Origin: Bdellovibrionales bacterium
GTDB lineage: Bacteria > Bdellovibrionota > Bdellovibrionia > Bdellovibrionales > UBA1609
Direction: 5' to 3'
Assembly: GCA_027317865.1 (NCBI GenBank)
Contig: DAHVQG010000004.1
Coordinates: forward strand, 96,001 to 160,000
DNA: 64,000 nt
Part shown: in pieces, positions 1-64,000 of the stretch
How the letters are laid out: the number at the start of each line of letters is the position of its first letter
How positions within the stretch are numbered: position 1 is the first letter of the stretch
Translations under genes and position numbers: made by a program
The notes under the pieces: model-generated
What the model was told of the DNA's origin: nothing
Databases searched by the model: none
The model's input: the letters and a program-made list of their open reading frames with translations, nothing else

Positions 1-1250
1 ACCAAGTGGCCGGTTGCGGCCGCCTTATATGCGATCGACGCGGTTTCAAGATCACGCATTTCACCAACCATGATAATTTCAGGGTCTTGGCGTAAAAACG
101 CGCGCAATGCTTCAGAAAATCCAAAGCCAATATCGGCGTTCACTTGCACTTGATTTATCCCGTCAAGATTGAATTCGACCGGATCTTCTGCCGTTGAAAT
201 ATTGACGTCGTTGGTATTGAGCGCAGCGAGAGCCGAATAAATAGTTGTCGTTTTACCGGACCCCGTGGGGCCGGTGATCAAAATCATACCTTGTGGTAAC
301 ATCAGAACCGATTTGAAAATTTCGAGCTGTTCCGCCTCCATACCCAGCTTTTCCATATCGACCTGCAAATTGCTTTTATCAAGAATCCGCAACACGACTT
401 TTTCGCCAAATAATGTGGGCAGGCAATTGACGCGAAAGTCGATTTCCGTTCCGTTTTTCAAACGGACTTTTAAACGGCCGTCCTGTGGCTTTCGACGCTC
501 GGCTATATCCATTTTACTTAGAATTTTAAGACGGCTGATGATAGCCGCCGCTGATGCTTTGGGCGGTTGATGCATTTCTCGCAAAGAACCATCCACGCGA
601 AAGCGCACGCGAAAGCGCTTTTCGTAAGTTTCTACGTGGATATCCGATGCGTGCTGCTTGATCGCCTCGGCCAATAACGCGTTCACAAAGCCGATAATCG
701 GCCCTTCTTCAGCTGAGACGTCTTGGTCGACGACCATGGTTTCTTGCTGTACGACGGATTCGAAAACTTCGGCTGACTCTTCAATTTGCGATACGATATT
801 TTCAATTTTCTTTTTGCCGCTTTGCCCGAAGTGCTTCTCAATCGCATGATTGATGGCATGCTCGGACGCCACTACAACTTCGACTTTACAACGGGTTAAA
901 AGACTCAAATCGTCTTTAATAAATACGTTTGAAGGATCGGCAAAGGCGACAACCAAACTTCGGCCCGATTTTTGAATTGGTATTACACAGTGCTTTCGGC
1001 ACAATTGCGCCGGAACAAGTTTCACCGCCTCGGGGTCAATCTCAAACGTGCTGAGATCAATGGTCGGCAAATTGTATTGCTTACCCATAAATTCAGCGAG
1101 TTCACGATCTTTGACAAAACCAAGCTGCACAAGGGCTGAAGTCAACCGTCCGCCCGATTGTTTTTGTTCTTGGCGGGCTTTTTCCAGCTGTTCGATATCA
1201 ATTAGATTTTCTCGAACTAGCAGTTCCCCAATACCTTTTCTGACACCCAT
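1..1250 (-). CDS. pilB: Type IV pilus assembly ATPase PilB (3' end runs off the window)
   Basis: Not in the ORF track; translated by hand from ATG at 1250: MGVRKGIGELLVRENLI... with Walker A ITGPTGSGKTTT, TAEDPVE, LRQDPEIIMVGEMRDLETA and TGHL. Confidence 0.93.
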   Translation of the reverse strand, partial: MGVRKGIGELLVRENLIDIEQLEKARQEQKQSGGRLTSALVQLGFVKDRELAEFMGKQYNLPTIDLSTFEIDPEAVKLVPAQLCRKHCVIPIQKSGRSLVVAFADPSNVFIKDDLSLLTRCKVEVVVASEHAINHAIEKHFGQSGKKKIENIVSQIEESAEVFESVVQQETMVVDQDVSAEEGPIIGFVNALLAEAIKQHASDIHVETYEKRFRVRFRVDGSLREMHQPPKASAAAIISRLKILSKMDIAERRKPQDGRLKVRLKNGTEIDFRVNCLPTLFGEKVVLRILDKSNLQVDMEKLGMEAEQLEIFKSVLMLPQGMILITGPTGSGKTTTIYSALAALNTNDVNISTAEDPVEFNLDGINQVQVNADIGFGFSEALRAFLRQDPEIIMVGEMRDLETASIAYKAAATGHL

Positions 1251-1343
1251 GAAGACTAGCTTATCCGCTTGTGCCGTTTTTCGTAACTAGACTTACGACC
1301 TGAACTGACAAAATTCGCCAACGCCTCCGCAACGACGAACGGA

Positions 1344-2189
1344 TTACTTCGGTTGCGCGCGCAGATGCTCCCCAAGTTTATTTTCATAGGTCTCAGAATT
1401 TGAAAATGTGCGCCCGGCGATCTGTTCGCACCAAATCATGTCGGTGTGTGCGGAAATTTGATATCCGTACACGCACGAAGCTCCAACGTCCTTAGCGCCG
1501 CTCAATAACGGAGTCTCGACCGGAAGAATAGAAAAATCGATGGCGACTCCGCCAACTTTAAAAAAATTAAAATAGTTGAGCTCGACCAGCATGGGGTTGT
1601 CTTCTCCCATAGGTGTCGTATTGACGAGCACACCGTGAATTCCAGGAAGTAAAATCAAACCTTCTTTAGGAACCACGCGAAATACGGCGCCAAGATGACT
1701 GCGCTTGAGTTCGTTCACAAGCAATTGACCTTGATTTAAGTCAAGTGTCGAAACCGAAAAATTTTTAAACCCGTGCAGAAACAATCCTGTTATCGCGACC
1801 CGGGCCGCAGCGCCCGCGCCTACGACAAGTACGTCACTATCGAGATCAAGGCGTTCACCGACTTTGGCTAAAACCCGTGAAAATCCTTCGACTGCGTTCG
1901 ACTTTAACCACCATTGCCCATCGATGCTAACAATCGCGTCAGCCGCCTTAATCTTATCAACAATCACCGGGTGATTTTCAAACATCGGAATAACGACTTC
2001 ACCCAAACCGCGACCGACGCGAATTCCATTATAATTCTTAAGCCACTCCGGCAGTTTCGACTTGAATTCATCGACTGTCGTCTGAATAAATTCCACTTCG
2101 TTTTGAAAACCGTTGTTGTTTAAAAATTCGCTTAACAATTGGTAGCGTGGTTTGTTGTTTTCTAGACCTATCTCAACCCATTTAAACAT
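1344..2189 (-). CDS. Shikimate dehydrogenase (AroE)-like protein with degenerate substrate/catalytic motifs
   Basis: Rossmann motif VVGAGAAA, VNTTPMG and DxxxxPxETPLL are retained; NVTxPxK and NTD are absent. ATG at 2189 overlaps the ribF 3' end. Confidence 0.75.
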   Translation of the reverse strand: MFKWVEIGLENNKPRYQLLSEFLNNNGFQNEVEFIQTTVDEFKSKLPEWLKNYNGIRVGRGLGEVVIPMFENHPVIVDKIKAADAIVSIDGQWWLKSNAVEGFSRVLAKVGERLDLDSDVLVVGAGAAARVAITGLFLHGFKNFSVSTLDLNQGQLLVNELKRSHLGAVFRVVPKEGLILLPGIHGVLVNTTPMGEDNPMLVELNYFNFFKVGGVAIDFSILPVETPLLSGAKDVGASCVYGYQISAHTDMIWCEQIAGRTFSNSETYENKLGEHLRAQPK

Positions 2190-3189
2190 TTTGCAACTCA
2201 AAAAAAGTGCGGGCGGCGTGGACGTCGTGTGCGATCTGTTCCATTAACGCATGTGCGGACTCGAATTTCAATTCGTCACGCAGACGCTTTAAAAATTCAA
2301 GACACACGCGCCGCCCTTCAACGTTTAGCGGACGATCTAACACATGGCACTCAACTGTCACAGCATAAGAATCATGAAAAGTCGGTTTTCTGCCAATATT
2401 CGTTACCGAGGGCAAGCCGTCAGAACTCGAAATAATTTCGCCATTGTGCTCTGAATAAAGTCGCGTGATATAAACACCGTTTTTGGGCAGCAATTCGGCA
2501 TCCGTCTGAATGTTGGCCGTTCGAAAACCCAGAGTTTTACCACGGCCTTCGCCTGGCACAACATGACCGCAAATAAAGTAGGGCCGACTGAGAAATACAC
2601 AAGCCTTTTCAACATCGCCTGTTCGCAAGCTTTCGCGAATCCGTGATGACGATACAATTTCGCCATCTTTGAGGAGCGGCTCTAACTGTTCAACAAGGAC
2701 TTCGCCATGACCGTAACGCTTCCGATTCTTAGCCCACTCCTGTAAAGTCTGAAACGTCCCTGATCTGTCTTTGCCAAACGCAAAATCGTATCCGACCACA
2801 ACACCGGCAAGATCAACGTGAGCGGCCAATAAATTTAAAAATTCTTCGGGACGCAATTTGGCGAATTGTTCGTTAAAAGGCTCGATTATGAGCCAGTCGA
2901 TCTGATATTCGGCAAGGACCCGGGTAAAATCTTGTAAATCTAGGATTCGGGGAATTTCGGGTCCTGTAATTGCACCCATTGCGCGCAAAACTTTTGAGGG
3001 GTGTGGTTCAAAGGTGAAAACGGCTGTTTGTGATTGAGTTTGTTTCGCTATAGCCTGCACACGCTTAATCAAAGCTTGATGACCCAAATGAACACCGTCA
3101 AAATTGCCAAGCGTAAGAACAACGCGTGGGCGTAGACGCGCAAAATTTGGCTCACTGGCAAAATCTTTCAGTCCGTTTACTATCGTCAT
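2182..3189 (-). CDS. ribF: Bifunctional riboflavin kinase/FAD synthetase
   Basis: GNFDGVHLGHQ, VGYDFAFG, VSSSRIR, GxGRGKTLGFxTAN and NIGRKPTF motifs. Confidence 0.96.
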   Translation of the reverse strand: MTIVNGLKDFASEPNFARLRPRVVLTLGNFDGVHLGHQALIKRVQAIAKQTQSQTAVFTFEPHPSKVLRAMGAITGPEIPRILDLQDFTRVLAEYQIDWLIIEPFNEQFAKLRPEEFLNLLAAHVDLAGVVVGYDFAFGKDRSGTFQTLQEWAKNRKRYGHGEVLVEQLEPLLKDGEIVSSSRIRESLRTGDVEKACVFLSRPYFICGHVVPGEGRGKTLGFRTANIQTDAELLPKNGVYITRLYSEHNGEIISSSDGLPSVTNIGRKPTFHDSYAVTVECHVLDRPLNVEGRRVCLEFLKRLRDELKFESAHALMEQIAHDVHAARTFFELQNV

Positions 3190-3267
3190 TGCGCATACCT
3201 TCTCGTTTGCAAATTAACAGTGGAACACATTGAAATCTCGGCATTTTTTTGATACGTTGCGTTACTT

Positions 3268-5133
3268 ATGCGCAGACTTCGCCTTTACTTCATTTTGCTT
3301 ACGCGACGACTTTGGCGTCGACGTGGTTTGTGGCTCCGCGCGCTCATGGGGTGCGTACTCGGAATTGGACTTCTCACTATAGATCGCCAATCCGGTTACG
3401 ATTTACGCTTTCGCTTGCGAGGTAAGCAATCCGTCGACTCCAGTATCGTTATTTTGGCGATCGATAATTCAGCTTGGCGCTCGTGGCAACATTTATCGAA
3501 AACGGCTCCCATTGGGGATATGTATCGTAACCCGAAAGCATGGAAGCAAATTTTGGATCAACTTGTTTCGGAGCGGCCGCTTGCTGTAGGAGTCACCACA
3601 TACTTTGCACCAAATGTTTCGTCTGAATCCAATTCTCCGCTCCCGTCTGTATTCTCGAATTGGCGTGTCATCTGGGCCGCGCAACTTACCGAAGGCGGTC
3701 ACGTTTGGCTCCCGCCGTTTGCCTCACCGGTGAGGCGAAATTTTGGGCTTGTCCACTTCGTGCGTGATCGCGACGGAGTGATTCGGCGCTTCGGTACAGC
3801 ATCCGAACGCGTGCCTAACATCGCGGTACTCATGGCACGACGATTGCCCAACGTCAAAATTTCAAGTTTCAATATTTTGAAATCGAAGGAGCCGATTATT
3901 AATTATCGCGGCGATGCGGGCACGTTTGCTCACATCGGACTCACGAAATTTTTAAATCACGATTACCCGCAAAATTTCTTTAAACATAAACTCGTCATAA
4001 TCGGCACCCCCGATCTTTCGGGAGCGGAACTTCACACTCCTCTCGGCCAAATGTCTACCGCTGAAATACTTGCGAACATAATCGATAACATCCATTACGA
4101 TCGCTGGATTAAAAGACCTCCGTTTGCTGTTTTGGCTCTTTTTATTATTTTATTGGTGATGTTTTCGGCCTGGTTAACGTCGCGCTATCCGCAATTTTTG
4201 GCTTTTTTCATATTGATTTGGCTAAACATTTTTTATGTAACGTTTTCTCTGTGGTTATTTGACGTGCACTACCTGTGGCTGCCAATTTTACCGGCGGTGG
4301 CGGCCACATTCGGAACGTACGTCATATTTTTAAGCTTTCAGCTCACGCTCAAAGATTATCTGACCCAACAACTTGAAAACGAACACCAATTTCTACTTGG
4401 AGTGGAGCAGCTCAAAAACAATTTTTTAAGTTTAATATCGCACGACCTGCGTACGCCGATTGCTAAAATACAAGCGATCTGCGACCGGTTACTTGCTGAA
4501 AATCCGCAAATTGCCGTCGCACCTGATTTGGCGTCACTTCGAGAAGTGGCGACCGAACTCAATCGTTATATCGGTACGATCATCCAAATAACACGGGTTG
4601 AATCGAAGGACTTTCGCATTAACAAAGACGCTACGGACATTAACGAACTCATCGTACGAGCAAAAACGAGCGTGGAACCATTAGCCGCACAAAAGAAAAT
4701 TCATATTGAAACGAATCTTGAGCCCATGTTTTTAATCGAAGTCGATGCTGTTTTAATACACGAAGTAATCTTAAATCTCATCGAAAACGCTATTAAATAC
4801 ACTCCAGAAGGCGGCCGAGTGGGCGTTTCATCGCAAGAGGTTGATGGTCGTGTGATCGTTATGGTAGAAGATAGCGGAGTGGGTATACCCGAAACCGAAC
4901 AAGCGCACGTTTTCGAAAAATTTTTTCGAGGCGAGCACGGAAAATCGCATCCCAGAGGTTCGGGCCTTGGGCTCTATCTCGTCAAATATTTTGTTGAGCT
5001 GCACGGCGGGCAAATTATCTTGAAGAGCCAAGTTGGCGTTGGTACGAAAATCGGATTTTCATTGCCCATCGATGACCAACCTGAGCCTGAACTCGCGCAC
5101 GAAGAAGGAGCCACGAATGAGACTCACGCTTAA
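3268..5133 (+). CDS. CHASE2-domain membrane sensor histidine kinase
   Basis: IVILAID and DRDGVIRR CHASE2 motifs, three following TM helices, H-box SHDLRTP, N-box NLIENAIKY, G-boxes DSGVGI and GSGLGL. Confidence 0.9.
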   Translation: MRRLRLYFILLTRRLWRRRGLWLRALMGCVLGIGLLTIDRQSGYDLRFRLRGKQSVDSSIVILAIDNSAWRSWQHLSKTAPIGDMYRNPKAWKQILDQLVSERPLAVGVTTYFAPNVSSESNSPLPSVFSNWRVIWAAQLTEGGHVWLPPFASPVRRNFGLVHFVRDRDGVIRRFGTASERVPNIAVLMARRLPNVKISSFNILKSKEPIINYRGDAGTFAHIGLTKFLNHDYPQNFFKHKLVIIGTPDLSGAELHTPLGQMSTAEILANIIDNIHYDRWIKRPPFAVLALFIILLVMFSAWLTSRYPQFLAFFILIWLNIFYVTFSLWLFDVHYLWLPILPAVAATFGTYVIFLSFQLTLKDYLTQQLENEHQFLLGVEQLKNNFLSLISHDLRTPIAKIQAICDRLLAENPQIAVAPDLASLREVATELNRYIGTIIQITRVESKDFRINKDATDINELIVRAKTSVEPLAAQKKIHIETNLEPMFLIEVDAVLIHEVILNLIENAIKYTPEGGRVGVSSQEVDGRVIVMVEDSGVGIPETEQAHVFEKFFRGEHGKSHPRGSGLGLYLVKYFVELHGGQIILKSQVGVGTKIGFSLPIDDQPEPELAHEEGATNETHA

Positions 5134-6523
5134 AGCTCTCATTGTTGATGATGAACCGGAATTGAGAAAATCAGTCGAATCTATTTTGCGGTCTGTTCTA
5201 TCGGACTATGACTGGACCATTATTGAGGCCGAAAACGGTAAAACGGCGGTCGAGGCGGTGCACGCGCAGTCGTTCGATTTAGTTTTAATGGACGTACGCA
5301 TGCCGGAGATGAACGGTCTCGATGCCCTTCGCGCCATCAAAGAAATAGATCCGCGAATTTTTGTCGTTATCATGACCGCGCATAGTAATTTACAGGATGC
5401 GGTTACGGCTATCAAGTACGGGGCTTTTGACTATACCGAAAAGCCGATCGAACCGGCAAAATTGGTCGATCTCGTTAAACGCGCGATCGAAACAAAAGAA
5501 ATGGTTTCAAATATTGTGCTCTCGAACCCGATACTTGACGACGACGTTGATTCGAAGTTTGTCGGCGCCTCAGAAAAGATGCGTGAAGTTTTCAACCTCA
5601 TCGACCGGCTGGCCCACGTCGACACAACCGTTCTCATTCGTGGCGAAAACGGAACCGGAAAAGAACTCGTGGCACGCGCCATTCACCAAAACTCGCCGCA
5701 AAAGCACGGTCCGTTTGTAGCGATAAATTGCGGCGCGATTCCCGATACTTTAATGGAGAGCGAGCTCTTCGGCCATGAACGCGGATCGTTTACCGGCGCA
5801 ATCGAACGAAAAATAGGCAAATTTCAGCTCGCAAACAAAGGAACGCTATTTTTAGACGAAATCGGTGAGTTAAAGCCCGATCTTCAGGTGAAGCTTTTAC
5901 GCGTATTGCAGGAGCGAAAATTCATGCCCATCGGCTCCAACCGCGAAGTCCGATCGAATGCGCGCATCATTGCCGCGACCAACCGGAATCTTGAAAAAAT
6001 GATTGAGGATGGAACTTTTCGCGAAGATTTCTTTTATCGCTTAAACGTTATGCCCATTTTCATGCCACCTCTGCGCGAACGGCTGGATGATCTCGGCGAT
6101 CTTATCCGGTTTTTTATCGGGAAGTTCAATAAAAAGCTGAATCTGTCGATTACGGGCATCACTCCCGAGGCGCTTGATATATTGAGCCGGTATCGTTGGC
6201 CCGGTAACATTCGCGAACTTGAAAACGCCATCGAGCGCGCGTTCATTATCGAAAATTCAAATGTGATCACGGTGCGTTCGTTGCCAGAAAAAATCGTTAA
6301 TGAAATCAAAAATAAATCGACCATCCCCATGTCAGGCAAATACACGGGGCCCCTAAACTATGATTTATTTAAAGAAGCAGCCGAAAAAGAATTTATCGAA
6401 AGCGCCTTGAGGGCGAACGACGGTAAAATAAATAAAACGGTCGCACACGCAAATATCCCGAAAAACACACTCTTGCGAAAAATTAAAAAGTACAATATCG
6501 ACGTCGGCAAATTCTCAAAGTGA
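5117..6523 (+). CDS. Sigma54-dependent response regulator (NtrC/AtoC family)
   Basis: Receiver domain (LIVDD, LMDVRMP), AAA+ domain GENGTGKE, GSFTGA loop, LFLDEIG and WPGNIRELEN, C-terminal Fis-type HTH. AAGGAG RBS before ATG 5117. Confidence 0.93.
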   Translation: MRLTLKALIVDDEPELRKSVESILRSVLSDYDWTIIEAENGKTAVEAVHAQSFDLVLMDVRMPEMNGLDALRAIKEIDPRIFVVIMTAHSNLQDAVTAIKYGAFDYTEKPIEPAKLVDLVKRAIETKEMVSNIVLSNPILDDDVDSKFVGASEKMREVFNLIDRLAHVDTTVLIRGENGTGKELVARAIHQNSPQKHGPFVAINCGAIPDTLMESELFGHERGSFTGAIERKIGKFQLANKGTLFLDEIGELKPDLQVKLLRVLQERKFMPIGSNREVRSNARIIAATNRNLEKMIEDGTFREDFFYRLNVMPIFMPPLRERLDDLGDLIRFFIGKFNKKLNLSITGITPEALDILSRYRWPGNIRELENAIERAFIIENSNVITVRSLPEKIVNEIKNKSTIPMSGKYTGPLNYDLFKEAAEKEFIESALRANDGKINKTVAHANIPKNTLLRKIKKYNIDVGKFSK

Positions 6524-7633
6524 CAACTGATTCGTAAGTTGTTCAACCGCTTGCATCACCATTTCCGCAGTAATGTTTTTCATGCAAGCGTGCGTTCCGA
6601 TTGGACATTTCATGTGGCCATGACGCCCGCAAGGTCGACAATCAAGATCGGTTTGAATCACCGCTGATTGATCGCTCCACGGACGATAACCTTGCGCAAG
6701 AACGGTCGGGCCAAAAATACCCACAACAGGCCGGCCGGCAACGGCGGCTAAATGCATTGGTCCGCTATCATTTGCCACGACCACCTGTGCTTGGCTCATC
6801 AATGCATGCAAGTGCAAAAGATCAAATCGCCCGGCGAGAGACCGTACTTCAACATTCGCCGACCGCATAACGTCGTGATTTACCGAAGCGGAAATACGGT
6901 CGCAAATATCGCGCTCATCGCGTGTGCCAACCAAATAGACATTTAAGCCTCGTTCGGCCATCAGTTCTGCCAAACGCCTGTACCCTTCTTCGGTCCAACA
7001 TTTGGTCGACCATTGACTCGACGGTGCAATCACAGCAAACGGATGAGCGAGTTGATTGTTCACGCTTTCGGCAATTGCCGGATTTGGCGCAACTCGAACA
7101 TGACATTCATCGGGTATCGGTTTCGGCCATTTCAAAATGCTCGATTTTAACCGTAAATTATTTTGCTCGGTATTTGTGCTCCACTGTTCTACAAGTTCTC
7201 GAATATCCGGGTCAATAGGCGCTAAGAGCGACAAGACCCGTAGAGCTTCGGGTAAACGCATGTCGCGAGGCACACGCAGGTCGTAAAACGGCCGGTTCCA
7301 CCATTGATGGTATGATAATTTGTGTTCGGCTTGTACGGTTCGCAGGGCAAGTGCTGTACGCACGGATCGGTGGACCGATATCAAATATCGAATATGATGA
7401 TGCGCGAGCCGGTCGCGAAATTCCTGAAGGCCCGTAACATTTCGTTTGTCCAGTTCAAGAACATCATCCACTAGATTTAAGCGCGCAAATAAGTCGCCGA
7501 AACCCGGGCGGCAGACCAACATGAGCGAACTCTCCGAATCAATTTTCTTTAGACGACGAATAAGAGGAATAGTCAGAAGTAGATCGCCTAAAAATGCAGT
7601 TTGAAAGATGATGTTTGTTTGCCCTTGAGCCAC
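6515..7633 (-). CDS. Glycosyltransferase family 9 (WaaF-like LPS heptosyltransferase)
   Basis: AFLGDLLL, NDSGPMHLAA, GIFGPT and C-terminal CRPC...C...C. Confidence 0.88.
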   Translation of the reverse strand: MAQGQTNIIFQTAFLGDLLLTIPLIRRLKKIDSESSLMLVCRPGFGDLFARLNLVDDVLELDKRNVTGLQEFRDRLAHHHIRYLISVHRSVRTALALRTVQAEHKLSYHQWWNRPFYDLRVPRDMRLPEALRVLSLLAPIDPDIRELVEQWSTNTEQNNLRLKSSILKWPKPIPDECHVRVAPNPAIAESVNNQLAHPFAVIAPSSQWSTKCWTEEGYRRLAELMAERGLNVYLVGTRDERDICDRISASVNHDVMRSANVEVRSLAGRFDLLHLHALMSQAQVVVANDSGPMHLAAVAGRPVVGIFGPTVLAQGYRPWSDQSAVIQTDLDCRPCGRHGHMKCPIGTHACMKNITAEMVMQAVEQLTNQLSL

Positions 7634-8742
7634 TCCGCGCCTCTTACCACTCCAGAGAGAATGGCCTGCACTTCGACGAGATCATAACACATAGGAGATT
7701 TGTTACAAGTGCGCGACCAACACGGGGAGCAGCCGGCAAAGCTGAGCACCTTTACCCCGCGATCGTAAAGATCGATTTCGTGTGCGCAAGTCGGCCCAAA
7801 CCACGCGACAACCCACTTTTTCATGGCTATTGCCATGTGCATGCCCAAACTGTCGCCGGTCACAACAACGTCGCAAGCCGCCACACTCATGAGGCCGTCC
7901 CGAAGACCACGCGTCGTCGGGGTTGAAATGACCGGTAAACCAAATGCGATTTGTTCATTTCGAGCTGTGTCTTCCGGGCCCCCAAGTAGAGCTACGCAAA
8001 ACCCTGCATTTATAAGGTCAATCGCAATTTTTCTTTGTGATTCGACCGGCAGCTTCTTATACGGAATAACGCTGCTGCATCCGGTATTTAGTCCAACGAC
8101 GATTTGTTCGCTTGGGGCCCACTGCGAACGCCTATTGGCAACTTCACGCCGCTCTTGAGAATCAAGCGGCAGTTCATATTCATCGCGGGCAAAGGTCGTA
8201 AGTTCCAGTGCATCCGCGACAAGTTGAGTCTCGGGCAGTAGATTTTCAAAAAACTTCTTCTTATTCGATAATCCGATCTGCCACAAATTATCGGCCGCCG
8301 GTGTCGCCGGCACAATAGCACCCGCGCGAGCATCGGCAACGAATCCAAAAATTTGATCGACGTGCGTTTGCGCGATGATGCCGGCCGCGACGAGTGATTT
8401 GTCTATGCAAAACCCGATGTCGAATTCAAGCGACGAAAGCGCAAGCAGATCTTCACGCGAGGTGGTCATCACCCGATCAATCAGCGGATGGCCGCGCAAA
8501 AGCGCGTCCGCCGGAGCTTGAGTAACCCACGTCAAATGGCAGGCCGCATATTTGCGCCGAATTGCGCGCAAAAGCGAGGTGGAGCGCACAACAGCGCCGA
8601 GCGCACCCAAATGGATTAACAGTACGCGCGTTTTAACTATCTCGCGATGCGGGCACGTTCCCGAGCACACATCGCTTTTACCGCATGGTTTGTAACCGTT
8701 AAAATAACGGCAATGAACTTGAGGTTCGAATCGGTCACCCAT
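7588..8742 (-). CDS. Glycosyltransferase family 9 with Cys-rich N-terminus
   Basis: GALGAVVRST, GDSLGMHMAIA, WFGPT and CSPCW..C; N-terminal CRYFNGYKPC..C..C. Start chosen at ATG 8742. Confidence 0.85.
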   Translation of the reverse strand: MGDRFEPQVHCRYFNGYKPCGKSDVCSGTCPHREIVKTRVLLIHLGALGAVVRSTSLLRAIRRKYAACHLTWVTQAPADALLRGHPLIDRVMTTSREDLLALSSLEFDIGFCIDKSLVAAGIIAQTHVDQIFGFVADARAGAIVPATPAADNLWQIGLSNKKKFFENLLPETQLVADALELTTFARDEYELPLDSQERREVANRRSQWAPSEQIVVGLNTGCSSVIPYKKLPVESQRKIAIDLINAGFCVALLGGPEDTARNEQIAFGLPVISTPTTRGLRDGLMSVAACDVVVTGDSLGMHMAIAMKKWVVAWFGPTCAHEIDLYDRGVKVLSFAGCSPCWSRTCNKSPMCYDLVEVQAILSGVVRGAEWLKGKQTSSFKLHF

Positions 8743-8783
8743 TATTACAGTGTAGCACGCCCGCAATCGCTAAAGCCAAGCGG

Positions 8784-10031
8784 CTACTGACCTTTGTCGA
8801 GACTGGCCAGCCTACCCATCAGCGAACCAATTTTAATTTTCAACTTGATTTGCACCGGCAGCTTACGCGAATCGTCTGTTAACCAAACGTAGTTGTCGCC
8901 GGTCGCTTGAAATTTACCTTTTAAATGAAATGTCGGCTGGACGACAAGCGTATTGAATGTTCCTGCTTCGGTGACCAGTTTCTCACGCCGCAAAACATCG
9001 CCGTCAAAAACATAGTTCTTACCGTCGCCGGCCACTCGAAAAGCAATTTTTTTGCCCGGTCGCAGAGTAAAAGTCCGTAAATAATAGATCGCGCTGATGA
9101 AATTTTGTGAGTATGAGTCGAGCTTCCATTTTATGTTCTTTTCCTTTTCGTGATCATCGCCGGGATGAATCACTTTCTCCCACTCAGTGGCTTCGTCATC
9201 GTTCCAGTCAAAAAAGACTCTCGTTTCTTTTTGCTGGGATGATTCGTTGGCATCCATGGTGTACGTAATTGGAGTCAGCGTATCGAAATCAACAAAAGTC
9301 TCAGCCCGGTCGTCAACCGAATAGAAAAGCGAAAAAATTTTATTGGATTTTAAACTGACAGCAAAATCATATGCTTTTTTGCCATTTACAGTTTTATAGG
9401 GCAGTACCTTAAGTGAAAGTTGACCGGCCACGACGTTGAAATAGCTTACGTTTAAAACAACATCTTCGCCTGGACGAAACGGGTCGACCACCGGGCGCCG
9501 GCCGATAAAACCTTCACCGTCCTCTAGTTTTGGTAAATGAACTTCATTTAAATGATATTCTGTGTGCACCACTTTGTGCCTCCGCCAATGATGGTATTGC
9601 GTGCGCTCACTCTCACGCGTGCGTTCATGTTCACGATATCGATACAATCCATCGTAGTGATAATGGTGAGGATAATGGCGATATAAACCGCGAAAAAGAT
9701 GAAAACGATACTGATAATGGGATGGCAAATTTTCTGGTGTCGTTTGAGTTATTGTTTGCGGTTTTGTTTGTTGCCGGTTTCGAACAAATTGTCGTTGGAT
9801 ATGTGATCGGCGCCATTTTTTTGCCCTTCTCGCCCATAATTTGGTCGACTTCTTTACCGGAGTCTTCGTAAATTTGCCCACTCTTACGACGTTCGCAAAG
9901 GCCGCGTTGATATCTTTAAATTCACTTTTGTGCATGGGCTTAAGCGACGCACATCCCGTGAGTAGGCCAACGGCCACAATGACCAGTAGACAAAATTTAA
10001 AAATGCGCCCTACTGTCGAAATTCCTTCCAT
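8784..10031 (-). CDS. DUF3108-like lipoprotein
   Basis: Lipobox LLTGC. The C-terminal domain has PF.PGE...Y, AGTFNTLVV and VWLTDDSRKLPVQI, typical of DUF3108. Start uncertain. Confidence 0.7.
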   Translation of the reverse strand: MEGISTVGRIFKFCLLVIVAVGLLTGCASLKPMHKSEFKDINAAFANVVRVGKFTKTPVKKSTKLWARRAKKWRRSHIQRQFVRNRQQTKPQTITQTTPENLPSHYQYRFHLFRGLYRHYPHHYHYDGLYRYREHERTRESERTQYHHWRRHKVVHTEYHLNEVHLPKLEDGEGFIGRRPVVDPFRPGEDVVLNVSYFNVVAGQLSLKVLPYKTVNGKKAYDFAVSLKSNKIFSLFYSVDDRAETFVDFDTLTPITYTMDANESSQQKETRVFFDWNDDEATEWEKVIHPGDDHEKEKNIKWKLDSYSQNFISAIYYLRTFTLRPGKKIAFRVAGDGKNYVFDGDVLRREKLVTEAGTFNTLVVQPTFHLKGKFQATGDNYVWLTDDSRKLPVQIKLKIKIGSLMGRLASLDKGQ

Positions 10032-10885
10032 CGGCGATGTACCCACATCCATTGTTCAGGATGCTCGCGCACCCATTCTTCAATCTTGTCACAGTAGCGT
10101 TGGGTGTTCACCTGGATATTTCGGTCTTTATCACCCGTGTCGACGTAAGGGATTTCGGCCTCGAAAGCAACTGCCGTACGCCCATTCGGCAAACGATACG
10201 TCAACGCCGGTATGACCGGTGCGCGCGACCGCTCTACAAGAATCGCCAGTCCCATTGGCGTGCCGGTCTCACGGCCAAAAAACTTTGTTTTGATACCGAT
10301 GGGTGGCCCCAAAAACTGATCGAGCATAAAACCCACTATTTCGTTTTTCTTGAGTTTCTTCAATATGGTCAGGCTCGACTTGCGATCGGGAATCAAATCG
10401 AGACCAAACCGTTGCCGCGTTCGAAACCAAAAATCATTGAGCGCGCGCCATTTGAATTCTTTGGTAATTGACGACAGTCGCATACCGTTCAGCGCGAAGG
10501 CAACAGTTGCCCAATCACCATTGCCGATATGTGAGATCAGAAGAAAAGCGCCTTTCCCCCCCTTAACCGCGTTTTGCAAATTTTCGATGCCTTTGACATC
10601 GAAATGATCGGCGTAATCATCAAGTTCAGCCGTTGGGAGCCGCAAAAACTCCACAAAGGAGCGACCGAGGTGACACACTGACGCTCGCGCAACTTTGACC
10701 CTCCGACTCTCAGGCCAATCTGGAAAACAATGCCGCAAATTATCCAGCGCCACGCGCCGGCGAATGCGAAGGACGTCAAACCAAATGAGTCCAAGAAAAT
10801 CACCAATCGCCATTTGCGCAAACAGCGGCACGCGGTTGATTATTTGCGAGATCAAATTAATGAACACGCTCGAGAATTTTTTCAT
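10010..10885 (-). CDS. lpxL: Lipid A late acyltransferase (LpxL/HtrB family)
   Basis: VALDNL...FPD, SHIGNGD (HxxxxD/E), MLDQ, FFG and PEQWMWVHRRWK. Confidence 0.88.
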   Translation of the reverse strand: MKKFSSVFINLISQIINRVPLFAQMAIGDFLGLIWFDVLRIRRRVALDNLRHCFPDWPESRRVKVARASVCHLGRSFVEFLRLPTAELDDYADHFDVKGIENLQNAVKGGKGAFLLISHIGNGDWATVAFALNGMRLSSITKEFKWRALNDFWFRTRQRFGLDLIPDRKSSLTILKKLKKNEIVGFMLDQFLGPPIGIKTKFFGRETGTPMGLAILVERSRAPVIPALTYRLPNGRTAVAFEAEIPYVDTGDKDRNIQVNTQRYCDKIEEWVREHPEQWMWVHRRWKEFRQ

Positions 10886-12002
10886 ATAGCCATTTGACCC
10901 TTAAACTTAATTTTGGCCGTAGTTCGGACTTCCAAAAAAAATCCCCGTCTTGCCGGTCTCGTTTCAAAAACTCGCGCAATTTCACGGCGTCTTTTTCGGT
11001 CGTCACGACCCGTTTGACCTTGCGATCTCGCGACTCGGACAAAATCTTCTCGAATTCTCCACGCGTGTACCGATGATGGTCGCGAAATTTAAAATGCTTT
11101 TTCACATCTAAATTTTTGGCAACAAGGGCCTCAAACGCGGCCGGATTGCCAATGCCCGAAACCAAAGTGACAGGTTCAAATTCGTGCAGTTCTTCGGCGC
11201 GTTCGTCATCCAATCGAATCAGCCGGCGAACGTGGTACTCGGATTCTATGACCGGCGTAGAACGGCCGTCTAATATTTCATCGATGAATTCAATTACATT
11301 CTGCTTTTGCTCAGGTGACACCAAATTCACTTTATTAAGAATAATGCAGCTTGCGCGTCGCAAAGATTTTATATTTTCACGACCGCGCCCCGCCGGGATC
11401 ACTGAATAATTTTTAAGCGGCTCCGTACAGTCAATTATGACAATATCGATGTCGCGATGGAGTTGCCGGTGTTGAAATGCATCATCGGCAAAAATCAAGC
11501 GTACGTCAGGATGGGCATTTAAAAGTTCGCGCGTGACGGCCATGCGCTTATTCCCAACGTAAATCGGAACACCCGAAAATAAATTAGCCATCATCGTGGG
11601 TTCGTCACCGTACTCAGCCGGATTGGCACCTGGTTTTACGCGCGCAATCTTAGTTTCAAATTCGCCTTTATATCCGCGCGAAATCACAGCCGGACTCAGG
11701 TGATTTTCAACGGCCCATCGCAACAGCTCACAAACAATAGGTGTTTTACCGGTCCCGCCTAAAGTGAGATTACCGACGCTAACAACTGTGACGCCGGCAT
11801 CTTGGGCCCGGAAAATTTTGCGGTCATAAAGCCAATTGCGAATATTCATCACCGACGAGTAAAGCGCGCTCAGAGGACATGCCAACAATCTAAGCAAGGT
11901 ACTGATCGAGAATATGGGCGACGCGGGCCGTGGCACCTTTGTCTCCAAGTAGCTCCTTCGTTCGGCCAAGCTCTTGCGAAACTTGCCGGTAATGAATTTC
12001 AT
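10857..12002 (-). CDS. lpxK: Tetraacyldisaccharide 4'-kinase (true start may be nearer 11888)
   Basis: VGNLTLGGTGKTP, SRGY, GDEP, DDAFQH, FRDHH and TEKDAVK. Confidence 0.93.
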   Translation of the reverse strand: MKFITGKFRKSLAERRSYLETKVPRPASPIFSISTLLRLLACPLSALYSSVMNIRNWLYDRKIFRAQDAGVTVVSVGNLTLGGTGKTPIVCELLRWAVENHLSPAVISRGYKGEFETKIARVKPGANPAEYGDEPTMMANLFSGVPIYVGNKRMAVTRELLNAHPDVRLIFADDAFQHRQLHRDIDIVIIDCTEPLKNYSVIPAGRGRENIKSLRRASCIILNKVNLVSPEQKQNVIEFIDEILDGRSTPVIESEYHVRRLIRLDDERAEELHEFEPVTLVSGIGNPAAFEALVAKNLDVKKHFKFRDHHRYTRGEFEKILSESRDRKVKRVVTTEKDAVKLREFLKRDRQDGDFFWKSELRPKLSLRVKWLYEKILERVH

Positions 12003-13056
12003 CGTACAACAGCGTAGTCAATTCGCTTTTTAAGCGTTCAGGATTCGCTTGCTCTTGAAATAACTCTGGAACCGCCGCCTTGCCAAGAATCAAATTAATT
12101 AATCCGAAAAATGCCGTACCCTTTACAAACCGTCTTGCAACCCACGCCGTGACCCGGTTCATTTTATACATAACCACCATAGGCCGCTTCATCAGCCCCA
12201 CAACTAGCGTGGCCGTCCCAGATGCACACAGTACAACATCGGTTAAACGAACCATGCGCAATGGCTCGTCCTTCATAAAGATCAACGGAATGCCGATTGC
12301 CGGCATAAAAGCCTTCATATCTTCAACCGATACGGTCGGGGCCAGCAACAGTGCGAATTTCAGCGCCGGATCATCTCGGTGCAAGAGTTCCGCGGTCTTT
12401 AGTTGCGTGGCCAAATGATGTTGGAGTTCGGACGGCCGGCTCCCAGGCATTAGCCCGACAACCTTTTCCGTATCAGAAATTCCGTATTTGTTTCGCCACC
12501 TTTTGCGTTCCTCAGAATCCAGCAAATCCGGCGATATTTCATCGAGGAGCGGATGCCCAACGAACTCGACGTCCATGCCGTGCTCTTTGAAAAACGGCTT
12601 CTCAAAGGGCAAAATGACGAGCATTTGGTCAACGCATTTTTTGATTTGTTCGACTCGTGACGTGCGCCAAGCCCAAACTTGGGGCGAGATATAATAGACG
12701 ATGCGAAATCCGCACGATTTGAGTTTTTTCGCGAGTCGCAAATTAAACCCGGGATAATCGAGAAGCAATACGAATTTCGGTTGCCGCTTTTTCGCCGCCT
12801 CGATGAGGCGCCAAAATACTTGGCGAATATCCCCGAAATGTTTGAGTACTTCGGTGAGACCGACGACCGCCATTTCTTCGGAGCGGCCAATCGCTTCAAA
12901 TCCGAGACGTTCCATTTCACGGCTACCAACGCCAAAGGCCCGAATGTTACGATCTTGTTTTTGCCAATATTCAAGCAGCCTTTGTGCGTACAGGCAGCTC
13001 GATGCTTCGGCGGCAACGATCATAACCTCAATGGTGTCGTTTTTCGATTGTGCCAA
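11890..13056 (-). CDS. lpxB: Lipid A disaccharide synthase
   Basis: AAEASS, DYPGFNLRLA, YYISPQVWAWR, FVGHPL, PGSR, SGTATL and PELFQ. TTG start at 13056 with a GGAG RBS. Confidence 0.95.
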   Translation of the reverse strand: MAQSKNDTIEVMIVAAEASSCLYAQRLLEYWQKQDRNIRAFGVGSREMERLGFEAIGRSEEMAVVGLTEVLKHFGDIRQVFWRLIEAAKKRQPKFVLLLDYPGFNLRLAKKLKSCGFRIVYYISPQVWAWRTSRVEQIKKCVDQMLVILPFEKPFFKEHGMDVEFVGHPLLDEISPDLLDSEERKRWRNKYGISDTEKVVGLMPGSRPSELQHHLATQLKTAELLHRDDPALKFALLLAPTVSVEDMKAFMPAIGIPLIFMKDEPLRMVRLTDVVLCASGTATLVVGLMKRPMVVMYKMNRVTAWVARRFVKGTAFFGLINLILGKAAVPELFQEQANPERLKSELTTLLYDEIHYRQVSQELGRTKELLGDKGATARVAHILDQYLA

Positions 13057-13975
13057 TGATTTGCTCCGCCAGCCGAAGCGCGCGCAGGCCGTCTTCACCA
13101 GTCACGACACACGGTTTGTTTAATAAACAAGAATCAATAAAGGATTGGGTTTCAGCAAGCAACGCATCGCCTTTTTCAAGACTCCAAGAATCCATATCTA
13201 TGGGAGGCGCCCCCTCACCATTCCACTCACCGGTCTTAGTGAAAAGGCGGACCTCGCCTGAACCAAAATCCATCGTCAGATATTGCGAATCTTGAAACAC
13301 ACGAAATTTTCTCTGGCTGTTGAGGCTGATTCGCGATGCCGTGACGTTGGCAACCGCTCCCGATGCAAATTCAATTCTGGCGTTTGCGATATCTTGAGTA
13401 TGCGTAATGACCGGCGTACCAACGGCCGCGACTGAAACCGGCTCACTTTTTGTTAGATGCAAAATCATGTCTAGATCATGAATCATAAGATCCAGTACAA
13501 CATTCACGTCAACTCCGCGCGGTTTAAACGGAGCGAGGCGATGACATTCGATAAACAATGGCTTATTCAGTTTTGCCTCAGCCGACTGTAAGGCGGGGTT
13601 AAATCTCTCCACATGCCCCACTTGAAGTTTCAAATTCTTTTTCGCCGCAAGTTCGCACAAGCTTTCGGCCTCACGGCTTGTTGTGGTAATCGGCTTTTCA
13701 ACATGAACATGAATACCGTTTTCAAGCAGCATCTTTGCGATTTCAAAATGCGACGACGTAGTTGACGCAACCGTCACCGCATCCACTTGACCGATAAGAT
13801 CTTCAAGCTTTGAAAATGCCGAAACACTTAGTTCGCGCGCCACTTCATCAGCGCGGGCCGGATTCGAGTCATATACACCCATTAGTTTGCAACGATCGAT
13901 CAACTTATATTTTTGCGCGTGAAAGCGGCCGAGGTAGCCTACGCCGACCACTGCTGTTCGCAACTTCGAAGTCAT
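13028..13975 (-). CDS. gnnA: Gfo/Idh/MocA oxidoreductase, probable UDP-GlcNAc 3-dehydrogenase (GnnA)
   Basis: GVGYLGRFHAQKY, EKP, VGHVERFNPA and DLMIHD; lies between lpxA and lpxB, as gnnA does in Acidithiobacillus. Confidence 0.8.
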   Translation of the reverse strand: MTSKLRTAVVGVGYLGRFHAQKYKLIDRCKLMGVYDSNPARADEVARELSVSAFSKLEDLIGQVDAVTVASTTSSHFEIAKMLLENGIHVHVEKPITTTSREAESLCELAAKKNLKLQVGHVERFNPALQSAEAKLNKPLFIECHRLAPFKPRGVDVNVVLDLMIHDLDMILHLTKSEPVSVAAVGTPVITHTQDIANARIEFASGAVANVTASRISLNSQRKFRVFQDSQYLTMDFGSGEVRLFTKTGEWNGEGAPPIDMDSWSLEKGDALLAETQSFIDSCLLNKPCVVTGEDGLRALRLAEQIIGTIEKRHH

Positions 13976-14769
13976 CGCGCCACCCCGAATTTTGAGTTCT
14001 CTATGAAATTAATCAGATGCCGGATGTGGTCGCTTGCTTTGCACTCGCTCGTAATTTTCTGCAAAGATTCTTCTATAGTGCGGTCGCCCATAACTATAAA
14101 TCGAATGGCACGCGCAATATTTTCGATTTCATCCTTTGAGTACCCGGCCCGTTGCAAACCAATTTTATTTGTAGCACGGCATCGGGCCATTTCACTGCCT
14201 TCAGCAATTGTATAAGGCAACACGTCCTTTCGGATATGACTGGCGCCGCCCACATAGGCAAACCGGCCAACACGTGCAAACTGAACAATCCCGCACATTC
14301 CGCCGATATGCACGTGTTCTTCAACCGTCACGTGACCGGCAAACTGACAGCCATTTGCAACAACGACATGATCGCCAATTTGACAATCGTGCGCCACGTG
14401 AACGTAAGACATGAGCATACAGTGGTTGCCGATTCGCGTAACCCCGCCGCCTTTCACCGTCCCACAGTTGATGGTTACAAATTCTCGAAAAATGTTGTGA
14501 TTACCAATTTCAAGTTTCGTCGGGTCGTTTTTGTAAGACAAATCTTGCGGCGGCCCCCCAACCATCGCCCCCGGCAAAAAATTATTATTTTCACCGATAC
14601 TCACTACGGTTGAACTTGAACCAATGGTGACATGAGAATTTATAACGGTATTTTTGCCGATGCGGACGCGCCCTTTCACAACGGAATAAGGACCAATAAC
14701 TACACCCGAATCGAGCTCAACATCATTTTCAACGACCGCGGTGGGATGAATAGAAGTCGTCGTGCTCAT
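13972..14769 (-). CDS. lpxA: UDP-N-acetylglucosamine acyltransferase
   Basis: Hexapeptide repeats, PQDLSY, REFVTI, HVAHDC and NKIGLQRAG. Confidence 0.95.
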   Translation of the reverse strand: MSTTTSIHPTAVVENDVELDSGVVIGPYSVVKGRVRIGKNTVINSHVTIGSSSTVVSIGENNNFLPGAMVGGPPQDLSYKNDPTKLEIGNHNIFREFVTINCGTVKGGGVTRIGNHCMLMSYVHVAHDCQIGDHVVVANGCQFAGHVTVEEHVHIGGMCGIVQFARVGRFAYVGGASHIRKDVLPYTIAEGSEMARCRATNKIGLQRAGYSKDEIENIARAIRFIVMGDRTIEESLQKITSECKASDHIRHLINFIENSKFGVAR

Positions 14770-15242
14770 TGTTCCTTCCCCTCAAATCGAACGGTGGCCA
14801 AAATTTCGGTTTCGGCAATCAACGTTTCGCCGACGCGGGAGCAAACTTTGCACGCAAAAAAGTGCCCGCGATCTTTGACCACTTCAGCATCAATAATCAA
14901 CTGGTCGCCCGGTATTACAGGAGCGTGAAACCGAACTTCACCAATCCGAGCGATGGCCACTTCAACTTGCGGGTCACCCGGCCGACGGCACGCAATTGCT
15001 CCCGCCTGCGCCATCGCTTCGAGTATCAATACCCCCGGCATTACCGGACGGTTCGGAAAGTGACCAGCAAAAAACCACTCATTAAACGTGACGTTTTTTA
15101 CGGCCTGCACGCGGCGTCCAACCCGCTTATCTCCGCCGGGGTCTTGAACATCTAAAACCCGATCGATCAGCACAAACGGATGCCGATGCGGAAGCATCCG
15201 TAAAATGTCATCTATAAGAATAGCCTCAGTGTTTTTTCTCAA
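14766..15242 (-). CDS. fabZ: 3-hydroxyacyl-ACP dehydratase
   Basis: LPHRHPFVLIDR, KNVTFNE and GHFP.RPVMPGVLILEAMAQ. Confidence 0.95.
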   Translation of the reverse strand: MRKNTEAILIDDILRMLPHRHPFVLIDRVLDVQDPGGDKRVGRRVQAVKNVTFNEWFFAGHFPNRPVMPGVLILEAMAQAGAIACRRPGDPQVEVAIARIGEVRFHAPVIPGDQLIIDAEVVKDRGHFFACKVCSRVGETLIAETEILATVRFEGKEQ

Positions 15243-15768
15243 GGGCTTTTATCACTTTATTCGTAATATCAATTCGGCTGGAAGCCCAAACTAAGTCTTG
15301 GTCGTCCTTATGAAAAATCGCCGTGTATCCGCCTTTTCTCGCAATCTCGTCAATGACTTTGCCGAGACGCTTAAGAAGCGGTTTTGACAACTCCTGATCA
15401 CGCTTGGCGAGCGCTTTCAGGTTTTGATCACGAAGTTCAAAAAACTGCATTTTTGCTTTTTCGATTTTTTGTTCTTGTTGCGCGCGAGCTTGGTCCGATA
15501 GCAGGAGATTTCTTTTCTCAAAATTCTTTTCCATATCGACTATAGCATCTTTGCGTTTTTCGAGCTCCGCTTTGCGCCTTTGAAAATCAGCGTCCAATTC
15601 TTTTTTTATCCGTTGGCCTTCTTTAGTCGCTTGAATGGCACGCGGGATATCCACCACGCCTATTTTTTCATCGGCCAAAGCCTTAGGTGAAAAACTCACA
15701 ACCAAAACTGTTGTTGCCAATATAGCAGCCAGGGCAATGCCACCCAAACGAGTTAAACCGAATTTCAT
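15226..15768 (-). CDS. skp: Periplasmic chaperone Skp/OmpH
   Basis: Signal peptide, KIGVVD, coiled coil and C-terminal DITNKVI; directly follows bamA. Confidence 0.92.
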   Translation of the reverse strand: MKFGLTRLGGIALAAILATTVLVVSFSPKALADEKIGVVDIPRAIQATKEGQRIKKELDADFQRRKAELEKRKDAIVDMEKNFEKRNLLLSDQARAQQEQKIEKAKMQFFELRDQNLKALAKRDQELSKPLLKRLGKVIDEIARKGGYTAIFHKDDQDLVWASSRIDITNKVIKALEKKH

Positions 15769-15858
15769 AATTTTTAGCTCCTTTTTGTGCTAGCCGCACA
15801 CTTATTGGGGGATCTTACTCGTAAGATTTGCGCTGAATCAACAAAAATGGTGACCGAT

Positions 15859-18225
15859 TTAAAACGGTGACCCGATCGCAAACTGAAAGTCCACGGGCTT
15901 TTCACCGTAAATGGCTTGGCGGTCAAACGGCAAACCAAACTCAAAACGCAGCGGTCCAATAGGCGAAAACCACCTGAAGCCAAATCCCCAATCGCTCCTA
16001 AATTCGCTTAAAATCAAGCTATCATCGGCATAGCCCACATCGTAAAATACAACTCCCTTGACGGCTGCCTCCGGGATCAACGGAAACTCAAACTCCAAAT
16101 TGTAGTAGAGTTCTTGCGTGCCACCGAATGGTTTAAACGCTAACAGATACGCATTAGGTGAACCTGCCAGTTGATCGAATGCCACTTGTGAAAACTTTTT
16201 TCTGCCGATGGTAAACCAGTCGAAGCCGCGTAAAGTATTCGGACCACCTAACAAAAATAATTGGTTAAACGGTGGTGGCTCGCCGGATTTGTCTGAAGTA
16301 ATAATTCCGTACACAAGATTATTGCGCCAAATGATCTGCTTATACACCGGGAGTGGATGAAAATACCGGGCGTTAGCTATTGCCTTTGTATAGAACAAAT
16401 CGCCACCGAGTCCGGAGTATTCAACGTTCAACGAATCGTACATCCCCCGACTCGGTTCGAAACGGTCGTTACGAGTGTCGTATGCAAGCCCCGCAGTTAG
16501 GATACTTGCAATCCCGTTCGTGGTCGACGTCGGGAACAATGTCGGATCGCCCGAAGATGTCAGTTGAATATTCGTGCGTTCGACCTTGTAACCGATTGTA
16601 CCGCGCAAATACTGCGCAAGAGGATGCCCAACAGTAAAACCAACCCCGCGCTCGTTGTCGATGTACTCTAAATAATACATGTCGGTGTAAAAAATGTGAG
16701 TCCCGAGCAACCAATGGGTGTCCATAAAATAAGGGTTTGTAAAACTAAAATCGAAAATCTTCTCGTAGGAGCTGAGATTAACCGACAAGCCCAAAGTGTC
16801 GCCAAGGCCGAACAAGTTGATTTGCTGGATTTGCCCATTCAACAAAAACCCGCCAAAACTCGAATACCCGGCCCCAAGCTGAATCTGCCCCGTGTTGCGC
16901 TCTTTGACATGGACGTCGATATCCATAATGTTGGGGTGACCCGGCGGAGTGTGGGTATCGAAAGTCACGCTGCTGAAATAACCAAGACGTTTAATGTTCG
17001 CCAGCGATTCTCGTCTTTTTGTTTCGTTATACAATTCACCTTCGTAAATTCTCATTTCACGTCGAATGACTTTATCACGCGTTTTTGTATTGCCGATGAT
17101 ATTAATCTTACCGATATAAACCTTCGGCCCCTTGTCGATGTTAAACGTGATATCGACCCGCCGTTGTTTTACACGCGCACGCGTCTGCGGAATAATGTTG
17201 GCGTACGCATAACCCAAATCACCGTATTTCGCTTGAAGAGCCCGCAAGTCTTGCTGCAAAGTTTGATAAACAAAAATATGCCCGCTTTTTGTGTGAATCG
17301 ACTTGTAGAGTTCCCTGTCGGGGAACAGCAAATCGCCGGTAAAATTGACCTCGCCGACTCTGAACTTAGGACCTTCATGAACGCGTATTGTAATATAAAT
17401 ATATTTCTTATCCGGCGTGACGTAAACCTGCGGCCGGTCAATATGGGCTTGGATATACCCTTTGTTATAATACACCAGGTAATAGAGTAACTGGATGTCA
17501 CGATTAAATGTGTCTTGCTTAAATGAACCAGATCCCGAAATAAAACTGAAAAATCCGCCAACTTTCGTTTGCATGACGTTTCTCAATTCATTCGACGATA
17601 TGTGTTTATTACCAATAAATCGAATTTTTGCGACTTTGACTTTTCGATTTTCAACGATATGAAAAGTGAGAGTGGCGGTATTGTCTTTACCAGGCGTTGC
17701 TTCAGCCGTGACTTTTGCTAAGAAAAAGCCCTTATTTTCGTAAAGTTGCTGCAACTTTTTAACCGCGGTACGCACCTTAGCCATATCGAGAATTTCATAA
17801 GCCTTGAGATCAATGGCGCTTTTCAAGTCACTTGTGTCAACGGCATCGTTACCTTCGAATACAATTTTCGAAATCGTCGGCTTCTCTTTGACATAATAGG
17901 TTAGAATCGCCGTGCCGTTTATAATCTTCTCGCCTACTTCGATATCGATAAAAAATCCGGTCGCAAATATATGTTCGATATCCTGGCGAATTTGTTTGCG
18001 GTTAACCCGGTCCCCCACTTTCGAGCCAATTTGAGCGCGAATTGCCGAAGCTTCAATTTTACGGTTACCAACAATGACGATTTTTTGAATGATCGGCTGG
18101 AGCGGCTTTGCTCGGTACCGTGCCGCATAGGATTTGGCATTAAAACCCAGCAATACGCACGCCAGCACAACAGCTAAAATGATTAACGCGCTAAAATTGG
18201 ACTGACGGTCGTTCGAGATGTGCAA
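15859..18225 (-). CDS. bamA: Outer membrane protein assembly factor BamA
   Basis: POTRA repeats (GN..., TRDKVIRRE), LRGF motif and C-terminal SPIGPLRF...FQFAIGSPF. Confidence 0.96.
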   Translation of the reverse strand: MHISNDRQSNFSALIILAVVLACVLLGFNAKSYAARYRAKPLQPIIQKIVIVGNRKIEASAIRAQIGSKVGDRVNRKQIRQDIEHIFATGFFIDIEVGEKIINGTAILTYYVKEKPTISKIVFEGNDAVDTSDLKSAIDLKAYEILDMAKVRTAVKKLQQLYENKGFFLAKVTAEATPGKDNTATLTFHIVENRKVKVAKIRFIGNKHISSNELRNVMQTKVGGFFSFISGSGSFKQDTFNRDIQLLYYLVYYNKGYIQAHIDRPQVYVTPDKKYIYITIRVHEGPKFRVGEVNFTGDLLFPDRELYKSIHTKSGHIFVYQTLQQDLRALQAKYGDLGYAYANIIPQTRARVKQRRVDITFNIDKGPKVYIGKINIIGNTKTRDKVIRREMRIYEGELYNETKRRESLANIKRLGYFSSVTFDTHTPPGHPNIMDIDVHVKERNTGQIQLGAGYSSFGGFLLNGQIQQINLFGLGDTLGLSVNLSSYEKIFDFSFTNPYFMDTHWLLGTHIFYTDMYYLEYIDNERGVGFTVGHPLAQYLRGTIGYKVERTNIQLTSSGDPTLFPTSTTNGIASILTAGLAYDTRNDRFEPSRGMYDSLNVEYSGLGGDLFYTKAIANARYFHPLPVYKQIIWRNNLVYGIITSDKSGEPPPFNQLFLLGGPNTLRGFDWFTIGRKKFSQVAFDQLAGSPNAYLLAFKPFGGTQELYYNLEFEFPLIPEAAVKGVVFYDVGYADDSLILSEFRSDWGFGFRWFSPIGPLRFEFGLPFDRQAIYGEKPVDFQFAIGSPF

Positions 18226-18298
18226 GCTTGCAGTTCCCCTGGCCCTACTAATTTGACTAACAAAAACCTATCCAACAAAGCGCGATTGACGATTGAAG

Positions 18299-18973
18299 TC
18301 AATTCCAATGACCATCTTTTAGAACCATTCTCCGCGGAAAGCGCGACGCAAAGTTCACGTCGTGAGTAACAACCACCAGTGTGAGGCCAAACTTCAGGCG
18401 AAATTGAAAAAATAGCTCCTGAATCTGTTCGCTGTTTTGCGTATCGAGGTTGCCCGTCGGCTCATCCGCCAACAGAATCTTGGGTCGTTGAACCAGGGCC
18501 CGAGCCACAGCGATGCGTTGTTGCTCACCTCCGCTGAGCTCTGACGGGAAGTGGTCGCTCCGGTCTTCTAATCCCAATAGTTGCAAAAGCTCCAAGGCGT
18601 GCTCACGCGCTTTCGACTCGGATTGGCCCGCAAAGCGTGCCGGCAGCATCACATTCTCTAGTGCTGAAAATTCTGAAAGAAGATGATGAAACTGGAAAAC
18701 AAAACCAATTTCTTGATTACGAAAACGCGCTAAATGCTCGTCCGGCTCCTTGGCCATGTCCTTACCGTTGAACAAGACACGGCCTTCAGTGGGGCGATCG
18801 AGCGTGCCTAAAATGTGCAAAAGCGTACTTTTACCCGCACCCGAAGCTCCCAAAATACAAACCGCCTGGCCCGCATAAACGTCGAAATCAATTTGCTGCA
18901 AAACTTCGAGTTTCGAATCCCCGCGTTCATAAATTTTGCTGACCTTGTCGAGACGCAAAAGTGGTTCACTCAT
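18299..18973 (-). CDS. lolD: Lipoprotein-releasing ABC transporter ATPase
   Basis: GASGAGKST, GFVFQFHHLL, LSGGEQQR and DEPTGNLD. Confidence 0.93.
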   Translation of the reverse strand: MSEPLLRLDKVSKIYERGDSKLEVLQQIDFDVYAGQAVCILGASGAGKSTLLHILGTLDRPTEGRVLFNGKDMAKEPDEHLARFRNQEIGFVFQFHHLLSEFSALENVMLPARFAGQSESKAREHALELLQLLGLEDRSDHFPSELSGGEQQRIAVARALVQRPKILLADEPTGNLDTQNSEQIQELFFQFRLKFGLTLVVVTHDVNFASRFPRRMVLKDGHWN

Positions 18974-20222
18974 AGCGTAGACCTTCTACTGGATTCAATT
19001 TTGCTCCTCGTCGCGCCGGCGCAAGAGTCGCCACGTAACAAATGACCAGCGTCACCAAAAGAATCACCGCCATGTCCGTTTTGCGGATCTGCAAAACGAC
19101 GTGATCGAGCTTATAAACTTTGCCCGGAAAAAGTCCATAAACTGTTTCAAGCTTTAGAAAAATGCGGCAGCCGATCCAACCCAAAAGAACGCCGAAGGCC
19201 GAGCCTGCGGCCCCGATCACAAGCCCCTGCGTCGTAAACAATTGACGGACAAATTTTTTACTTACTCCCATAGCCCGCAAAATACTCATTTGCGAATAAC
19301 GCCGTACAACAGTGAGATACAGCGTGCTCGCCACATTGAACGCAGCGGCAATCTCCATGAGTAAAACAATAATGAAAATAACGACCTTTTCATATTGCAC
19401 AGCTTCAAATAAATTGCGGTTGGGGTCGCGCCAAGAGCGAACCCAGTAATTTGGACCCAATTGATCTTCTAGCGCCGTCGCGGCCGGTATGGCATCGCGA
19501 GCATGGGCCAAACGAATTCGCCAGCCAGAGATTCTCCCCGGCATATCCGAAAAATTTTGGGCTGATCGCAAATCCGTAACAATATAGCGGTCGTCAAAAT
19601 CGGAACGCCCCAGGCCGAGAACGCCACGCACAACAAACTTTTGCACTTTAGGCGTGAAACTCGCAGTCCCGTATCCGGTGGATATGGGCACAACTAGATT
19701 GAAAATCTCGCCAATTTTCAATGCAAATTTGCGCGCAATCCCTTTGCCGATAATCGCCGCGGGGATCCGCTTGCCGTTGGCCTGCTCATCCGCCAAATCG
19801 AAACGACCACGAATAATTCGCTTTTGAATGGCAATGACTTTAGCAGATGTTTTTGGATCAACCCCTTCAAGCAAAATTCCCGAAAGTTTTTTGTTGTGAA
19901 CAATCAGCCCCTCGACCATCAAAAACGGCGTCGAAGCTTTGTACGCTGGTAAATACGATTTTATTTTTTTTAAAACTTGCCGCTCCTGGGAGGGGCGCGC
20001 GAAACCGCCGCGCCGAACGATCATCAAATGCCCCTCCATATCAACGAGCGTATCTCGCAGAGTCGTTTCATAACCGCTCACAACCGCCATCGAGATCATA
20101 AGTGCTGCGACGCCGAGAGCGATACCTGTTACCGCCAATATAATATTGGGATTTAAAAACCGGCGCCCTTCGCGCAGATAACGCCAAACCATCCATATTC
20201 TCAGCCGAGTCGTACTTTTCAC
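18966..20222 (-). CDS. lolC: Lipoprotein-releasing ABC transporter permease (LolC/E type)
   Basis: RYL, GIALGVAAL, ILRAMG and PARRGAKLNPVEGLRYE. Confidence 0.88.
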   Translation of the reverse strand: MKSTTRLRIWMVWRYLREGRRFLNPNIILAVTGIALGVAALMISMAVVSGYETTLRDTLVDMEGHLMIVRRGGFARPSQERQVLKKIKSYLPAYKASTPFLMVEGLIVHNKKLSGILLEGVDPKTSAKVIAIQKRIIRGRFDLADEQANGKRIPAAIIGKGIARKFALKIGEIFNLVVPISTGYGTASFTPKVQKFVVRGVLGLGRSDFDDRYIVTDLRSAQNFSDMPGRISGWRIRLAHARDAIPAATALEDQLGPNYWVRSWRDPNRNLFEAVQYEKVVIFIIVLLMEIAAAFNVASTLYLTVVRRYSQMSILRAMGVSKKFVRQLFTTQGLVIGAAGSAFGVLLGWIGCRIFLKLETVYGLFPGKVYKLDHVVLQIRKTDMAVILLVTLVICYVATLAPARRGAKLNPVEGLRYE

Positions 20223-21365
20223 TTATCCGCCTTAACCGTCGAGGGTGACTGCGTTTTCACCTGCGACTTAAGAAATTCTTCAATTACCGGGTCCAGATCG
20301 CCGTCAAGAACTTGGCTCGGTTGACCAGACTCCCAAGACGTGCGGTGATCTTTAACCATTTGATACGGATGCAATACGTAGGAACGAATTTGACTGCCCC
20401 ATTCGTTGGCTTTTTTCTGCGCGTCGATTTCTTCTTTTTCTTTGAGCAGTTTTTTTGATTCGATTTCGTAAAGTGCCGCTTTGAGCATTTTCATGGCACG
20501 ATTGCGATTGGCGATCTGACTCCGCTCATTTTGACAAGCGATGACGATTCCAGTCGGAATATGGGTGATCCGAACCGCCGAATCGGTTCGGTTCACGTGC
20601 TGTCCGCCGGCTCCGCTGGAACGATACGTGTCGACTCTCAAGTCTTCGTCTCGAATCACAACTTCGACTTCGTCGTCCACTTCAGGCCACACCATAACCG
20701 AGGCAAAACTTGTGTGTCGTCTGGCATTTGCGTCAAATGGACTAATTCGGACAAGACGATGCACACCATTTTCGGCTTTGAGATAACCGTATGCGAACGG
20801 TCCTTGAATATTGAGCGTCGCCGATTTGATCCCCGCTTCTTCGCCATAGTTAATCGACATGACTTCGACGCGAAAACCTTTGCGTTCGGCATAGCGCGTG
20901 TACATTCTAAGCAGCATTTCAGCCCAATCCTGCGCTTCGGTACCGCCCGCTCCCGAATTAACGGCAAGGTAGGCATTCAACGGGTCAAGCCGGTTACTCA
21001 AAAGACTTTTGATTTCAAGATCGCCAATTGTGCTCGACATTTTTTGGCATTCGCTTTTGAGCTCCTGAAAAAGTTCATCGTCTTGGCTGTCTTGAACCAT
21101 TTCAAGCATAACAGTTGCGTCTTCGTGGCGTTTTCGAAGCCCCTCGTAATCTTCAATCGATTTTTCGAGAATAGATTTTTCTTGGTTAATTTTCTGCATT
21201 TCGCGATGGTCATTCCAAATCGCGGGATTTTGTGCCTGATTATCTAGCTCTTCGATGCGCTTACGCTTGTGATCGATGTCAAAGATACCTCCTGAGGTCG
21301 CTCACTTTTTCGGCAATTGTGGCGAGACGGCCTTTGACGTCTGAGAGTTCAGTGGCGATGGACAT
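20219..21365 (-). CDS. prfB: Peptide chain release factor 2, translated via a programmed +1 frameshift
   Basis: ATG 21365 gives 28 codons (MSIATELSDVKGRLATIAEKVSDLRRYL), then CTT-TGA-C; the +1 frame continues DIDHKRKRIEEL... with SPF and GGQ motifs. Confidence 0.96.
21278..21293 (-). promoter_or_regulatory. RF2 autoregulatory frameshift cassette
   Basis: The minus strand reads AGGAGG-TAT-CTT-TGA-C: internal SD, slippery codon and weak stop. Confidence 0.95.
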
Positions 21366-21379
21366 TCTTTGCGTTCCTT

Positions 21380-21850
21380 TTATTTGTGCGGAGGCGTTAG
21401 CTGCTCAAAAATCCGATCTTGCAAACGATACATAACCCGTGCCTGCTTGTCACTTTTTTCATGTTCATATCCGAGGAGATGCAAAATCCCGTGGATCAAC
21501 ATGTAGAGAAGTTCATCCCGATAACTCAGGCCGTGTTCGAACGCTTGCTTGCGAATGACTTGCGGGCAAAATACAAGCTCTCCCAAGCTGTCGGGCTCGA
21601 CGGGAGCAAAACTCAAAACATCGGTCGCCCGGTCTTTATCGCGAAATTTTTTATTAAGTCGCCGTATCTCGGCTGAATTTACGAAAACACACATTAGATT
21701 TTGAACCGACTCGGCCCTGCATCGCGTTTTAGCCGGCAGACGCCGCACAGTTTGGCTAGCTCGACTTTCAATCCATCGCTTTGACGGAATGGCGCGAGAT
21801 GTTCTTCGACCTTTTGATGCCGATATATTCGATAAAATCGTGACTTTCAC
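21380..21850 (-). CDS. ybeY: rRNA maturation endoribonuclease YbeY
   Basis: LNKKFR.KDRATDVLSF, LGEL and HGILHLLGYEH. Confidence 0.94.
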   Translation of the reverse strand: MKVTILSNISASKGRRTSRAIPSKRWIESRASQTVRRLPAKTRCRAESVQNLMCVFVNSAEIRRLNKKFRDKDRATDVLSFAPVEPDSLGELVFCPQVIRKQAFEHGLSYRDELLYMLIHGILHLLGYEHEKSDKQARVMYRLQDRIFEQLTPPHK

Positions 21851-21896
21851 ATTTCATTGTTTAACCTTGACGGCGATTCAACACAAGCGGCACAAG

Positions 21897-22961
21897 CTAA
21901 TTCATAGCGAATTCAAACTGTTCGCTAAAAGGCCCCTCACATTTTGATAAGCCGGCTAACCCTTCAATCGACACCGACATATGTTGGGTAAAGAAATTCG
22001 AAACACAGCTAACTTGATATGGAGTTTGGACATCAACGCATGCCTTAAAATCAAGCGAACTAGGAGGGTCCCACCAATGCCGGCCCGTAATCATGAGTCC
22101 ACTGAGCCGCGTGAGACATTGAACGGGATATGTTGAACTGGCACGCAACGCAGTTAATGTTTCGCCATTGAATTTCTTAATGTCGTTGGCTACTTCACCT
22201 GAGTAATAGGTAATATTGGTAAATTGGTTTGCGGCGGCATTTGAGTACGCCCCACCACGGATCATGTCTTCACTCTGATTGTTGGTGTATCCCGTTAATT
22301 CTTCACTCGAGGTTATCCCAGCAAGCTTCCATTTACCGGAGCGAGTAAAGACATATAATGCTCCCCCAGAGGCGCCTTCCGAACTCGCACAATCACTAAA
22401 TATTTCGTCAACGTGTAGCCCACGTACCGTGCAATGTCCGGCAACAACTCGAGTGAATCCCTTAAATTTGTCGTAAGGAAAACCAACCGTTTCGGCGGGT
22501 TCCCCCACATACACCTCGGATGGCTGGGCCACTTCGGCAAACTTCACCCACTTAGGCGCCGGTGACCGCAAATGCACGACCGCAAAATCTTGATAGGTAA
22601 TCGGTATATTCCGCCACTGCCATTTGGCATCGTATGAATTATCAAAGTATTGACCTGGCCAACTTTCATCGACAGCTATTTTTGGACCAGCATGACCTTT
22701 ATAGAAAAATTCTATCGCATCTGGCTTCCATTCGCTTCCCCAAACGCAATGACCCGCTGTCAGGGCCCATTGGGGAGCAATCATAACGGCAGAACAGTAA
22801 GTGGGATGCGTTGACAACGATAACCTTTGTACCGCCAGTTCGGCTGGTTGCGTATCGTCTGAAACTTGCCGCGGGTCCTTTGCGCCAAACCAACTCGCCT
22901 GCGCACGAATTCCACTGAAGACCGCAGCAACTAGAATCAAAGCAACGGTAATGCCCCGCAA
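21897..22961 (-). CDS. Secreted trypsin-like (V8/S1B) serine protease
   Basis: Signal peptide; catalytic triad motifs LTAGHC, DFAVV and GASGG; Cys-containing C-terminal extension. Confidence 0.85.
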   Translation of the reverse strand: MRGITVALILVAAVFSGIRAQASWFGAKDPRQVSDDTQPAELAVQRLSLSTHPTYCSAVMIAPQWALTAGHCVWGSEWKPDAIEFFYKGHAGPKIAVDESWPGQYFDNSYDAKWQWRNIPITYQDFAVVHLRSPAPKWVKFAEVAQPSEVYVGEPAETVGFPYDKFKGFTRVVAGHCTVRGLHVDEIFSDCASSEGASGGALYVFTRSGKWKLAGITSSEELTGYTNNQSEDMIRGGAYSNAAANQFTNITYYSGEVANDIKKFNGETLTALRASSTYPVQCLTRLSGLMITGRHWWDPPSSLDFKACVDVQTPYQVSCVSNFFTQHMSVSIEGLAGLSKCEGPFSEQFEFAMN

Positions 22962-23036
22962 ATCCCCCCCTTATCTGAATCGTTCGACTCAGACATTAAG
23001 ATTCGTGAACAATACCATTTTCATTTGCAAGTCACT

Positions 23037-23063
23037 ACTGTTACAGTTCTCAACTGTAAAGTT
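23037..23063. promoter_or_regulatory. Putative operator made of chained ACTGT/ACAGT inverted repeats
   Basis: ACTGT-T-ACAGT (23037-23047) overlaps TTACAGTT-CTC-AACTGTAA (23041-23059), upstream of the protease gene. Confidence 0.45.
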
Positions 23064-23118
23064 TATATGGATCGTATTTTAAAAGTAGCGATGATTTACA
23101 TGTCTCAGGTCGGCTTAA

Positions 23119-23775
23119 TTAATGAGCGACTCGTACTTGCAAGTCCAATAGGACTTCGCCAGAAACCGGATCTATAAACATAATCGGATTAGACGAGGCG
23201 ACCCTACACGTCAGTAAATTCTGCCGCTTCTCACAATTCATCCTCACAGGCCACTCATAAACGGATTTATATTGCGAAATTTTTTGTTGGCTATAGGCCG
23301 TTACGCTGTACTCACGGCACTTTCCGACCAAACCCGAGACAATTCCGAGTGCACAATTCAAAAAAGTCGGCGGCTTCACTTGGACGACCGGATCGGCCAT
23401 TATGTTCAGATTTATCAGATTCGCGGTCATAATTTTTTGTAGGCAAAAATCACGAAAGCCAACAAATTGCCCATACGAATATTTTTTTGGCAGCTCCAAG
23501 TCGCATCGACCGTATAAATTTAAAGGCGAACGACCCGAATTCAATTCCAACGCGCTCGTTTGTTGAGGCGTCACAAGGTAGTACATAACCTTTTCTGACC
23601 ATCCATTTTCAGCATCTCTTGGATGCGTCCAAATTCGACCCGGGCTATAACTGACCCAGTTGTACCATGCTTCAGATGGATAAGTGCTCAACCTAAAATT
23701 AACGGGTCGAGCAAATGCTGAAGACGAAATAAAAATCAAACCGATTAATGATACGAGCAGAATCTGAGTTTTCAT
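23119..23775 (-). CDS. Hypothetical secreted protein
   Basis: Signal peptide ending in AFA, GGAG RBS, six Cys; no family recognised. Confidence 0.7.
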   Translation of the reverse strand: MKTQILLVSLIGLIFISSSAFARPVNFRLSTYPSEAWYNWVSYSPGRIWTHPRDAENGWSEKVMYYLVTPQQTSALELNSGRSPLNLYGRCDLELPKKYSYGQFVGFRDFCLQKIMTANLINLNIMADPVVQVKPPTFLNCALGIVSGLVGKCREYSVTAYSQQKISQYKSVYEWPVRMNCEKRQNLLTCRVASSNPIMFIDPVSGEVLLDLQVRVAH

Positions 23776-23814
23776 CGCTCCACTCCATGCACCCGCCTGA
23801 GACGGTCGACATGC

Positions 23815-23843
23815 TGTATACCGGCCTTGACGCGTAACGTCAA
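23815..23843 (-). promoter_or_regulatory. Putative sigma70 promoter overlapping a palindrome
   Basis: Minus strand TTGACG-N17-TATACA; TTGACG-N5-CGTCAA palindrome at 23827-23843. Confidence 0.45.
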
Positions 23844-23971
23844 TACCCTCGGCAGGTCTCGCCCGTGACTCTACCAGATCTGCAAATAAACTGGAGCGGC
23901 CATTTTTCAGATACCAAAATTTTCATGGTCCATTGTTATTCTTCCTCAATTTGTGGCAAGACCACTAGATC

Positions 23972-24913
23972 GTGCAGTCAACAAATCCACAAACCACCTA
24001 CCAACTTCTTGATTCAGGCAACTTTATGCGCCTTGAGCAAGCCGGGCCATATCGAATAGTTCGCCCAGCAGCCGCTGCCGCATGGGGGCCATCCCTTGAT
24101 CATAGCGAATGGGATTGTTCTGATGTCTCGTTTCATCGCACGGGCGGCGATGCAAACCAAGCACGTGGGGAGTGGCAATTTCGCAATTCAAAGGCAAAAA
24201 CGTTACTCTCACAACCATGGCGCATTGAATTCAATCCTATTAGTTTATTTTTAAAACTCACGAGTTTTGGCCACCTTGGGCTATTCGCCGAGCAGGAGAA
24301 AAATTGGCGAAAAATTCACGAGATGATTGCAGCGCGAAAGACGGCATCGCCTAATTCTCCCGTTCGCGTACTCAACCTTTTCGCATATACCGGTGCAGCC
24401 ACGCTTCACGCGGCTCATGCGGGCGCCGAAGTCGTTCACCTCGACGCTTCAAAAGGAACAGTAAAGTGGGCGCGCGACAACGCCGAGGCTTCAAACCTTA
24501 CCCATTGCCCCATTCGATGGATCGTCGACGACGCTCAAGAATTTGTTGAGCGGGAACTCCGCCGCGGCCAACGCTACCACGGAGTTTTACTCGACCCCCC
24601 GTCGTATGGACGCGGCAATAACGGTCAGATCTGGAAGATTGAAGAACACCTATTGCCGCTACTTAAAAAAGTATCTGCTTTGTTAGAAGACGATTTTCTA
24701 TTTGTCCTTTTATCGTCACACTCGCCCGGATACACGCCGATCTCGCTAAGGAATATTTTAGAGCAGATTTTAAATAGTGCTCATTCTCGAGATGAAAAAT
24801 TTCATATGACTGTACAAAACGGCCAATACACCGCGGCTGAAATGGTGATTTTAGATTCGACCGGCAAACCGCTGCCAAGCGGCGCCGATTGTTTGTTTCT
24901 GTCTCGAGCGTAA
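23972..24913 (+). CDS. Class I SAM-dependent methyltransferase (RlmI/RlmK-like)
   Basis: YQLLDSG, FGHLGLFAEQ, VLNLFAYTG and LDPPSYGRG. Confidence 0.88.
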   Translation: MQSTNPQTTYQLLDSGNFMRLEQAGPYRIVRPAAAAAWGPSLDHSEWDCSDVSFHRTGGDANQARGEWQFRNSKAKTLLSQPWRIEFNPISLFLKLTSFGHLGLFAEQEKNWRKIHEMIAARKTASPNSPVRVLNLFAYTGAATLHAAHAGAEVVHLDASKGTVKWARDNAEASNLTHCPIRWIVDDAQEFVERELRRGQRYHGVLLDPPSYGRGNNGQIWKIEEHLLPLLKKVSALLEDDFLFVLLSSHSPGYTPISLRNILEQILNSAHSRDEKFHMTVQNGQYTAAEMVILDSTGKPLPSGADCLFLSRA

Positions 24914-24925
24914 TTTTTTGCCCGG

Positions 24926-27388
24926 TCAACGGCTCCGCTTTTTCATCGTGACACCGTCGGCGACCAACTCGTTCTGCTGTTTAACCGCAATCAATTTACC
25001 GTCTCGCATGTGTGGATATTCCATTCGCTGGTGATACATCGCGAGCAAAATTTGCTTGAACGTATCTTTGATCGTCGCTAAGTCACGTATCGACAGGTTA
25101 CATTCATCGAGTTGACCATCCATAAACCGGCTCTCGATAATGTTTTCAACAATGGAATTCAATCGGCTCTGCGTCGGCTCGTCGAGCGCACGTGCCGTGG
25201 CTTCAATGCCGTCAGCCAGCATGACGAGCGCCGCTTCTTTAAATTGAGGCTTTGGCCCCGGATAACGAAAATCGCTTTCTTCAACAGTGCCCGTTGTATT
25301 TTCGTTTTGATCTTCGAGGGCACGGTTATAAAAATACGAAATGAGTGTTGTCCCGTGGTGCTGTAAAATTCCATCCACAATCGGCTTGCCGAGTTTATGT
25401 GCAATTGCCATTTCGGCTCCGTCTTTTACATGAGCAACGAGAATTGTTTTGCTCATGTGCGGAGACACTTGATCATGCGGGTTATGGCCCGGCCTTTGGT
25501 TTTCGACGAAATACTGCGCGTGCTCCATCTTGCCGATGTCGTGATAGAAGGCCATGACTTTGGCAAGTAGCGGATTGGCACCAATTTCTTTGGCGGCCGC
25601 GTCCACCATATTGCCAACATTCATGGCGTGATGATAAGTCCCCGGCGCTTTCATCATAAGCTCTTGCATGATGGGATGATTGAGATTTCCGAGTTCAAGC
25701 AATTTGATGTCGGTTGTTACATTAAAAAGCGATTCTAAGAGCGGCAAAAATGTCATGGCGACGAACGACGATAGCACTCCGCCACAAAAGCCCGCAGCTC
25801 CGCAAATACCCGCCCCCCAAAAAACGTGTTTGTTGGCCATCTCTTGCATCGTGAAAATAAGGAGCGATGACAGCGCACCAACTAAACCCGTACGCAGGCC
25901 AGCCATATAAATGTCGTTGCGCTTTTTGCAGCCAAACACGCCTTGCGCCGCCGCGATACCGCTGATCAACGTGACCAGAAAAACTCCCAAGTTGAGATCT
26001 AACATGACGGCTAAAACCGTCGAGAGAAACACAGTAAAAATCCATACGATTTCAGTCGAATTAACGAGTAGACCCACAAGCATCGGACCGGCTACTGCGG
26101 GAGCGGCAACCTGAAAAGCAAAGTCCGGAATTTTACTGAATCGATCGGCCAGACTGGCATCCATAACGTACAGAAACAAGCGGGCCAAAATGACAACCAA
26201 AACCGTCACGACACCCATGATCAGAATGTCTTTGGATTCAATCTTAATTTTATCTCGCGAATACCGGCGCAAAAAGGATATAAATGTAATTGTCAATAAG
26301 ACGAACAAAAGTGCGGAGAAAAGCGCTAGAAAATCGACCCTGCGGGCGGCTTCTTTGCTACGAATTGCATTCAAAATCGATAAATGGACCGGATCGATAG
26401 TCGTGCCCTTGCTCACCACGACTTGATTTTTCTTAATTGAAATTTGAACCGGCAGGACGCTATCCCACGCCTTTTTTTGACGTTCTTCGAAATCTTGTTT
26501 GTTGAGCGTGAGGTTCGGTAACAAAAGGCTATGCGCAAGAAGTGTTACGTTGTATCTCGACTGCTCGTTCAATTCCGCAAAACCGCGCACGCCGTCGAGA
26601 GGGAATTGCGTCATGTCTTGCATATTTTTGATGGCATCCATTTTCATGAGCATTTCATGGCCGTTGCCATTTGGGGTCAGTTCGCGAATAATCACCTGCC
26701 GATCCGAATTTCGAAGGGTCGGGTCCACAATATCGGCTATCTTTTCGTTCGCCCATTGCGACACAACACGGATCAATATGTTTTCAATCTCAACGTTAAA
26801 TCTCTGTTCAACCAACCACTCGAAAATATGAGTGGGCACTTTCACCTGGAGTGCATTCATAAATTCAGGCTTGAAGCGCATAAATTTTCTGACCTTCATG
26901 GCCCGTGCAAAATCTGAGCGCGGCCAATACGTCTGATCCACTCGAATCCGCATAATCCGAAACGCTTTGTATATACGGTTATAAACTGGGTCATAAGCGT
27001 CGTATTGATAATCAAATAAAACCGGTTGTGATTTCTCGGCCGCCAGCCGCTTTTCTTCAGTGGCGGCTTGGTCTACGATTGTGACGTTCATCGGAGACCG
27101 AATGTCCGTCTTTGCTACGTCACCGACTGAAAAATGTCCGATGGTTTGAAAATCACTGAACATCAAAAGTGAGAGCGCCAGCGCGAATAAAAAAAACAAA
27201 AGAACACGCCGGAGATCAAATTTTCGATCGAGGTAGTAGGCTAAGCGTCCTAAAAAGCTCTTTTCAAAACCAAGCTGATTGACCCAATTCAAAAAATGCA
27301 ACGACGGATCAACGTATTGTGTGCGAAGCCGAACTTCTTCGGCTGATGCCCGTGATTTTTTCGAACCGCGCCCTTCCAAAAACGACAT
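24926..27388 (-). CDS. 7TM-HD family phosphohydrolase (PgpH-like)
   Basis: Large extracytoplasmic domain, TM bundle, APGTYHH, YHDIGK, YFVENQ, HHGT, FRYPGPKP and MLAD. Confidence 0.9.
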   Translation of the reverse strand: MSFLEGRGSKKSRASAEEVRLRTQYVDPSLHFLNWVNQLGFEKSFLGRLAYYLDRKFDLRRVLLFFLFALALSLLMFSDFQTIGHFSVGDVAKTDIRSPMNVTIVDQAATEEKRLAAEKSQPVLFDYQYDAYDPVYNRIYKAFRIMRIRVDQTYWPRSDFARAMKVRKFMRFKPEFMNALQVKVPTHIFEWLVEQRFNVEIENILIRVVSQWANEKIADIVDPTLRNSDRQVIIRELTPNGNGHEMLMKMDAIKNMQDMTQFPLDGVRGFAELNEQSRYNVTLLAHSLLLPNLTLNKQDFEERQKKAWDSVLPVQISIKKNQVVVSKGTTIDPVHLSILNAIRSKEAARRVDFLALFSALLFVLLTITFISFLRRYSRDKIKIESKDILIMGVVTVLVVILARLFLYVMDASLADRFSKIPDFAFQVAAPAVAGPMLVGLLVNSTEIVWIFTVFLSTVLAVMLDLNLGVFLVTLISGIAAAQGVFGCKKRNDIYMAGLRTGLVGALSSLLIFTMQEMANKHVFWGAGICGAAGFCGGVLSSFVAMTFLPLLESLFNVTTDIKLLELGNLNHPIMQELMMKAPGTYHHAMNVGNMVDAAAKEIGANPLLAKVMAFYHDIGKMEHAQYFVENQRPGHNPHDQVSPHMSKTILVAHVKDGAEMAIAHKLGKPIVDGILQHHGTTLISYFYNRALEDQNENTTGTVEESDFRYPGPKPQFKEAALVMLADGIEATARALDEPTQSRLNSIVENIIESRFMDGQLDECNLSIRDLATIKDTFKQILLAMYHQRMEYPHMRDGKLIAVKQQNELVADGVTMKKRSR

Positions 27389-27517
27389 TGAGTTAACAAT
27401 CCTCCAGAGTCTTTATCGGATTTTAAACCATTTAACCGTATAATCTCGTAGATTTAGTTGATGATTGGACATTTGTCGAATAAGTGAATTTGATATCAAA
27501 CGCACCTGGAGGTAAAA

Positions 27518-28348
27518 ATGCCTGTTGCGCCTAAAAACACTCGATCTTTTGCGTCCTTAGTCGAGGTTGTCGCTGCGTTGCGCGGACCTGATGGCTGCCC
27601 CTGGGATAAAGAACAAACTCATTCGACACTGACTCAATACGCGATTGAAGAAGCATTCGAGTTAGCCGAAGCCATTGATAGCGGCGACCAAAAGGCGATT
27701 ATCGAAGAGCTCGGCGATTTGCTTTTACAAGTTGTTTTGCACTCTGAAATCGCCCGGCAAAACGGGTCATTCACTCTCGACGACGTCATACAGAGCATTA
27801 CTGAAAAAATGATCCGGCGTCACCCGCACGTATTTGGCGACATGAAAGTTTCAGGGAGCTCCGACGTTCTCAAGAATTGGATCAAAATTAAAGATCAAGA
27901 AAAGGCGGGCACAAACCGCACAGAAATGGTAACGACCGGCCTCGGATCAATTCCGGTTAACATGCCGGCTTTAATTCGCGCGCAAAAAATCGGCGACAAG
28001 ACAGTTCGACGCGGTTTTGATTGGTCCACCCCCGCTGAAGTTTTTAATAAAGTCGAAGAAGAAATTAACGAACTTCGGCACGCAATCGAAGTCCACGATG
28101 TAATAAACGAGCAAGAAGAATTAGGTGACGTATTGTTCACCGTTGTGCAACTTGCGCGTCATTTGAATTTCGATGCCGAGCAAGCGTTACGCCAATCGAA
28201 TCGTAAATTTGAATCGCGTTTTCAAAAAATGTGCGAATTGATTCATCAAGACGGTAAGAACTTTTCTGATTTATCGGTCGACGAACTTGAGAACTACTGG
28301 AAAAGCGCAAAAGATCAATTGGGGCGCCTATTGACTCCGATCAAGTAA
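27518..28348 (+). CDS. mazG: Nucleoside triphosphate pyrophosphohydrolase MazG
   Basis: GCPWDKEQT, EELGDLLLQV, RRHPHVFG and a second EELGD; GGAGG RBS. Confidence 0.95.
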   Translation: MPVAPKNTRSFASLVEVVAALRGPDGCPWDKEQTHSTLTQYAIEEAFELAEAIDSGDQKAIIEELGDLLLQVVLHSEIARQNGSFTLDDVIQSITEKMIRRHPHVFGDMKVSGSSDVLKNWIKIKDQEKAGTNRTEMVTTGLGSIPVNMPALIRAQKIGDKTVRRGFDWSTPAEVFNKVEEEINELRHAIEVHDVINEQEELGDVLFTVVQLARHLNFDAEQALRQSNRKFESRFQKMCELIHQDGKNFSDLSVDELENYWKSAKDQLGRLLTPIK

Positions 28349-28911
28349 ATTTCGAAACTTTCTTTTCTAACACCCTTGGGTCGAAAAAGATGGTGGGATT
28401 GAAACCGCGACTTTGTTGCTAATTCGACTTGCTTGGCACCGCCCCCCATGAACAATTTCATGACGACGTGCCCGCCCGGGCGAAGAAGCTCATCGGTCAA
28501 TTCCAAAACTTTCATGCATAGTTCTTCGGAACGCGTTTGATCCGTAATTGCGCTACCCGTTGTTTGCGGAGCCATGTCGCTCAATATGACGTCATACGGA
28601 GCTTCAATGAACTGTTCTTTTGGAGTTGTAAAAATGTCGCTCACCAAAAATTGCGCGTTATTCGCTCGCAAACCCGCTGCTGACAAATCCACCGGTTTTA
28701 GATCAATGCCACGAAGAAATCCTTTAGGTCCCAAAATTTTCAGTGCAACTTGACTCCACGAGCCAGGCGCGCAGCCCAAATCTAACACCTTCGCGCCGAC
28801 ACGGATGACGCGCCAACGCTTCTGAATTTCATCGAGCTTATAGGCGGACCGCGCCAAATAGCCCTCTTTTTTAGCCATCTTAAAATAATGATCTTGCGGA
28901 TTGTACGCCAT
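28315..28911 (-). CDS. rlmE: 23S rRNA Um2552 methyltransferase
   Basis: ARSAYKL, DLGCAPGSW, SDMAP, K and SFEIY (K-D-K-E tetrad). Confidence 0.93.
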   Translation of the reverse strand: MAYNPQDHYFKMAKKEGYLARSAYKLDEIQKRWRVIRVGAKVLDLGCAPGSWSQVALKILGPKGFLRGIDLKPVDLSAAGLRANNAQFLVSDIFTTPKEQFIEAPYDVILSDMAPQTTGSAITDQTRSEELCMKVLELTDELLRPGGHVVMKLFMGGGAKQVELATKSRFQSHHLFRPKGVRKESFEIYLIGVNRRPN

Positions 28912-28995
28912 TGTGATTTTAAATCCCAACTTCACAAGCAATTAAGGAGCACGTGAGCCGTGAACTCACATAGCTCACGCTCGAAGGAGCCCTGT

Positions 28996-30204
28996 ATGCC
29001 CACTCGAATTCTTATTTCTATTTGTATCGTGACCTCGTTCGCGACTCAAGCGCGAGCATGGGGTGAACGCGGACATTTTATCATTGGTTACACTGCCGCA
29101 CGCTTGTTCGAAACGCAACCCACACCCGTAGAACAAAAAAAATTGGGGATATTTTTTACGAGCCGTACCCTAATGCTCGGGCTACTCTCACAAATTCCCG
29201 ATATAGAATGGAAAGACCCTCGCTACCCTCAAATTGTAAAAGAAAACGACCCCTGCCATTACTTCGATACCGAATACGTGTTGGGGTTACCGAAAAATCT
29301 ACGCTCTTATCTTACTAAAATTCGCAATCTCCAACCTAATTTACCCAAATTCGTAAAAGAATATATCGGTAAACCCAGCCGGGTAAATCCGTCGAAGACC
29401 ATAACTTTTTCAAGCCTCGGGAGCGCACCCTTTCGCACTCAGCAACTGTTTCAAATGATGGTCTCGGCATTTCGTTGCGCAAGCTCCAAAAAACCTTTAA
29501 CAGCCAAACAACGTCGATGGGCGGCATTGCACTTTCGCAACCCACTTAGGAGCGGATATTACAAATGCTCGAAAAATTCCTCTCGGCTTGAAGATTTAGC
29601 CGCCGCAATTGAAATTGGCGGCGTCATGTCGCATTTTATCGGTGATTTAACACAACCTTTTCACGTCACAGCTGATTACAACGGATGGGGCACTGGCCAT
29701 GGCGGAATCCATGCCTATTTTGAAAGTAATGTTTTACACTATCTCGACGAGAACCTCGGGGCCGATGTGCTTCGCGACGCAGAAAATCCCGCACGCCAGC
29801 GGCAAATTATGAAACAGTTGAGACTTACAAAGTTTTCTGGAGTGCCCATTCCAACAATTATGTTTCATTTGATTGCCGACTCTTATTCAAAACGCCAAGA
29901 ATTTTTGGATGCCGACAGCCGTTCCGCACTTTTAAAACCAAGCACAATTTGCCGGGTCGGTTACAGATGTCCGCCTCATTCTCATTTAGCGGTACGGCGT
30001 GATTTTCGAAACCCTAAAGTTCAAGCCGCGTTTCGCCCAATCATTGTTGAACGGCTTACGGTTGCCGCGTACGTGGTTTATAAAATTTGGCATTTGGCGT
30101 GGGTTGAAGGGGGCAGGCCAGATGTTCACAACATAAAATCTTACGCTATGCCATACCCGCTCAAAGTGCCGTTTATCCGCCTGTCACCGCTCTTAAAAAA
30201 ATAA
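28996..30204 (+). CDS. Secreted S1/P1 nuclease / zinc phospholipase C superfamily protein
   Basis: Signal peptide ending ARA|WG..GH, PD, HYFD, HFIGDLTQPFH and HAYFES zinc ligands; AAGGAG RBS before ATG 28996. Confidence 0.82.
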   Translation: MPTRILISICIVTSFATQARAWGERGHFIIGYTAARLFETQPTPVEQKKLGIFFTSRTLMLGLLSQIPDIEWKDPRYPQIVKENDPCHYFDTEYVLGLPKNLRSYLTKIRNLQPNLPKFVKEYIGKPSRVNPSKTITFSSLGSAPFRTQQLFQMMVSAFRCASSKKPLTAKQRRWAALHFRNPLRSGYYKCSKNSSRLEDLAAAIEIGGVMSHFIGDLTQPFHVTADYNGWGTGHGGIHAYFESNVLHYLDENLGADVLRDAENPARQRQIMKQLRLTKFSGVPIPTIMFHLIADSYSKRQEFLDADSRSALLKPSTICRVGYRCPPHSHLAVRRDFRNPKVQAAFRPIIVERLTVAAYVVYKIWHLAWVEGGRPDVHNIKSYAMPYPLKVPFIRLSPLLKK

Positions 30205-30226
30205 TTGCGCAGAAGAATACTGCACG

Positions 30227-30859
30227 TCAGGCGGCGATCCACATTTCCAAATTTTTTTCATCATTTATGCTCTGGAGCGGCAAAATACAAAGCCGGTGTC
30301 GCTCGTTCATTGGTTGGTCGGCAATTAGACAGCACATCAACTCAATTTGCTGTTTACTGTTGGGCTTTGCAATCCGAACTTTGAAGTGCCCGGCAACCCA
30401 CTCAGGCACATTTTCATCGAGATTCATCCCCCCGACCGAAATATCTTTCGTGAAGGTTCGAAAAATACGGCTGCCTGATAGAATTGTAATCTGCATTCTC
30501 TTTTTATACCGTTTTTTATTACGGACGACGAAATCAGATGTCAGGACGGCAATAGCTTCGTTAGTTGCCGTTTGTCGAAACTGCGGTTCATCTAACGGCG
30601 CCAACGACGACTCTTCTGTTCCTTTGGGAGGGGGCGGCGGAGAAACCGACGGCACACGATAAATCATCTCGGTTAACCCATCGACCTGATTGACGGGTCT
30701 CCAGTCCGGCCATTCGTCTTTCCATGCAAACCAATTTTCAAGTTGTGAAGTATCTAAATTTGAAATAAACGCGCGAGCTTCGTCAAACAAGAGACCCTCT
30801 ATAATTCGGCCATCAAGCTTTCGGAACAAACACCATAAATGAGGTTTTCTTTCAGACAT
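30227..30859 (-). CDS. GYF_2-like + PilZ domain protein
   Basis: WFAWKDEWPDWRPV (GYF_2-like), Pro-rich linker, RNKKR (RxxxR) and DISVGG (DxSxxG). Confidence 0.78.
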   Translation of the reverse strand: MSERKPHLWCLFRKLDGRIIEGLLFDEARAFISNLDTSQLENWFAWKDEWPDWRPVNQVDGLTEMIYRVPSVSPPPPPKGTEESSLAPLDEPQFRQTATNEAIAVLTSDFVVRNKKRYKKRMQITILSGSRIFRTFTKDISVGGMNLDENVPEWVAGHFKVRIAKPNSKQQIELMCCLIADQPMNERHRLCILPLQSINDEKNLEMWIAA

Positions 30860-30874
30860 TTCGCTCTCACTTAT

Positions 30875-31795
30875 TCAAAAACACGACCGAGACACATACC
30901 CACGCTTGCTCCCGACCTGAACCTCAACCCAGCCGTTAATCACTTGATAAAGTGCGTAGCGGTGCCCTCTATAAATTTCACCGATTTTATTGGCACCACC
31001 GTCAGCCTGCGCCAGCACATCGCAGTTATACTTTGGTGCGCGCGCAATGACTTCTGTGGGAATTGAACTGACTTGCCGTTGTATTTGATTTCGCGCCGTC
31101 CGCATTTTGTTTTTTGCTTCATCCGCACGAAATGCTTTTTCACGCAACACTCGAAGCTGGTCATTTAGCACCTTTTGCTTGCGCCTCAATTGGATGATGT
31201 CTCTGGCGATTGCTTCGGTTTGCACTTTGTCCTGCTCAACCGTATTTTGAAGTTTCAAATTTTCACTTCTCTGCTGCGCAAGCTTTTGCGCGAGGTTTGT
31301 CTTCTGTGTCTTAGCCATCTGCAATTCGGAATTTGTGATTTTAAGTCTCGTCTTCGTCGCAGAGACCTTTGCCTCAATCTCAGCAACCCATTTCTTTGAG
31401 ACTTCTATTTGATGCTTGTAGAGACGCTCCATTCTTCGCTCTTGTGCGATTTGCCGGTCATAAATGCCGATCTGCCGCTTAGCAATGGCTTGCTTGATTT
31501 TAGCTTCATGTATTTGACGTATAGCCTGTAGGCGTAACTTTTCTTCGGCGAGCTTTTCTTCATGGTCTTGGCGTCGAAGTTGTGCGGCTTCCGTTCGCGC
31601 CTGAATAGAATTAGAAATCACGGAATCGACGTCACTCTCGACATCGTTGACGCTTTCAGCATGAGCCCGCTCAATACAAAAGCCGGTCACCGCTTCACCG
31701 GACAAAAGTGGAGATGTGAAGCCCGCAAAAACTAACCCGACTAATAGCAATAGCGCTCGAACAAGTTGATGTTTAGACGGCAATCCAATCTTCAT
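30875..31795 (-). CDS. Exported coiled-coil protein with C-terminal SH3b-like domain
   Basis: N-terminal hydrophobic segment, ~200-aa heptad-rich region, C-terminal KIGEI..G.....NGWVEV...KRGYV. Confidence 0.72.
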   Translation of the reverse strand: MKIGLPSKHQLVRALLLLVGLVFAGFTSPLLSGEAVTGFCIERAHAESVNDVESDVDSVISNSIQARTEAAQLRRQDHEEKLAEEKLRLQAIRQIHEAKIKQAIAKRQIGIYDRQIAQERRMERLYKHQIEVSKKWVAEIEAKVSATKTRLKITNSELQMAKTQKTNLAQKLAQQRSENLKLQNTVEQDKVQTEAIARDIIQLRRKQKVLNDQLRVLREKAFRADEAKNKMRTARNQIQRQVSSIPTEVIARAPKYNCDVLAQADGGANKIGEIYRGHRYALYQVINGWVEVQVGSKRGYVSRSCF

Positions 31796-31811
31796 AGTTC
31801 ACTCCAACTTC

Positions 31812-31838
31812 ATATCGGCAGTTTCATTTAAATGTATA
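31812..31838 (-). promoter_or_regulatory. Putative sigma28 (FliA) promoter
   Basis: Minus strand TATA-N15-GCCGATAT just upstream of the GGAG RBS of the 31795 gene (consensus TAAA-N15-GCCGATAA). Confidence 0.6.
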
Positions 31839-31950
31839 AATTTCAGGACCATACCCATTTTAGCACCTGCATCAATGTGTAGTTCCAGATTGGAGTTAAC
31901 TTTATCTGCAATATAAAAGGAGCTGATGGCAAATTTGCGCGGCCTAGACT

Positions 31951-31967
31951 TTGGCATAGGGATTGCT
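31951..31967 (+). promoter_or_regulatory. Sigma54 (RpoN) -24/-12 promoter
   Basis: TTGGCAT-AGGGA-TTGCT: GG at 31953-54 and GC at 31965-66 with exact GG-N10-GC spacing. Confidence 0.75.
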
Positions 31968-31977
31968 ACATGTTCTA

Positions 31978-32031
31978 AGCATCCCCCCTTGGCGGCCTGG
32001 CCCCCCTTACCCTCCAGGTCGCTTTTTTTTT
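31978..32031 (+). ncRNA. Candidate sigma54-dependent small RNA with C-rich single-stranded segments
   Basis: Starts 12 nt after the -12 box; two CCCCCCTT motifs; ends in a 9-bp stem plus T9. Confidence 0.6.
31992..32031 (+). terminator. Intrinsic terminator
   Basis: Stem GCGGCCTGG/CCAGGTCGC, 13-nt loop CCCCCCTTACCCT, then nine T. Confidence 0.8.
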
Positions 32032-32056
32032 GCCCAAAATCGTTTAACCTGAATGT

Positions 32057-32815
32057 ATGCTTTCGTTTTTTGGGCTTTTATTTTTTCTGCCGGCCGCGTT
32101 TGCGTTTCAAGTGTTTTTAGATGCGGGACATGGCGGTCAAGATCGAGGCGCCAGTTACGGAAAAATCGTCGAAAAAACGATTGCTTTAAGCGTCACCAAA
32201 CGGGTCGGCCAATTGTTGGAACAGCACTCGGGGATTCAAGTCACGTACAGCCGAACAACGGACGTGTACCGGTCGCTTCAGCAAAGAGTCAGTATGGCAA
32301 ACAAGGATCACCCAAATCTTTTTTTGAGTATTCATGTAAACGCATCGCCCGATCGCCGGGCTTGTGGACCCGATATTTATTTTCAGAACGTTTTAGATCC
32401 TGACCAAGAAACTTTGTTTTTGGCTAACCTCGAAAATCAAAATCTTCGTGACGCGAGCAATTCTCGCCCCTCTGAACACTATGTCAAAGATCCCGATGTA
32501 AACGCTATCATCGATGATCTGGAACGCGACCATCGCATACAGTTGAGCAGTATTTTTTCAGAGGATCTCCGCAAATATTGGGACGGCGATTACGCTGTTA
32601 GCAGTAGCCAAGATATCCGGCAAGCCCCGTTTTATGTGATTAGCAACGTCAATGCTCCAGCCGCATTGCTCGAACTCGGCTATTTGACCAACCCGATCGA
32701 AGGTCCCTTGCTCACTAAAGCCGCGTACCAAAACAAAATTGCCAAAGGTATAGTCAACGCCATAATCAAATACAAAGATGTCGTGGACAAGCGCTCACAA
32801 CAAAGCCTAGATTAA
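32057..32815 (+). CDS. N-acetylmuramoyl-L-alanine amidase (Amidase_3)
   Basis: FLDAGHGG.D.GA, EK, SIHVNA, QAPFYV and LLELGYLTN; signal peptide; no AMIN domain. Confidence 0.92.
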   Translation: MLSFFGLLFFLPAAFAFQVFLDAGHGGQDRGASYGKIVEKTIALSVTKRVGQLLEQHSGIQVTYSRTTDVYRSLQQRVSMANKDHPNLFLSIHVNASPDRRACGPDIYFQNVLDPDQETLFLANLENQNLRDASNSRPSEHYVKDPDVNAIIDDLERDHRIQLSSIFSEDLRKYWDGDYAVSSSQDIRQAPFYVISNVNAPAALLELGYLTNPIEGPLLTKAAYQNKIAKGIVNAIIKYKDVVDKRSQQSLD

Positions 32816-32819
32816 CGAC

Positions 32820-33548
32820 ATGCGCGCCGAAAATCGCCCTTACAATTCAATTCGAAAACTTGAAATAATCCCTCATGTCCTTCGTTATGCAGAAGGAAGC
32901 GTGCGGATTCATTTAGGGGAAACCCAATTAATCTGCTCAGCCACAGTGGAACCTAATATACCTAAGTGGTTAATGGGTCAGGGCAGCGGCTGGATTACGG
33001 CCGAATACGGCATGTTGCCGCGTTCGACCCACACGCGAATCCAACGCGAAAAAGCGATGGCTGGCGGGCGAGCGCAAGAAATTTCACGGCTAATTGGGCG
33101 CGCACTTCGCGCCGGTTTTGATCTCAAGGCTCTAGGCGAAAGACAAATCACGGTTGATTGTGATGTATTACAGGCCGACGGCGGTACGCGAACTGCCGCC
33201 GTATCAGGTGGGTTTGTGGCCGTATGTCTTGCGCTCCAGTTTTTGATGCAGCAAAACCAACTCAAACAACTCCCGATCAAAAGTTATATCGCGGCAATCA
33301 GCGCCGGGATTGGCCACGACGGATGTCTTCTCGATCTCGATTATGATGAAGATTCTAGCATTAAGACCGACATGAATTTTGTGATGAACGATCACAACGA
33401 ACTCGTTGAAATTCAAGGGACTGCCGAGGGTGGTACTTTTAGTTTGTCTCAGCTCAATCAGCTCCTTGAGCTTGCACAGCAGGGTTGCCAGCAAGTTTTT
33501 CGCGCTCAACAAAAAATTATTGGCGAGTTCTTCCCACTAAAACAGTAA
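32820..33548 (+). CDS. rph: Ribonuclease PH
   Basis: AEGS, GWITAEYGMLPRST, EISRLIGR and CDVLQADGGTRTA. Confidence 0.97.
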   Translation: MRAENRPYNSIRKLEIIPHVLRYAEGSVRIHLGETQLICSATVEPNIPKWLMGQGSGWITAEYGMLPRSTHTRIQREKAMAGGRAQEISRLIGRALRAGFDLKALGERQITVDCDVLQADGGTRTAAVSGGFVAVCLALQFLMQQNQLKQLPIKSYIAAISAGIGHDGCLLDLDYDEDSSIKTDMNFVMNDHNELVEIQGTAEGGTFSLSQLNQLLELAQQGCQQVFRAQQKIIGEFFPLKQ

Positions 33549-33570
33549 AAACTTAATCTTAAAAACGGGA

Positions 33571-34155
33571 ATGGCACTTATGGAACTATGGCTCGCCTCA
33601 AACAACCGCGGCAAACTCATTGAGTTTAAAACTCTGCTGCCAACACTCGACATTCATGCACAAAATGAATTGCCGGTATACAGTGCCCCCGTAGAAAACG
33701 GTAAAACGTTTGAAGACAACGCGCGAATCAAAGCTCGATCACTCAAATCTGTTAAAACTGGCGTTTGGGTTGTAGGTGAAGACTCTGGGCTTGAGGTCAG
33801 CGGTTTAAACAATTTCCCGGGCATTTATTCAGCCCGTTATGCAGGCGACCATGCGAGCGATGCGGAAAATGTCGCAAAGCTTTTAAAAATGCTCAACTTG
33901 CGTTCCCCTCACAACCGAGCGGCACGATTTGTTTGCACAATTGTCGCTTATTCGCCCGAGGGGCAGGAATTCGTGATGACCGGAACTTTTGATGGCCAAA
34001 TTTCTGAAAAGGTCAGGGGTAACGCCGGTTTTGGCTACGACCCGATTTTCATCCCCAATAATGAAACCCAAACACTGGCTGAACTGGGCATAACTCGCAA
34101 AAACCAAATTTCACATCGCGCAGCCGCGATTCGAAAACTGGCCGAGCTATTTTAG
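33571..34155 (+). CDS. rdgB: dITP/XTP pyrophosphatase
   Basis: SNNRGKLIE, DSGLEV, PGIYSARY, GFGYDPIF and KNQISHR. Confidence 0.96.
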   Translation: MALMELWLASNNRGKLIEFKTLLPTLDIHAQNELPVYSAPVENGKTFEDNARIKARSLKSVKTGVWVVGEDSGLEVSGLNNFPGIYSARYAGDHASDAENVAKLLKMLNLRSPHNRAARFVCTIVAYSPEGQEFVMTGTFDGQISEKVRGNAGFGYDPIFIPNNETQTLAELGITRKNQISHRAAAIRKLAELF

Positions 34156-34460
34156 CCCTCGAACTCCTTAAACCCGTCTACTGTCACGCACACAAACGGA
34201 TCGAGCGAAGCATAGATCAAAAATTGGCGTTTGATTTTTTCTGAGGCCCCAACCAGAGCAAATCGCCCACCGCGTTGCCCCAGTTCAACTGCCGTCTTGT
34301 ACAGCAATTGAATCATCGGCAAGGACATAAACTGTAGGCCTGAAACGTCATAGGCCACCTGATTGACATCAGCCACCGCAGATACCAGCTCAGCCTTCGC
34401 TTCAGCGAAATTAAATGCATCTATCCGCCCAGGAGCGGTCAAATAACTCCAACCCGCCAT
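34152..34460 (-). CDS. STAS-domain (anti-sigma-factor antagonist-like) protein
   Basis: GRIDA.N, DVSGLQFMS and GGRFALVG pattern; 102 aa. Confidence 0.7.
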   Translation of the reverse strand: MAGWSYLTAPGRIDAFNFAEAKAELVSAVADVNQVAYDVSGLQFMSLPMIQLLYKTAVELGQRGGRFALVGASEKIKRQFLIYASLDPFVCVTVDGFKEFEG

Positions 34461-34510
34461 GAGCAGATTATATAGACAAATTTTTAGTTTTTCAGTACAA
34501 AAACGAACCT

Positions 34511-35455
34511 ATGGCCGACCTCAAAATATTTTCTGGAAATACCAATCATCAATTTGCCGAGCGCGTTGCGGCTTGCGCCGGCGTTGAGCTCGGCCACTGC
34601 AAATTTGGGCGCTTTGCTGACGGTGAAATCCAAATCGAAATTCATGAGAGCGTACGCGGGTCAAATGTCTTTGTCATTCAAAGCACTTGCCCGCCGGTTA
34701 ACGAAAGTTATATGGAGCTTTTTCTGATTCTCGATTCATTGCGTAGGGCCTCAGCCGAAAACATCTCAGCTGTTTTACCGTACTACGGTTATGCCCGCCA
34801 AGACCGAAAGGTCGCGCCAAGGGCGCCGATTTCGGCAAAATGTGTGGCAACGCTTCTTAAAACGGCTGGAGCTGATCGGTTGATCGCCGTTGACTTGCAT
34901 TCGTCACAGATTCAAGGGTTTTTCGATGGCCCTGTGGATCACTTGTTTGCCACGCCCACATTTGCGCGAGAATGGCGCTCGCGATATGGCTCAGGCGATG
35001 AATTCGTTACAGTTAGCCCAGACGCCGGTGGTGTGGAGCGCACACGCGCGTTTGCAAAGCGCATTGGTTGCTCGATTGCGATTATTGATAAGCGCCGGGC
35101 CGGTCCAAATCAGGTCGAATCGGTTAATCTTGTGGGTGAAGTCCGTGGCAAAACCGCAATTATTTTGGACGATATGATCGATACCGCCGGGACTTTGACT
35201 CAGGCTGTTGACAGTCTTCTCAAGAATGGTGCAAAAAGGGTGTTTGCTGTTGCCACCCATCCCGTACTTTCGGGTCCGGCTGTTGCACGTTTGAAAGAAA
35301 GCGGCGTGGAAAAGGTATGGGTAACGGACACGATACCGTTAAGGCCCGAAGCTGTTGCAAGTGGCAAATTTGAAGTAATTTCGGTGGCCCCGGTCGTTGC
35401 TGAGGCCATCAAACGAATCAACACGCACGACAGTGTCAGCGCGTTGTTTGATTAG
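34511..35455 (+). CDS. prs: Ribose-phosphate pyrophosphokinase
   Basis: FADGE, PYYGYARQDRK, DLH, SPDAGG and DDMIDTAGT. Confidence 0.97.
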   Translation: MADLKIFSGNTNHQFAERVAACAGVELGHCKFGRFADGEIQIEIHESVRGSNVFVIQSTCPPVNESYMELFLILDSLRRASAENISAVLPYYGYARQDRKVAPRAPISAKCVATLLKTAGADRLIAVDLHSSQIQGFFDGPVDHLFATPTFAREWRSRYGSGDEFVTVSPDAGGVERTRAFAKRIGCSIAIIDKRRAGPNQVESVNLVGEVRGKTAIILDDMIDTAGTLTQAVDSLLKNGAKRVFAVATHPVLSGPAVARLKESGVEKVWVTDTIPLRPEAVASGKFEVISVAPVVAEAIKRINTHDSVSALFD

Positions 35456-35489
35456 AATACGGACTGTACAGAAGAAAGCGAGAGCGAAA

Positions 35490-36227
35490 ATGGCAGAAAA
35501 TTTTGAATTTAACGTTGAACTGAGAAAAACTGGTAAACACAATTCACGCCGTTTACGTCGAGAAGGGCATGTCCCGGCTGTTGTTTATGGGCCGAGCCTG
35601 AAAAACGTATCACTGTATGTATCTGAAAAGGAAGTTGTTCGATTTGCCAAGCAACAATACGAAAATACGATTTTTGTATTTAAATCCGCTGACAAATCGC
35701 TCAACAATTTAAAAGTGCTTAAAAAAGCCACCACTCTCCATCCCGTTTCTCGACGGCCCGTGCATCTTGATTTTTTCGCAATTGATTTAAACAAAGCCAT
35801 TCGCGTTTCGGTCGAAGTCCGCTACGAAGGTCGCGCCGCCGGAGTAAAAGATGGCGGTATTCTTAATACGGTTCGCCGCGACGTCGAAGTCGAATGCTTA
35901 CCCGCTCAAATCCCACAGTTTTTAGCCATCGATGTTACCCCGCTTGGAATTGGCAATTCGTTACACGTCTCAGATTTACAAATGCCCGAAGGAATCCGCT
36001 TGATCACGCTCCCGACCGAAACTCTTTGCACAGTCACTATGGTTGAAGAAATCGTGGCTGAGGTGGCTCCGGCCGCTGCTGCGACTGCCGAAGGTGCTGC
36101 TGCGGGAGCCGCTGCCGGTGCTGCTGCGGGAGCCGCTGCGGGCGCTGCCGGTGCTGCGGGTGCGACACCAGCCGCTGGTGCCGATGCGAAAAAAGCTGAA
36201 GCCGGCGGAAAAGACGCGAAAAAATAA
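35490..36227 (+). CDS. rplY: 50S ribosomal protein L25/Ctc
   Basis: RRLRREGHVPAVVYG, HPV..RPVHLDF and GVKDGG; Ala/Gly-rich tail; ATG 35490. Confidence 0.95.
   Translation: MAENFEFNVELRKTGKHNSRRLRREGHVPAVVYGPSLKNVSLYVSEKEVVRFAKQQYENTIFVFKSADKSLNNLKVLKKATTLHPVSRRPVHLDFFAIDLNKAIRVSVEVRYEGRAAGVKDGGILNTVRRDVEVECLPAQIPQFLAIDVTPLGIGNSLHVSDLQMPEGIRLITLPTETLCTVTMVEEIVAEVAPAAAATAEGAAAGAAAGAAAGAAAGAAGAAGATPAAGADAKKAEAGGKDAKK
36093..36140 (+). repeat. 24-bp tandem duplication within the rplY tail
   Basis: GGTGCTGCTGCGGGAGCCGCTGC(C/G) x2, encoding GAAAGAAA. Confidence 0.8.
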
Positions 36228-36250
36228 TTCACGCGGACGTGCTATATTCG

Positions 36251-36868
36251 ATGAACGATATTCGCGGGCCAGTTCTTATTGTTGGGCTAGGGAATCCAGG
36301 GTACCGCTATCAGCTCACTCGGCATAATGTTGGTTTTTTGGTCCTCGATGCAATTTCACGTCATTTAGAAGCGGCGAATCCTGCTGAACAGTTCAAAAGC
36401 TTGGTCTCGAAAGTCAAACACGCGGGCCACGACGTCATTTTTGCTAAACCGCAAACGTTTATGAATTTGTCCGGCGAAGCCGTTCAACCTTTGATCGCGT
36501 TTTACAAAATTCCATTAGAAAATTTGCTCGTTATTCACGACGATATCGATCAACCGTTCGGACAAATGAAATTTCAAAAAAATCGCGGTACAGGCGGCCA
36601 CAATGGAATTCGCAACATTCATGAAAAATTGGGTACTGCCGATTACGCGCGTCTGAAAATTGGAGTTGGCCGGCCAGCCGAGCCGAAGATGGCCATCGAC
36701 AAATATGTTTTGCAAAATTTCGCCCCCGATCAAGAGGACCAACTGCGTGAAGTGATTCAGCGGGCCGGTGAAGCAACCTTGACATTTATCGAAGCCGGCT
36801 TTCAGCGCGCCCAAAACGAATACAATACGGGAGCGGTCCGTGAACAAAACGAAGAAGATTCGGAGTAG
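36251..36868 (+). CDS. pth: Peptidyl-tRNA hydrolase
   Basis: IVGLGNPG, TRHNVGF, KPQTFMNLSG, HDDID and GGHNG. Confidence 0.97.
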   Translation: MNDIRGPVLIVGLGNPGYRYQLTRHNVGFLVLDAISRHLEAANPAEQFKSLVSKVKHAGHDVIFAKPQTFMNLSGEAVQPLIAFYKIPLENLLVIHDDIDQPFGQMKFQKNRGTGGHNGIRNIHEKLGTADYARLKIGVGRPAEPKMAIDKYVLQNFAPDQEDQLREVIQRAGEATLTFIEAGFQRAQNEYNTGAVREQNEEDSE

Positions 36869-36873
36869 ATGAT

Positions 36874-37986
36874 ATGAGTTTAAAAGCCGGGATAGTCGGT
36901 CTACCCAACGTTGGCAAAAGCACTTTATTTAATGCTCTAACCGCGGCAAAGGCCGAAGCGGCCAATTACCCGTTCTGTACAATTGATCCGAATGTGGGGG
37001 TTGTGACGGTGCCGGACGAACGGCTCGACAAAATCGCACAGTTAGTGAAACCACAAAAAGTTGTCCCCACGGTAATGGAGTTTGTTGACATTGCGGGCCT
37101 AGTTGCTGGAGCGAGCAAGGGTGAAGGACTTGGTAACCAATTTCTCGCAAACATTCGTGAAACCGACGCCATATTGCACGTAGTCCGCTGTTTTGAGGAC
37201 TCAAACGTCGTTCACGTCGCCGGGTCTGTTGATCCGCAACGCGATATAGGCACGATTAACACCGAACTCGTTCTCGCTGATCTCGATAGCGTCGATAAGC
37301 GTTTGAAACGCATTGAAAAGGCGGCACAAAGTTCGAAGGACGTAAACCTCAAACTTGAATACGGCTTAGTAAAAAAAGTTTGGACGGCATTGAACGAAGG
37401 GCAACCCGCACGGTCGATTACAATTGACGAAGGTGAAGAACCTTTTTTGCACGAACTTCATCTGCTCACGACAAAACCCGTACTTTACGTATGCAACGTT
37501 GCGGAAGGTGATTACACTTCTTTGGGCACCGGCAATAAAAGCCAGTGGATCAAACAAGTTGAAGATCACGCCACGCGCGAAGGCAATCAAAGTGTTGCGA
37601 TTTGTTCGGCCATTGAAGCGGAGATCGCACAACTCCCCGAAGAAGAGCGGCTGGAGTTCATTCAATCGCTAGGCATGAAAGAACCTGGGCTGCATCGGCT
37701 CATTCGCGAGTCGTACAAATTGTTGAACTTAATTACGTACTTCACGGCCGGGCCGAAAGAAGTTCGTGCATGGACCATACGCAAAGGCACAAAAGCGCCA
37801 CAAGCGGCTGGGGTGATTCACTCTGATTTCGAACGCGGGTTCATTCGCGCCGAGACATATCACTGTGACGATTTATTCGAACTCAAAAACGAAGCGGCAG
37901 TAAAAGAGGCAGGCAAATACCGATCTGAGGGTAAAGACTACGTCGTTCGTGACGGTGATGTGATGCTATTTCGTTTTAACGTTTAG
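36874..37986 (+). CDS. ychF: Redox-regulated ATPase YchF
   Basis: [29 protein letters not shown] and [15 protein letters not shown]. Confidence 0.97.
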
Positions 37987-38013
37987 TTTGCGAGTAGCGA
38001 ACAAGACAAAATA

Positions 38014-39063
38014 CTATTCTTTTTTCGTTTGCGGATCCCAGGCGTCGCGAAGGCCGTCACCGAAAATATTGAATGCCATCATAGTTAAAAATAACGCAAG
38101 CCCTGGTGCTATAATAAGGTGCGGGTAAGTTCTAATTGTCTTCCATCCATCGTTGGCGAGCACTCCCCAACTGGAATACGGTGGCTGCAACCCAAGGCCA
38201 ATAAAGCTCAAAAAACTCTCAAACATAATGTTGGAGACAATCTGCGCAGTTACGACCACTATAATCGGCCCGGTGATGTTAGGAATAATGTGGCGAAAGA
38301 TAATCCGCCGGTCGCTTGCACCCATCGAACGTGCCGACTCAACATAAAGAGTTTGTTTCGCCTTTAAAACCTCGCCGCGCACAACACGCGAAAGCATGAG
38401 CCAGCCAAAAACGCTGAGTGCGAGAAGCACCCCCGCCACGGCCCTCACTTCCGGATTCATCCCTTGATCAATGGAATCGAACATGATTTTAACTAGAATA
38501 AGTAGCACAAGTGTCGGAATTGAATCTAATGTGTCCACAATTCGCATCATAAGGGCGTCAACGCGTCCTCCGATCCATCCCGAAATTGCACCATAGACCG
38601 TACCCATCACGAGCGAGACGAGGGCCGTTAAAACTCCAACCGCCATTGAAACTTGTGCGCCATAAATGAGTCGCGATAATAGATCACGCCCCAGATCGTC
38701 CGTTCCAAGCCAGTGCGACCACGATGGCGGCGCTAAAACCTCATTCGCATTCTGAGCTGCAAAACTGTAAGGTGCGATGTGCTGCGCGAATATCGCAATA
38801 AGGCTTACAAAACCAATAAAGATGAGCGAGATAAACGCCATACGGTTGCGCTTTAGCCGGCGCCACGTATCACGCCATAGAGAGCTACCTTTTGTTCGTT
38901 CCGCAGCACGCTCCAAAAAATCGACCCCTTGTACTGTTGGAGTAAAACTCGCGTTTTCTTCAAACTTGTGCGCGTGTGCATTCTCTCGCGATACAATCGC
39001 GGCATCTGACTCGCGCCTTACTTTCTGGCCGTTATCGCCGGCTCCAACAAAATCTGTGCTCAT
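38014..39063 (-). CDS. oppC: Oligopeptide ABC transporter permease OppC
   Basis: HWLGTDDLGRDL, EAA-like ESARSMGAS, FLSFIGLG and GDGLRDAWDP. Confidence 0.92.
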   Translation of the reverse strand: MSTDFVGAGDNGQKVRRESDAAIVSRENAHAHKFEENASFTPTVQGVDFLERAAERTKGSSLWRDTWRRLKRNRMAFISLIFIGFVSLIAIFAQHIAPYSFAAQNANEVLAPPSWSHWLGTDDLGRDLLSRLIYGAQVSMAVGVLTALVSLVMGTVYGAISGWIGGRVDALMMRIVDTLDSIPTLVLLILVKIMFDSIDQGMNPEVRAVAGVLLALSVFGWLMLSRVVRGEVLKAKQTLYVESARSMGASDRRIIFRHIIPNITGPIIVVVTAQIVSNIMFESFLSFIGLGLQPPYSSWGVLANDGWKTIRTYPHLIIAPGLALFLTMMAFNIFGDGLRDAWDPQTKKE

Positions 39064-40175
39064 GTCAGTCTAATCTTTGGATCAAAATAGGTGTAGAGAA
39101 TATCGACAATAAAATTCGCTAAAATTAACATTGTGGCAAACACAAGCGTGACGCCAAGAACCATTGGGTAATCGCGATTGGTCACGCTCATTATGAAGTG
39201 CTTACCAATGCCGGGAATGTTAAAAATGTCTTCGACTACAAACGAACCCGAGAGAACGTACGCGGTGACGGGGCCAACGTAGGCCAAAACCGGAATGAGA
39301 GAATTTTTAAGCATATGCTTAAACAATATCGTTCGCTGTTTGAGGCCTTTGGCCTTGGCAGTTCGAACAAAATCCGATCGTGAGACTTCAAGAACACTTG
39401 ACCGCGTCAGACGAGCGATAACCGCGGCGGGTTGCATACCTAAAACTATAACAGGCAAAATATAAAAAGTGGTGCCATTCCACAACGCCACGGGCAGAAG
39501 ATTCCAGCCAAAACAAAAAATCGTAATGAGTATCGGCGCGGCTAAAAAACTGGGAATTGAAATAAACGAGGTAGCCGCGATCATGGTGACGTTGTCCTTC
39601 CAGGTGCCGTGATTGGCGGCCGCAAAAACTCCAGCTGGAATGCCCACCATTAATGCCAGAATCATCGCAAAAATCCCAAGCTGCATTGAAGCCGGTAAAC
39701 TCTCGGCAATAATGGATGAAACTTCACGACCAACGTAGGTATAGGAATAACCGAGATGACCAGTAGCAATTCCTTCGATGTAGCTAACATATTGCTTATA
39801 GATGGGCGCGTTTAAATCGTATTTCGCATCGATTGCCGCTTTCACCTGTGGCGGCAATGCTTTATTTTCATCAAATGGCCCGCCTGGGATGACCCGCAAC
39901 AAGAAAAATGTGATCGAAGCAATCGTGAAAATAACAAATAACGTCTGCATGAGACGTTTCAGAACATAGCCGGTCAATCCGTGAGTCGTTGCGTGAAAAA
40001 CAAGAAATACAATAACAAGAACAACGTCGCCGATAATGACACTGTTGGGGATTAAAAATCCGGCAAAGCTCCATATAGCGGTGAAGACAATTCCGGCGAG
40101 TGCCGCAATCGGCAAAATGATCCCGAGTTGGCGGATGACGGGATGACTCGCGCGACGTATGTCTTCGGCTGTCAC
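39060..40175 (-). CDS. oppB: Oligopeptide ABC transporter permease OppB (N-terminally extended)
   Basis: YVLKRL, PGGPF, RTAKAKGL, HMLKNSLIP and NRDYP. Confidence 0.92.
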   Translation of the reverse strand: MTAEDIRRASHPVIRQLGIILPIAALAGIVFTAIWSFAGFLIPNSVIIGDVVLVIVFLVFHATTHGLTGYVLKRLMQTLFVIFTIASITFFLLRVIPGGPFDENKALPPQVKAAIDAKYDLNAPIYKQYVSYIEGIATGHLGYSYTYVGREVSSIIAESLPASMQLGIFAMILALMVGIPAGVFAAANHGTWKDNVTMIAATSFISIPSFLAAPILITIFCFGWNLLPVALWNGTTFYILPVIVLGMQPAAVIARLTRSSVLEVSRSDFVRTAKAKGLKQRTILFKHMLKNSLIPVLAYVGPVTAYVLSGSFVVEDIFNIPGIGKHFIMSVTNRDYPMVLGVTLVFATMLILANFIVDILYTYFDPKIRLT

Positions 40176-41794
40176 TTCACAATCTCCATTTTCTGCGGAT
40201 AAAATTTCATAAGCGAATTCAACGGATAATTTTTGATTCGCGAACTCACGAGATACTGAGACCGGTAAAAGTAAATCGGCACGACAACAGAGTCTTTGTC
40301 GAGCAATAGCTCTTGTGCCTCGTCGTAAAGTTTTTGGCGCTTTTGTTCACTAAACACAGTCGCCGCTTCTCGAACGAGATGATCGTATTTTTTATTGGCC
40401 CAATTCGTGTCATTGTTGGCGTTATCTGACTCGAACAAATTCATAAACGTATTGGCGTCTGGATAATCCGCGATCCATCCGAATCGAAACATCGGATAAG
40501 CTTTCGCCTGCATTGTGCGAAGATACGTTTTCCATTCTTCATTGGTAAGTTCGACTTTGATGCCGAGATTGGTTTTCAATTGCTCCTGGATAATCTCCGC
40601 TATGCGTTCATGATTTTCATCCGTATTGAACGCAATTTTAAGCCGCGGAAATTTCGACCGGTCTTTGTATCCGGCCTCGTCGAGTAATTTTCGCGCTTTC
40701 GCCGGATCGTATTTCGGTCCGATATTCGGATTGTATCCCACGAGTCCCGGTGGAATGAGCGTCGTTGCGGGCATTTCACTTCCGCCCATAATTTTATTAA
40801 TTTGGTCGCGGTTAATGGCCATGTTAATCGCCTGGCGGACTTTCACATTATTAAGCGGCGGCATTTTCACGTTAAGGCCGAAATAATAAACGCCAAGTGT
40901 TGTAACAATTCGATATTGCGGCATCGTCCGCACCGTACGAATGTCATCGCTCGGAATTTCGTCAAGAGCATCGAGCTGGCCGCGATTAAACATGCTAAGC
41001 GCGGTCGATTGATCTTGAACGATAAGCCCCAAAATATATTTAATTTTTGGTTTACGGCCGAAATATCCGTCATTGCGTTGAAGCACGACGGCTTTGCCGT
41101 GATCCCACTTTATTAACTTGTACGCTCCCAGAGTTTGGATGTGACTCGGATCCGTCCAGTGATTTCCCCACTTTGCGATAATATCTTTGCGAATCGGAAA
41201 GGTGCACTCGTTACCCAAAATCGCGGGGAAGAAACTTTCGGGCCGCGCAAGATTGACGACAAGTTCACCTTTTTTGTTGAGTCTGACGCCCACTTTACTG
41301 AAATTTTTAATTTTGCCTTCGAAATAGGCTTTGGCGTTTTTAATTATAAACAAATAATTTGCGTACAAAGCAGCCGTTTTGGGGTTTAGCAATCGCTGCC
41401 AGCTATCAATGATTTGTTGGCCGGTAAATGGAACGCCGTCCGTCCATTTAACATCTTGCCGCAACGTGAACGTCCAAGTTTTCATGTGGTTGGACGACCG
41501 CCAAGAAGCCGCCAAATCAGGCAATACTTGAACTTTACCGTTTTTGAATCCGTAACGAACAAGCCCGTCCATCATCGCATCGGCAATGCGGGAAGAAGTC
41601 GTGTCACTCATTAACGTCCAGTCAAGAGTCGGCGGCTCGGTTATGATGTTCCAACGCAGGGTTTGGTTCAACGGCAGGCCGTAGTCCACCTGGTTTCTGC
41701 GCGTACACGCGGTGATGAAAAAAGCATTGATGATTAAAAACGTGCCGGCCAACAAAGCGGCCGACCGTGCAGATACACGTTGAAAACGGCTCAT
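40172..41794 (-). CDS. oppA: Oligopeptide ABC transporter substrate-binding lipoprotein
   Basis: Lipobox ITAC, EPPTLD, TWTFTLR...WTDG, GAYKL..W and GWIADYPD. Confidence 0.92.
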   Translation of the reverse strand: MSRFQRVSARSAALLAGTFLIINAFFITACTRRNQVDYGLPLNQTLRWNIITEPPTLDWTLMSDTTSSRIADAMMDGLVRYGFKNGKVQVLPDLAASWRSSNHMKTWTFTLRQDVKWTDGVPFTGQQIIDSWQRLLNPKTAALYANYLFIIKNAKAYFEGKIKNFSKVGVRLNKKGELVVNLARPESFFPAILGNECTFPIRKDIIAKWGNHWTDPSHIQTLGAYKLIKWDHGKAVVLQRNDGYFGRKPKIKYILGLIVQDQSTALSMFNRGQLDALDEIPSDDIRTVRTMPQYRIVTTLGVYYFGLNVKMPPLNNVKVRQAINMAINRDQINKIMGGSEMPATTLIPPGLVGYNPNIGPKYDPAKARKLLDEAGYKDRSKFPRLKIAFNTDENHERIAEIIQEQLKTNLGIKVELTNEEWKTYLRTMQAKAYPMFRFGWIADYPDANTFMNLFESDNANNDTNWANKKYDHLVREAATVFSEQKRQKLYDEAQELLLDKDSVVVPIYFYRSQYLVSSRIKNYPLNSLMKFYPQKMEIVK

Positions 41795-41865
41795 TTTACC
41801 CTCCCCCGGTCCTCATTCGTCGGCAATTTTGCCATCGATGTCAATTGTTTTACCTTAAAATATGC

Positions 41866-44385
41866 TCATTCGATACTTTGCCAATTTTCGCGCGGCGACG
41901 GTTTTCGATCGATTTTGACAGGAATGGTGCTGGTCAGCCAAACGGGGCCTACGACGCTATTTTTTCGGGTTTGGCGCGTGTTATGATAGATCTCTGAATA
42001 TAAGATGTAGTTGCGTACGACTTTTTTGACATATTCTCGCGTCTCGACAAACGGAATATGCTCGACAAATTCATCCATATCGAGATTGCCGAACGAGTGT
42101 AGCCACGAATACACGCGCTGTGGCCCTGCATTGTAAGCGGCAGCGACAAGCGGCACGTATCCGTCAAACTGCTTTAAAAGTCGCGCCAAATAGCGCGTAC
42201 CAAGCTCAATGTTATTTTGCGGTTCGATAAGCTGTGCCGCGCTGATCGGCGGATGATGCATTAACTTTTCTAGTTGTTCGGCGGTATAAGGCATCAATTG
42301 AACAAGCCCGCGGGCGCCAACGGCTGAAATCGCATTCGGATTAAATCGGCTTTCGGCCCGCATAATCGCCCATACCATCTGCTCCGGCACTCCAAACCTT
42401 TTGCAATTCTTTTTCACGAATTTCGCATAGGCTCTTGGAAAGGCAAACTGCCAAATGCCCCGTGCCCCGCTCAATCCGCCAACTTGCCGTTCATGTTCAA
42501 AAATACCGTCTTGCGCTATATCAACGGCGCGACCATACGAACCCGCTTCTACATAAGCCGCCATTAGCATATGTAAATATGTTTTATTTCGCGTCCGCCG
42601 TTCGATATCAAACAGTTCGCCATTGGCCCAATCAGATAAACCAAGTTTCATCAGTTCGCTGGCACGTGTAAAACGAAGCCGCAATTTCGGGTCTTTAAAG
42701 GTGCTCACTTGGATGGGCTCACCATTTATATCGACATTGTCGCCGCTGCCGCTCCCATCATTTTCCGAGTTCGCACTGCCATTTGCGTTGGTATCGTCAC
42801 TATCGTCTAACCCTGCTCCCGGCGATAAATCGGGATCATCAGGTGAACTGTTTGCAGCAACTGTTGCCGTCGGGTCACCGGTAATATTCGTTTGCGGCGT
42901 CGGCGCGGATTGCGCTCCTGCAGGTGATTGAGGGGTTTGGGCCAATATTTGTTTGGCCGAAGGCTTCTGCCCGGCAATTTGTGATAAACGTTTTTTGGCT
43001 AGAAAGCTATAGTAGGTCAGACCTGGCTCTTTAGCTAATTGTGAAAATAAAGTGCGGGCTTGGCGGTATTTTTTCTGCCGAAAAAATGACATGGCCAGCC
43101 AGTACCGCGTCCGTTCGTCGCGATACGGATAGCGCACCCACCAATGTTTACGGTGATGCCACCAACTCCAGTAAACAATGCGCTTTTGATAAAGCGCGCG
43201 AAAGGCGTCCTCGGCGCTTTTGTAATGGCCTTTTAAATAATCGATCCATGCCAGCTGCCAGCGCGCTTGTTGGGCGAAATAGGAACCAGGTTCGTGTCGA
43301 ATTATGCTCATGAACCGTTGATCAGCGCCATCATAATCTTGAATTTGGTAGCTCAAATAGGCGGCGCTAAAGTCAGCCCACCGCCCCTCGCTTGAATAGG
43401 GACTGAGCCGGTATGCTTTATCAAATGCCCCGATGGCCGACTGAAATTCGTCGGCTTGTGCCGCGACTCTGCCCAATTGTTCTTGATATTTTAAATTATA
43501 TTTCTTTTGCGCGTAATACTTCACAAGAATTTGGAGCGCTTCGTAGGGATATCCCTGCATTTCATAATACTGAACTAAAAGCATATTGGCCCGTATTTTA
43601 GCTTGCGGGCTGCCAGTTGCATCCGCTTCGGCACGCAATTTGTCTATTTCGCGCTTCGCTTTGTCAGCATGGCCCGCAAGTTGCAGCCGCTCCATCCGCG
43701 TCTCGATGTCTCGTTGCGACGGCGGACAACCGACTTTCATATTGTCCAACTTGTCTTCAACAAGATCGACCCCCCAAGATGCAATTTGCGGATGGGCGGG
43801 GAATCGCGCATACAATTCGCGCGCCCATCGGCATGCGAAATATCGTCGATTCTCTTTTAGTTCCACCTTTAAGAGCGTCACTAATATGTCCGGATATTTT
43901 GGAGAAAATCGCGACCGCCACTGTAAGAACCGCAGATTGTAAAGCGCCGGGCGGAACTGTCCTAATTTAAGCTCAAGTTTACTCATAGAAAAGCGCGCTT
44001 CAATACTGACGTTGCGATTCGGTTTTTCATTCAATGTATTTTGCAAGTCTTCAAGAGCCGCTTGCATATTTTTGCGGCTCTTTGCTTTGCCGTCGTGATC
44101 TTCCGCCTCGGCCATCTTCTCATATATTTCAGCGGACAAAATCGAGCCGCCTTTCAAAGCCGTGTTAAAATCGGTTTTGGCGGCGGCCCAATTCTTGGCC
44201 TTTAATGCTTTTAAACCCAGCGCAAAATTTTGAACGGATTTGTTTTGGACTGATTTATTTTGGGCCCTTTGCTGTTGAAGCGTTTTACTCGGCGCTTGTT
44301 TTGGATTCGCATAGGCCGACGCCGCCGCAATTAAGAGTAGTGACCACAGCAAAACAATAGGTTGCTTAAACGGCGCGAAACGCAT
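41866..44385 (-). CDS. slt: Soluble lytic murein transglycosylase with TPR-like superhelix
   Basis: AIMRAESRF, GARGLVQLMP, AAYNAG and IPFVETREYVKKV. ATG 44385 has a GGGAGG RBS and a signal peptide. Confidence 0.9.
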   Translation of the reverse strand: MRFAPFKQPIVLLWSLLLIAAASAYANPKQAPSKTLQQQRAQNKSVQNKSVQNFALGLKALKAKNWAAAKTDFNTALKGGSILSAEIYEKMAEAEDHDGKAKSRKNMQAALEDLQNTLNEKPNRNVSIEARFSMSKLELKLGQFRPALYNLRFLQWRSRFSPKYPDILVTLLKVELKENRRYFACRWARELYARFPAHPQIASWGVDLVEDKLDNMKVGCPPSQRDIETRMERLQLAGHADKAKREIDKLRAEADATGSPQAKIRANMLLVQYYEMQGYPYEALQILVKYYAQKKYNLKYQEQLGRVAAQADEFQSAIGAFDKAYRLSPYSSEGRWADFSAAYLSYQIQDYDGADQRFMSIIRHEPGSYFAQQARWQLAWIDYLKGHYKSAEDAFRALYQKRIVYWSWWHHRKHWWVRYPYRDERTRYWLAMSFFRQKKYRQARTLFSQLAKEPGLTYYSFLAKKRLSQIAGQKPSAKQILAQTPQSPAGAQSAPTPQTNITGDPTATVAANSSPDDPDLSPGAGLDDSDDTNANGSANSENDGSGSGDNVDINGEPIQVSTFKDPKLRLRFTRASELMKLGLSDWANGELFDIERRTRNKTYLHMLMAAYVEAGSYGRAVDIAQDGIFEHERQVGGLSGARGIWQFAFPRAYAKFVKKNCKRFGVPEQMVWAIMRAESRFNPNAISAVGARGLVQLMPYTAEQLEKLMHHPPISAAQLIEPQNNIELGTRYLARLLKQFDGYVPLVAAAYNAGPQRVYSWLHSFGNLDMDEFVEHIPFVETREYVKKVVRNYILYSEIYHNTRQTRKNSVVGPVWLTSTIPVKIDRKPSPRENWQSIE

Positions 44386-44457
44386 GGGCAAATCGCCTCC
44401 CTTACGGTATGCGCAATAGGTAAAAAAAAATTTTAGGCGATGTGGGGCCATTAAACA

Positions 44458-45852
44458 ATGAAAACAAAGTCCATTTTTGTGTGTCAAAATTGCGGCGCCG
44501 AACGGCCCAAGTGGGAGGGTCAATGTCGCGACTGCGGCGCATGGAATTCATTAGTCGAAGAAACTGTCACAAATGCTCCCAAAGGAGCGAGATCGTGGTC
44601 CGTTGGTTCGTCTGCTGGCAATACTTCAGACACCCGCATCGCCGCTTTGCAGCTGGACTCCGTCATTGAAATTAAAGACTCCCGACGATGGTCAACCGGC
44701 ATGAAAGAACTGGACCGTGTTTTAGGGAGCGGACTCGTACCCGGAAGTTATGTGTTACTCGGCGGCGATCCAGGAATTGGCAAAAGCACGCTGCTTATGC
44801 AAATGGCCGGACAATTGGCGCGCGAAGACCGGCGTGTTTTGTACGTTTCGGGCGAAGAAAGTGTGGAGCAAACCGCGCTGCGCGCGCAACGCCTGGGAGT
44901 TCGCACTGCGCAGGTTAAAGTTGCGAGCGAAAGCCGTTTAACTAATATTTTGAATTTGGTGGACAAAGAAAAACCGAACGTGTTGATTGTCGATTCGATT
45001 CAAACGATTTATGTGGAAGAAATTCCATCGGCGCCTGGTACAGTCTCACAAGTGCGCGAATGCGCAGGCCGTTTAATGGCTGTGGCGAAAAGTCAAAACG
45101 TTGCGGTTTTTTTGGTCGGACACATCACAAAAGACGGCTCAATCGCCGGCCCGAAAACCCTCGAACATATGGTCGATACGGTTCTGTCTTTTGAGGGCGA
45201 TGCAAACTATCAATACCGGCTTTTGCGCGCGCAAAAAAATCGTTTTGGCCCGACAAATGAGCTTGGCGTTTTTCAAATGGCAAGCGAAGGACTTATCGAA
45301 GTTGAAAATCCCTCCGAAATGTTTTTGGCCGAACGTGGTAAAAGTCTAATCGGCTCAACTGTTTTTGCGGCAATCGAAGGTTCGAGACCTCTTCTGTGCG
45401 AAGTGCAAGCTCTCACCTCTTCAACTTACATGGCGACCCCACGGCGGACAGCGATCGGTGTCGACGTCAACCGCGTTCACCTGCTTGCCGCCGTACTTGA
45501 TAAACACCTCGACCGCGATTTTTCTCGTAACGACGTATTCGTCAACGTCGTAGGAGGGCTACGACTCACTGAACCGGCCGCAGACCTCGCGATTGCCGCG
45601 GCGATGCTTTCAACGTTAGGTTCAAAGCCACTCCCCGCGAATACGGCGCTATTTGGAGAAATCGGCCTGACCGGCGAAGTGCGGGCCGTCACCTTCGCTG
45701 CCGAACGTTTGCGCGAAGCCGAAAAATTGGGTTTTCAATCGGTGATTCTGCCGAAAAACTGCGAGCGCTTAATTAAAGCAAATCACGCAAAAACGCTCAC
45801 AACTAAAATGAATTTACGTTTTATCCGGCACGTGGACGAGCTAGTGAATTAA
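44458..45852 (+). CDS. radA: DNA repair protein RadA/Sms
   Basis: CQNCG..CRDC zinc finger, GDPGIGKST, KNRFG and a Lon-like C-terminus. Confidence 0.97.
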   Translation: MKTKSIFVCQNCGAERPKWEGQCRDCGAWNSLVEETVTNAPKGARSWSVGSSAGNTSDTRIAALQLDSVIEIKDSRRWSTGMKELDRVLGSGLVPGSYVLLGGDPGIGKSTLLMQMAGQLAREDRRVLYVSGEESVEQTALRAQRLGVRTAQVKVASESRLTNILNLVDKEKPNVLIVDSIQTIYVEEIPSAPGTVSQVRECAGRLMAVAKSQNVAVFLVGHITKDGSIAGPKTLEHMVDTVLSFEGDANYQYRLLRAQKNRFGPTNELGVFQMASEGLIEVENPSEMFLAERGKSLIGSTVFAAIEGSRPLLCEVQALTSSTYMATPRRTAIGVDVNRVHLLAAVLDKHLDRDFSRNDVFVNVVGGLRLTEPAADLAIAAAMLSTLGSKPLPANTALFGEIGLTGEVRAVTFAAERLREAEKLGFQSVILPKNCERLIKANHAKTLTTKMNLRFIRHVDELVN

Positions 45853-45997
45853 TACGCCACCTCGAATTCAAGCCAAGCTCACGATAAGGCCCTAATTCCG
45901 CATATAAGAAAATGTTTGAGCATTGTGGCCGAATCACGAAAAAATTTCTCGAAAGCAAAAACCTGCGGCACAATTTATTGTTTAACAGTAGCCACCT

Positions 45998-46101
45998 ATA
46001 GATTGTTTATGCCATAAATCTGTTCGGGTTACCATATTGCCAATACGGTGTTGGCTATGGTTTTGGGGTCGACGTTTCGCGAGCGTTCGGCCTTTTTTTT
46101 T
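45998..46101 (+). ncRNA. Candidate structured small RNA (three consecutive hairpins)
   Basis: Hairpins at 45998-46023, 46031-46061 and 46067-46092 plus T9, in a 276-bp convergent intergenic region. Confidence 0.4.
46067..46101 (+). terminator. Intrinsic terminator
   Basis: GGTCGACGTT..AGCGTTCGGCC stem followed by nine T. Confidence 0.7.
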
Positions 46102-46128
46102 GGGGAGTTGGGGCCGCGCCGGCAGCAG

Positions 46129-47628
46129 TTACAAGGCCCCACGCGCCCGATCAATTGCGCGGTGCCATTGATCAACTCGCTTTGCCTGCTCTTTTTTCAA
46201 CATTTTCGGTTCAAAACGCTGATCGAGATGCCATGCTGATTTTAAATCGTTTTTGTTCTTCCACAAACCAACGCCGAGGCCCGCAAGAAAGGCGGCGCCA
46301 ATAGCTGTCGTTTCGATCATGCGCGGCCGTTCAATCGCCTGCCCCAAATAATCGGCTTGCAACTGCATCAATAAATTATTGGCGGTCGCCCCGCCATCGA
46401 CTCGCAATGAGCGCAGTTTGTGACCTAAATCTTTTTGCATCGCACGCAAAATGTCGAGGTTTTGCATGGCCATGGCGTCGAGAGTGGCCCGCGCAAGATG
46501 AGCGCTCGTCGAACCGCGCGTAAGACCAGTAATAATTCCTCGCGCTTCGGGGTCCCAATATGGAGCACCGAGCCCCGTGAGAGCCGGTACAAAATCCACC
46601 CCAGCCGAATCCGAAACTTGGCGCGCAAGATCTTCGATTTCCGAGCTGCGGGTGATGAGTTTTAATCCGTCGCGTAGCCATTGTACGGCGGCTCCGCAGA
46701 TAAACGCCCCACCCTCAAGCGCATAAGTCATTTTTGTTTCGCCTTGCAGACGCCAAGCGATCGTCGTGAGAATGCCCGACTTCGACGCGACTCGTTTCGC
46801 GCCGGTATTCATGAGCAAAAAACTGCCTGTTCCAAACGTGCATTTCGCGTCGCCGCTGCCAAAACAAGTCTGGCCAAAAAGCGCCGCCTGTTGATCTCCA
46901 GCCATTCCCGCGATCGGAATGCCGTCAGGTAAACCGGGGACCGATTTGGTTTTGGCAATCTCGCCGGATGAATTCACAATTTCAGGTAGCAACGCACGCG
47001 GCACGCCGCCAAAAAGTTTCAAAAGTTCGTCGTCCCATTCACCGGTTTCAATATTCATGAGTTGCGTGCGAGACGCATTTGAAACATCGGTTACGTGTTT
47101 TTTGCCGCCTGACAAACGCCAAACCAAAAACGAATCGATCGTGCCGGCGGCAAGCTCGCCTCGTCGTGCACGCGCCTCTGCACCATCGACGTTTTTAAGA
47201 AGCCAACGGATTTTACTCGCAGAAAAATACGGATCGATGACGAGACCTGTTTTTTTCGCGATTTTTTTAGCTTGACCGGCCTTTTTTAGCTTTTCACAAA
47301 AATCAGTGGTGCGCCGGCATTGCCAAACAATGGCATTATGAACCGGTCGGTTCGTTTCACGACTCCATATCGTTACTGTTTCGCGCTGATTGGTAATACC
47401 GATCGCGGCAATATCATGCGGATTGACCCCCGCTTTCGCTATAACGAGACCGATCGTCTCAGTAACAGATTGCCAAATGTCTTCGGGATCGTGTTCAACC
47501 CACCCCGGCTTTGGAAATATCTGCGGAAACTCTTTATTCACCTTGGCGACCGCAAAACCACCGTGATCGATTAACATCGACGTCGTGCCGGTTGTACCTT
47601 GGTCGATCGCTAGGATATATTGGGACAT
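46129..47628 (-). CDS. glpK: Glycerol kinase
   Basis: DQGTTG, GITNQRET, WQCRRT, TDVSNASRT, GDQQAALFG and GLGAPYW. Confidence 0.97.
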   Translation of the reverse strand: MSQYILAIDQGTTGTTSMLIDHGGFAVAKVNKEFPQIFPKPGWVEHDPEDIWQSVTETIGLVIAKAGVNPHDIAAIGITNQRETVTIWSRETNRPVHNAIVWQCRRTTDFCEKLKKAGQAKKIAKKTGLVIDPYFSASKIRWLLKNVDGAEARARRGELAAGTIDSFLVWRLSGGKKHVTDVSNASRTQLMNIETGEWDDELLKLFGGVPRALLPEIVNSSGEIAKTKSVPGLPDGIPIAGMAGDQQAALFGQTCFGSGDAKCTFGTGSFLLMNTGAKRVASKSGILTTIAWRLQGETKMTYALEGGAFICGAAVQWLRDGLKLITRSSEIEDLARQVSDSAGVDFVPALTGLGAPYWDPEARGIITGLTRGSTSAHLARATLDAMAMQNLDILRAMQKDLGHKLRSLRVDGGATANNLLMQLQADYLGQAIERPRMIETTAIGAAFLAGLGVGLWKNKNDLKSAWHLDQRFEPKMLKKEQAKRVDQWHRAIDRARGAL

Positions 47629-47629
47629 A

Positions 47630-48352
47630 ATGGACTCCGTTGAAAAACTCGTATTTCAAAAAATGCCGCGCTTTCTACTCGAAATTATGCGGAAATACTT
47701 TCGCGTGCAAGTAGAGGGGCTAGAGCATTTGCCCCGAACGGGTCCGTTCATCGTCGCGCCCAACCATTCTGGTTTTTCGGGTCTCGATGCCATGATTTTG
47801 ATGCACGAAATTCACCGCTCGACGGGGCGACTCCCGAAAGTTCTCGCGCACCGCTTTTGGTTTCTGACCAAAGCGACGGCCGTGCCGGCTAAGCGGCTCG
47901 GTTTCGTTCAAGCTTCGATGTCGAACGGCGTTCGGGAACTTAAGAAAAATCATATCATCATCATCTTCCCCGAAGGCGAACAAGGCAACTTCAAACCGAC
48001 CAGCCGAGCCTATCAACTCCAAGAGTTTAAACGCGGCTTTGTGCGTATGGCCGTACAAACCGGCGCACCAATTATTCCAACTATGATCATTGGTGCCGAA
48101 GAAACGAGCATTAACCTGGATCAGCTCAAACTACCGCGAGTTTTAAAAGGAGCTATATTGCCGCTCCCGCTCAACTTGCTGCCGCTCCCCGCAAAATGGA
48201 AGATTAAATTTTTGCCGCCAATTGTACTACCCTACAAGGTAGAATCGGCACGCGACAATGATCTCATGCACGAGATCGCCGAAGATATTCAGGACCAAGT
48301 ACAAGACCACCTGCGCGCCGAGGTGCGCGCGCGCAAGTCTATTTTTCGATGA
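47630..48352 (+). CDS. Lysophospholipid/PlsC-type acyltransferase
   Basis: NHSGFSGLD and FPEG motifs; start at 47630 or 47663. Confidence 0.85.
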   Translation: MDSVEKLVFQKMPRFLLEIMRKYFRVQVEGLEHLPRTGPFIVAPNHSGFSGLDAMILMHEIHRSTGRLPKVLAHRFWFLTKATAVPAKRLGFVQASMSNGVRELKKNHIIIIFPEGEQGNFKPTSRAYQLQEFKRGFVRMAVQTGAPIIPTMIIGAEETSINLDQLKLPRVLKGAILPLPLNLLPLPAKWKIKFLPPIVLPYKVESARDNDLMHEIAEDIQDQVQDHLRAEVRARKSIFR

Positions 48353-48360
48353 CGGCAAGC

Positions 48361-50148
48361 TCATTTTTGACAGTTGAAGGTGTCCAGCGTATATGCGCCA
48401 TCCGAAGTTGGAAAACCTATGGCACCCTGATCCCAATAATATCGGCCGCTAAATTTTTGTAATTTTTGACTTCGATTAAAAGTTACATAATAGAATCTTC
48501 CATCTTTAGGTAATTTGACAACCGATCCATCGACCGCTTCAAATTTTTGGCCGTCACCCTTAAAAGTAGCGGCGGCAACTGTCCCAGATTTGTAAAACCA
48601 AGTTTGCAAGTTCACTTTGGCCGTTTTACCGCCCCCCGCGCTGAAGCACGCAATCGTTTGCGGAGAGATTTTTTTGCCATTGATAGTGACGGTCTGGCCC
48701 GGAGCTAAATATCCGATTCTGACACTTCCGTTCGGATAAAAGGACATGCGTCGAACTGGACTATGATTGATCCAAAAGCTATTATGTTGTGGAAAATTTG
48801 TCGTAAATTTCAGCCTTTGATTGCCGACTAGAAAAGTGCCGTCGGCAGCAAGAAAACCGCGCTTAATCGAGCTATTTTTATATAAACTAATATTGCCTAT
48901 AAAACTTCGATAACCGTTTCGGGTAGCAACCACAGCCGGCTTTTGCAAATCTAGATAACGGATTGTGCCGTCGGGATAGTATTCTATTTTCCCCTCATCA
49001 GGTACAGCAAACGACGCTCCGAAAGCGTGGATAGTTTGCGCCCCATCTAAAGTGACTGACTCAATTTGCCCATTCGGATAAACCATTACCGGGTCGCCGC
49101 TTGGGTTTCCTAGCCAAACATTTAAACCCGCGATCTTAGCCTTGTAACGTTGCGATAAGTATAATTCCAGTCCCGGCGGATAGGTTACGCTCCCGCGGGT
49201 TCCGCGGTATCCACTATCATATGCCTGTTTGGGATCATCGTCGTACACTGCCGATTTAACATGCTCAATGGTTTGCCCACTCCGTAGCGCAAAAGTCGGT
49301 AAAGCTATCTCACTAGGTGAAATATATGTTCTTCCATTGTTATAAACGTTTGGATCAGGAACCGTATATTCTGAATAGATAAGAGTTTTTGAATTATCGA
49401 GGCGCACTCTAAATTTTTGCCCAATACACCACGCAAGTCCCTTGGCCTTAACTGAAAACTTACAAACTCTGGGGCTTGGTACTTCTAAACCAGTTGCTTG
49501 AAGTGCCCTCACGTATTCGGCGGGGGTCATATTTTGCATGGCCGCCGAGCTGATGACAAAATTATAGTAGCGAGACCCATCAGATGATTGTTTGCCAATG
49601 CTCATAGCATACCGATAAATTACTTCATGCAATATGATGCCAGCCCGCGTGTGATTGGGCGCGTGAGCCCACACATCTTCGTTAACGAGATACCTTTTTT
49701 CGAGCGGCATGGGATTTCGAATTTGATAAACGAATTGCTCAAGCGAACATCCAGCCGGCGGATTGATCGCTTCATGATGATCCGTCGCAATAGTTTTAAT
49801 CATGGCTCTTGGCAGAAATTGAGCTTCACTCATAAAATGATTTGCGCCATTACTGATCCACTTTGCCGCCACAGGGTCAATTTTGGCGAGTCTTCGAAGC
49901 ACATAATGAACTTGGGTCATATAACCAACGTTATCGGGGAGCATCGCAAGAGGTAATCCCGTCAACGTTTCACCCTCAACATAATCAAGAAGTTCAACCG
50001 ATCTACCGGTATGGCAAACAAATGCGTCACCTCCACCACCTTCTTTGCCTGCGACGGCACCGCTCGCAAATGCCCGCGAGGCGATCAGAGCGCTCGTTGC
50101 AATGATCGCAAGTCCACTAAATAAGAAGCTATTTTTTATAACGCTCAT
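48361..50148 (-). CDS. Large secreted protein (GGGG motif, HExxY, beta-hairpin repeats)
   Basis: Signal peptide AFA, GKEGGGGD, LLDYVE and ILHEVIY; repeats YPNGQI, YYPDGTI, FYPNGSV and FYKSGTV. Confidence 0.75.
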   Translation of the reverse strand: MSVIKNSFLFSGLAIIATSALIASRAFASGAVAGKEGGGGDAFVCHTGRSVELLDYVEGETLTGLPLAMLPDNVGYMTQVHYVLRRLAKIDPVAAKWISNGANHFMSEAQFLPRAMIKTIATDHHEAINPPAGCSLEQFVYQIRNPMPLEKRYLVNEDVWAHAPNHTRAGIILHEVIYRYAMSIGKQSSDGSRYYNFVISSAAMQNMTPAEYVRALQATGLEVPSPRVCKFSVKAKGLAWCIGQKFRVRLDNSKTLIYSEYTVPDPNVYNNGRTYISPSEIALPTFALRSGQTIEHVKSAVYDDDPKQAYDSGYRGTRGSVTYPPGLELYLSQRYKAKIAGLNVWLGNPSGDPVMVYPNGQIESVTLDGAQTIHAFGASFAVPDEGKIEYYPDGTIRYLDLQKPAVVATRNGYRSFIGNISLYKNSSIKRGFLAADGTFLVGNQRLKFTTNFPQHNSFWINHSPVRRMSFYPNGSVRIGYLAPGQTVTINGKKISPQTIACFSAGGGKTAKVNLQTWFYKSGTVAAATFKGDGQKFEAVDGSVVKLPKDGRFYYVTFNRSQKLQKFSGRYYWDQGAIGFPTSDGAYTLDTFNCQK

Positions 50149-50149
50149 C

Positions 50150-50914
50150 TTAGTTCTCCTCCCTTGTCACGGGATAAAGTGAAATGGCCAAATTATAAAC
50201 TTGGGTTGGATTTTTATTTTTCTCTAAAAAGTGGCAAAGTTCGCGGCGAAATTTTTTAATTTTATCTATCGCTTGCGGTAAATCTTCTGGATGTGCCGCC
50301 ATGGTGATGGAGGTATGGTTACGAATATCAATGGGTAGTTCTTCAAGGGCGCGAATCGACATTTCAAGAATTTGCTTCTGAAGTTTCTTTGAGGCGCCAC
50401 TTGTGAGGTTGTCTGAAATATTGGTGGCAAGACCGGCGGCAGTTGTATCGCGCCACCGACCTCGCTTATCAATTTCAAGAAAACCGACTCGCATCAACCG
50501 GTCTATTGCAATCTGCGTTTCGGTCGGACTGATCCCGAGCGTTTTTGCGATACGGGCAATATTAGCCTTAAAACCCTTTGTTTTGATCAATTCAAGAATG
50601 GCATAGTGGTACCAATCCGAAATGATCGCATAAGTGTCGAGTGTAATTTGTTGAAATTCGTGGTGGTCAGAACCGTCACTCGGCCGACCGCTATGTTTAT
50701 TTTGAAACTTCTGTATTTTATCAAGCGACAAGCCCAGCGCGAGGCCCAAGCGTTCGCACATTTTAACCGTGAGCGGTCTTTTACCGCGTAAAATGCTCGA
50801 AAGCGGTGAGGCTTCGACGCCTAACGATCGAGCATAAGCCCGAAGTGAATACTTCGGGTTCTTACGACAGCGCTCAACAAAAGTCTCTTGAAGGAGGTCA
50901 CGAAAGGTTTGCAT
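50150..50914 (-). CDS. TIGR02147/DUF4423 family HTH protein (putative regulator)
   Basis: KNPKYSLRAYARSLG..S.LS.IL.GKR, ISDWYHYAILEL, IKKFR and VYNLAISLYP. Confidence 0.88.
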   Translation of the reverse strand: MQTFRDLLQETFVERCRKNPKYSLRAYARSLGVEASPLSSILRGKRPLTVKMCERLGLALGLSLDKIQKFQNKHSGRPSDGSDHHEFQQITLDTYAIISDWYHYAILELIKTKGFKANIARIAKTLGISPTETQIAIDRLMRVGFLEIDKRGRWRDTTAAGLATNISDNLTSGASKKLQKQILEMSIRALEELPIDIRNHTSITMAAHPEDLPQAIDKIKKFRRELCHFLEKNKNPTQVYNLAISLYPVTREEN

Positions 50915-50950
50915 GGAGCGAACAGTACTACAGTTACTAAAATCTCCATA

Positions 50951-50986
50951 AATAATTTGTCACAAACTGTGACAAATTATTGTCAC
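50951..50986. promoter_or_regulatory. Putative operator: perfect 14-bp-arm palindrome plus a third half-site
   Basis: AATAATTTGTCACA-AAC-TGTGACAAATTATT (50951-50981) overlaps GTGACAA-ATTA-TTGTCAC (50969-50986). Confidence 0.7.
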
Positions 50987-51069
50987 GGGTAAAATGTTCA
51001 AGGTGGGCAGACGGATTCCGGCCAAGTTCGGCACATGAAGGCGGTACCTAATCGCGGTGAGGAGCAAAT

Positions 51070-51285
51070 CTATTTTTCGATAATATCGTGACCTATAACC
51101 CGCACGATTTTTTGCCATCTATCTATGACAAATCCTGGATTGCTGGGATTACGCGATACCATAGTGTTCGCGATCAAAATGTAAATTCCAAGCCCTACAA
51201 GCAAAAGTAGAACATATTCCACCGCAATTTGACCCGATTGACCGAGCCGCCTCGGACGTTCGCTTTTGACATTCGCCCCTCGCAT
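51070..51285 (-). CDS. Flp/TadE-like small pilin
   Basis: Basic leader, G|QIAVEY class III cleavage motif (E+5, Y+6) and hydrophobic helix. Start uncertain. Confidence 0.72.
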   Translation of the reverse strand: MRGANVKSERPRRLGQSGQIAVEYVLLLLVGLGIYILIANTMVSRNPSNPGFVIDRWQKIVRVIGHDIIEK

Positions 51286-51301
51286 GTCTACAGTCGCGCG
51301 C

Positions 51302-51889
51302 ATGAAACGTGTTCTCACCATCATGAAAATTTCAGCAACTTTGCTCATCGTTCTTATTCTCGGTCTTTTATACTACAGTTCTAAAAAAGAAACCGCACAG
51401 CTTCATATGGTTATCAGGACGAACATCCCGAACGCGAGCCCGCCTTCAATGCGACATAAAGCTCTTGATATACCTCTGCCCATTGTTGGCCCGCATGGTC
51501 ACGTACACGAAATAAAAACCACAAAATGGCTCGGTAAAGTAGTTCATTTGGTTTTTTGGGCGCAGTGGTGCGAACCGTGCCGGATCGAGTTACCTGTGCT
51601 TGAAAAGGAGCAAGTTGAACATCGAAAAGACGTCCAAGTCGTCCTCATTGACGTCGACTCCCACGCCTCGGGCCGGATTGCCGCTGCCGAGCTTGCAAAA
51701 CAAGAAGCACCGGATATTCCGCTCGCCTTTGATAAAAGTGGAAGGCTTGAAATCACCTACAATATTCACGCCCTCCCCCTTCATGTGCTCATTGATCGCA
51801 AAGGTCGAATTGTAACGATGTTCACAAGCACAATTTATCATCGCCCGCAGTTTGAGCGGTTGCTTGATGAGCTCATTAGTGAAAAATAG
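51302..51889 (+). CDS. TlpA-family thiol-disulfide oxidoreductase
   Basis: N-terminal anchor, FWAQWCEPCRIELP and LP.HVLIDRKG. Confidence 0.88.
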   Translation: MKRVLTIMKISATLLIVLILGLLYYSSKKETAQLHMVIRTNIPNASPPSMRHKALDIPLPIVGPHGHVHEIKTTKWLGKVVHLVFWAQWCEPCRIELPVLEKEQVEHRKDVQVVLIDVDSHASGRIAAAELAKQEAPDIPLAFDKSGRLEITYNIHALPLHVLIDRKGRIVTMFTSTIYHRPQFERLLDELISEK

Positions 51890-51903
51890 TGACTAAAATT
51901 AAA

Positions 51904-52365
51904 TCAAATTTCAGCATCTGACGCCGAAACCAATTCCGTTTCATCGGCAATTTCGGCGACGATTTTATCCGATTGTTCCGCCAAAACGCGCGCGATCGAT
52001 TCAATGTGCGAATAAACGCGGTCCACATCGGCGTCCGTCAACGGTCCACGCACGCCGATCACATAATCAACCCCGAGCCGATCCACTCGCACCGATTCAG
52101 AATTTACCGTGTCGCTAAATGACATCGAAAATGCTTCGGCGGAGGGGTAAAGCATGACAAAAATATTCACGCCGGTGCGCCTGAATTTCTCGCGAATTTT
52201 TGCGTACAATTCTTGTAGCCTCTGTTGCGCGACAAAATATATTTTGAGCGCTTGAGGTTCTTGAAACTGCGCAAAGTAGATGCGAAGCGGTCCATCAAAG
52301 ATGGCGGCATTAAACGCGGGTGAATAAAATCGTGATTGAGCAAGAAAAGAAATTTGCGGTCGCAT
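51904..52365 (-). CDS. Hypothetical protein
   Basis: Clean 153-aa ORF with AGGAG RBS; YSPAFNAAIFDGPLRIYF motif; function unknown. Confidence 0.7.
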   Translation of the reverse strand: MRPQISFLAQSRFYSPAFNAAIFDGPLRIYFAQFQEPQALKIYFVAQQRLQELYAKIREKFRRTGVNIFVMLYPSAEAFSMSFSDTVNSESVRVDRLGVDYVIGVRGPLTDADVDRVYSHIESIARVLAEQSDKIVAEIADETELVSASDAEI

Positions 52366-52473
52366 GTTGGGCTCCTAGTTATTGAACGACGATGCCGTGA
52401 AACAATGAAGTCTCCCCACAGCCATAGCCTAGAAAACCTTTTTCACAGTTTGCAACAAAAATCTTTTAGCGGG

Positions 52474-53772
52474 CTAGAACCGTATTGGTTTGCCCTTACA
52501 ATATGTCTGTTTAACGGGGTGGTATCCCACTTCGTAAAATAAACGGCGCCAATTTTCGTTTAAAACAACGAAGTCAGCGCTGAAATCTGACATTAGAGCC
52601 CCGATTTGATGATGAAGACCCAGCGCGCGAGCCGCATTGTAGGTCCAAGCCGATAAAACTTCGGGTTGAGACATGCGCATTTCAAGTCGCGCCAGCACGC
52701 CGATGAGCGAAAGATCGAGCGTGGGTGACGTCCCAGGATTATAATCAGTCGCCAAAGCAACCCGAGCCCCAGCATCGATAAGCATACGCGCCGAAGGGTA
52801 TTTCATCTTTAAATAAAAGTCGCTGGAGGGCAACAGTACGCTCACGGCGTCCGATTGTGCCAAATCTTGGACGTCGGCATTCGAGATTTGTACACAGTGA
52901 TCCACAGACTGCGCGCCGAGCTTAGCCAGTTCGCGGCTTGCGCCGGTTCGGGTTAGTTGATCGGCGTGGGCCGAAACAGCAAAACCTAATTCTTGGGCTC
53001 GTTTGACGTACTCGCGCGCTTCGGTAAGTGAATAATAATTCTCTTCAACGAAAATATCCACGCGCTCAGCCAATTTTTTCGCTTTAACTTTAAGGAGAGT
53101 ACTGGTGACGATTTCACGAAAGTACTCGTCTTTATTCATCCCCGGCGGCGGCGCATGCGGGCCCAAATAGGTGGCAATGATTCGAGCCGTTGTCTTGGCC
53201 TTTAGGCGCTTGATGACTTCTAATATTCGAATCTCGTCATGTTCACAAAGACCGTACCCACTTTTTATTTCAACAGTTGTCACACCTTGAACCAAATGCC
53301 GGCGCAATCGTTCTTCAGCGAGCTTAACAAGCTGTTTGGTCGAGGTTTCACGGGTTTGTTGAACAGTGTAACGAATGCCCCCGCCTTTAGCGGCAATTTC
53401 CTGATAAGTCGCACCTTGGTTTCGAAGTTCAAATTCATGAGCGCGATCGCCAGCAAAAACAAGGTGCGTGTGGCAGTCAATAAAGGCTGGCATGACCGTT
53501 GGGGCATGCAGTTTGACTTCACGAACTTTGGACGTTGTATGCGTTTTCGCAAGGGTTCTTAGTGCCGATCGGACTTGACGGCGTGGCCCGACCCATAAAA
53601 TTTGGCTGTCACCGCTCCGGCGCGATTCGCCTTTCGTAAAACTGTTGCGATTCCCGGCAATCATCGCAGCATCGCGAATTATGCCCAAATCTTCTTCACG
53701 AGGGCGGCGTCCGTCTTTTGCCACCACCCCCGAAAAAGTGAGTAGTTCTTCAATGTGCGTGTAAAGGGTCAC
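52474..53772 (-). CDS. hutI: Imidazolonepropionase
   Basis: DCHTHLVFAGDRAHEF, EIKSGYGL, HADQL and ATDYNPGTSP. Confidence 0.95.
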   Translation of the reverse strand: MTLYTHIEELLTFSGVVAKDGRRPREEDLGIIRDAAMIAGNRNSFTKGESRRSGDSQILWVGPRRQVRSALRTLAKTHTTSKVREVKLHAPTVMPAFIDCHTHLVFAGDRAHEFELRNQGATYQEIAAKGGGIRYTVQQTRETSTKQLVKLAEERLRRHLVQGVTTVEIKSGYGLCEHDEIRILEVIKRLKAKTTARIIATYLGPHAPPPGMNKDEYFREIVTSTLLKVKAKKLAERVDIFVEENYYSLTEAREYVKRAQELGFAVSAHADQLTRTGASRELAKLGAQSVDHCVQISNADVQDLAQSDAVSVLLPSSDFYLKMKYPSARMLIDAGARVALATDYNPGTSPTLDLSLIGVLARLEMRMSQPEVLSAWTYNAARALGLHHQIGALMSDFSADFVVLNENWRRLFYEVGYHPVKQTYCKGKPIRF

Positions 53773-53786
53773 GTTCTCACCTCGTT

Positions 53787-54770
53787 TTATTCGATGACGG
53801 CGCCGCTCTTATCCGTTTCTTGGCTTCGATAAAATTCATAAATAATCCCGGCATAAAAGCTTTGGTTTTGTATGGAGCGCATAAGAGGGCTTCTACGATT
53901 AGCGGAGCCGGCAAAAAACGAACTATCAACGCCGCAAAAATAGAGAAATCGACTTTTTGACGAAGGCGCATGATGATAAGTGAATCCGACGTAATCATAC
54001 ATATAACCAGGCTCAGCCGAATAAGCTGGCCGACTCGGAGTCGCATACTGAGGTTCTACATCGTAAAAATAACGAGTCAGCTCGCTCGTCCCCCAAAGTG
54101 CTCCGTAATAGGCGACAATTGTTCCGTGTGGATCAAATCCTAAACCATGCGAAAAAACCAATTCAGGATTAAAATCAAATCCGCGGCCATCAATTTGCGT
54201 AAAATCCGTCGACATCACCCATCGCACTGGTAACGAAAAATTGAGGGTCATTCGAGGTTTGTGAATGAGGTGAATCAAAACACGCGGACCAAATTCGCCC
54301 ATCCAATCGAGATTGGGCATGCCTTGACGAGCCTGATCATCAGCGCTGTTAACCGGAAAAGACCCCGCAACGCTGGCATCGATATCAAGTTCCGTACTGT
54401 TCAAAAATACACCGCGAAGATTTCCGTTTTGGTCCGCACGTAAAAAATTACCGCGATATATGAAATACGGGACGGGTAACCACACGTAGTGCATTTGATC
54501 GGCGCCAGGATAATCATCGAGTAGCGCGCTTGAAACTCCGACACCCATTTCAAGCTTCGGTAGCGGCTTTTGCCCCCCGCTTCTGGCCCGGATGTTTGCC
54601 AAACTCAAACCCGTCATTGCGTCTTGGGTACTCGCGGTCAATCGGCTCGGGGCCTGGGCGTTAGCGTAACAGCAATAGCCGATATTTATTGCCAATAGTA
54701 CAACTGCTGCGATTAGACCCAATATTTTTTTCGCAACCTTGACCTGAGCGCAATCCATGCGCACCGCCAT
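53787..54770 (-). CDS. MipA/OmpV-family outer membrane protein
   Basis: DYPGADQ...PVPYFIYRG, RQGMPNLD, YFYDV, RPAYSA, N..SPL and terminal aromatic YEF. Confidence 0.78.
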   Translation of the reverse strand: MAVRMDCAQVKVAKKILGLIAAVVLLAINIGYCCYANAQAPSRLTASTQDAMTGLSLANIRARSGGQKPLPKLEMGVGVSSALLDDYPGADQMHYVWLPVPYFIYRGNFLRADQNGNLRGVFLNSTELDIDASVAGSFPVNSADDQARQGMPNLDWMGEFGPRVLIHLIHKPRMTLNFSLPVRWVMSTDFTQIDGRGFDFNPELVFSHGLGFDPHGTIVAYYGALWGTSELTRYFYDVEPQYATPSRPAYSAEPGYMYDYVGFTYHHAPSSKSRFLYFCGVDSSFFAGSANRRSPLMRSIQNQSFYAGIIYEFYRSQETDKSGAVIE

Positions 54771-54803
54771 TTATCCCCCAAGCTCAATCGAAATCAAATT
54801 TTA

Positions 54804-56513
54804 TTAAATCCATGGAGATTTTACGCCGCGTTCACGCCCTACTTGTATTGCTTTTTCATATCCCGCATCAATATGACGAAATAATCCCGTCGCCGGGTCA
54901 GCTGTCAGCACACGATCGAGTCGCGCATCAGCTGCTTTCGATCCGTCCGCAACTATCACCTGCCCCGCGTGAAGACTGTATCCAATACCCACACCGCCAC
55001 CGTGATGAAAACTCACCCATGAAGCTCCACACGCCGTATTTACAAGTGCATTGAGAATGGGCCAATCGGCAACGGCATCGGTACCGTCTTTCATAGCTTC
55101 TGTCTCACGATACGGAGAGGCCACCGACCCGCAGTCAAGATGATCACGACCGATCACGATTGGGGCCTTCACTTTTTTTGTTCGCACAAGTTCGTTGAAT
55201 TTTAAACCCGCTTTGGTACGTTCGCCGTATTCAAGCCAACAAATCCGTGCCGGCAAACCTTGAAATGCAATCCGTTTCTCGGCGTTATCGAGCCAAGTAA
55301 GCAATGCTTTTTTCTGCGGAAAAAGCTCGCGAAGCGCATCGTCTGTCACTTGTATGTCATGCGGATCGCCCGAAAGCGCCACCCAACGGAAAGGGCCGCT
55401 CCCTAAGCAAAAAAGCGGACGAATGTACTCCGGCACAAATCCAGGAATATCAAAGGCCTTGACCACTCCTTCTTCTTTAGCGACCGCGCGTATGTTATTG
55501 CCATAGTCAAAAGTCACGGCTCCCGCGTTTTGCATGGCGAGCATACCTTCAACGTGTTTAGCAATACTCGCGCGAGACTTCTTCAGATAAGATTTGGGAT
55601 CATCTGTGCGCAGTTTAGCCGCTTCGGCCATCGAATAACCTTCAGGAATATACCCACGAAGTGGGTCATGCGCCGAAGTCTGATCGGTGAGCAAATCGGG
55701 GTGAAATCCACGCTTGTAAAGCTCGTGAATGACGGTGGCCATATTGCCAAGAAGGGCCACCGATCGCGGCGTTTTCGTTTTTTTATAATTTTCAACACGG
55801 GCAATGGCATCGTCGATATTTTCGGCCACTTCATCAACGTATTTTGTTTCAACCCGGCGGCGAATACGCTCTGGGTCAACTTCAACCGCTAACACCGCCG
55901 CGCCCGCAAAAACTCCGGCCAATGGTTGCGCACCACCCATTCCACCAAGGCCTGCCGTTAAAATACTACGCCCAAGAAGCGTGCGGCCGTCGCTTGCACT
56001 GTTTGAACTTTCGCCCGCTGTATTGGTGGCGCCAAAGTGCTTACGCCCAGCTTCGGCAAAGGTTTCGTATGTGCCTTGAATGATTCCTTGAGTGCCAATG
56101 TAAATCCAGGAGCCCGCTGTCATTTGTCCGAACATCATGAGCCCGCGCCGGTCGAGTTCATCAAAATGTTCCCAAGTAGCCCATTTACCAACGAGATTCG
56201 AATTGGCGATGAGAACCCGCGGCGCATCGGGGTGAGTTTTTACCACTCCCACCGGTTTACCCGACTGAATCAGAAGAGTTTCATCGTCGTTCAACTCTTG
56301 CAACGTTTCTAATATTTTATCAAAACAAGGCCAGTTGCGCGCCGCTTTGCCGCGTCCACCATACACAATCAATTCTTCGGGGTGCTCAGCCACATTCGGA
56401 TCGAGATTATTTTGAATCATCCGAAACGCCGCTTCTTGAATCCAGCCTTTGCAATGTAGATCCGTGCCGGTCGGCGCCCGAACAATGCGCGCGCGGCCCT
56501 TTTCTTTTACCAT
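54804..56513 (-). CDS. hutU: Urocanate hydratase
   Basis: [45 protein letters not shown] and HHGGGVG. Confidence 0.98.
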
Positions 56514-58072
56514 TCGAGTTCCCCTATTTTTTGTGTCGCAAGAGTCAGTAATTCGCCGGATGCAATATGATGGCGGATGGTTTCGACGTCTTTTGCGAAC
56601 ACACGATCGACTTTGGCGAGTGGCACGTACCGCTCCAACCGGTCAAACGCGACCGCGACGGCGCCTGACGGGCGTAATGGCTTCAGCAGCGAAAGTGCTT
56701 GCATGGAACACAACATTTCCATCGCCAAAATATTTTCGAGATTATCGACGACCTTGCGAAGTTTTCGTGCGGCAATCGTCCCCATGCTGACGTGGTCTTC
56801 TTTATCAACAGATGTTGGGATGCTATCAACCGACGCCGGATGCGTGTGAATTTTATTTTCACTGACTAACGCGGCGGCTGCGACTTGCACGATCATCATT
56901 CCCGAATTTAAACCGCCGTCGACCGCCAAAAACGCAGGCAAACGGCTGAAGTTGGGATTGATAAGCTTAGAAATTCGGCACTCGCTCATGCTGCCGATCG
57001 CGGCCAGAGCGATCGCAAGGTAATCAAGTTGAAAAGCAACCGGTTCGCCATGAAAATTCCCACATGAGAGCACCTTGCCATCTTTGGCAAACACAAGCGG
57101 ATTATCGGTGCTCGAATTGGCTTCGATTTCTAGGGTTTCAATCGCGCGGCGAAGGCTGTCTTTCACCGCTCCATGAACAGCCGGCATGCAGCGAAGTGAG
57201 TACGCATCTTGCACGCGATCACAGTTTTCGTGGCTCTTTGAGATTTCTGAAGTTTCGCCGAGTATACGCAAGAGGTTGCGGGCGGTTTTGCGCTCACCGG
57301 CATGCGGCCTTGTTTCAGAAATGAGCGGATCAAATGCAGACCGCGAACCACGTAAAGCTTCAAGACTCATGGCCCCTGAAACATCGGCTTGCAAGACAAG
57401 ATTGCGCGCCCGATGAGCGGCAAGTAATCCCACTGCCGTCATAACCTGACAGCCATTAATGAGCGACAAGCCCTCTTTGGCTTTAAGTTTAAGCGGCTCT
57501 AAGTTATGCGACTTCAAAACTTCGAGCGTATTTTGACGAGTGCCGCTCGGTGACCACACTTCACCTTCGCCAATTAACGACAACGCCAAATGCGCGAGCG
57601 GAGCAAGGTCACCGCTAGCTCCCACACTGCCTTGCGATGGAATCACGGGAATAATATCATGATTTAAAAACTCGATAATTTTTCCGACGACCTCAACTCT
57701 CACGCCACTATGGCCGCGCGCAAGCGTATTGGCCCGCAAAAACATTATGGCCCGGCTTTCAGCGCGCGTAAACGGCTCGCCCACCCCGACGCAGTGAGAG
57801 TGTATTAAATTTTTTTGTAAATTTTCAATATCCGCGTCCGAAATGCGCACCGAACTGAATGCGCCAAATCCCGTGTTCACTCCATAAATGATTTCGCCCT
57901 TTGTAATCGCTTTTTCAATGAAATCACGAGAGGTCTGCATGCGCGCACGGGCGCTGTCTGAAAGTTGCACGTGCTCGCCCCGCCACGCGGCCACCGCTTC
58001 GCCCGCAGCTTCAGCACCAGCCACCTTCCAAACTTCATCAATTGTTACACCTTCGCCCGTAATTTCGATCAT
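56507..58072 (-). CDS. hutH: Histidine ammonia-lyase
   Basis: [17 protein letters not shown] (MIO-forming ASG), [13 protein letters not shown] and EDHVSMG. Confidence 0.97.
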
Positions 58073-58082
58073 AAAATTTCGA

Positions 58083-58748
58083 TCACAATTCTTGCTTTGC
58101 CGCCTTTAGCTTTGCAATCGCCTCTCTATAGTCGCGGCTAAATATATAATGTCCGGCTACCAGCACATCCGCCAAGCGACATTGCGTAGCGGTGTCAGCG
58201 TTGATACCGCCGTCGACCTCGATTAGGGCCTTCGAGCCGATTCGGTTTAACTCCGCTCGAATCGCCGCAATCTTACCCACCTGTTCAAACATAAAAGTTT
58301 GCCCGCCAAAACCGGGGTTCACCGTCATAATGAGAATTAAATCCGTTTTTGACAGGTATGGAAAAATCTTTTCAACCGCTGTCGCAGGACGCAAAGTCAG
58401 ACCAGCTTTGCACCCAGCGGCGCGAATGGTTTCAAGGCAACCGTCAACCTCGTCGGTCGATTCAACATGGATGGTAATAAGGTCACTGCCCGCATTTATG
58501 AACTCTTTTAGCCATTTTTCAGGGCGTTCGATCATCAAATGGACGTCCAACGGCTTCTTTGTGCAGGACCGCAAACTTTTGATCACGGGCGCGCCAATAG
58601 TTAAATTGGGCACGAAATGACCGTCCATCACGTCGATATGCAGCCAATCAGCGCCCGCGTTTTCAACGGCACTAATTTCTTCGGAGAGCCGCGAAAAATC
58701 GGCCGATAATAAACTTGGAGCAATCAAAAATTCATTCAACTCGATCAC
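58083..58748 (-). CDS. rpe: Ribulose-phosphate 3-epimerase
   Basis: IAPSLLSADF, HIDVMDGHFVPN, MTVNPGFGGQ and VDGG. Confidence 0.97.
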   Translation of the reverse strand: MIELNEFLIAPSLLSADFSRLSEEISAVENAGADWLHIDVMDGHFVPNLTIGAPVIKSLRSCTKKPLDVHLMIERPEKWLKEFINAGSDLITIHVESTDEVDGCLETIRAAGCKAGLTLRPATAVEKIFPYLSKTDLILIMTVNPGFGGQTFMFEQVGKIAAIRAELNRIGSKALIEVDGGINADTATQCRLADVLVAGHYIFSRDYREAIAKLKAAKQEL

Positions 58749-59688
58749 CTACTTTGAGCTTATAGCCTAACAAAAAATCATGGGCCGACATTGGTGATTT
58801 CGACTCCGGTTGCACGCGTGTAATACGTAACGCTCCCTCGCGGCAAGCCACAGTAAAACTGTCGTTACCCACGGCTACAATATTCCCCGGCGTATTCCGA
58901 GCAGAAGTATCTGTCAAATGAACGACCTCGCCGCTGAGTATTTTAAGCGCACGACCGTTTAAATTCGTCGCCGAACCGGGGCCCAAAATCATGGCACGAA
59001 TATGATTACGTATTTGCGTGGCCGTTTTATTGTTCCAATCGATCTGTGCTTCTGATTTTTCAATTTTGTGCGCATACGTCACGAGTTTCTCGTCTTGGGG
59101 AGTCGGCACCAAATCTCCGCGCAAATATTTGAGAAAATCCACTCGTAAAAGCCGCACGCCGAGCGGCATTAGTTCATCGTGAAGGCGTTGAGCATCCCAC
59201 GACTCGTCGATTTTGACACGATAGCTCGCAATTACATCACCAGCATCGAGCTTTTTAACCATTAGTTGCAGCGACACACCAGTTTCAATATCGCCAGCCT
59301 CAATGGCGCGCTGAATAGGCGCGGCCCCCCTCCAGCGCGGCAAGAGACTCGCATGTACATTGACCACTTTGCCAGGAAATATATCTAAAAAAGTTTGCGG
59401 CAAAATCTGACCGTACGCTACAACAATGGCGGCATCTGCGCCCCAACTTTTAATCTCACGTAAAGTCTCTTCATTTTTAATGGTTTCAGGCGTGATGACG
59501 CGCAAACCCCGATCAAGAGCTAATTGTTTAACCGGGCTCGGCGTGAGGTGCATTTTACGGCCGCTGGGGCGGTCAGGTTGGCTAATTACTCCGACGACTG
59601 AATACTGGGGATCATCAATAAGACTCGCAAGATGATGACGCGAAAAATCTGGAGTGCCCAGAAAAACAACACGAATGGTTGAACTCAA
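58732..59688 (-). CDS. fmt: Methionyl-tRNA formyltransferase
   Basis: FLGTPDF, QPDRPSGR, NVHASLLPRWRGAAPI and LDAG. Confidence 0.97.
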   Translation of the reverse strand: MSSTIRVVFLGTPDFSRHHLASLIDDPQYSVVGVISQPDRPSGRKMHLTPSPVKQLALDRGLRVITPETIKNEETLREIKSWGADAAIVVAYGQILPQTFLDIFPGKVVNVHASLLPRWRGAAPIQRAIEAGDIETGVSLQLMVKKLDAGDVIASYRVKIDESWDAQRLHDELMPLGVRLLRVDFLKYLRGDLVPTPQDEKLVTYAHKIEKSEAQIDWNNKTATQIRNHIRAMILGPGSATNLNGRALKILSGEVVHLTDTSARNTPGNIVAVGNDSFTVACREGALRITRVQPESKSPMSAHDFLLGYKLKVGDRVE

Positions 59689-60362
59689 AGCCGATGTTCC
59701 GAAGGTGTTTTAGATTCTTCGCCTTTATCGGACTCGTCATCGTCTTTTTGATCCGTAGAATATCCAAATTTGCGAATTTTCGCCTTAATTCTCGCCGATT
59801 TAATTGGGCTGAGACGATCGATAAAAAGCTTGCCGTCCAAATGGTCTATTTCGTGTTGAATACAAATAGCAAGCAGACCGTCGGTTTTAAATTCAATTTT
59901 CTTACCTTCTATATTGAGAGCTTCGACTTCAATGATTCGTGCCCGCTCCACCACTTCAAAATAGGTGGGAACACTCAAACAACCTTCATTATAAGTAATC
60001 TTGCCTTCTTTTTTTTTCACGACCGGATTGAACAAAATGAGCGGCTGAGCGATGTTCTTTTCGAATACTGGTTCGCCCAATTCGTCCCGAAGCTCGCGTT
60101 CGTTGACTTCGTCTTCGGGGCCCTCACGACTGTCGTCTTCGGGGCCCTCACGACTGTCGTCTTCGGGTCGACGCGTATCAATTACGATCAAGCGGATTTG
60201 CCGATTCACTTGCGCTGCCGCAAGGCCGATCCCGCGGTGGGCATACATTGTTTCCAGCATATCGTTGGCAAATTGGGCAAGCTCGTCGGTGACTTTATCA
60301 ACCGGCTTACATTTTTTGCGTAAATTCGGATCTGGAAATTTTAGAATTTCTAACTTCGCCAC
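59685..60362 (-). CDS. def: Peptide deformylase
   Basis: GIGLAAAQV, EGCLS and QHEIDHLDG. Confidence 0.97.
   Translation of the reverse strand: MAKLEILKFPDPNLRKKCKPVDKVTDELAQFANDMLETMYAHRGIGLAAAQVNRQIRLIVIDTRRPEDDSREGPEDDSREGPEDEVNERELRDELGEPVFEKNIAQPLILFNPVVKKKEGKITYNEGCLSVPTYFEVVERARIIEVEALNIEGKKIEFKTDGLLAICIQHEIDHLDGKLFIDRLSPIKSARIKAKIRKFGYSTDQKDDDESDKGEESKTPSEHRL
60109..60167. repeat. Perfect 24-bp in-frame tandem repeat in def (~2.5 copies)
   Basis: TCGTCTTCGGGGCCCTCACGACTG x2 plus 11 nt; encodes PEDDSREG-PEDDSREG-PED. Confidence 0.92.
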
Positions 60363-60409
60363 AAAATAACAATACCAAATTCATTAGAGGCGGTCAAAAT
60401 TGCCCGTTT

Positions 60410-61489
60410 TCACTGCTTTAAATTGACGAGCGCGGCCGTCGCCGCCCCGCCCATGATAAAATTCGGCCCCCAAGCCGCTAACATGGGATCAATCACTCCG
60501 TGTTTACCCATCGCCAATGAGGCACTGTAAAACACCCAATAAATGAAGCCGATAGCAACACTCAACCCGATATTTACCATATTACCACCGGCGCGCGCGC
60601 GCTTAATGGTGAACGGGATCCCCATCAACGACAATACAAGGCCGGCAAACGCGTACGACATTTTGGAATAAAGATCTACCTCATAGCCGAGCGTATTAAG
60701 GCCGGCCGCCTTGTTTCTTTCGATAAAATGGCGCAACTGTTCCGTCGTGAGAGTGTCGCTTGATGGCCTTACAGCAGCAAAATCGGCTAAGTCTTCACTT
60801 ACAGTCAGAGTTTTTCTTTGAAATGTTTTAGTTAACGGAAAACTCGATTCGTTAGTGAACAAAGTCACCGAGCCATCGCGCAAATGCCAAGTTTTTTTGT
60901 TCATGAATACCGTTTTAGCTTTAATAAGCTGCACAAGGTTCCAGGCATTATCGAAATAATAAAGAGTGATGCCTTGTGCCGTCTTTTTTTCGGCGTTTAA
61001 ATAAGAAATATTAAAAATCGTATTATGCGATCGATACCAAATTTTGTTTCGTTCAACCGTCGAATATAGTCCAGGGTCTTTTTCTAGGTCGACGTAATAA
61101 ACATAGTTTTTCTTTTGTGCCGCAACGGGCAGAACATGATCGCCGAACCAATACGTGAATAAACAAATAAGGCTCAGAACCATCAATACCGGCAAACACA
61201 CGCGCGCCAAACTGTACCCCAAACTATAAAGCGCGGTGAGTTCGTTGTTACGGTTGAGCGCTGAGAGCGTGAACATCGTCCCCACCATGCCGCCAATAGG
61301 CATCAGGCGATATAGGATACGGATTATGTCATACTTATAATATTCAACTAAAACGTGCGTGGGAGCGTGAAACTGCATCGACACCGACGTGTAATCGATT
61401 GCAAGGTAGATCGCTGCAAACACAATAAGTCCGCCTAAAAAATAAAAGAAAAAATTTTTCGCTAAATAGCGGTCGATACTAGTAAACAG
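60410..61489 (-). CDS. lptG: LPS export ABC transporter permease LptG (probable CTG start)
   Basis: N-terminal IDRYLAK, NELTALYSLG.S and AAWGPN; CTG at 61489 follows a GAGGTGA SD and an in-frame TAG. Confidence 0.88.
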   Translation of the reverse strand: MFTSIDRYLAKNFFFYFLGGLIVFAAIYLAIDYTSVSMQFHAPTHVLVEYYKYDIIRILYRLMPIGGMVGTMFTLSALNRNNELTALYSLGYSLARVCLPVLMVLSLICLFTYWFGDHVLPVAAQKKNYVYYVDLEKDPGLYSTVERNKIWYRSHNTIFNISYLNAEKKTAQGITLYYFDNAWNLVQLIKAKTVFMNKKTWHLRDGSVTLFTNESSFPLTKTFQRKTLTVSEDLADFAAVRPSSDTLTTEQLRHFIERNKAAGLNTLGYEVDLYSKMSYAFAGLVLSLMGIPFTIKRARAGGNMVNIGLSVAIGFIYWVFYSASLAMGKHGVIDPMLAAWGPNFIMGGAATAALVNLKQ

Positions 61490-61549
61490 CTATCACCTCG
61501 TTGTCTGCCCTATCTTGACTCTACACTGGATTCGATGTTGACTCGAATC

Positions 61550-62521
61550 ATGGCTTTGCGCGTCTTACTTGCTGATGAAAGTGTCACTATAAAAAAGGTT
61601 TTTCAAGTAGCCTTGCAAGACTTTGGTGTCGAGGTCACACCCGTCACCATTGGCAGTGATGTTGTCGCGGTGGCCGAACGCGTTCATCCCGATATCGTCT
61701 TCGTGGACGTACTTTTACAAAAGAAAAACGGCTATGACGTTTGCCGGGACTTAAAAAAGACGCCGTCACTGGCCGCCACACCGGTCGTCCTTATTTGGAG
61801 TGGTTTCATGGAACTAGATCAACAAAAATATCGAAACTCGGGTGCAAACGACCATTTAGAAAAGCCATTTGACGCACAGAAATTGCGCTCCATTATCACC
61901 GATTTGGTTCCAAAAACAAAAACTCAACCCGTCGCGCCTTTTGTTACACTTCCAAAACTTCCGGAATTTGACGAAGGCCCGCAATCGGTCCCGCTCGAAG
62001 CGAGCGGCTCTTCGTCTAAAGATAATTGGTCAATGGAAAGTTTTGAACCGCCGGCTATTCCAATATCTGCCGACGCCGATGAATTCACGAATGTTCCAAT
62101 TGCGTCACGCTCGAATTTAAACCGGGCGTTGCAAAATAAAAACCCCAGCACGGCAAACAAGCACGCTGTATCTAAATCCGACGATGAATTGGTAACTGCC
62201 GAAGATGACGGGCTCTGGGTACAAAAATCGTTATCGCGATTTCAACTCGAACCCGATAAGCAAGAGGATTCTGGTTTAGTTGAGCTAAATTTAGATATAC
62301 ATAAAGGCGAAAGCGCCAATCTTATGCCGCCTGAAACACCGAAAGAAGTCGCGCATAAACCAAAAGCTGAAATCCCGCAATTATCGGAAGAGCAGCTTAT
62401 ACAAATAGTTCGTGCGCAATCCAAAGAAGTCATTGAAAAAGTGGTATGGCAAATCTTGCCAGAAATTGCAGCTCAAGTTGTGGAACGCGAACTCAGCAAG
62501 TTATTAGATGAACGCAAATGA
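61550..62521 (+). CDS. romR: RomR-like polarity response regulator
   Basis: Receiver MALRVLLADES...FVDV, disordered linker and C-terminal AQSKEVIEKVVWQILPEIAAQVVERELSKLL helix typical of RomR. Confidence 0.82.
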   Translation: MALRVLLADESVTIKKVFQVALQDFGVEVTPVTIGSDVVAVAERVHPDIVFVDVLLQKKNGYDVCRDLKKTPSLAATPVVLIWSGFMELDQQKYRNSGANDHLEKPFDAQKLRSIITDLVPKTKTQPVAPFVTLPKLPEFDEGPQSVPLEASGSSSKDNWSMESFEPPAIPISADADEFTNVPIASRSNLNRALQNKNPSTANKHAVSKSDDELVTAEDDGLWVQKSLSRFQLEPDKQEDSGLVELNLDIHKGESANLMPPETPKEVAHKPKAEIPQLSEEQLIQIVRAQSKEVIEKVVWQILPEIAAQVVERELSKLLDERK

Positions 62522-63357
62522 CCGAAAATTCGCTCTCGCGCCTGATACAAATCGCATTGCAAGAAGATATCCCGACGGTCGACGTGACCACCGACAGTTT
62601 ACACCTCGATTCACTCCAAGGTCTTGCACGTGTTATTGCTAAAGAGGATCTCGTTCTTTCAGGAACCGACCCTTTTACCGAAACACTAAAAGCCATCGAC
62701 TCATCGGTGACCGTGGACTGGCAATTCCAGGACGGGGCATTTATATTAAATCAGCAAAACATTTGCGTCATCCGCGGCCCCATCGCATCGATTTTAAAAG
62801 GTGAGCGCGTGGCCCTTAATTTTCTTGGCCATCTTTCGGGCATCGCAACTCTTACCCGCTGTTACGCCGAACAAATTAAACATACCAAAACGAAAATTTT
62901 GGATACGCGTAAAACGCTGCCGGGTTTGCGAGCGCTCGAAAAAATGGCGGTCGTTCATGGGGGTGGATGCAATCACCGAATGAGTCTAAGTGATGGCGTT
63001 CTTATTAAAGAAAACCATATTGAATTTGCCGGCGGACTCGCTATAGCGGTTAATTCGATTCAGAAAGAAAGTCGGCTGCCCGTTGAAGTTGAAGTGCGAA
63101 ATCTTGATGAAGTCCGCAAGGCTGTGAGTCTCGGTGTTTGGCGAATTTTACTTGATAACATGTCCATTGACGATATGCGCGAAGCGCTAAGAAATATCCC
63201 GGCACCTATCGAAACAGAAGCGTCTGGCAATATGACACTTGAACGCGTACGTGAAGTGGCCGAACTGGGAGTCGATTTTATCAGCGTCGGCGCACTCACC
63301 CACTCTGCCCCTTGTGCCGATATCAGCTTATTACTTGAACAAAGGACCTCGACGTGA
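62518..63357 (+). CDS. nadC: Quinolinate phosphoribosyltransferase
   Basis: ERVALNF, LDTRKT.PGLR, HRMSL, IKENH, LLDN, EASG and SVGALTHS. Confidence 0.96.
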   Translation: MTENSLSRLIQIALQEDIPTVDVTTDSLHLDSLQGLARVIAKEDLVLSGTDPFTETLKAIDSSVTVDWQFQDGAFILNQQNICVIRGPIASILKGERVALNFLGHLSGIATLTRCYAEQIKHTKTKILDTRKTLPGLRALEKMAVVHGGGCNHRMSLSDGVLIKENHIEFAGGLAIAVNSIQKESRLPVEVEVRNLDEVRKAVSLGVWRILLDNMSIDDMREALRNIPAPIETEASGNMTLERVREVAELGVDFISVGALTHSAPCADISLLLEQRTST

Positions 63358-64000
63358 CGGTACCTCGACCTTTTCACGTCTATGATGTCACGAAAGAATG
63401 GCTCAACAGCAAAATCCAAACCGACTCTTCGCAATTCAAGTTTACCGCTTCACGAATTATTGAAAGCACTAACGATCTCGCTAAAAACGAAGCCTTTAGT
63501 AAGTCGATACCTGGCGAGAAAATATATTTGGCTGATATTCAAACTAAAGGACGCGGCCGCGGCGCAAACGCCTGGATCGCACCCCCCTCCGGTGATGCGC
63601 TTTTGATGACTTGGTCATGGGAACTTGAAAATGCCGCGCAACCGATCACGGCACCCCTCATGGGACTTCACATTTATCGCGCGCTAAATCAGACCTTTTC
63701 AAACGCGGGGTTAAGCCTCAAGCCACCCAATGATATTTATTTTTTAAACAATAAAATCTTAGGAATTCTTGCCGAAGCCTTACAGCAAGGCCCGCGCCAC
63801 CGCCTAATTGTAGGCTTTGGGTTAAACGTATTTTCTGCGCCATCAGGTGTGCCAATTGCCGGATGCTTAAGCGCACTCGAACAAAAAAACGGCGAACCAG
63901 ACCGCAACGAAAATGAACAATATCTGACGGCACCGATTTGGCTGAAGTTTCTTGATGACCTCGCAACGGAACTTCGTACGGCAGTTAAAAAATCACAATT
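63354..64000 (+). CDS. birA: Biotin-protein ligase without HTH (runs off the window)
   Basis: Not in the ORF track; GTG 63354 overlaps the nadC stop and translates to ESTNDLAK, QTKGRGRG..W, KPPNDI, KILGILAE and GFGLN. Confidence 0.9.
   Translation, partial: MTVPRPFHVYDVTKEWLNSKIQTDSSQFKFTASRIIESTNDLAKNEAFSKSIPGEKIYLADIQTKGRGRGANAWIAPPSGDALLMTWSWELENAAQPITAPLMGLHIYRALNQTFSNAGLSLKPPNDIYFLNNKILGILAEALQQGPRHRLIVGFGLNVFSAPSGVPIAGCLSALEQKNGEPDRNENEQYLTAPIWLKFLDDLATELRTAVKKSQ

Follow-up and report, generated by a model that had tools for sequence, protein, structure and literature searches.

A candidate sigma-54-driven small RNA with twin C-rich motifs upstream of an amidase-rph-rdgB operon in a Bdellovibrionales bacterium

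In the 64,000-nt stretch of Bdellovibrionales DNA analysed here (the window), a sigma-54-type promoter motif is followed by a short C-rich tail, a terminator-like hairpin and a run of nine T, closely ahead of an N-acetylmuramoyl-L-alanine amidase gene. The reading which we prefer, tentatively and while rating it somewhat short of probable, is that this unit would specify a sigma-54-driven small RNA of about 50 nt, of the C-rich kind directed against ribosome-binding sites (RBS), whose terminator would also throttle the amidase operon. We infer the transcription of the unit, its sigma-54 dependence, its termination, its action in trans and its targets from the nucleotide sequence. The promoter motif and the terminator, judged by their rarity, are probably real signals. 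Taken singly, the parts of the unit are only mildly unusual, and it is their arrangement that carries the weight.

The unit lies in an intergenic region of 261 nt (31796-32056) flanked by the starts of two divergent genes. The reverse-strand gene (30875-31795) encodes a coiled-coil protein of 306 aa that has a signal-like N-terminus and matches no family, and on the forward strand Pfam and NCBIfam models identified an Amidase_3 N-acetylmuramoyl-L-alanine amidase (32057-32815), RNase PH (rph, 32820-33548) and RdgB/Ham1 (rdgB, 33571-34155). The start position of the amidase is shared by its homologues, which have lengths of 236-272 aa. Since the hairpin and the U-run stand between two divergent gene starts, the terminator ends no upstream gene. 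The forward-strand spacer of 25 nt that separates the U-run from the amidase ATG (32032-32056) holds no Shine-Dalgarno-like sequence, a feature shared with many other genes of the window. No tRNA or tmRNA genes were found in the window.

The promoter motif, TGGCAT-AGGGA-TTGCT, occupies positions 31952-31967 of the forward strand; its GG (31953-54) and GC (31965-66) are the dinucleotides of a sigma-54 promoter sequence and stand at the canonical spacing. Written without breaks, TGGCATAGGGATTGCT differs at one position from the strict sigma-54 consensus TGGCAC-N5-TTGCW. Given where a start normally lies relative to the -12 element, transcription is predicted to begin near 31978; the original prediction had proposed a correctly spaced -24/-12 motif with +1 at this very place, and the coordinates were confirmed in the sequence. 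An exact match to the pattern TGGCAY-N5-TTGCW occurs once in the 64-kb window, where 0.16 were expected, and at least one such match was present in 15 of 100 shuffled windows; none was found on either strand of 80 other loci (621,497 bases) that are described below. With up to one mismatch, four sites were found in the window, and the one at 31952-31967 is the only one located outside open reading frames (ORFs), the other three being inside. With up to two mismatches to the -24/-12 pattern there was no enrichment (29 sites against 34.7 expected in the window).

Upstream of the motif, a perfect 10-bp palindrome, GCAAATTTGC (31929-31938), is centred about 45 nt from the predicted +1 and, by its sequence, may be a protein-binding site. 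An inverted repeat is also present upstream (31796-31807/31890-31901), and nothing there could be recognised as a clear enhancer repeat. Among the 57 ORFs of the window there were no rpoN, hfq or enhancer-binding (AAA+) activator genes. In cultured Bdellovibrionota, rpoN has been reported as bd0843 in Bdellovibrio bacteriovorus (PMC3464611) and is listed for Bacteriovorax marinus (PMC3526173). A literature search on Hfq in Bdellovibrio gave no usable result.

The RNA predicted to start at 31978 would begin with a 13-nt single-stranded 5' tail (31978-31990), which was unpaired in both the minimum free energy (MFE) and the centroid folds. The tail is followed on the same strand by a predicted terminator stem, the 5' arm of which (31991-32000) forms 10 consecutive pairs with the 3' arm (32014-32023) across a 13-nt loop (32001-32013), and by nine T (32023-32031), the first of which, as U, pairs with G31991. 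Seven of the 10 pairs are G-C, the closing G-U and one internal G-U being included in the count. The succession of tail, hairpin and U9 had been described correctly in the original prediction, which counted nine pairs in the stem instead of 10. The 54-mer folds into a single hairpin with an MFE of -16.4 kcal/mol, which represents 78% of the ensemble; its z-score is -2.48, and 3 of 200 shuffled sequences were equally stable. The element at 31991-32031 has the make-up of an intrinsic terminator, that is, a G+C-rich stem (hairpin energy -15.9 to -16.4 kcal/mol) and then U9. The window has a single T-run of at least nine that follows a hairpin of -15 kcal/mol or lower; 40 dinucleotide shuffles had 0.2 on average. 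Two T9 sites with a hairpin exist in the window, one of them with the promoter motif 71 nt upstream; the other T9 terminator has a 3-nt loop, as opposed to the 13 nt at 32001-32013. A loop of 13 nt exceeds the limit of 3-8 nt used in the consensus scan, and consequently the terminator was not listed by it. Efficient intrinsic terminators do not usually have so large a loop.

The 8-mer CCCCCCTT occurs twice in the unit, in two identical copies 18 nt apart. The first C-rich motif (CCCCCCUU, 31983-31990, forward strand) lies in the 5' tail and the second (CCCCCCUU, 32001-32008, forward strand) in the terminator loop, where it is followed by UUACCCUCC (32007-32015), which reaches 2 nt into the stem and places an anti-Shine-Dalgarno-like CCCUCC at the 3' edge of the loop. 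The single-stranded state that had been claimed for the motif in both tail and loop holds in the predicted fold, so that the unit displays unpaired C-rich motifs within a short, terminator-ended RNA. In the whole window, CCCCCCTT is present in four copies against 1.02 expected, a number which was reached in 6 of 100 shuffles. The C6UU seeds presumably resemble the end of 16S rRNA that pairs with Shine-Dalgarno sequences; no 16S gene lies in the window. The display of the 8-mer in duplicate, the unusually large loop and the long U-tail speak for an RNA acting in trans.

Two ORFs overlap the unit. One of 64 aa (31926-32120, forward strand) runs through the whole of it, and one of 52 aa (31799-31957, reverse strand) overlaps the -24 element. 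Neither had a match, not even to itself, in a collection of 5.8 billion proteins, and the 64-aa ORF had no match in Pfam; with both overlapping ORFs devoid of homologues, the reading of the unit as a small-protein gene was rejected. The statement of the original prediction that the unit contains no ORF is accordingly inexact in the literal sense, as two overlapping ORFs exist, and sound in substance, as neither is credible as coding. A blastn comparison of 31940-32060 with plasmids and phages gave no match, and the idea of a mobile element was dropped.

A search of Rfam 15 at the gathering score, over the whole window and both strands, returned no matches, in agreement with the earlier statement that the RNA belongs to no described family. 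In E-value mode, the region 31700-32200 produced matches at chance level only. The best of those over the element was RF00519 (suhB/mmgR), an alpha-proteobacterial sRNA, whose weak alignment (31976-32038) spans the C-rich 5' part of the element and the U-run; the score of 14.0 bits (E = 3.2), as compared with the gathering score of 41, is at chance level and rules out membership in this family.

Candidate targets were sought among the 57 ORFs of the window, in the regions from -30 to +10 relative to their starts, with the tail and the loop as the only seeds; when the whole RNA was paired with 90-nt initiation regions, the predicted duplexes were of unrealistic length, and this approach was discarded in favour of the seed-only tests. 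A perfect 9-nt complement to the loop is present in 2 of the 57 initiation regions. For matches of at least 9 nt, random sense windows gave an expectation of 0.18 and shuffled seeds one of 0.14, and two were reached in 0.8% of 1000 shuffles; these figures call for reserve, since the test was post hoc and covered 57 genes, and since a C-rich seed of any kind will tend to match Shine-Dalgarno regions. When matches of 7 or 8 nt were counted, shuffled seeds did about equally well, the observed counts being reached in 38% and 10% of shuffles, respectively. The two 9-nt loop complements belong to a trypsin-like protease with a signal peptide (ORF 21897-22961), where UAAGGGGGG lies directly at the RBS, and to an SBP_bac_5/OppA-type binding protein (ORF 40172-41794), where GGAGGGUAA ends 1 nt before the AUG; a MipA family protein (ORF 53787-54770) has a 7-nt match to the tail. 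The RBS of the protease gene gave the best predicted duplexes of all 57 genes (-20.4 kcal/mol with the tail and -18.1 kcal/mol with the loop), followed in rank by BamA, MipA and OppA, while the median for the best seed over the 57 genes was -6.0 kcal/mol. In 7 of the 57 genes, the 20 nt ahead of the start contain GGGG. The complementarity of the seeds to G-rich RBSs, as read from these sequences, is suggestive only with regard to targets in trans.

C-rich sRNAs such as RsaE/RoxS and 6C pair with G-rich RBSs and block the start of translation. A parallel to the arrangement of motifs is provided by LhrC1-5 of Listeria monocytogenes, whose redundant UCCC motifs are exposed both in an unpaired stretch and in the loop of the terminator and pair with the Shine-Dalgarno region of the target; these sRNAs are induced via a cell-envelope stress system, and Hfq is dispensable for their regulation of lapB (PMC4132741). 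The candidate shares with LhrC a redundant C-rich motif with one copy in the terminator loop. It differs in its single hairpin, its pair of C6UU motifs and its sigma-54-type promoter, as against two stem-loops, three UCCC sites and a different type of promoter in the multicopy, Gram-positive LhrC, and there is no sequence similarity between them. In sX13 of Xanthomonas, C-rich apical loops act on G-rich RBS motifs without Hfq (PMC3771888). The targets of sX13 carry motifs of GGGG or longer near their starts, which recalls the GGGG found upstream of window genes; at the same time, sX13 has three stems and three loops, the available parts of its description mention no sigma-54 promoter, and it shows no similarity to the candidate at the level of Rfam.

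Among the sRNAs under sigma-54 control, Qrr and GlmY are both longer than the candidate and multi-hairpin. Dependence on sigma-54 has been reported for Qrr (PMC10162802) and GlmY (PMC3045617), and a sigma-54 promoter has been predicted for Pxr of Myxococcus, an RNA of 108 nt with a predicted triple stem-loop (PMC5568312). All three resemble the candidate in being free-standing sRNA genes with a -24/-12 promoter and an intrinsic terminator, and Pxr, from the former Deltaproteobacteria, is the nearest precedent by lineage. The gene of Pxr adjoins that of its sigma-54 activator, whereas the candidate has no activator gene nearby in the window, and none of the three families matches the window at the Rfam gathering score. 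Within the phylum of the candidate, eight attack-phase sRNAs were described in Bdellovibrio bacteriovorus HD100 (PMC3627812). Together with merRNA they are intergenic, as is the candidate; their lengths are 98-207 nt in the table rows available, three have FliA-type promoters and one carries a c-di-GMP riboswitch, and in the accessible parts of the report none is described with a sigma-54 promoter (PMC3627812). Judged by sequence and structure, the candidate is a member of none of the LhrC, sX13, Qrr, GlmY and Pxr families; it resembles LhrC and sX13 in its putative function and Qrr, GlmY and Pxr in its type of promoter.

Put together, the proposed unit would work as follows. The sigma-54 RNA polymerase, together with an enhancer-binding activator, would start transcription near 31978, and most transcripts would end at the hairpin and U9, yielding a non-coding RNA of about 50-54 nt. 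The two C6UU seeds and CCCUCC would pair in trans with G-rich RBSs and block the start of translation, the candidate targets in the window being the secreted trypsin-like protease, the OppA-type peptide-binding protein and the MipA-family protein. The terminator would also limit read-through, and the leak would feed the amidase gene and possibly rph-rdgB.

The operon and the element were looked for in other genomes. The window amidase has few close homologues (59, 57, 52, 45, 40 and 40% identical to it), and genome contigs were searched with an alignment of this amidase and its six best homologues. The resulting comparison set consisted of 80 loci among the matches listed, the best amidase of which is 39% identical to that of the window; the set held neither the window's own genome nor DNA of the 52-59% relatives. 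The amidase-rph-rdgB order is kept in at least 8 of the 80 loci, namely in two from Bdellovibrionia/Bdellovibrionaceae MAGs (L001 and L029) and in loci of Archangium, Geobacter, Methylomirabilia, Rokubacteria, WOR-3 and one 'delta proteobacterium'; shared across several phyla, the operon is apparently old. L001 is the closest by tblastn among the matches listed, with 56% identity to the window Rph and 49% to the window RdgB, which points, weakly, to a Bdellovibrionia-like organism. Upstream of its amidase gene L001 has a 91-nt spacer after a same-strand gene of 1185 aa, and L029 has a divergent spacer of 62 nt. The element is absent from both positions, a test that is weak in both directions at 34-39% amidase identity. 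A scan of the eight operon loci for the -24/-12 motif, which covered positions 3501-4010 only and thus part of the true upstream region where the amidase ORF starts further upstream, found one site with two mismatches and without TTGC, in L052. A covariance model for which the element was the sole input recovered the element itself in the window with 89.8 bits, the next match having 9.2 bits (E = 2.6, filters off), and its best scores over all 80 loci were 10.7 and 15.1 bits (E of at least 0.7, none significant), so that no paralogue of the element was detected in the window or in the 80 loci. Considering the large evolutionary distance of the compared loci, the absence of the element from them says little. 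For the sRNAs of B. bacteriovorus, the authors reported no homology outside the species (PMC3627812), and this fits an element restricted to its lineage.

The alternative that survives best, named already in the original prediction, and which we regard as unlikely while taking it seriously, is that the unit is a plain 5' leader or attenuator of the amidase gene, or of amidase-rph-rdgB, with the short RNA as a by-product that has no function in trans. The amidase gene would then be transcribed from the sigma-54 motif or from a weak sigma-70-like site further upstream, and the hairpin with U9 would set a low level of read-through or be relieved by a factor binding the C-rich repeats; the two identical 8-mers could indeed form a platform for a protein. 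The position of the unit suits a 5'-UTR, the amidase ATG lying on the same strand 25 nt past the U-run. Moreover, no sigma-70-like promoter was detected in the spacer 32032-32056 at either the strict or the relaxed threshold. With no promoter between the terminator and the ATG, transcripts of the amidase gene must cross the terminator, and the leader gains weight by this. An operon whose gene order is old and kept so widely must also be driven by something upstream. The relaxed scan found just two weak sigma-70-like sites (8/12 matches), with -10 elements ending at 31842 on the forward and 31848 on the reverse strand, and a further site with a 10/12 match at 32739-32766 could serve rph-rdgB separately.

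Against a leader with regulated attenuation speaks the lack of any fold that competes with the terminator: neither an antiterminator nor an alternative helix appeared in the folds of 31978-32110 and 31796-32060, the hairpin persisted in them, and these long folds were no stabler than shuffles (z-scores of -0.53 and +0.54), unlike what is expected of an attenuator or riboswitch. No cis-regulatory family of Rfam matched. The C-rich motifs have no G-rich partner in the initiation region of the amidase gene, where the predicted duplexes amount to -4.2 and -0.5 kcal/mol only. An activator-dependent promoter followed by a strong terminator would also be an odd sole driver for the housekeeping genes rph and rdgB, and both L001 and L029 lack such a leader.

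A second alternative, improbable in our estimation, is coincidence: the sigma-54 site would be a chance or silent one, the hairpin and T-run a relic or an insulator, and the twin C-runs functionless. The individual rates leave room for it, with an exact promoter match in 15 of the 100 shuffles, 0.2 strong T9 terminators expected per shuffled window and the two-mismatch motif count not enriched (29 against 34.7), and so does the failure to find the element in the compared loci. In E. coli, widespread intragenic or inactive binding of sigma-54 has been reported (PMC4591121). It is the conjunction that argues to the contrary. The joint chance of promoter, tail, hairpin and U-run occurring within 80 nt, on one strand and in an intergenic region comes to about 2.5e-5 (~0.16 x 0.2 x 100/128,000), a piece of arithmetic that takes the shuffle rates at face value. 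In addition, the stem is perfect over its 10 pairs, and the duplication of the 8-mer falls exactly in the two unpaired parts. We conclude that this combination in the intergenic region is not plausibly due to chance.

Attenuation on a transcript from an upstream promoter, coupled to translation of the 64-aa ORF as a leader peptide, in which a ribosome close behind the polymerase would melt the terminator and let transcription enter the amidase gene by a logic similar to that of the enterobacterial pyrBI and pyrE attenuators, has in its favour an AAGGAG 3 nt before the ATG of ORF 31926-32120, the span of this ORF across the whole terminator and the presence of rph and a nucleotide-cleansing enzyme in the operon, but we hold it to be highly improbable, given that the ORF has no homologue or Pfam match and is itself missing from the protein collection, stops 64 nt into the amidase gene in a different frame, has a Shine-Dalgarno-to-ATG spacing of only 3 nt and only a weak (8/12) promoter upstream, and would make the sigma-54 motif inside it a coincidence.

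To return to the small RNA with a throttling terminator, the candidate, if real, would be an instance of two established themes, sigma-54-driven sRNAs and C-rich anti-RBS seeds, and would introduce no new principle. Bdellovibrionota have, to our knowledge, yielded few descriptions of regulatory RNAs, and a real unit of this kind would, for the phylum, be a sigma-54-controlled sRNA of unusually small size and an easy one to dissect, linking an enhancer-dependent signal with a peptidoglycan amidase operon and with candidate envelope and peptide-related targets. In its most specific form, which we consider unlikely, a minimal sigma-54-activated RNA of about 50 nt would have a dual role, its terminator throttling amidase-rph-rdgB and its duplicated C6UU seeds silencing genes of the envelope and of peptide scavenging that have G-rich RBSs, among them those for a secreted protease, an OppA/MppA-type binding protein and MipA. 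Were this dual role true, the RNA would represent a new family in an uncultured Bdellovibrionia-like bacterium, and one enhancer-binding signal would coordinate the cleavage of the cell wall with the envelope and the uptake of peptides.

The order amidase-rph-rdgB, in which the genes for an Amidase_3 protein (32057-32815, plus strand), RNase PH (32820-33548) and an RdgB/Ham1 protein (33571-34155) follow one another, was found in 8 of the 80 amidase-bearing loci fetched from other genomes (L001, L029, L043, L025, L060, L039, L052 and L076), and among these 80 it is common to loci of Bdellovibrionia, Myxococcota, Geobacter, Methylomirabilia, Rokubacteria and WOR-3. The 3'-terminal part of the amidase gene contains a sigma-70-like site on the plus strand (TTGCCA, a 16-nt spacer and CATAAT at 32739-32766; 10 of 12 positions matching), and rph starts 54 nt further on. 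This site may serve as an internal promoter of rph-rdgB.

The window contains a second hairpin followed by a run of nine T on the plus strand (T-run at 46093-46101), located in a convergent intergenic region about 240 nt past the stop codon of a candidate radA/sms-like coding region (44524-45852, plus strand), which had been left out by the longest-ORF filter applied to the genes of the window. When 44523-45852 was translated in the frame assigned to it, 14 stop codons appeared, so that either the start or the frame assigned was incorrect. The 113 nt preceding this terminator are predicted to fold into three hairpins (-35.3 kcal/mol, z = -2.88, with 1 of 200 shuffled sequences equally stable). 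No Rfam match was obtained for this region (45853-46128, especially 45990-46102), which, as modelled, could represent either a 3' UTR with secondary structure or another sRNA candidate. Runs of at least six C occur 14 times on the plus strand of the window and runs of at least six G do not occur there at all, an excess that matches the predominance of minus-strand genes with GGG-GGG codons.

Divergently from the amidase gene, the minus strand encodes a 306-aa protein (30875-31795) with a hydrophobic N-terminus followed by a long coiled coil; its C-terminal part looks SH3-like by eye, and a Pfam search with E-values up to 5 returned no match except coiled-coil noise. The 12-nt arms of an inverted repeat (31796-31807 and 31890-31901; 92% complementary, 82 nt apart) could pair and sequester the Shine-Dalgarno sequence (GGAG) of this gene on the minus strand, which would require the mRNA to start upstream of 31901. 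The opening bases of the gene, ATGAAGATTGGA (31795-31784, minus strand), have a near-copy, ATGAAGTTGGAG, at 31813-31802 on the same strand, and this near-copy constitutes a mini-ORF of four codons. Speculatively, given the adjoining amidase gene, the 306-aa protein might be a regulator of the amidase.

Follow-up and report, generated by a model that had tools for sequence, protein, structure and literature searches.

The DNA considered here, a stretch of 64,000 nucleotides from a member of the Bdellovibrionales that is referred to throughout as the window, carries on its plus strand a predicted small RNA of about 54 nt (31978..32031), the 5' end of which was placed from the -12 element of its promoter. 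The RNA bears two CCCCCCUU seeds, the first at its 5' end, the second within its terminator loop. Seed 1, AUCCCCCCUU (31981..31990, plus strand), is unpaired in the predicted fold and is followed by the hairpin (31991..32023, plus strand), whose 10-bp stem joins 31991-32000 with 32014-32023 and whose 13-nt loop, CCCCCCUUACCCU (32001-32013, plus strand), forms seed 2; a nine-T run (32023..32031, plus strand), kept in all family members, makes up the terminator tail. The C-runs are unpaired in the predicted folds. With a promoter and an intrinsic terminator, and lying outside any ORF, the RNA is, judged in silico, its own transcription unit. The 151-nt region around it folds no better than shuffled sequence (z 0.11; 102 of 200 shuffles as stable), and the terminator/promoter scan omitted the hairpin because the loop limit of that scan is 8 nt. 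An N-acetylmuramoyl-L-alanine amidase gene (32057..32815, plus strand; Pfam Amidase_3, 3e-42) begins 25 nt past the T-run.

Upstream of the RNA lies a putative sigma-54 promoter, TGGCAT-N5-TTGCT (31952..31967, plus strand; TGGCATAGGGATTGCT), with the -24 GG (31953-54) and the -12 GC (31965-66) the required 10 nt apart. It is the sole match in the window to TGGCAY-N5-TTGCW, for which 0.16 would be expected, and the element stands at a constant distance from the RNA in 40 distinct family sequences and in further relatives. A box containing AATATAA is also seen about 40 nt upstream and is conserved within the genus. The sigma factor is represented in the genome by rpoN, with a Sigma54_CBD domain at C22:3-560; the gene is truncated by the end of the contig, which accounts for the failure to find its DNA-binding domain in the genome, and relatives possess full rpoN genes. 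Strong Sigma54_activat matches identify about 15 sigma-54 activators in the genome, and none of their genes adjoins the small RNA.

Family members and their conserved parts

BLAST located the small RNA in 25 of 41 relatives and a covariance model (R1) in 35 of the 41, although the relatives used for such counts are not independent of one another. In a sample of the phylum, the covariance model found the RNA in 22 of 151 genomes, every one of them in the Bdellovibrionales, among them all seven complete genomes (3.3-4.0 Mb) covered in one genus of that order. Loss of rpoN was entertained as an explanation for loss of the RNA and rejected, as rpoN is present in all five RNA-lacking genomes tested.

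The sigma-54 promoter, C-runs, hairpin and U-tail are common to 40 distinct family sequences. Each of 36 family sequences has one C-run of at least five plus a second of at least four, 28 of them have two runs of at least five, and CCUCCUUA is found in the loop of many members. In an alignment of 21 sequences, all 210 stem cells are paired, two of the ten pairs have changed on both sides and seven are invariant; divergent members have other stem sequences that are still complementary. As far as these alignments indicate, the conserved part of the RNA is its seeds (a C-run of at least five in 36/36 members). No match to Rfam was obtained at gathering score anywhere in the window, the families without such a match including sX13, RsaE, cuckoo/ar14, GcvB, AbcR and suhB/MmgR, and a permissive scan of 31900-32080 returned at best ncS54 (14.7 bits versus 43, E 0.5) and suhB/mmgR (14.0 bits versus 41, E 1.2). 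Predicted from sequence, the small RNA gene looks genuine and conserved in Bdellovibrio-like bacteria.

Complementarity to four ribosome-binding sites

The sequence-only reading had matched the RNA to the ribosome-binding sites (RBSs) of four minus-strand genes, reasoning correctly that identity to the plus strand amounts to complementarity to the mRNA. All four match strings are present, and Pfam bears out the gene names: SBP_bac_5 (oppA), SLT (slt), Trypsin (the protease) and MipA (mipA). At oppA, TTACCCTCC occurs at both 32007-32015 and 41796-41804, the latter two bases from the CAT at 41792-41794, such that nine contiguous bases of the minus-strand mRNA, GGAGGGUAA within GGGGGAGGGUAAAAUG, are complementary to the loop. 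At slt, GCCCCCCTTAC (32000-32010) matches GCCTCCCTTAC (44395-44405) at 10 of 11 positions, ten bases from the start at 44385, leaving an A.C mismatch with the minus-strand mRNA GUAAGGGAGGC. The protease site, CCCCCCTTA at 22965-22973 (mRNA UAAGGGGGG, minus strand), adjoins a TTG start (22961), and the seven-base mipA site, ATCCCCC at 54773-54779 (mRNA GGGGGAU, minus strand), adjoins an ATG (54770). In two cases, the matched stretches of the RNA extend into the hairpin stem (G32000; C32014-C32015).

The background for these matches was an independent whole-genome call of 2383 genes, regions -40..+20, with complementarity counted as contiguous bases against the two unpaired parts of the RNA; the gene calls, the choice of starts and the signal-peptide rule used below come from rough custom scripts. 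At least seven complementary bases occur in 170 of the 2383 genes and at least nine in 21; the sequence-only reading had itself cautioned that anti-Shine-Dalgarno-like sequence will find matches to G-rich RBSs by chance. Of the 58 genes in the window, 4 have at least seven bases where about 4.1 are expected, and two have at least nine versus 0.5 expected (Poisson P about 0.09). Among the 2383 genes, the protease (21st by duplex energy, 42nd by cofold) and oppA (89th and 276th) rank high, and mipA (217th and 324th) and slt (353rd and 1359th) do no better than RBSs picked at random. Seeds shuffled with their composition preserved (300 trials) bound equally well in 49 trials for the protease, 201 for oppA, 133 for mipA and 57 for slt, and equalled the four-site sum in 88, such that the high ranks of the protease and oppA are themselves matched by shuffled seeds. 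Pairing energy also correlates with anti-SD energy (r 0.58). Taken together, the four matches are no more than the chance level in this genome; a C-rich RNA will match several RBSs in any 64-kb window because RBSs of the G-run or GGAGG type are frequent.

Orthologous sites were compared using each genome's own RNA, with percentiles taken against the RBS set of the present genome. The oppA gene retains a G-run SD in 14 of 24 RNA-bearing genomes, and for 10 of 23 of its orthologues the pairing is in the top decile, versus 4 of 27 for a control gene; no oppA orthologue was found at E 1e-40 in five genomes of a second family, f10. Between G000 and its sister species G006, the oppA pairing shifts from the loop to the 5' tail, with the G-run retained and the flanks not. 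The idea of meaningful pairing beyond the SD core was not upheld. The oppA score may also partly reflect a strong SD, given the correlation noted above. For slt, 4 of 21 orthologues reach the top decile, and G005 and G006, the nearest two relatives in which an slt orthologue was found, carry identical seeds and lack the site. None of 16 mipA orthologues reaches that decile, with GGGG alone retained, and within the genus only. Relatives of the protease were limited to a paralogue in the present genome and one in G006, at 52% identity, no others being found.

The two best sites in the whole genome, C8:3505-4299 (13 bases, spanning the whole loop) and C37:33047-34378 (12 bases, to the 5' tail), were also followed as candidate targets and set aside, neither being kept in G005 or G006 with their identical seeds; strong complementarity here is therefore no predictor of conservation. 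Among the four genes of the window, cross-species comparison lends some support to oppA alone, which is a plausible candidate for a conserved target, and the protease is a plausible candidate for a species-specific one. Both slt and mipA are probably non-targets.

G-run ribosome sites and exported proteins

A GGGGG lies within -20..-1 of 184 of the 2383 genes (7.7%). By the signal-peptide rule, G-run SDs occur in 112 of 742 signal-peptide-like genes versus 70 of 1641 others (odds ratio 3.9, p 5e-18), and a 400-kb sample of G006 gave 17 of 114 versus 16 of 240 (p 0.018). In two further genomes that carry the RNA, the link is weak (G009, odds ratio 1.9, p 0.21; G027, odds ratio 1.2, p 0.77). About 31% of the genes of the present genome look exported, and it is therefore unremarkable that all four genes matched in the window encode exported proteins. 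Between the present species and G006, 8 of 19 G-run SDs and 6 of 17 GGAGG sites are kept and the two classes rarely interchange; on this comparison, G-run SDs appear as a distinct, conserved class.

The motif GGGGGG-N3-9-ATG is enriched over a reversed control in most of 41 genomes, and these counts gave no clear split by presence of the RNA. A clean split had seemed to exist when presence was judged by BLAST, and it dissolved once the covariance model picked up divergent copies in 10 genomes that had counted as "negative". Samples of 400 kb from G013 and G022, which are without the RNA, have 34-35% GC and few G-runs, and are thus uninformative. It is a tentative and rather doubtful proposal that G-run SDs (at least five G) serve throughout the Bdellovibrionales as a conserved address tag on about 8% of genes, mostly encoding exported proteins of the predatory secretome, which the 54-nt RNA would jointly control.

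Proposed role and rival explanations

The sequence-only reading likened the RNA to GcvB and AbcR. GcvB, which represses genes for periplasmic binding proteins, oppA among them, after transcription, directs a G/U-rich seed to C/A-rich sites and is Hfq-dependent, whereas the RNA described here has C-rich seeds and no Hfq gene (Pfam PF17209) was found in the genome, which is 99.2% complete. GcvB is thus a poor analogue, and AbcR, cuckoo, sX13 and RsaE stand closer. The RsaE of S. aureus targets an opp operon, which would parallel oppA, and sX13 is about 115 nt in length. NrsZ and GlmY are sigma-54-dependent small RNAs, as are Qrr1-5 and CrcZ/CrcY; these share with the present RNA a GG-N10-GC promoter dependent on an enhancer-binding activator, and differ in having unrelated, longer sequences and other seeds or a mode of action by protein sequestration.

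AbcR1/2 repress genes for periplasmic binding proteins at the post-transcriptional level (PMC8844928). In Xanthomonas campestris pv. vesicatoria, sX13 represses mRNAs with runs of at least four G near the start codon independently of Hfq; both RNAs have unpaired CCCC/CCCCC motifs, and 5% of Xanthomonas genes have a G-rich motif where the RBS lies (PMC3771888), comparable with the 7.7% here. The excerpted text describes no sigma-54 promoter for sX13 (PMC3771888), the two match neither in sequence nor in Rfam, and sX13 has three stem-loops, whereas the RNA of about 54 nt has its seeds at the 5' end and in the terminator loop. RsaE/RoxS of the Firmicutes likewise pairs multiple C-rich regions with G-rich SDs and blocks initiation, but it belongs to another phylum, lacks homology, is under ResDE two-component control and has three or four C-rich regions (PMC4409812). 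For cuckoo/alpha-r14 (NfeR1, CcsR), the targets so far confirmed are mRNAs that encode periplasmic binding proteins of ABC transporters (PMC4615179, PMC10746234). Cuckoo hairpin loops hold the anti-SD motif CCUCCUCCC, a likeness to the CCUCCUUA loops noted above; however, the universal motif here is a plain C-run rather than CCUCCUCCC, a single hairpin with a near-invariant stem takes the place of two to four with variable stems, and the promoter is of the sigma-54 type, that of NfeR1 being a sigma-70 one. Among Bdellovibrio RNAs, the eight of the attack phase (98-655 nt; PMC3627812, Table 2) and the one of the hit locus (261 nt; PMC3818213) were set apart by size. The literature found on these bacteria describes no regulatory RNA with a known target.

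At a probability of roughly 0.6, the preferred reading is that the four matches are generic and define no regulon, and that the RNA is a genuine, order-wide gene, its most likely action being to mask G-run SDs. A sigma-54 activator would switch the RNA on, and its C-rich seeds would pair with G-run SDs and block the 30S subunit, presumably without Hfq, as for sX13 and RsaE/RoxS. The target set would be large and loosely defined, comprising some 180 genes with GGGGG at the SD position, most of them encoding exported proteins. A trans-acting RNA that masks G-rich RBSs, as the sequence-only reading had it, fits the anatomy; what falls away is its specific four-gene regulon. A dedicated regulon of that kind, joining oppA, slt, the protease and mipA in peptide uptake and the turnover of peptidoglycan through pairing extended past the SD core, is improbable even though the matches are exactly as described, all four proteins are exported or belong to the envelope, slt and oppA adjoin in many relatives, the oppA G-run is widely retained, and the RNA gene lies directly 5' of the gene for the cell-wall amidase in 19 of 22 genomes (the present one and 18 of the 21 relatives tested) and directly 5' of an SBP_bac_5 gene in G034. 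The set as a whole is at chance level among genes of which nearly a third look exported, the slt and mipA sites fail in the relatives as described above, and the oppA pairing moves between loop and tail with its flanks not kept.

The constancy of the amidase gene, directly 3' on the same strand in those 19 genomes, also favours a mainly cis-acting leader, in which the sigma-54 promoter would drive an amidase-rph operon and the hairpin and U-tail would form an attenuator. Consistent with this, the amidase gene is without an SD (SD energy -1.3), no sigma-70-like promoter was found in 31750-32150, and the stem sequence, with its seven invariant pairs, is far more conserved than a terminator requires. 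However, the RNA is kept beside other neighbours, namely aconitase (G011), SBP_bac_5 (G034), a same-strand gene without a Pfam match (G014) and those of G031 and G036; the 10-bp GC-rich stem plus nine U make a strong terminator; and two exposed C-runs in every member typify trans-acting C-rich RNAs (PMC4615179, PMC3771888). A leader as the main function is hence rather unlikely, and the associated view, that the short RNA is a by-product whose C-runs serve termination control or protein binding and not trans pairing, is likewise doubtful; cis-leader and trans-RNA roles are compatible with each other. Finally, the RNA might bind a protein that recognises C-rich single strands, as a sponge or cofactor, without any mRNA pairing. 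The invariant stem, the identical repeated motif and the lack of conservation of the best sequence-specific target sites point that way, but two short C-runs are few for a sponge and the same genomes are rich in conserved G-run SDs, and this possibility is highly improbable.

The matches serve mostly as a warning: where G-run ribosome sites abound, an RNA that resembles an anti-SD will always seem to govern a themed regulon. What the analysis does offer is an uncatalogued small RNA of compact size, shared by nearly the whole of the order to which Bdellovibrio belongs; it is probably testable in cultured predators, since all seven complete genomes covered in one genus carry it. Were the address-tag proposal true, a signal passing through a sigma-54 activator would throttle many secreted proteins together, with oppA being one old member of the tagged set. 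If the link between G-runs and exported proteins holds, a large post-transcriptional regulon of predatory bacteria could be recognised by a simple sequence rule.

A short C-rich RNA kept across the order

The predicted small RNA at 31978-32031 on the forward strand follows a sigma-54 promoter, TGGCAT-N5-TTGCT (+ strand, within 31952-32031), which is the sole sigma-54 consensus match in the window against 0.16 expected. Judging from the promoter position, a spacer of ~11 nt would place the RNA start near 31978. In the predicted fold, the 5' part of the RNA is unpaired (AGCAUCCCCCCUU), and a hairpin with a 10-bp stem (GGCGGCCUGG : CCAGGUCGCU) and a 13-nt loop (CCCCCCUUACCCU) is followed by nine U, with CCCCCCUU exposed twice. 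The predicted RNA is only ~54 nt long, as against 98-655 nt for the RNAs described in two Bdellovibrio papers (PMC3627812, PMC3818213). The 151-nt region folds no better than its shuffles (z 0.11), so the argument for the RNA is one of conservation and not of folding energy. An AATATAA-containing box (31905-31925), kept within the genus (also at L002-L004 and L009), precedes the -24 element by ~30-45 nt and could be an activator site, an IHF site or the promoter of the divergent gene.

By BLAST, the intergenic region has matches in 25 of 41 related genomes, the conserved part running from promoter to terminator only. A pattern scan across the genomes of 185,579 species matched at least 120 stretches; among the matches listed, many are chance terminators of unrelated phyla, and nearly all of those in records titled Bdellovibrionales, Pseudobdellovibrionaceae, Bdellovibrio or Oligoflexia have the sigma-54 box, the 5' C-run and the C-rich loop. 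This complete architecture occurs at 47 loci (40 distinct sequences), and a covariance model built from 21 of the distinct sequences detects the RNA in 35/41 relatives (E 0.01 or better), but not in G003 (85% complete), G008, G010, G013, G022 or G023. When the phylum was sampled evenly, the RNA was found in 22 of 151 genomes; with the window's own genome (G000) set aside, the counts are 21/23 genomes in the window's order and 0/127 in other families.

All 210 stem cells of the 21-sequence alignment pair (210/210) and 2 of the 10 pairs vary on both sides, in an alignment chosen with the stem pattern and hence biased towards structure. Distant members found by the model have differing yet complementary stems, which is the better evidence. 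Every family sequence (36/36) has one C-run of at least 5 plus a second of at least 4, and a loop found in many members, CCUCCUUA, resembles the 16S 3' end, the terminus in G000 being GGAUCACCUCCUUUCU. Rfam gave no match at gathering score (best sub-threshold matches: ncS54, E 0.5; suhB/mmgR, E 1.2), and the literature searches turned up no published description of the RNA.

Strong sigma-54 activator matches number 15 in G000. The core-binding domain of rpoN is found at the extreme end of contig C22 (G000:C22:3-560, outside the window); the contig end cuts the gene and only this domain is assembled, so that rpoN falsely appears to be missing when its DNA-binding domain is searched for. One sigma-54 enhancer-binding protein gene (499-aa frame) is located at ~5561-6058 of the window (G000:C37:101561-102058), ~26 kb from the RNA, and a second just upstream of the window; neither adjoins the RNA.

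Matches at four ribosome-binding sites

The sequence-only reading had matched the RNA to the ribosome-binding sites of four genes, and these matches are present as claimed. Specifically, TTACCCTCC occurs at both 32007-32015 and 41796-41804 (oppA, start ATG 41794), GCCCCCCTTAC (32000-32010) is 10/11 identical to GCCTCCCTTAC at 44395-44405 (slt, ATG 44385), CCCCCCTTA is found at 22965-22973 (trypsin-like protease, TTG 22961), and ATCCCCC at 54773-54779 (mipA, ATG 54770). The strand argument is likewise correct, all four sites lying just upstream, in the mRNA sense, of minus-strand start codons, and Pfam upholds the gene identities: SBP_bac_5 (4e-90), SLT (7e-31), Trypsin (1e-09) and MipA (4e-26), respectively. 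Stem bases G32000 and C32014-15 fall inside two of the four matched stretches. The slt and oppA genes are adjacent, co-directional and 71 nt apart (41795-41865), as well as neighbours in many relatives across families, and oppA may be co-transcribed with slt.

Gene calling over the whole 2.65-Mb genome with our own script (codon log-odds score, start then picked by SD and codon) gave 2383 genes and recovered all four start codons. At -20..-1, GGGG occurs in 356 of these genes, GGGGG in 184, GGGGGG in 62 and GGAGG in 244. Complementarity was measured as the longest unbroken stretch within -40..+20 that pairs with the 5' tail or loop; genome-wide, 7 bases are attained by 170 genes and 9 by 21. 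Within the window, 4/58 genes have at least 7 bases against 4.1 expected, and 2 have 9 against 0.5 (Poisson P ~0.09). Among the 2383 genes, the protease (9 complementary bases) ranks 21 by RNAduplex, oppA (9) 89, mipA (7) 217 and slt (7) 353; once duplex energy is regressed on 16S anti-SD energy, their residual ranks are 54, 148, 162 and 1414. Cofolding, which is structure-aware yet covers the 5' tail only because loop kissing cannot be modelled, ranks them 42, 276, 324 and 1359 of 2383. Shuffled seeds are as good in 49, 201, 133 and 57 of 300 trials, respectively, and in 88/300 for the four genes summed. In energy, the protease alone is exceptional. The four-gene set is thus the chance yield of a C-rich sequence: the matches are exact but at chance level, much as the sequence-only reading had itself cautioned for G-rich ribosome-binding sites.

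The neighbouring amidase gene

As a rival or additional function, the RNA element may be the leader or attenuator of an amidase operon. A cell-wall amidase gene (Amidase_3) on the same strand starts 25 nt past the T-run (region 32032-32059) with essentially no SD, a same-strand amidase gene follows the RNA in 18 of the 21 relatives tested, and a search of 31750-32150 gave no sigma-70-like promoter; expression of the gene may depend on read-through from the sigma-54 promoter or on an almost leaderless mRNA. The neighbour is not constant: in G011 it is aconitase, in G014 an unknown gene, and in G031 and G036 the neighbours are on the opposite strand. In G034, a relative of another family, the RNA is directly upstream of an oligopeptide-type SBP_bac_5 gene in place of the amidase gene (L287, G034:C1, 1676-3076).

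Candidate targets and proposed mode of action

G-run SDs are associated with exported-protein genes in G000. Under a simple rule for signal peptides, which 31% of genes pass, GGGGG is at the SD of 112/742 signal-peptide-like genes versus 70/1641 others (odds ratio 3.9, p 5e-18; for example, 22964-22970 and 54775-54779), compared with an odds ratio of 1.5 for GGAGG. Among genes with any recognisable SD, the counts are 112/482 and 70/858, and the G-run spacer peaks at 4-6 nt, the proper SD position. In the sister species, G006, 400 kb of sequence showed the enrichment again (17/114 versus 16/240, odds ratio 2.45, p 0.018). It is weak in G009 (1.9, p 0.21) and G027 (1.2, p 0.77), and nothing can be read from G013 and G022, which are low in GC and lack the RNA. 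Between the sister species, the class is kept about as well as GGAGG: in 202 reciprocal-best-hit pairs, 8/19 G006 G-run SDs are also G-run in G000 and 6/17 GGAGG remain GGAGG, with only 2 between-class switches. A tie between this class and the RNA we can only infer.

Slt and mipA are unlikely targets. Orthologues of slt exist in 34/40 relatives; no SD-like or complementary sequence was found before its start in G006 and G005, whose seeds are identical to the window's, and when pairing was scored against the RNA of the respective genome, 4/21 orthologues reached the top decile (median percentile 0.69). The mipA site retains GGGG or GAGGGG alone, inside the genus only, and 0/16 orthologues reach the top decile. 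The proposed four-gene regulon finds no support. The protease is a possible target; its homologues are a 56% paralogue in G000 and, as the sole match among relatives, a 52% protein in G006.

As a target, oppA is a sensible candidate. At called starts, its SD has GGGG or longer in 14/24 RNA-bearing genomes versus 0/4 where no RNA was found, and GGGGG or longer in 8/24, the base rates in G000 being 15% and 7.7%. Scored against the RNA of the respective genome, its orthologues reach the top decile of pairing in 10/23 genomes versus 4/27 for an unrelated control gene, a comparison made on related genomes with the RBS set of G000 as background and for a gene whose SD is fairly strong in general. 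Five genomes of family f10 yielded no oppA orthologue. The predicted oppA pairing shifts from the loop (G000) to the 5' tail (G006), so that the G-run alone is conserved and the extension of the match past the SD core is not.

Genome-wide, the best complements precede a lipoprotein-like gene (G000:C8:3505-4299; 13 bases, spanning the whole of the loop) and a 443-aa gene (G000:C37:33047-34378; 12 bases, in the 5' tail). Both sites are at start codons outside the window, before genes without a Pfam family, and were rejected as conserved targets; neither is retained in G005/G006, and long matches in one genome therefore predict poorly.

The anatomy of the RNA fits a class of C-rich RNAs known to mask G-rich ribosome sites. 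This class includes sX13, which acts independently of Hfq and for which G-rich RBS motifs occur in 5% of genes (PMC3771888), RsaE/RoxS (PMC4409812), and cuckoo/NfeR1, which silence periplasmic binding protein mRNAs (PMC4615179, PMC10746234); the Rfam search found no homology to any of them. Qrr and CrcZ share sigma-54 control with the RNA, but their sequences are unrelated. A search of G000 (99.2% complete) gave no Hfq gene (PF17209), and the exposed C-runs of the 5' seed and loop seed would mask G-rich ribosome sites without Hfq. Taken as a whole, the RNA is genuine and uncatalogued, an order-wide member of a known functional kind, with predicted expression and predicted targets.
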